Shown here piece after piece: positions 1 through 16,257 of a DNA stretch of 16,257 bases. Under the pieces are notes generated by a model. That model was not told the DNA's origin, ran no database searches, and saw nothing but the letters and a program-made list of their open reading frames with translations. Source of the DNA: Pseudomonadota bacterium (GTDB lineage Bacteria > Bdellovibrionota_G > JALEGL01 > DATDPG01); assembly GCA_043809315.1 (NCBI GenBank), contig JAZDDX010000014.1, forward strand, positions 1 through 16,257. The letters are read 5' to 3'. The position numbers and the translations under genes were made by a program. How positions within the stretch are numbered: the stretch's first letter is position 1; every line of letters begins with the position of its first letter.

Positions 1-264
1 CGTCACCATTCCTGGCGCTGATCGAATTCATCGTTGGATTCGACCCCGGCTTGGCTGATCTCGGCTTCGGATTGGTAGGAGGTCATCTCCTCCGCGGCCA
101 CGAGAAAGGGGATCCTCCCGTGCATGTCGAAAAAGGTTTCAGAACCAGTTGCAAGCGTGAACTTTTTTCATAGTTGTTCAACCATTTAGATTTTCTAAGC
201 AATTGAAATCATGAAGATATCTAAAGCTCAGGACCTGGAACGACTCTTGCTGTTGTAACCTCCC

Positions 265-1776
265 ATGAAGAAACTTTGTTGGGGCTTCGTACTCCTCTTA
301 GCGGCGTGTGGGACCCGAGAGAACGGCGTTTCCACGAAGGAGTCCGTTCTGGGCTCCTCTATTATTACGGACGAGCCGACCCCGACCCCAACGGCTACGC
401 CGACCCCAACGGCTACGCCGACCGCGACTCCGAGACCTATGCCCAAGCCCCCCGGTTCAACGCCAACGCCCACACCGACCGCGACACCCCCCCGGACGCC
501 AACCCCCACCCCCACTCCGACACGAACACCCACGGTCACGCCCACTCCGACTCCCACCTCCCCGCCCAGCACGAGCTGCAAGGGCACCCCGCTGGATGGG
601 TTTGTGAGGGTGGCCGGCGGGGACTTGTGCCTGAACGGGAAAGGGTTCTTCTTCGGCTCCACGAACGGCTACGACATGCCGTCGCTCCAGACGTGGAACC
701 CCCCCGCCGTGGACAACCGGTACAACGCGTTCAGCGCGGTGGGAATCGACGCGGTGAGGATGTTCTTCTTCAACGACGGCGGGATGACCTGCGCGGACCC
801 CGTGGACGGGGGCACGATCCAGACCTCTCCGGGCGTTTACAGCGAAAGCGCGCTGCGGGCGTTGGACATCGTGGTCAAGAAGGCCAAGGACCGCGGGATC
901 AAAATCCTGGCCACCTTCACGAACAACCAGAACGACGCAAACGGAGGAATGTGCCGGTATCTCTTGTGGGCGGGCGTCATTTCGAACCCGTCCGAGTACA
1001 ACTGGGACCTGGCCACGCAGTACTACCAGAACGCTTCGATCAAGACGTGGGTGAAGAATTACATGACGATGCTCATGAACCGGACGAACACCCAAACCGG
1101 CATTCCGTACAAGAATGAACCTACGATCATGGCCTGGGAAATCATGAACGAACCGCGCGGCTCCACATGGGCGAATCCGGCGATCGTCCGGGATTGGCTG
1201 CGCGAGATGGCCCAGCACATCAAGAGCGTGGATCCGAAACATTTGGTCACCACGGGCGAAGAGGGATTCGACAACGATCCGCCGGCGTACGATTCCTACA
1301 TCACGACGAATTACATGTGGGCGTTCAACGGAAGCGTGGGGACCAGCTACACGATGAACACGGCGATCCCGGAGATCGATTTCGCGAGCATCCACAACTA
1401 CCAGTACTTCCCGGGGATTGCGAACGACACGACCGCCGGCCGGCACTGGATCCTGGGGCACAACAACATCGCGCGGCGTTTCGGGAAACCGATGTTCATC
1501 GGCGAATACGGCCTCACGACGAACGGCTACGGGGGTGGGCTCTGGTACTATCCGGGCGCCAACTACCAGCCGAAGATCGATGCGTTCTCGAACTGGTGGG
1601 CGCTGATCGAAAGCACGCCGGGGATCTCGGGGGATATGCTGTGGCAGTTCGTGGAAGACGGAAGCCCCTGGTGGCTGGCCTACTCGCCGTCCAACATCTA
1701 CTACACGAGCGACACGCTCATCTGGCCGTTGTTCCAGCTGCACAACGAGAGGATGAAGGCCAAAGCGGGGCCGTAA
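265..1776 (+). CDS. GH5 glycoside hydrolase lipoprotein, probable endo-1,4-beta-mannanase (GH5_7-like), with N-terminal Pro/Thr linker
   Basis: 503-aa ORF. Signal peptide [15 protein letters not shown] carries a lipobox (LAA-C), followed by a (PT)n linker. GH5 motifs: AWEIMNEPR (acid/base Glu), [28 protein letters not shown] (nucleophile Glu), GDMLWQF. Confidence 0.88.
376..566 (+). repeat. Low-complexity Pro/Thr linker, including the 18-bp tandem unit CCGACCCCAACGGCTACG (about 2.3 copies, 382-423)
   Basis: The tandem repeat is directly visible and encodes [14 protein letters not shown]..., typical of carbohydrate-active enzyme linkers. Confidence 0.9.
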
Positions 1777-1798
1777 CTAAGGACTGACAACCCTCCCC

Positions 1799-1827
1799 TT
1801 GAAATCCTGAATTGAATTCAGTAGTTT
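1799..1827 (+). promoter_or_regulatory. Putative sigma-70 promoter TTGAAA-N17-TAGTTT with a perfect palindrome CTGAATT-G-AATTCAG (1807-1821) in the spacer
   Basis: -35 matches 5/6, spacer is 17 nt, -10 fits TAnnnT and ends 18 nt before the ATG at 1846. The 7-bp inverted repeat was read directly. Confidence 0.55.
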
Positions 1828-1845
1828 CCCGCGCCTCCGCGCACC

Positions 1846-2685
1846 ATGGAATTCATCGGGATCGACATCGGGGCTCTCTTCGTCAAAGCGGTCCGTGTGG
1901 ACCGATCGGGGAAGATCCTTCAGAGCTTCTACGAACGGCACCGCGGCCAACCGGCCGAGGCGTTGGCGGAGGCCTTTGACCGCCTGAGTGTTACCGCAAA
2001 CGACGCCATAGGCCTGACGGGCTGCAACGCCGAGCTCTTCGCCCGGACGCTCGACCTCCCCTACCGCGACGTCACGCTCTGCCAGCTCGATTCCATCCGG
2101 CGGCGGGTCCCCGACGCACGGTACATCATGGATATCGGCGGAGGTTCGGCCACGTTGATCCAGCTCGACGAGCACGGGAAATTCCAGGGATATGCGACCA
2201 ACTCCCTCTGCGCCGCGGGGACGGGGTCGTTTCTCGACGAGCAGGCGGGGCGCCTGGGAATTTCGTACGACGACGCCAAGCACTTCCTCCACAACCCCAA
2301 TCCCCCCACCATCGCCACCCGCTGCGCGGTTTTCGCCAAAAGCGACCTGATCCACCGCCAGCAGGAGGGGTGCAGCCGGATGGATATGTGGTCCGGCCTC
2401 TGCCGCGGGATGACCCGGACGCTTTTGGGAACTCTTTTGAACGGCCGCCCGCTGGACGGCAAGACGGCGGTCATCGGCGGGGTCGCCCTGAACGCGGAGG
2501 TGGTCCGTTGGCTGGAGCATGCCTGGCCCGATCGGATCGCGGTTCCCGAGAACCCCCATTTGATCGCCGCGGCGGGCGCAGCTCTCTTTTGGGGAAAAAA
2601 CCTGCCGAGCCGAACTCGAACGTCGCGGGCGGTTTCCTCGCGCGAGAGCCCACGCCGCGGATGTATCCTTGATCAATCGGGCTAG
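1846..2685 (+). CDS. BadF/BadG/BcrA/BcrD-type (2-hydroxyacyl-CoA dehydratase activator) ATPase domain; probably the truncated first domain of a PlsA/Ger-like multidomain protein
   Basis: ASKHA motifs IGIDIG, DIGGG, CAAGTGSFLDEQAGRLG, RCAVFAKSDLIH, GGVALN and AAGAAL. Recognisable homology ends near 2590, and the last ~33 aa look like read-through to a stop shared with the convergent gene. Confidence 0.85.
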   Translation: MEFIGIDIGALFVKAVRVDRSGKILQSFYERHRGQPAEALAEAFDRLSVTANDAIGLTGCNAELFARTLDLPYRDVTLCQLDSIRRRVPDARYIMDIGGGSATLIQLDEHGKFQGYATNSLCAAGTGSFLDEQAGRLGISYDDAKHFLHNPNPPTIATRCAVFAKSDLIHRQQEGCSRMDMWSGLCRGMTRTLLGTLLNGRPLDGKTAVIGGVALNAEVVRWLEHAWPDRIAVPENPHLIAAAGAALFWGKNLPSRTRTSRAVSSRESPRRGCILDQSG

Positions 2686-4484
2686 CCGCACCCGCAACCG
2701 GAGCCGCAGCCAGACGCTTCCGCCTTTGTTTCCCCCGCGATCGGGAGCGACACCCGTCGTAGCGCGACCGCCTCACCTTCGCTCAACATGGAGGGAGCTT
2801 TTCCGAGATCGTATTCGCCTTTGTACCTATCGAGCGAAACACTGATCGATTCCTCGACCCGATCCCGATACTCGGGGCCGGAATTGTAGGTGCAGAACGG
2901 ATAGATCTTCCCGTCCCGCGCCGAGTAGTGGATCACGCAGCGTTTCACCCGCTCGATGTCGTAGTTGTACGGATCCTGGAAATGCATCCCGGCGATGAAG
3001 AGCGTCGGATAGGCGTTCTTCGTCTGGTGTTCAGGGTTCCCCGAAACCTCTTTGTCTTTGTAGCCGTCGACCACCTTCAGAAGACGGTTGAAAGTGAGTC
3101 CTTTCGGAGCCTTCTTGGAGTTGAAATGACGATGGAGGATGTTCAGCGCTTTTGCTTTCGAAAAGAGCTGGATCCCGAGCGCCTGCCCCCGCTTCTCGTT
3201 TTTCTCCCGGATCTCTCGTTGAAGGAGTTGCACGTCGATCAACGCCTGACGCAGGTTGAAGAACGAATCGAGCGAGACCGCCTCTTCGCGGTTCTCGGGG
3301 TTGACGAAGAGATACGCTCCCGCCCCGCAGTCGGGGTGGCAGGTGACCGTCATGGCGGGCTCGCCGGAAAGGACCTCCGAGAGCTTTGAGAACGGCGAGG
3401 TGCAGCCGAGGGGCAGCCAGCCACCGTTGGCTTGGATCATGCCGTCGGTCTGTTTTTCCGCATCCATTGCCAGGTGGGTCATCGTGTATCTCTTCGCCAG
3501 GCGGTTCGATTCGTTGATCCGTCCCGTAAAGCAGACAGGCTGGAAGGCGATTCCGACGATCACGTCGGAGTTCCGTGTGGCAAATCGGATGATGTCGCCG
3601 ACCTGGTGATCGTTCAGTCCTTTGACCATGGTCGGTACCAGAACGATTTTCAGCCCGACCTTACGCGCGTTCTCGACCACCTTTTTCTTCATCTCGGTGA
3701 CGTTTTCCGCACGCGTCTTGAACGCGACGTCATCGCTGACACCGTCGAATTGCAGGTAAATCGTATTGAGGCCCGACTCTTGAGCCTTTTTCGCGAACGA
3801 AAGGTTCGAGAGGTTCTTGCCGTTCGAGGCGACCTGGATGTGCCAGAACCCCATCTCTTTGGCCATGGCGCAGATCTTGTGGAACTGCGGATGGATCGTC
3901 GGTTCGCCGCCGGAGAACTGGACCACCTTGGCCGGGACCGGTTTCATGTCGCGCAGGTTCTGGAGCATCTTGCGGATCTCGGAGAGTTCCGGCTCGCAGA
4001 CGTAGCCGGCGGCGTTCGCGTTGGCGAAGCAGACGGGGCAGGTCATGTCGCAACGGTTGGTGACGTCGACGTTGGCGAGCGCGGTGTGGCTGTGGTGCAT
4101 GTTGCACAAGCCGCAGTCGGTCAGGCACGACTTGCCGTCGGCGACGATCGGGTTCGAAACCCCCTGTCCGTCGGCCATCCGGTGTGTGAACATGCTCATG
4201 TAGATGTCGACGTCGGGGGAGATCAGCTCCTTGAAGTAGCCGTGGTCTTTGCAGGTCTTGTCCATCCAGACCTTGCCGTCCTCTTCGAACTTTCTCGCTT
4301 GGATGACCTGAATACATTCCGGGCAGAGCGATTCGGTTTCGTACGGGAGAGACCAGGGGATTTCCTTAATTGGGTACCCGGAGTGGGTGGTCTCCGGTTG
4401 ATCGAACCAGTACGGGCGACCCGGATTTGCATCCGGTTGAGTATTCGTTTCAATCTTTCGAGCGACAGCGCCAAACCCAAACAT
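2682..4484 (-). CDS. tes: Radical SAM enzyme of the tetraether synthase Tes / GDGT-MAS (MJ0619) family
   Basis: Motifs in order: rubredoxin-like CPEC...KTCKDHG; auxiliary cluster CLTDCGLC; radical SAM NVDVTNRCDMTCPVCFANAN; FSGGEPT; YLQFDG; FQPVCFTGR; HPDCG; MHFQDPYNYDIERVKRCVIHY...IYPFCTYN. Start moved from TTG 4499 to ATG 4484 because a GGAGG SD lies just upstream; 600 aa. Confidence 0.88.
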   Translation of the reverse strand: MFGFGAVARKIETNTQPDANPGRPYWFDQPETTHSGYPIKEIPWSLPYETESLCPECIQVIQARKFEEDGKVWMDKTCKDHGYFKELISPDVDIYMSMFTHRMADGQGVSNPIVADGKSCLTDCGLCNMHHSHTALANVDVTNRCDMTCPVCFANANAAGYVCEPELSEIRKMLQNLRDMKPVPAKVVQFSGGEPTIHPQFHKICAMAKEMGFWHIQVASNGKNLSNLSFAKKAQESGLNTIYLQFDGVSDDVAFKTRAENVTEMKKKVVENARKVGLKIVLVPTMVKGLNDHQVGDIIRFATRNSDVIVGIAFQPVCFTGRINESNRLAKRYTMTHLAMDAEKQTDGMIQANGGWLPLGCTSPFSKLSEVLSGEPAMTVTCHPDCGAGAYLFVNPENREEAVSLDSFFNLRQALIDVQLLQREIREKNEKRGQALGIQLFSKAKALNILHRHFNSKKAPKGLTFNRLLKVVDGYKDKEVSGNPEHQTKNAYPTLFIAGMHFQDPYNYDIERVKRCVIHYSARDGKIYPFCTYNSGPEYRDRVEESISVSLDRYKGEYDLGKAPSMLSEGEAVALRRVSLPIAGETKAEASGCGSGCGCG

Positions 4485-4524
4485 GACAACAGCCTCCAAA
4501 TGAAGTTAGTTCGCGGCGAACCTG

Positions 4525-4541
4525 AGCAAGGGATGTGCCAG
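4525..4541 (-). promoter_or_regulatory. Sigma-54 (-24/-12) promoter for the tes-like gene
   Basis: Minus strand reads CTGGCACATCCCTTGCT, matching TGGCAC-N5-TTGC(A/T) with exact spacing, 40 nt upstream of the ATG. Confidence 0.8.
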
Positions 4542-4628
4542 TTGAGAGCGAGCTTGGGCGCGGGAAGAATCTGATATTGTGGGTGGAATTCGAAGGTTTG
4601 AGTGGAGGAGAAGAAGAAGAAACAGAAA

Positions 4629-4646
4629 ATGCACCACGCGGTGCAT
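4629..4646. promoter_or_regulatory. Palindrome ATGCACC-ACGC-GGTGCAT; candidate upstream activating sequence for a bacterial enhancer-binding protein
   Basis: Perfect 7-bp inverted repeat about 90-105 bp upstream of the sigma-54 site. Resembles the NtrC-type TGCACC-N5-GGTGCA site but with a 4-nt spacer. Confidence 0.55.
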
Positions 4647-4741
4647 CTCCTGGTTAATGTTGTGTTGATAACTACCTGATTACATTAGAAGTCCCCCGTT
4701 TGTTCGTAAGTGTCCGGATTTCTGACGTTTTGGTGCTTTGT

Positions 4742-5053
4742 CTACTCGGGAAAGACGCCCTTGGGCTTGGTGGGACCCGGGGTGTATTCGAAGGCGAACG
4801 ACTCGCAGGAGAGATAGAACGTCGTCTCATTTGCGTCGACGCAGGTCCCCTCGTATCGGATCGAGCCGGTGTTCGAAACACGCGAGAGATTCAGCTTCAT
4901 GCATTGGCTGGCGAAGATCGGGGAGCTCGATCCGCCGCCGGTGCAGGTCATGAGACCTTTCTGATCGGTCAGAATCTTTTCAACGTTCAGCTTCGTCTCG
5001 GCAAACGACGTGGAAGCAAGGACGACTGCGAGCGCGGCGATCCAGTTCTTCAT
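4742..5053 (-). CDS. Small secreted hypothetical protein with four Cys
   Basis: 103 aa with Sec signal peptide MKNWIAALAVVLASTSFA. ATGA overlap with the BMC-T stop (5050-5053) and a purine-rich SD upstream. Confidence 0.7.
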   Translation of the reverse strand: MKNWIAALAVVLASTSFAETKLNVEKILTDQKGLMTCTGGGSSSPIFASQCMKLNLSRVSNTGSIRYEGTCVDANETTFYLSCESFAFEYTPGPTKPKGVFPE

Positions 5054-5691
5054 TTCTTCCCCTCGTTTTCCCGTCCGGTGACGGCGGCGAGCGATGCGTT
5101 CACCGCTTTGGCCGCCTCCTTGATCTCGTCTTCATTCCCCGAAAGATAGAGCCGCCCGAACGCTCCGAACGACATCATCTCGAGCAGCTTGATCGGAGAG
5201 GCCTTCTCCGCCTCGTTCGCGGCGAACGCCGCGTACCCGGCGGGGTGAACCTCCATGATGTAGAACGCTTCCCCCTCGTCGATCAGCTGGCCGTGCCGCA
5301 TCCGGTTGATCAGCATCGTCTGGTGTCCGTCGATATCGGTGATGATCTCGCTCGTCATGACACGCGGCTTGAGTCTGGCGCTCTCATCGAGGCCGAAGTG
5401 TGCGAGGATCGCCGCCCCGGCCTCCCGCACCTGTCCTTGATCAAAGCTGTGCAGTTCGAGAAGCCCGAACTCCCGCTCCACGATCTGCATCGCCGGCGTC
5501 ACGCTCGTTCTCTTGAGCGCGATGTCGGTCACGCGGTTGATCGCGATGCCGGGGGAGATCTCGATGAAGAGAGAAGCTTGTCCTTCTAACGGCTGGAATC
5601 CTTGTGCCACCGTCTGGAGAAACCCGGTCATCTGCGGTTGGAGGATGTCGAGGTAGATGTAAGTGCGAAGGTCGATTCGATCAGCGGCCAT
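5050..5691 (-). CDS. Bacterial microcompartment shell protein, tandem-domain BMC-T (CcmP/CsoS1D/Haliangium BMC-T2-like)
   Basis: Motifs LRTYIYLDILQPQ, EISPGIAINRVTDIALK, VEREFGLLELH, PAGYAAFAANEAEKAS and FGAFGRLYLSG are characteristic of stacked/gated BMC-T trimers. Start is ATG 5691 or GTG 5700. Confidence 0.92.
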   Translation of the reverse strand: MAADRIDLRTYIYLDILQPQMTGFLQTVAQGFQPLEGQASLFIEISPGIAINRVTDIALKRTSVTPAMQIVEREFGLLELHSFDQGQVREAGAAILAHFGLDESARLKPRVMTSEIITDIDGHQTMLINRMRHGQLIDEGEAFYIMEVHPAGYAAFAANEAEKASPIKLLEMMSFGAFGRLYLSGNEDEIKEAAKAVNASLAAVTGRENEGKK

Positions 5692-5700
5692 GTGCGGCAC

Positions 5701-6186
5701 TCAATGTAGCTGGGTTTCCATTTCGCGCAACGCTTCTTTCGCGGGGAGATACTCCGGATCCGCGTGGAGTGCCTTCCGGAGTTCTTCCGTGGCCCGGTTC
5801 AGCATCCCCTTCTTGGCGAAGATCCTTCCGAGGTTGAAGTGGGGGAAACAGTAGCTGTCGTACTTTTTGGCCAGGGTCGCCTTCTCGAGATACGGGATCG
5901 CGTCGTCGTCTTTCCCCAACTCGATCAGATACGCCCCGATGTCGTTCCAGGGGTTCCCGAATTCGGGATCGATGGCGATGGCCCGCTTACACTCGTCGAT
6001 CGCTTCCTGATAGCGCCCCAGAAAACTGTAGGTCCAACCGAGAAACGTGTGCGCCTCCGCCGTCGGCTCGAGCTCGAGCGAACGTTTGTAGAGGCGGACC
6101 GCCTCGTCCAGTTTTCCCTGCATCTGGAGCTGGTACGCCTGGGAAAACCAGTAGCGGGCGTCGATTCGTGTGGAGTGTTCGTTCAT
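5701..6186 (-). CDS. Tetratricopeptide repeat protein (about 4 TPRs)
   Basis: Repeats AEAHTFLGWTYSFLGRYQEAIDECKRAIAIDP, NPWNDIGAYLIELG..AIPYLEKA and HFNLGRIFAKKG..A...LRKAL. ATG 6186 preferred over TTG 6207. Confidence 0.88.
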   Translation of the reverse strand: MNEHSTRIDARYWFSQAYQLQMQGKLDEAVRLYKRSLELEPTAEAHTFLGWTYSFLGRYQEAIDECKRAIAIDPEFGNPWNDIGAYLIELGKDDDAIPYLEKATLAKKYDSYCFPHFNLGRIFAKKGMLNRATEELRKALHADPEYLPAKEALREMETQLH

Positions 6187-6197
6187 CAACGGTCGAG

Positions 6198-6226
6198 CGT
6201 CTATCAATGGGGGGAGGGGGTGTCAA
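6198..6226 (-). promoter_or_regulatory. Putative sigma-70 promoter for the TPR / BMC-T / secreted protein operon
   Basis: Minus strand reads TTGACA-N17-TAGACG with a TGn extended -10. The -35 is perfect and the -10 imperfect. Confidence 0.45.
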
Positions 6227-6262
6227 TCGATCTCCGGGGTTGGCCGGAAGCCGTTTCGTTTG

Positions 6263-6455
6263 TTGGACGAGTCGATTCCCCGCTTCTCCGGCGTCGTCAA
6301 TGTCGAACGGGCGAAGAACCCGATCCTTCTGGCTCGCATGCTTCAGAACGAAGAGGACCGCGTTTTAGAGGGGGAAGGAGCGAGCGCTTTTGCGAAACGG
6401 AAGCGGGTGAAGTCGTTTAATCCGATTACAGAGGAGCGATGGGGGGGGTGGCGAC
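6263..6455 (+). pseudogene. Internal fragment of an isoaspartyl peptidase/L-asparaginase (Ntn-hydrolase) gene
   Basis: RFSGVVNVERAKNPILLARMLQNEEDRVLEGEGASAFAK...NPITEERW matches the family pattern (V..+KNP+..AR......+L.GEGA..FA). No N-terminus and no catalytic Thr region. Confidence 0.65.
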
Positions 6456-6461
6456 AGATCG

Positions 6462-6866
6462 ATCGGGAAGACGTTCCTCGCCGAACAGGATCTGGCTCGG
6501 GCGAAGCGGACATTCTTGGATGGCGTGACGCTTTTTCCCGAGCATCCGCTGATGGTGGCCTATCTCGGGTTCGTGACCCTTCTTTGGGCCGCTCAAAATG
6601 GTGAGAAGGACGGGAGAGAGTACGACCGGGCGAAGAAGGCGGTGATCAAGGCGAGATAGTTGCTTTCGGACGACGCCGACGCCCACTACCTGGTGGCCAA
6701 AGTGTTCATCCTGGAAGGGGAGGAGGAGAAGGCCCGTCAGGCGCTGAAACGGACCCTGACGCTCGACCCGCACCACCCCACCGCCTCGATCGATCTCAAG
6801 AAGAGCGAGGAGCGATCCGAACTGAAATCGGCGAGCACCTCTTCGATCTTCAGGTGGAAGGCGTAG
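6462..6866 (+). pseudogene. C-terminal fragment of a TPR protein gene with an in-frame TAG at 6657-6659
   Basis: One frame reads IGKTFLAEQDLARAKRTFLDGVTLFPEHPLMVAYLG...AKKAVIKAR*LLSDDADAHYLVAKVFILEGEEEKARQALKRTLTLDPHHPTA. TPR periodicity continues across the stop; no credible start. Confidence 0.65.
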
Positions 6867-7494
6867 TTCCCCAGATCACTTTGTGAAGCTGAGGCTGGAG
6901 CCGTACCGGCTCGCTGCCATCGCGAACCCACTCCGCGAGCTTGAGCAGCGGCAACCGGTCCCAGACCGCGGAAAAGAGGACCGGACATTTCCGGGACAGC
7001 CCGTGTTTGCGGATGATATCGATCGCCCAGTCGAAATCGGTCCGGTCTCCGATCACGAATTTCACCTCATCGGAGGGGCGCAGCTCCGCAAGATTCTCCC
7101 ATCGATTATTAGATGATTCCCCACTCGACGGACATTTGAGGTCGACGATCCGGATCACACGTGGATCGCAGCGAGATATGTCGTGAGCTCCCGAGGTCTC
7201 GAGCAGAACCGTTTTTCCCCGGTCCGCAAGCGTCTTCATCAGTTCGAAGACCGGTTCCTGGAGGAGGGGCTCGCCGCCGGTGATCTCGACCAGAGGGGTC
7301 CCCCATCGATCGATTTCGGAAACGACCTTGGAAAGAGTTCGGCGGGTTCCTCCGGAGAAGGCGTAGGCCGTGTCGCAATACGAGCAGCGGAGGTCGCATC
7401 CGGTCAGGCGGACCAAGACACAAGGGAGACCTACATAGGTCGATTCCCCCTGAATGGACTTATATATCTCCGAAATGACCAGGTGGTTATCCAT
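6850..7494 (-). CDS. queE: 7-carboxy-7-deazaguanine synthase QueE (radical SAM)
   Basis: EIYKSIQGES, RLTGCDLRCSYCDT (CxxxCxxC), ITGGEPLLQ, ETSG, DLKCPSSG, QLHKVIW. ATG 7494 preferred over TTG 7536. Confidence 0.92.
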   Translation of the reverse strand: MDNHLVISEIYKSIQGESTYVGLPCVLVRLTGCDLRCSYCDTAYAFSGGTRRTLSKVVSEIDRWGTPLVEITGGEPLLQEPVFELMKTLADRGKTVLLETSGAHDISRCDPRVIRIVDLKCPSSGESSNNRWENLAELRPSDEVKFVIGDRTDFDWAIDIIRKHGLSRKCPVLFSAVWDRLPLLKLAEWVRDGSEPVRLQPQLHKVIWGTTPST

Positions 7495-7573
7495 CGGAAT
7501 CGTCCGTTCGGTATCGGAAAGAAGGACGTTTGACAATAGCCACGCCGCGCGCGCCGGAGTATCCTAAAACCCC

Positions 7574-7813
7574 GTGTACGGATTCTTAAAATCATTCGTC
7601 GATATTTGGTTGACCGCCGATGCGGTGTTCAGTTTTGTCATGACGATCGTCATTCTGATCATGCTGAACGCAATGGCACTCATGAGCCGGAAGCTTCGGG
7701 TGATGGTGCACGAACTTGAGTCTCTTCGAAAGGATCAGAGCGTGATCAGCGATGAGCTGGAGATCGTTGCCACCGCGCACGAACCGAGTGCTGCGGCGGC
7801 CGCGAAACGCTGA
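7574..7813 (+). CDS. Small hypothetical membrane protein (one TM helix followed by a coiled-coil-like tail)
   Basis: 79-aa ORF filling the gap between queE and pbpC. Hydrophobic AVFSFVMTIVILIMLNAMAL is followed by heptad-like LRVMVHELESLRKDQ. Confidence 0.6.
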   Translation: MYGFLKSFVDIWLTADAVFSFVMTIVILIMLNAMALMSRKLRVMVHELESLRKDQSVISDELEIVATAHEPSAAAAAKR

Positions 7814-7820
7814 TTCTGCA

Positions 7821-7842
7821 GGCAAAAAAAAGCGACAGACGA
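7821..7842 (+). repeat. 22-bp direct repeat, copy 1 (GGCAAAAAAAAGCGACAGACGA)
   Basis: Identical to 16117-16138; lies just beyond the pbpC stop. Confidence 0.9.
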
Positions 7843-7855
7843 AATCCCTGCGAGT

Positions 7856-10069
7856 TCATGGGGCCACCGATATCCGGATCGAGCGGGAATCGGCCCGCCC
7901 CTGGTCGTCGATCACGCGGACCACGAACGCCCCCTCCTTTGGGGCCCAGAGAAGCGGGTGTTTGGGTTGGGAGCGGCCAATGTAGGCGGTATCGATGAAC
8001 CAGTAGAGGTCGCGAACGTCGGCGTCGGCGGTTGCGTCGAGCGAGAGCCGCTCTTCCTCCCGCCCGACGACTCGCACTTCGTAAACGACCCCGCGCGATG
8101 GGGACGAGATCTTCGGAGCCGTCCCCGAACTCTGTCGGTTTGCCGTGTCGCAGGAGGGATCGAAGGGTGGGGGTGTCCTTCGCGGAAGCCCGGCCGTCGC
8201 AAAAAGCCGCTGAAGATCGGACGGCCAGAACTCGGATACTGCGGTTTGAACCGGCCCCGTGAACCCGGGACAGACCCGAAGGCCGCTCCGGTCGCTCAGA
8301 CGAACCTCACGGTGGATATCACAGATGTCGATCGGCGATTTCCCCGGGATGAACCAGCCGGGACGCTTATGGGGACAGTTGGGTCCCGGGATCTTTCCCG
8401 AGATGGCGCAAACCGAAACGAGTGAGACCCCTTTGGGTGGCTGTCCCGGAAGACGGTCGGAGATCTCGGGACGTTCCGCCCGGACCGCGTCGACAATCCG
8501 GAAGAAGAGCGGGGCCGCGGCCCGGATTCCGATCAGTGCGGGGTTCCCTTCGCCGCGGAAATTCCCCAGCCAGACCACCAACACATAGGGGCCGAAGATC
8601 CCTGCGGTCCAGGCGTCGCGGAATCCGAACGAGGTTCCGGTTTTCCAGGCGACCGGCAGGGGATTCTTGAGCCATTCGGAGCGGAGATTCACCTCCGGGG
8701 GTGGCGCCGACTGAAGCATCTCATTCACGATGAAAGTCGCCTCGGCGCTCAAGACCGGGATCCCCTCTTTTGGAAGCGGGTCGTCGAGGCGCGTCCGAAG
8801 GGGGCGCAGCTCCCCTCGGTTGGCGAGAGCGGCGTAGAGGCCGGCGATTTCCCACATCGTGAGTTCCGCCCCGCCGAGTACCAGGCTCAGTCCGTAATGT
8901 TCTTCCGGCTTGAGCCCAGATATCCCGACGTTCTTAAGAAACGTATAGAAGCTAGGTCGCGAGAGTTGGGATGCAATAAAGACTGCTGGCACATTGCGGC
9001 TCCGGACCAAGGCCTCGTGGGCACTTACCGGTCCGACGAACTGGCCGTCGAAGTTCTCCGGATTGTAAGGTCCGAACCGCATCGGGGCGTCCTTCAACAT
9101 CGTTTCGGAAGAGATCACCCCCTGGTCGAGCCCGAGAGCGTAGATGAACGGTTTCAGTGTCGAGCCGGGGGAGCGCTTTGCCCGCGTGCCGTCGACCTGT
9201 CCGTCAATCTCCTCCTCCCAGAAACCGGCCGATCCGATCGCGGCCTTGATCTCCATTGACCGGAAGTCAACCAGCAAGGCCGCGGCATTTCGCATGCCGA
9301 TCGACCTCACCTGAGTGAGGTAGGAGCCGATCTGACGTTCCAGCAGGCGTTGGAGCCGCCGGTCGAGGGTCGTGCGGACGATGCTCCCCGTCGTCTCCGC
9401 ACGGATCAAACTCTGGACGAAGTGAGGTGCCTCGAAGGGGAGAGAGGGGGGAACGCGAAACCGCTTGGATCGTTTCGACGGGTTCGGCGGGATCGCAGCT
9501 AGCGCCGCAGTCTCCTCCGGGGTTGTTTCCTTAGGGAGCTTACCAAAATAGGCTAGGCTTGCCGCTCCGACCCCTTCGATGTTTCCACCGTACGAAGCAA
9601 GATTGAGATATGCCTCGAGGATCTCCCGTTTTGAATGCCGGAGTTCGAGCCCCAATGCCAGCGTGATCTGTTCCAGTTTCGTGGCGATCGTGCGGGATCG
9701 AAGGTTATAGATCATTCGAGCCGCCTGCATCGTGACCGTGGAGCCACCGACCCTCCGGTTTCTGGTCACATACGTCGACCAAGCGCCGCGGAGAAGCGAC
9801 ACCGGATTAACGCCGAAGTGGTGGTAGAAATGACGGTCTTCGCGATCGAGCGTGGCCCGCACGAGGTGTGGGGGAAACGCGTCGAGAGGAAGCCACAATC
9901 GATATTTGTCGTCCGTGGACAGGATCAGTCGAAGGAGTTCCCCGCGTTCGTCATAGAACGCTTGGGAAGAGGAGAACCTCGAGGAGATTGGCGGAGCGGG
10001 GATCAGCCTCACCAGGACGACCGCCGCGACGAGAACAACGGAAAGGAGGATCGCAATCTTCCGTTTCAT
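7856..10069 (-). CDS. pbpC: Penicillin-binding protein 1C
   Basis: Transglycosylase motifs EDRHFYHHFGVNP, GGSTVTMQAAR and EILEAYLN; transpeptidase SxxK (GSTLK), SRN and KTG; C-terminal BiPBP-type domain. TGATG coupling to the alpha-2-macroglobulin gene. Confidence 0.93.
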   Translation of the reverse strand: MKRKIAILLSVVLVAAVVLVRLIPAPPISSRFSSSQAFYDERGELLRLILSTDDKYRLWLPLDAFPPHLVRATLDREDRHFYHHFGVNPVSLLRGAWSTYVTRNRRVGGSTVTMQAARMIYNLRSRTIATKLEQITLALGLELRHSKREILEAYLNLASYGGNIEGVGAASLAYFGKLPKETTPEETAALAAIPPNPSKRSKRFRVPPSLPFEAPHFVQSLIRAETTGSIVRTTLDRRLQRLLERQIGSYLTQVRSIGMRNAAALLVDFRSMEIKAAIGSAGFWEEEIDGQVDGTRAKRSPGSTLKPFIYALGLDQGVISSETMLKDAPMRFGPYNPENFDGQFVGPVSAHEALVRSRNVPAVFIASQLSRPSFYTFLKNVGISGLKPEEHYGLSLVLGGAELTMWEIAGLYAALANRGELRPLRTRLDDPLPKEGIPVLSAEATFIVNEMLQSAPPPEVNLRSEWLKNPLPVAWKTGTSFGFRDAWTAGIFGPYVLVVWLGNFRGEGNPALIGIRAAAPLFFRIVDAVRAERPEISDRLPGQPPKGVSLVSVCAISGKIPGPNCPHKRPGWFIPGKSPIDICDIHREVRLSDRSGLRVCPGFTGPVQTAVSEFWPSDLQRLFATAGLPRRTPPPFDPSCDTANRQSSGTAPKISSPSRGVVYEVRVVGREEERLSLDATADADVRDLYWFIDTAYIGRSQPKHPLLWAPKEGAFVVRVIDDQGRADSRSIRISVAP

Positions 10070-13000
10070 CAGTCCTTAGAAACACTCAAGGTGGAACCCA
10101 ACGATTGAGCCTGCACAGAGCGGTCGTACAAACCCTCCGCATAGGCGGGCGGGACGGAATAATGTCCGGCGTTCGTTGCCTTGAGCGTGTAGACGAACTC
10201 TTTCACGGCGGAGTCGGCGTCGCCGTAGAGAACGACCCGGTCCTCGCGAACGTCCAGATACTCGGGATGCCAGGTCGACTTTTCGGATCCGATCGGGGGA
10301 GTCCACGTGGCGTACCCCGTTTGCTCCGGTCCCCGATCGTTCCCCTGTTCCTCGAACTCTCCCCCGCCTTCATCCCCCTCGCAGTTCTCGCACGCCGCCG
10401 TTTGATGGGACGGTCCGGAAGGAGCGTATCCGGAGGTGGCCGTTGAGGCCGCCGGTTTCTCCATCACCACCTCGAACCCGCCGGGGAGGAGGTCGACGGC
10501 CGCCACGTTGGCGTAGCCGCCCCCCGCGACGGTCCGAATTTTCACATGCGCTTCGATTTCATCTCCGACCTTCACGCTGGAGACAGGTTTTCCGTCCTTC
10601 GTCGTGTACTCCCGGAGGATCTCGAGCTTGTTCTGGATCACGCTCTGGGGAGGATTGAGGTCGAAGCCGGATTGGGTCACGACATAGAAGAGGGGAAGAA
10701 CCCCTTCGTTCGACACCTGAATCGCTGTCGCTTGATCGCTGAACGCGGCACTGGGGAAGAGCGTTTGCGGGAGAACAAGGGGATGGGAGCTCTTGTTCGG
10801 AAGTCGCTCGACGAGCTTTGTGTTCTCCATTCGGACGGGGCCCGCAGCGTCGGCGTAGGCGTCCATGGCCAGAATCAAACGTGCAGAGGAGAGCGTGTTG
10901 TACGATCCGCGCGTCACCGCGTCGGCGACGGCCACGATCTCAGCGGGCGCGAGTTGTTTCAGCCGGTCGGGGAAATATTTCGACAAAACGAAGAGCAGTT
11001 CGGCGTCGTGGATGGCACCGTCATAATAATTCCGGTAGTCGGCGGTTCTGGAAGTCCCGGGCTTTTGTTCCCGGATTAGCGAATACGCCTCATCCGTTTG
11101 ACGGAGCATCTGGTGGGAGGCGGCCAAGTAGACCGCGGTGAGATCTTTTTTCCAGGTGTTCCGGTCGTTGACTTCGAGTCGTCGTTCGAGCGCGCTCAGA
11201 TACTGCGTCGTCACCAGTCCCGCGCGTGTGAGCAGATACACCGCATAGGCCCGAGTTCTTTCCGCGGTGAGATCACGCCCCTCGGTGGACAAAAGGCCTT
11301 TCGCGTACGCGGTCGCGCGAAGTAAGACGTCGGCAGGAACGGCGTACGATTGCTCCCGGGCCTCCAGGAGGAGTTGGAGAGCGTACAGGTGCGTGAAATC
11401 GTTCACGTGGGAATTGGCCGCCCAAAGCCCAAACGCCCCTTCGGCGTTCTGACGGGACTGCAGGGTCGAGAAGATCTTCCGGAGCGTCTCTTCCGCCTTC
11501 GCTGGGGAGCCGCCGAACTCCGGCCTCTTCCGCAGAATCAAGGCAGGGAACGCCTGGCTCACCAGTTGTTCGGTGCAACCGTACGGAAACTTCTCGAGAT
11601 ACCGGATCAGACCGTGTGCCATCGCGAGGGGGAGCGGCGAGACCCCGACGTTGAGATCGCGGTACTCCGCGAACATCTTTCGCGGCACAGGAATCTCCAC
11701 AGTACCGTTCTGAAGGTGTCCAGCGGCAAGCGTCACGAGATAGGGAGAGGAGGGGCGGACACTCAATTCGATCTTACGTCGGGTCGACTTATCGTTCCCG
11801 GTCGCAGTCAATGTGAGAAGGGCAGCTCCCGGCTTCTTAATCGCTTTCACGTGGAATACCGCAGTCTGTTCCCGCATCTCGTCGATCTTGAGCGACTGAC
11901 TCGCCGAACCGGCGACCTCGAGTTCCTTTGAGGTGGAGAGGTCGAGCGTAATGGCGGCTCCCGCACCCGATCCCTCCACGTTGTTGGCGACGGTCACTCC
12001 TACTTCGAACTCATCTCCGGGGGCGACGAACGTGGGCGCGTGCGGCGTGATGACAAAATCTCCCCGAACCAACGCCTTCCGGTCGACGACCCCGACCGCG
12101 TCGGGGCTCACGCCGACGGCGAGAACCCGAAGGGAACCGTTGAAGTAGTCGGGGATCGTGTAGCTCAGTTCCCGCTCCGCCGGCCCGGCATCGACGATTC
12201 CAGACCAGAAGACGACCGCCTTATCTGCCTTGTGTTTGAACGGATTCAGGTTCTGCCCGAGCGCGGCGCGGGCCCCCTCGTCCCCTCCGGCCGCCGAGCG
12301 ATTCGTCAGGAAACGGTATTCCGGCATGATGAGGTCGAGGATCTGCGATGTAGTCACCTCGAGAGCCCGCTTCTGGAAGAAGTAGTTCAATGGATCGGGA
12401 GTCCGGTAGTTCGCCACCTGGAGAATCCCCTCGTCGACGGCGAAGACGATCATCTTCGCCGGTCGGTTCGCGCGGTAATGCATTCGATAGAGCTGTCCCG
12501 GCTTGGCCAGTTCAGCCGACCGAACGGCGACCTCCAGGGTTCTCTTGGCCCGACTCACCGCGAACGGAACGACGCCGTAGCTCAACGGGCTCATGAAGAT
12601 TTCGTGCGATCCAACGTCACGGACGAACGACACCGACACATAGCCGTTCCCCTCGAAGTCGTTCGGCACACGTACCCGCTGAATCGTCGTAGTCGTCGAG
12701 GTTTTGAACCATTTCGTTTGATAAACCCGATCCCGCTCGATGGTGATCAGGCCGGCTCCGACGTACGGTGCCTTGATCTGAACTTCGATTTCTTCCCCGG
12801 GGTCGTAATCGCTCTTGTTGAGAAGAAGCTGGAGCTCGGCATTCTTTTCGAGCGACCGGGTGAGGTTCCCGGTTCCCGCCACCGTGTAGTTCAATTCGTT
12901 CAATACGGTCCCCCCCTTGTTCAGCACCGAAAGAGTGAAGTCCCCGGGACGGTTGGTCGGAAGCGGGAAACTCAGTCCGGCGGCCGGGATCGAGAGACTT

Positions 13001-16000
13001 TTTTCCGCGATCGTCATCTTCTTCTCAGCTGATTGGTATCGGTACGTCCCGTTCTCCTGGCGGGTCAGGACCGACACGAAGCGACGTTCGATAAGTGCAT
13101 ATTTGAGCTGGGGGGCGGCGACCTTCGCGAGACGGGAGTCCACCGCGATCAGATGGACGGATCGTCGGCTCTTGTTCGATATGTAGGATAGGTCGCCGTC
13201 CGATTTATATCCAACCATGAATGAAAGCGGCGAGACGATCGTCGACGACTCTGCCGTCACACTCCTTCCTCCTTCCGCCACGAATCCCTCGACCGTGAAG
13301 CGTAGAAAATAAGTCGCCTCCGGGAAGCGTCCCAAATCCAGAGCGAACTCCGCCTTTCCCTCCCGGTCGGTTTGCGACTCCGAGAGCCGTTCGGTTACGC
13401 CTTCTTTGACCTTGTTCTGGTCGAAGAAGTGATAGTCCGTGAATTTCCGGAAAGAGGGAAAACGCGGAGCGAGCGAGATCGTGGCCGAAAGCTTCCGATC
13501 GGTTGCTGGGGTTCCGAACAGGTTCTCGAGCTTCACCAGAGCTTTCAGGTCGCGGGGGGAGACCCAGCCGTCGAGACTCTCCTCCGAAAAGTGGGAATTA
13601 ATCCGCATCTCGTCGGGAAGGAACTCTCTCACGGTGAAGGTGGTGGACCCGATGAGACCCCCTCTACGTTCGTCCTTCACGACGTAAACATTTACGGCGT
13701 AGGTGCCGGTCGGGGAGGTCTCTTCAGTCCTGTGGAGGATTTCCGCCAGGCCGTTCTGGCCGGGGCGGATCTTTTCCTTGTGAACGGAAACGCCGCGCGC
13801 GTCGTCGACGGTGACTTCGAGCGGGATCCCTTCGAGGTTCCCGGACCAATCGCGCGCCTTGACGATCATGGCGAGATGAACCTCGTCCCCCGGTCGATAG
13901 ATCCCCCGGTCGGAGAACAAGTAGGCACTGAGCGAATCGGCGTTCGGGCGTTCCGAGATCCCGCCAATGTCGAAACGCGACAACTCCTGCTTTCGGTCGG
14001 AACGATCGTACGGGATGAAGGAGAGGTCAGAGCCGAGTTGCGCGGTATATACGACCGGTTGCCGTTCCCTCTTGAGATCGCGCATCGACGGGAAGTGGCC
14101 CCGGCCATCCGGTCCCGTGACGACAGCATGAACGGGGAGACCGTTCGTGCCCAGGACCCGAATCGAAGCTCCAGCGACCGGTTCGCCGCTCCGGATCGAC
14201 TGGACGAAAACGTCGTGCGATCCGTCCTGGGAATCTTTGACCAGCAATCCGAGGTCGGTCAGGAGCAGGAATCGGCGGTCTTCCGTTCCACCCGTGACCC
14301 TTTTCCGGGCCAGGTCGTACGCGCGCACCTCCAATAAGAAGAGCCCTTTCCGGTCCCCCGAGCCGTGTGCCAGGTATCGGGAGAAATCGAAGGCGGTGTA
14401 GGAGGGCCTGCCGGTGGCCGGCTGGGGGACCTCCCGGACTTCTTCGAAACGTTCCGTGACAGCATCCGCCTCAAGCGAGCGATAGTAGAACGGGAACGCC
14501 GGCTGCTGGAACGTACCGCTCGTGAAGTTCACGAAGTGATGAATCTGATCCGGCAGGATCTGTGCGACCTCGAACTGGATCGCAGGGATGTCCCGCGACA
14601 TCACAGAGATCTTCTTCTCACCGGACAGTCCGAGGAGCGACCCGTTTCCGAGGATCTTCAACTCTTTCGGGAACTCAGGCACTCGCTCGATGGCGTCGAA
14701 CTCTTTGGCCAGCAGATAACCGCCGAAGGAGGGGACCCCCTTCGGAATCCTGACATAGACATACCTTCCGGGATCGGCTTGGTACTTGAACGAATGGGTG
14801 GTCGCGAACTCGCGGTCGGTTTCGATCGGGTCCAGCTTCATCTGCTGTGATGCCCGCAGAATCTCCGGTCCGGTCGCCTCCGTCTCACGCCAAGCATAGG
14901 GGTTCTTGCGATCCTCCGGTTTGGAATCGGGATGGTAGAGAGGGAGGAGGAATGCCTGCAACTTGGGCTGAAGTTCCTTGGCCGTTACCCCGTTGGTCAT
15001 TTCGATCACGAGAACCTGCTCTGTTTCGTACTCTTGGTTCTGCGCGAGCGACAGGCCGGCGGAGGAAATCCGGAAGAACGTATACATCCCCGGAACAACC
15101 TCACGTCGCTCGTCGGCGGCTTCGGAAGGGGTCCCACCTAATGAGGAACGCACTCCTGCCTCGAGAGCGATCCGCATATAGGTGTCTTCCTCCGGGATTT
15201 CGATCGGAGCGGAATGGACGAACGCTTTCAGCTTAAGTTTGTCGTAGGTAAACTGCTTCTCGTATTTGCGTTCGGAGAGGATCCGGAGCCCCTCCTTTTT
15301 CTCGCCGAGGAACATGGAGACCCGTTTCTCCAATTCTGACGGGTCGACCGGATGGGAGAATCCGATCGTTGCCACCACTTTCTTGAGTTTCGGATCCAGC
15401 GGGTCTTGGTAAAACGACATCTCCTCGACCCCCGCCCGGAACGGGGCGCTATTGAGGCCGAAAACATACTTCGCGAGTCGAATGTGATCTGCCACGAACC
15501 CCTTCCGCTCGATTTCGACGCGATACTCCTCCCCTACACCCCAGTCTGTGCGTGGCAGAAATCGAAGCGTTCGGTCATCCTGCCAACTCCAAGCACCATC
15601 CGTCTTCGGCTTGATCGAGATTCCGCGAGCGACGGTCTTCCCGACCATCTTGAGTGGAGCGACGGATCCTTCGAACTTGATGATCAGCGGAAAGACTTTC
15701 GTTTCGTCGCCGTACTTCGTGACCGTGGGCTCTTCCCAGGAGAAATCGACTTTGATCGGCTTGGGGAGGTGGGCGAACAAGATCGATCCTCCGATCAAAA
15801 CAGCGAGGGTAAGTAAGCCGGTGCCTCCACGAAGAACCAGAAGGCGCCGATGAGTCTTGGACCAATCAAGGAATCGAGTGAATCGCCCGGCGAGAAGCTG
15901 ACGCCAATCGACCCAGGTTGCCGCCCCGCCCGTCGCCTTGCGCCAGAGGTTGCTGATCCACGGAGGCGGGGTCCAGGTGAAATTTCCCAGGATTCTCACG

Positions 16001-16014
16001 AACAGGGACCTCAT
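10069..16014 (-). CDS. yfhM: Bacterial alpha-2-macroglobulin (YfhM-like) with intact thioester motif
   Basis: 1981 aa. Motifs TDLGL, FSDRGIYRPGD, AVDEGIL, bait-like RSAAGGD, FPYGCTEQ (CxEQ at 11566-11577), DLLPGGFE and DVREDRV. AAGGAG SD at 16021-16026; canonical pairing with pbpC. Confidence 0.95.
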   Translation of the reverse strand: MRSLFVRILGNFTWTPPPWISNLWRKATGGAATWVDWRQLLAGRFTRFLDWSKTHRRLLVLRGGTGLLTLAVLIGGSILFAHLPKPIKVDFSWEEPTVTKYGDETKVFPLIIKFEGSVAPLKMVGKTVARGISIKPKTDGAWSWQDDRTLRFLPRTDWGVGEEYRVEIERKGFVADHIRLAKYVFGLNSAPFRAGVEEMSFYQDPLDPKLKKVVATIGFSHPVDPSELEKRVSMFLGEKKEGLRILSERKYEKQFTYDKLKLKAFVHSAPIEIPEEDTYMRIALEAGVRSSLGGTPSEAADERREVVPGMYTFFRISSAGLSLAQNQEYETEQVLVIEMTNGVTAKELQPKLQAFLLPLYHPDSKPEDRKNPYAWRETEATGPEILRASQQMKLDPIETDREFATTHSFKYQADPGRYVYVRIPKGVPSFGGYLLAKEFDAIERVPEFPKELKILGNGSLLGLSGEKKISVMSRDIPAIQFEVAQILPDQIHHFVNFTSGTFQQPAFPFYYRSLEADAVTERFEEVREVPQPATGRPSYTAFDFSRYLAHGSGDRKGLFLLEVRAYDLARKRVTGGTEDRRFLLLTDLGLLVKDSQDGSHDVFVQSIRSGEPVAGASIRVLGTNGLPVHAVVTGPDGRGHFPSMRDLKRERQPVVYTAQLGSDLSFIPYDRSDRKQELSRFDIGGISERPNADSLSAYLFSDRGIYRPGDEVHLAMIVKARDWSGNLEGIPLEVTVDDARGVSVHKEKIRPGQNGLAEILHRTEETSPTGTYAVNVYVVKDERRGGLIGSTTFTVREFLPDEMRINSHFSEESLDGWVSPRDLKALVKLENLFGTPATDRKLSATISLAPRFPSFRKFTDYHFFDQNKVKEGVTERLSESQTDREGKAEFALDLGRFPEATYFLRFTVEGFVAEGGRSVTAESSTIVSPLSFMVGYKSDGDLSYISNKSRRSVHLIAVDSRLAKVAAPQLKYALIERRFVSVLTRQENGTYRYQSAEKKMTIAEKSLSIPAAGLSFPLPTNRPGDFTLSVLNKGGTVLNELNYTVAGTGNLTRSLEKNAELQLLLNKSDYDPGEEIEVQIKAPYVGAGLITIERDRVYQTKWFKTSTTTTIQRVRVPNDFEGNGYVSVSFVRDVGSHEIFMSPLSYGVVPFAVSRAKRTLEVAVRSAELAKPGQLYRMHYRANRPAKMIVFAVDEGILQVANYRTPDPLNYFFQKRALEVTTSQILDLIMPEYRFLTNRSAAGGDEGARAALGQNLNPFKHKADKAVVFWSGIVDAGPAERELSYTIPDYFNGSLRVLAVGVSPDAVGVVDRKALVRGDFVITPHAPTFVAPGDEFEVGVTVANNVEGSGAGAAITLDLSTSKELEVAGSASQSLKIDEMREQTAVFHVKAIKKPGAALLTLTATGNDKSTRRKIELSVRPSSPYLVTLAAGHLQNGTVEIPVPRKMFAEYRDLNVGVSPLPLAMAHGLIRYLEKFPYGCTEQLVSQAFPALILRKRPEFGGSPAKAEETLRKIFSTLQSRQNAEGAFGLWAANSHVNDFTHLYALQLLLEAREQSYAVPADVLLRATAYAKGLLSTEGRDLTAERTRAYAVYLLTRAGLVTTQYLSALERRLEVNDRNTWKKDLTAVYLAASHQMLRQTDEAYSLIREQKPGTSRTADYRNYYDGAIHDAELLFVLSKYFPDRLKQLAPAEIVAVADAVTRGSYNTLSSARLILAMDAYADAAGPVRMENTKLVERLPNKSSHPLVLPQTLFPSAAFSDQATAIQVSNEGVLPLFYVVTQSGFDLNPPQSVIQNKLEILREYTTKDGKPVSSVKVGDEIEAHVKIRTVAGGGYANVAAVDLLPGGFEVVMEKPAASTATSGYAPSGPSHQTAACENCEGDEGGGEFEEQGNDRGPEQTGYATWTPPIGSEKSTWHPEYLDVREDRVVLYGDADSAVKEFVYTLKATNAGHYSVPPAYAEGLYDRSVQAQSLGSTLSVSKD

Positions 16015-16116
16015 AGAGTTCTCCTTGGTTGTGTGAACGGCTGGGAACAGGCTACCAGCCGATACGCTCGGAGAAAGATTATTCGGATCCGTTAAAGGGG
16101 GAGGGACCGAAACCCG

Positions 16117-16138
16117 GGCAAAAAAAAGCGACAGACGA
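16117..16138 (+). repeat. 22-bp direct repeat, copy 2 (GGCAAAAAAAAGCGACAGACGA)
   Basis: Identical to 7821-7842; about 100 bp upstream of the alpha-2-macroglobulin start. Confidence 0.9.
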
Positions 16139-16257
16139 CAGATAGCACGGGATGGGGTGTGCTTTACGAGGAGTCAGCGATACGTGGGATGAGTTGAACC
16201 TCGTTACCGATTCCAACTCTCCGCTTCCGTGGTTTTCGTGTGCTTCAGAGTCTTTCC

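Follow-up and report, generated by a model that had tools for sequence, protein, structure and literature searches.

TesA, an intact bacterial-clade homologue of tetraether synthase in an uncultured bacterium with a 2.4-Mb genome

On the evidence of its sequence, TesA, which is encoded in the 16,257-nucleotide window analyzed here, is a real and intact radical SAM protein of the Tes/GDGT-MAS family. TesA is probably a working bacterial tetraether synthase, for which the likeliest reaction would be the tail-to-tail coupling of the cell's own glycerophospholipids, giving membrane-spanning lipids of the iso-diabolic-acid, brGTGT or brGDGT type. The first-pass annotation had proposed a complete Tes/GDGT-MAS homologue at this locus, and the family profile, the ligands, the fold and the tree all bear out this proposal. 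The features of the locus are listed in Table 1.

Table 1. Coordinates of features at the TesA locus, in positions of the window
Feature	Position	Strand	Basis
Stand-alone HgdC/PlsR-type activase ATPase, 279 aa	1846..2685	plus	Pfam BcrAD_BadFG, 82.1 bits
TesA, bacterial-clade tetraether synthase homologue, 600 aa	2682..4484 (including stop codon)	minus	NF045702, 7tol_A, model, tree
Cys/Gly tail CGSGCGCG (C593, C597, C599)	2685..2708	minus	beyond MJ0619-aligned part
C-terminal cluster and lipid domain: C386, M500 (MHF), C516, Y520 (C-V-I-H-Y), C531	2892..3329	minus	motif, alignment
Radical SAM cluster motif C145-x3-C149-x2-C152	4029..4052	minus	invariant in 43/43 rows; Pfam Radical_SAM
N-terminal auxiliary [4Fe-4S] motif C120-x3-C124-x2-C127, with H130	4095..4127	minus	motif, alignment
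Rubredoxin-like site C54-x2-C57 ... C78-x2-H81	4242..4325	minus	4 columns invariant in 43/43 rows
GGAGG ribosome-binding site	4493..4497	minus	direct sequence reading; 8 nt 5' of TesA ATG
Terminator-like hairpin between upstream genes and TesA	4623..4652	minus	consensus scan; 13-pair stem, then T run

The TesA reading frame runs from an ATG at 4484 to a TAG at 2682–2684 on the minus strand, the strand having been left unstated in the first-pass annotation. Initiation at an in-frame TTG (4499) is less probable. The hairpin upstream of TesA hints at a promoter region of its own for the gene; in the consensus scan, which was the only method used for such sites, the region held six terminator-like sites, compared to 4.0 ± 1.9 in shuffles.

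TesA scored 533.6 bits (534.1 in the scan of its own genome) against the NCBIfam Tes equivalog NF045702, above the cut-off of 450. The next-best curated family, the TrsS radical SAM (seleno)protein (NF045646), resembles TesA in having a zinc ribbon and a radical SAM core, but the score of 335.9 bits lies under its cut-off of 490, and TesA is not a member. Since NF045702 was passed, the NCBI pipeline should name the protein 'tetraether lipid synthase Tes', contrary to the earlier expectation of a generic radical SAM or pterin methyltransferase annotation. The Pfam matches were Radical_SAM (PF04055, 80.5 bits) and Zn_ribbon_HMPTM (68.9 bits); the latter, a domain name, is the only non-Tes name, and is presumably an echo of an old pterin-methylase annotation.

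The characterized enzyme GDGT-MAS/Tes of Methanocaldococcus jannaschii (MJ0619; 7TOL/7TOM) is 38–39% identical to TesA, and the two proteins share a four-domain layout, consisting of a rubredoxin-like domain, an auxiliary cluster, a radical SAM core and a C-terminal cluster/lipid domain. HMMER aligned residues 48–561 of TesA with residues 23–518 of 7tol_A (E = 7e-119). In this alignment, C54, C57, C78 and H81 lie opposite C9, C12, C33 and H36 of MJ0619, and C120, C124 and C127 lie opposite C73, C77 and C80, all of which are named as metal ligands in the available text of Lloyd et al. 2022 (PMC9433317). Because H130 is near-invariant, we take it to be the 'conserved histidine' of that study, which would serve as the fourth ligand of the auxiliary cluster. 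M500 and Y520 align to the region around the labile Met439 and the conserved Tyr459 of MJ0619. The residues C386, M500, C516, Y520 and C531 are kept in 40–43 of the 43 aligned Tes rows, and this conservation points to C386, C516 and C531 as the candidate ligands of the C-terminal cluster. Every ligand of MJ0619 has its equivalent in TesA. Of the 43 rows, 40 have the full set of 16 ligand and catalytic sites, and these 40 comprise every one of the 20 bacterial rows. The four metal-site motifs, which had been read in order beforehand, and the Met of MHF and the Tyr of CxIHY are all present, and as an aligned set the motifs are far beyond chance.

The AF2 model of TesA (pLDDT 84.3, pTM 0.86) gave 7TOM and 7TOL as the top Foldseek matches, with target-normalized TM scores of 0.90 and 0.92, respectively, over 510–520 columns at an rmsd of 3.1–3.2, whereas the next fold, MoaA, reached a TMq of only 0.31. 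The match includes the C-terminal lipid-binding domain of 7TOL/7TOM. The hydrophobic moment of the helices in this domain of TesA, calculated solely as a test of amphipathicity, did not differ from that of shuffles.

TesA differs from MJ0619 at both ends, where it carries extra stretches of about 45 residues (N-terminal) and about 40 residues (C-terminal). The N-terminal stretch contains the bacterial-clade motif Q-P-x-T-T-x-x-G-x-P-I, and the C-terminal stretch ends in CGSGCGCG, over which the model has a pLDDT below 50. A Cys-rich tail, defined as at least 2 Cys within the last 30 residues, was seen in 6 of the 20 bacterial rows compared to none of the 23 archaeal rows.

A tree with MJ0619/Tes and bacterial homologues had been proposed as a check on the assignment, and it placed TesA in the Tes clade, not in a non-Tes radical SAM clade. 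In the careful tree (43 Tes rows, 20 bacterial and 23 archaeal), the bacterial rows fell on one side with a support of 100/99, and TesA grouped with four rows that are labelled Bdellovibrionota or related (100/100). A quick tree of 78 rows agreed, with 29 bacterial rows held together at a support of 100. The all-bacterial clade also includes proteins of Bryobacterales/Solibacteraceae (Acidobacteriota), which are about 50% identical to TesA, share its N-terminal motif and in some cases have a Cys-rich tail; these have been proposed to be brGDGT synthases (Zeng 2022, PMC8941075, and Halamka 2022, PMC10087280, as far as their available text goes). Their hosts differ from that of TesA, a small uncultured genome whose relatives carry the NCBI phylum label Bdellovibrionota. 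TesA is 72–77% identical to its orthologues in four related genomes, the closest being from the same family and the same order. Tes exceeded the cut-off in 7 of 17 genomes of the lineage, a patchy distribution. The supposed rarity of Tes in bacteria did not stand: Zeng et al. 2022 (PMC8941075) reported 456 bacterial homologues, and a 2025 Black Sea study found bacterial Tes in 281 bacterial MAGs. Bacterial Tes copies are thus already known, having been published since 2022, and are named in databases.

The host genome (2.4 Mb, 96% complete, with no 16S rRNA in the assembly) encodes a second Tes paralogue, TesB, on a 182-kb contig, which is 47% identical to TesA (531 bits). A further protein of 1417 aa on contig C19 (G000:C19:3281-7534) consists of two BcrAD_BadFG domains and a DUF2229 domain. 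The available text of PMC13159169 describes two BcrAD_BadFG activation domains plus DUF2229 as the 'BBD' core of Ger, and the C19 protein, which has this core, is a putative fused PlsAR/Ger-type ether-lipid (ester-to-ether) reductase. No match to HGD-D (PF06050) was found in the host genome. Four TesA-bearing relatives (G003, G005, G008 and G011, of which G005 is only 74% complete) gave no PlsAR/Ger-like match, so that ether formation and Tes are not strictly linked.

PcrB/GGGPS (PF01884) and CarS (PF01864) each had no matches in the 96%-complete genome, and both of its UbiA-family genes scored under the DGGGPS cut-offs; by sequence, these resemble MenA and an enzyme of the PRK08238/DPPR type. 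The GGGPS/DGGGPS/CarS set for isoprenoid glycerol diethers is therefore probably absent from the host. The host is a bacterium in which the archaeal diether pathway was not detected, and the substrate and product of TesA should therefore differ from those of MJ0619. With regard to a capacity for iso-branched fatty acids, two E1 alpha/beta sets of 2-oxoacid dehydrogenases were found, one of them after a lipoamide dehydrogenase, both scored below the PDH cut-offs, and neither was assignable to BCKDH. Six other radical SAM genes scanned in the host were MoaA-like, SPASM-type or without family, and none was lipid-related by name.

The bacterial context noted earlier (pbpC, alpha-2-macroglobulin and a BMC gene) held up. 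The window encodes a PBP1C (739 bits for TIGR02073, cut-off 494), a 1981-aa protein with alpha-2-macroglobulin domains, and a CcmP-like tandem-BMC protein, whose match (E = 4.6e-81, 271.5 bits) is below the cut-off of 340. A conserved Tes operon was sought among 82 flanking ORFs of 11 annotated bacterial Tes loci and by tblastn of the window genes against all loci, and was rejected; no lipid gene recurred. Recurrence was confined to the TPR and BMC genes that lie upstream of TesA, which have identities of 61% and 78% and the same order in one genome of the same family. Mfd follows TesA in three of four relatives and not in the host, and an ORF of about 190 aa upstream of TesA, kept in four relatives, had no tblastn match in the host genome.

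The activase gene is convergent (tail-to-tail) with TesA, and the two stop codons overlap. Residues 1–247 of the activase are 83% identical to the product of G000:C19:6794-7534, i.e., domain 1 of the fused C19 protein, with a dN/dS of 0.11 at a dS of about 1, and the activase is equally close to genes in two other genomes (G001 and G002). It has a single B domain only. Judged from these comparisons, the window activase is a paralogue of a part of the PlsAR/Ger enzyme and not the reductase itself. None of the 25 other bacterial Tes loci (L018–L042, flanks up to 8 kb) had a BcrAD match at E ≤ 1e-4, which indicates that the pairing of activase and Tes is not general in the clade.

The family to which TesA belongs, its intact ligands, its fold, its conservation and the genes present in the host were observed, and we infer the substrate, the product and the order of steps as follows. 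If TesA works as its homologue MJ0619 does, its radical SAM cluster would cleave SAM, and the resulting 5'-deoxyadenosyl radical would abstract hydrogen at the terminal carbon of one lipid tail lying in a hydrophobic tunnel. A sulfide of the [4Fe-4S] cluster at the C-terminus would then hold the tail radical until another tail has been activated by a further SAM, and the two tails would be linked through a C(sp3)-C(sp3) bond. The substrates may be acyl and/or alkyl glycerophospholipids of the cell, perhaps phosphatidylglycerol; the lack of a detected archaeal diether pathway, together with the PlsAR/Ger-type reductase, makes the cell's own glycerophospholipids the most likely choice. The hedged suggestion of the first-pass annotation, of brGDGT-like or diabolic-acid-type lipids or the coupling of another substrate, is compatible with this gene inventory. 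According to the available text of PMC9433317, MJ0619 was co-crystallized with an ester-linked phosphatidic acid from E. coli. In the brGDGT producer Solibacter usitatus, PlsAR and two Tes homologues have been reported, as in the TesA host, and a pathway of the same kind has been proposed (PMC10087280, available text).

According to a 2026 review and the available text of Sahonero-Canavesi 2022 (PMC13159169), Mss, the membrane-spanning lipid synthase of Thermotoga/Thermoanaerobacter, is the one bacterial enzyme for which tail coupling is supported by experiment. Mss is also a radical SAM enzyme and couples two fatty-acyl tails, and it is described there as only remotely related to Tes. Of 14 acidobacteria that produce iso-diabolic acid, just 3 are reported in the same text to have Tes, as are none of the screened producers of diabolic or iso-diabolic acid outside the Acidobacteria. 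Tes is therefore not the general bacterial route to such lipids.

A true Tes-family enzyme might instead act on another substrate, i.e., a protein-bound or specialized lipid, a hydrophobic metabolite, or a lipid undergoing intramolecular macrocyclization only, with no membrane-spanning lipid as the product. Bacterial Tes homologues are treated as bioinformatic candidates in a 2025 paper and in the 2026 review, two paralogues that are only 47% identical could differ in substrate, the Cys-rich tail varies across the clade, and the lipid neighborhood is not conserved around TesA. We nevertheless consider this rather unlikely, given that TesA scores above the Tes equivalog cut-off and has the complete domain architecture of MJ0619, with the C-terminal domain in which the lipid pockets are formed. 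TesA also clusters with proteins from Solibacteraceae/Bryobacterales, the order to which the cultured brGDGT producer belongs, and none of its neighbors is an Lgt-like gene. The likeness to MJ0619 in identity and ligand set would also fit an archaeal-type product, isoprenoid GDGT or macrocyclic archaeol, made from diethers produced by the cell itself or taken from archaeal neighbors or prey; Bdellovibrionota, the label of the host's relatives, is a phylum that includes predators. The absence of PcrB/GGGPS and CarS matches, and of any UbiA gene above the DGGGPS cut-offs, makes this very unlikely, and isoprenoid GDGTs are not known as a product of any bacterium (Zeng et al. 2022, PMC8941075).

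TesA could also be foreign to the organism, through a binning or assembly artefact, or an inactive relic of horizontal transfer, since the window is the whole of a short, 16-kb contig of a MAG and Tes is patchy in the lineage. We regard this as extremely unlikely. The GC content of the contig is 0.595, compared to 0.54–0.62 in the other contigs, the order of the TPR and BMC genes is repeated in a same-family genome, and the nearest Tes orthologues are from the same family and order. The likeness of the adjoining activase to the C19 gene and to its counterparts in G001 and G002, the presence of the second Tes on a much longer contig, and the intact state of all ligands in TesA likewise argue against an artefact or a relic.

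Tail-to-tail coupling of the cell's own lipids by TesA remains the preferred reading. An extension of it, which we hold to be distinctly doubtful, is that this small subsurface lineage, labelled Bdellovibrionota, is an unrecognized producer, outside the Acidobacteria, of branched ether lipids that span the membrane. The lipids would be made by a compact gene set of TesA, TesB and one Ger/PlsAR reductase, with the activase as a dedicated, ATP-driven donor of low-potential electrons. TesA and TesB, anciently duplicated, would then perhaps form the first and the second C-C bond, or act on different head groups, and the activase could serve either the reductase or the Tes clusters. In searchable papers, no literature link of names beginning with Bdellovibrio to brGDGT was found, and 'Bdellovibrionota' together with 'tetraether' returned nothing related.

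brGDGTs are widely used as temperature and pH proxies, whereas their producers and the enzyme that couples their tails are unsettled, and bacterial Tes is the leading candidate for this coupling. With its organism uncultured, the TesA locus opens the brGDGT question no further than the cultured Solibacter usitatus does. It adds a lineage that has no brGDGT link in searchable papers, and its minimal gene set, in which two Tes are joined by a single Ger/PlsAR-type reductase and one additional activase, would lend itself well to heterologous work.

The assignment of TesA, the tetraether synthase (Tes/GDGT-MAS) homologue, to the Tes family is secure, and the observation of the first-pass annotation is confirmed. 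The protein carries the Pfam domains Radical_SAM and Zn_ribbon_HMPTM and scored 533.6 bits against the NCBIfam equivalog NF045702, 'tetraether lipid synthase Tes' (cut-off, 450); the next family, TrsS, gave 335.9 bits, below its cut-off of 490. The closest solved structure was 7tol_A, the M. jannaschii GDGT-MAS (E 7e-119, residues 48-561). All of the motifs previously listed for TesA were found, in order, and in a HMMER alignment its N-terminal residues coincide with the ligands that Lloyd et al. 2022 give for MJ0619, the M. jannaschii enzyme (C9/C12/C33/H36, C73/C77/C80 plus a conserved His; labile Met439, Tyr459; PMC9433317). In an alignment of 43 Tes rows (20 bacterial and 23 archaeal), picked from 77 homologue loci and the loci of the host genome and its relatives, 16 of 16 sites were present in 40 rows, including all 20 bacterial rows and TesB, the second paralogue of the host. 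The AlphaFold2 model built from this alignment (mean pLDDT 84.3, pTM 0.86) matched 7TOM/7TOL across 510-520 columns (target-normalised TM scores 0.90/0.92); MoaA, ranking behind them as the second-best fold, had a TMq of 0.31. The amphipathicity of the C-domain helices (hydrophobic moment) was no different from that of shuffles.

A Cys-rich C-terminal tail was seen in six of the 20 bacterial rows (TesA, L019, L022, L023, L030 and L037), as against none of the 23 archaeal rows. Its sequence is poorly conserved, and model confidence is low in this part of TesA; the tail perhaps binds metal.

The nearest homologues of TesA (72-76% identity) belong to MAGs labelled Bdellovibrionota or Bdellovibrionales; those at ~50% are from Bryobacterales/Solibacteraceae (Acidobacteriota), and archaeal ones share 26-41%. 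Four of these records contain ORFs identical to ones in G003, G005, G008 and G011, genomes that belong to the host's own family or order. A quick tree was built from 78 rows, omitting locus L001 (that of the window itself), four duplicates (L011, L012, L013, L015) and six rows that were truncated or split (L016, L017, L033, L042, L086, L092); in it all 29 bacterial Tes rows formed one clade (support 100, starred). In a careful 43-row tree, a branch at 100/99 split the bacterial rows from the rest, with TesA and its four relatives (100/100) and TesB, G001 and G015 (100/100) as sister groups at 94/96, marginally under the threshold for a star. Both trees place TesA within an all-bacterial Tes clade and not among non-Tes radical SAM proteins. 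Thermoplasmata/DHVE2 rows adjoin this clade under midpoint rooting, the root itself not being inferred. Among 17 species genomes of the host's GTDB phylum-level group, eight have Tes at E<=1e-60, seven exceed the cut-off, and only the host has two full copies. A weaker second Tes/TrsS-like match in G005 contains an in-frame TGA and could be a TrsS-type selenoprotein or a broken gene. Directly upstream of TesA, all four relatives have a conserved ~190-aa ORF without a Pfam match, for which tblastn found no match in the host genome.

The host assembly comprises 2.42 Mb in 44 contigs (completeness 96%, contamination 0.65%), and no 16S gene was found in it. The window, an entire contig (C14, 16,257 bp), belongs to this genome, as indicated by its consistent GC content, by the TPR and BMC genes upstream of TesA, whose order is kept in G003, and by the activase adjoining TesA, which has close copies on contig C19, in G001 and in G002. 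Family searches upheld the bacterial markers proposed earlier, namely PBP1C, an alpha-2-macroglobulin of 1981 aa and, far from the main BMC locus, a tandem-BMC protein of CcmP-like type.

Features of the TesA locus and related loci (window positions unless a contig or locus is named)
Feature	Position	Strand	Details
Lipoprotein, GH5-family glycoside hydrolase	265-1776	+	long Pro/Thr-rich linker behind signal peptide
HgdC/PlsR-type activase	1846-2685	+	279 aa; stop codon overlaps TesA stop
TesA	2682-4484	-	600 aa; ATG at 4484
Cys-rich tail	2685-2708	-	CGSGCGCG
GGAGG	8 nt before ATG at 4484	-	upstream of TesA
Terminator-like hairpin	4623-4652		between TesA and its upstream genes; weak, consensus scan
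103-aa ORF	4742-5053	-	follows CcmP-like gene, 4-nt overlap; start resembles signal peptide; no family match
CcmP-like tandem-BMC shell protein	5050-5700	-
Short ORF between TPR and QueE genes	6170-6604	+	partial Asparaginase_2 match (profile positions 81-155 of 309); may be a fragment of a gene or a mis-called frame
TesA N-terminal site			C54-x2-C57 ... C78-x2-H81
TesA second Cys motif			C120-x3-C124-x2-C127
TesA third Cys motif			C145-x3-C149-x2-C152
TesA C-terminal Cys			C386, C516, C531
TesA Met and Tyr			M500 in MHF; Y520 in CVIHY
TesB	G000:C16:58160-59830 (L100:9161-10831)	-
C19 reductase	G000:C19:3281-7534	-
Main BMC locus	C15, ~22.9-26.1 kb		BMC-T, BMC-H, three EutN/CcmL genes
Second Tes/TrsS-like match	G005:C152:211-1542	-
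~190-aa upstream ORF	L018:3939-4505, L019:7175-7747, L021:7223-7795, L020:6906-7736

Over residues 1-247, the activase shares 83% (protein) and 78.5% (DNA) identity with activase domain 1 of the C19 reductase, with dN/dS 0.11 and dS ~1. These values indicate that the activase is an old duplicate under purifying selection and not a gene fragment. G001 contains the beginning of a second copy, located at the end of contig C128. No activase neighbour was found at the other bacterial Tes loci (0 of 25, flanks up to 8 kb), and a functional tie to Tes is suggestive only.

Concerning the substrate, neither PcrB/GGGPS nor CarS had a match in the host genome (96% complete), and its two UbiA-family genes resemble MenA and a PRK08238/DPPR-type transferase. 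A 1417-aa protein on C19 has two BcrAD_BadFG domains and DUF2229, the same domain set as the 'BBD' core conserved in alkyl-ether-forming Ger according to Sahonero-Canavesi et al. (PMC13159169). TesB is 47% identical to TesA (530.7 bits) and lies tail-to-tail with pgsA (TIGR00560, 128.7 bits; cut-off, 109.1); a 134-aa ORF without assignment is also present there. The gene set, PlsAR-type plus two Tes, matches that of Solibacter usitatus, for which Halamka et al. proposed that brGDGT synthesis proceeds through PlsAR and then through either of two Tes homologues or through both (PMC10087280).

Zeng et al. 2022 reported 456 homologues of Tes from bacteria, for which they suggested a role in brGDGT synthesis (PMC8941075); a Black Sea study of 2025 found homologues in 281 bacterial MAGs and called their function there unconfirmed (PMC11868695), and a 2026 review still presents them as bioinformatic detections (PMC13459092). 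Sahonero-Canavesi et al. detected no Tes in the majority of diabolic-acid producers and instead identified Mss (PMC13159169). Our literature search returned no report tying Bdellovibrionota to tetraethers or Bdellovibrio to brGDGT, although supplements of Tes papers may list such genomes. The likeliest function that we infer for TesA, at somewhat better than even confidence, is the tail-to-tail coupling of the host's own glycerolipids, which would yield membrane-spanning lipids. Bacterial Tes is already known, and what the present locus adds is modest: its lineage, its pair of Tes paralogues and an activase that has been duplicated.
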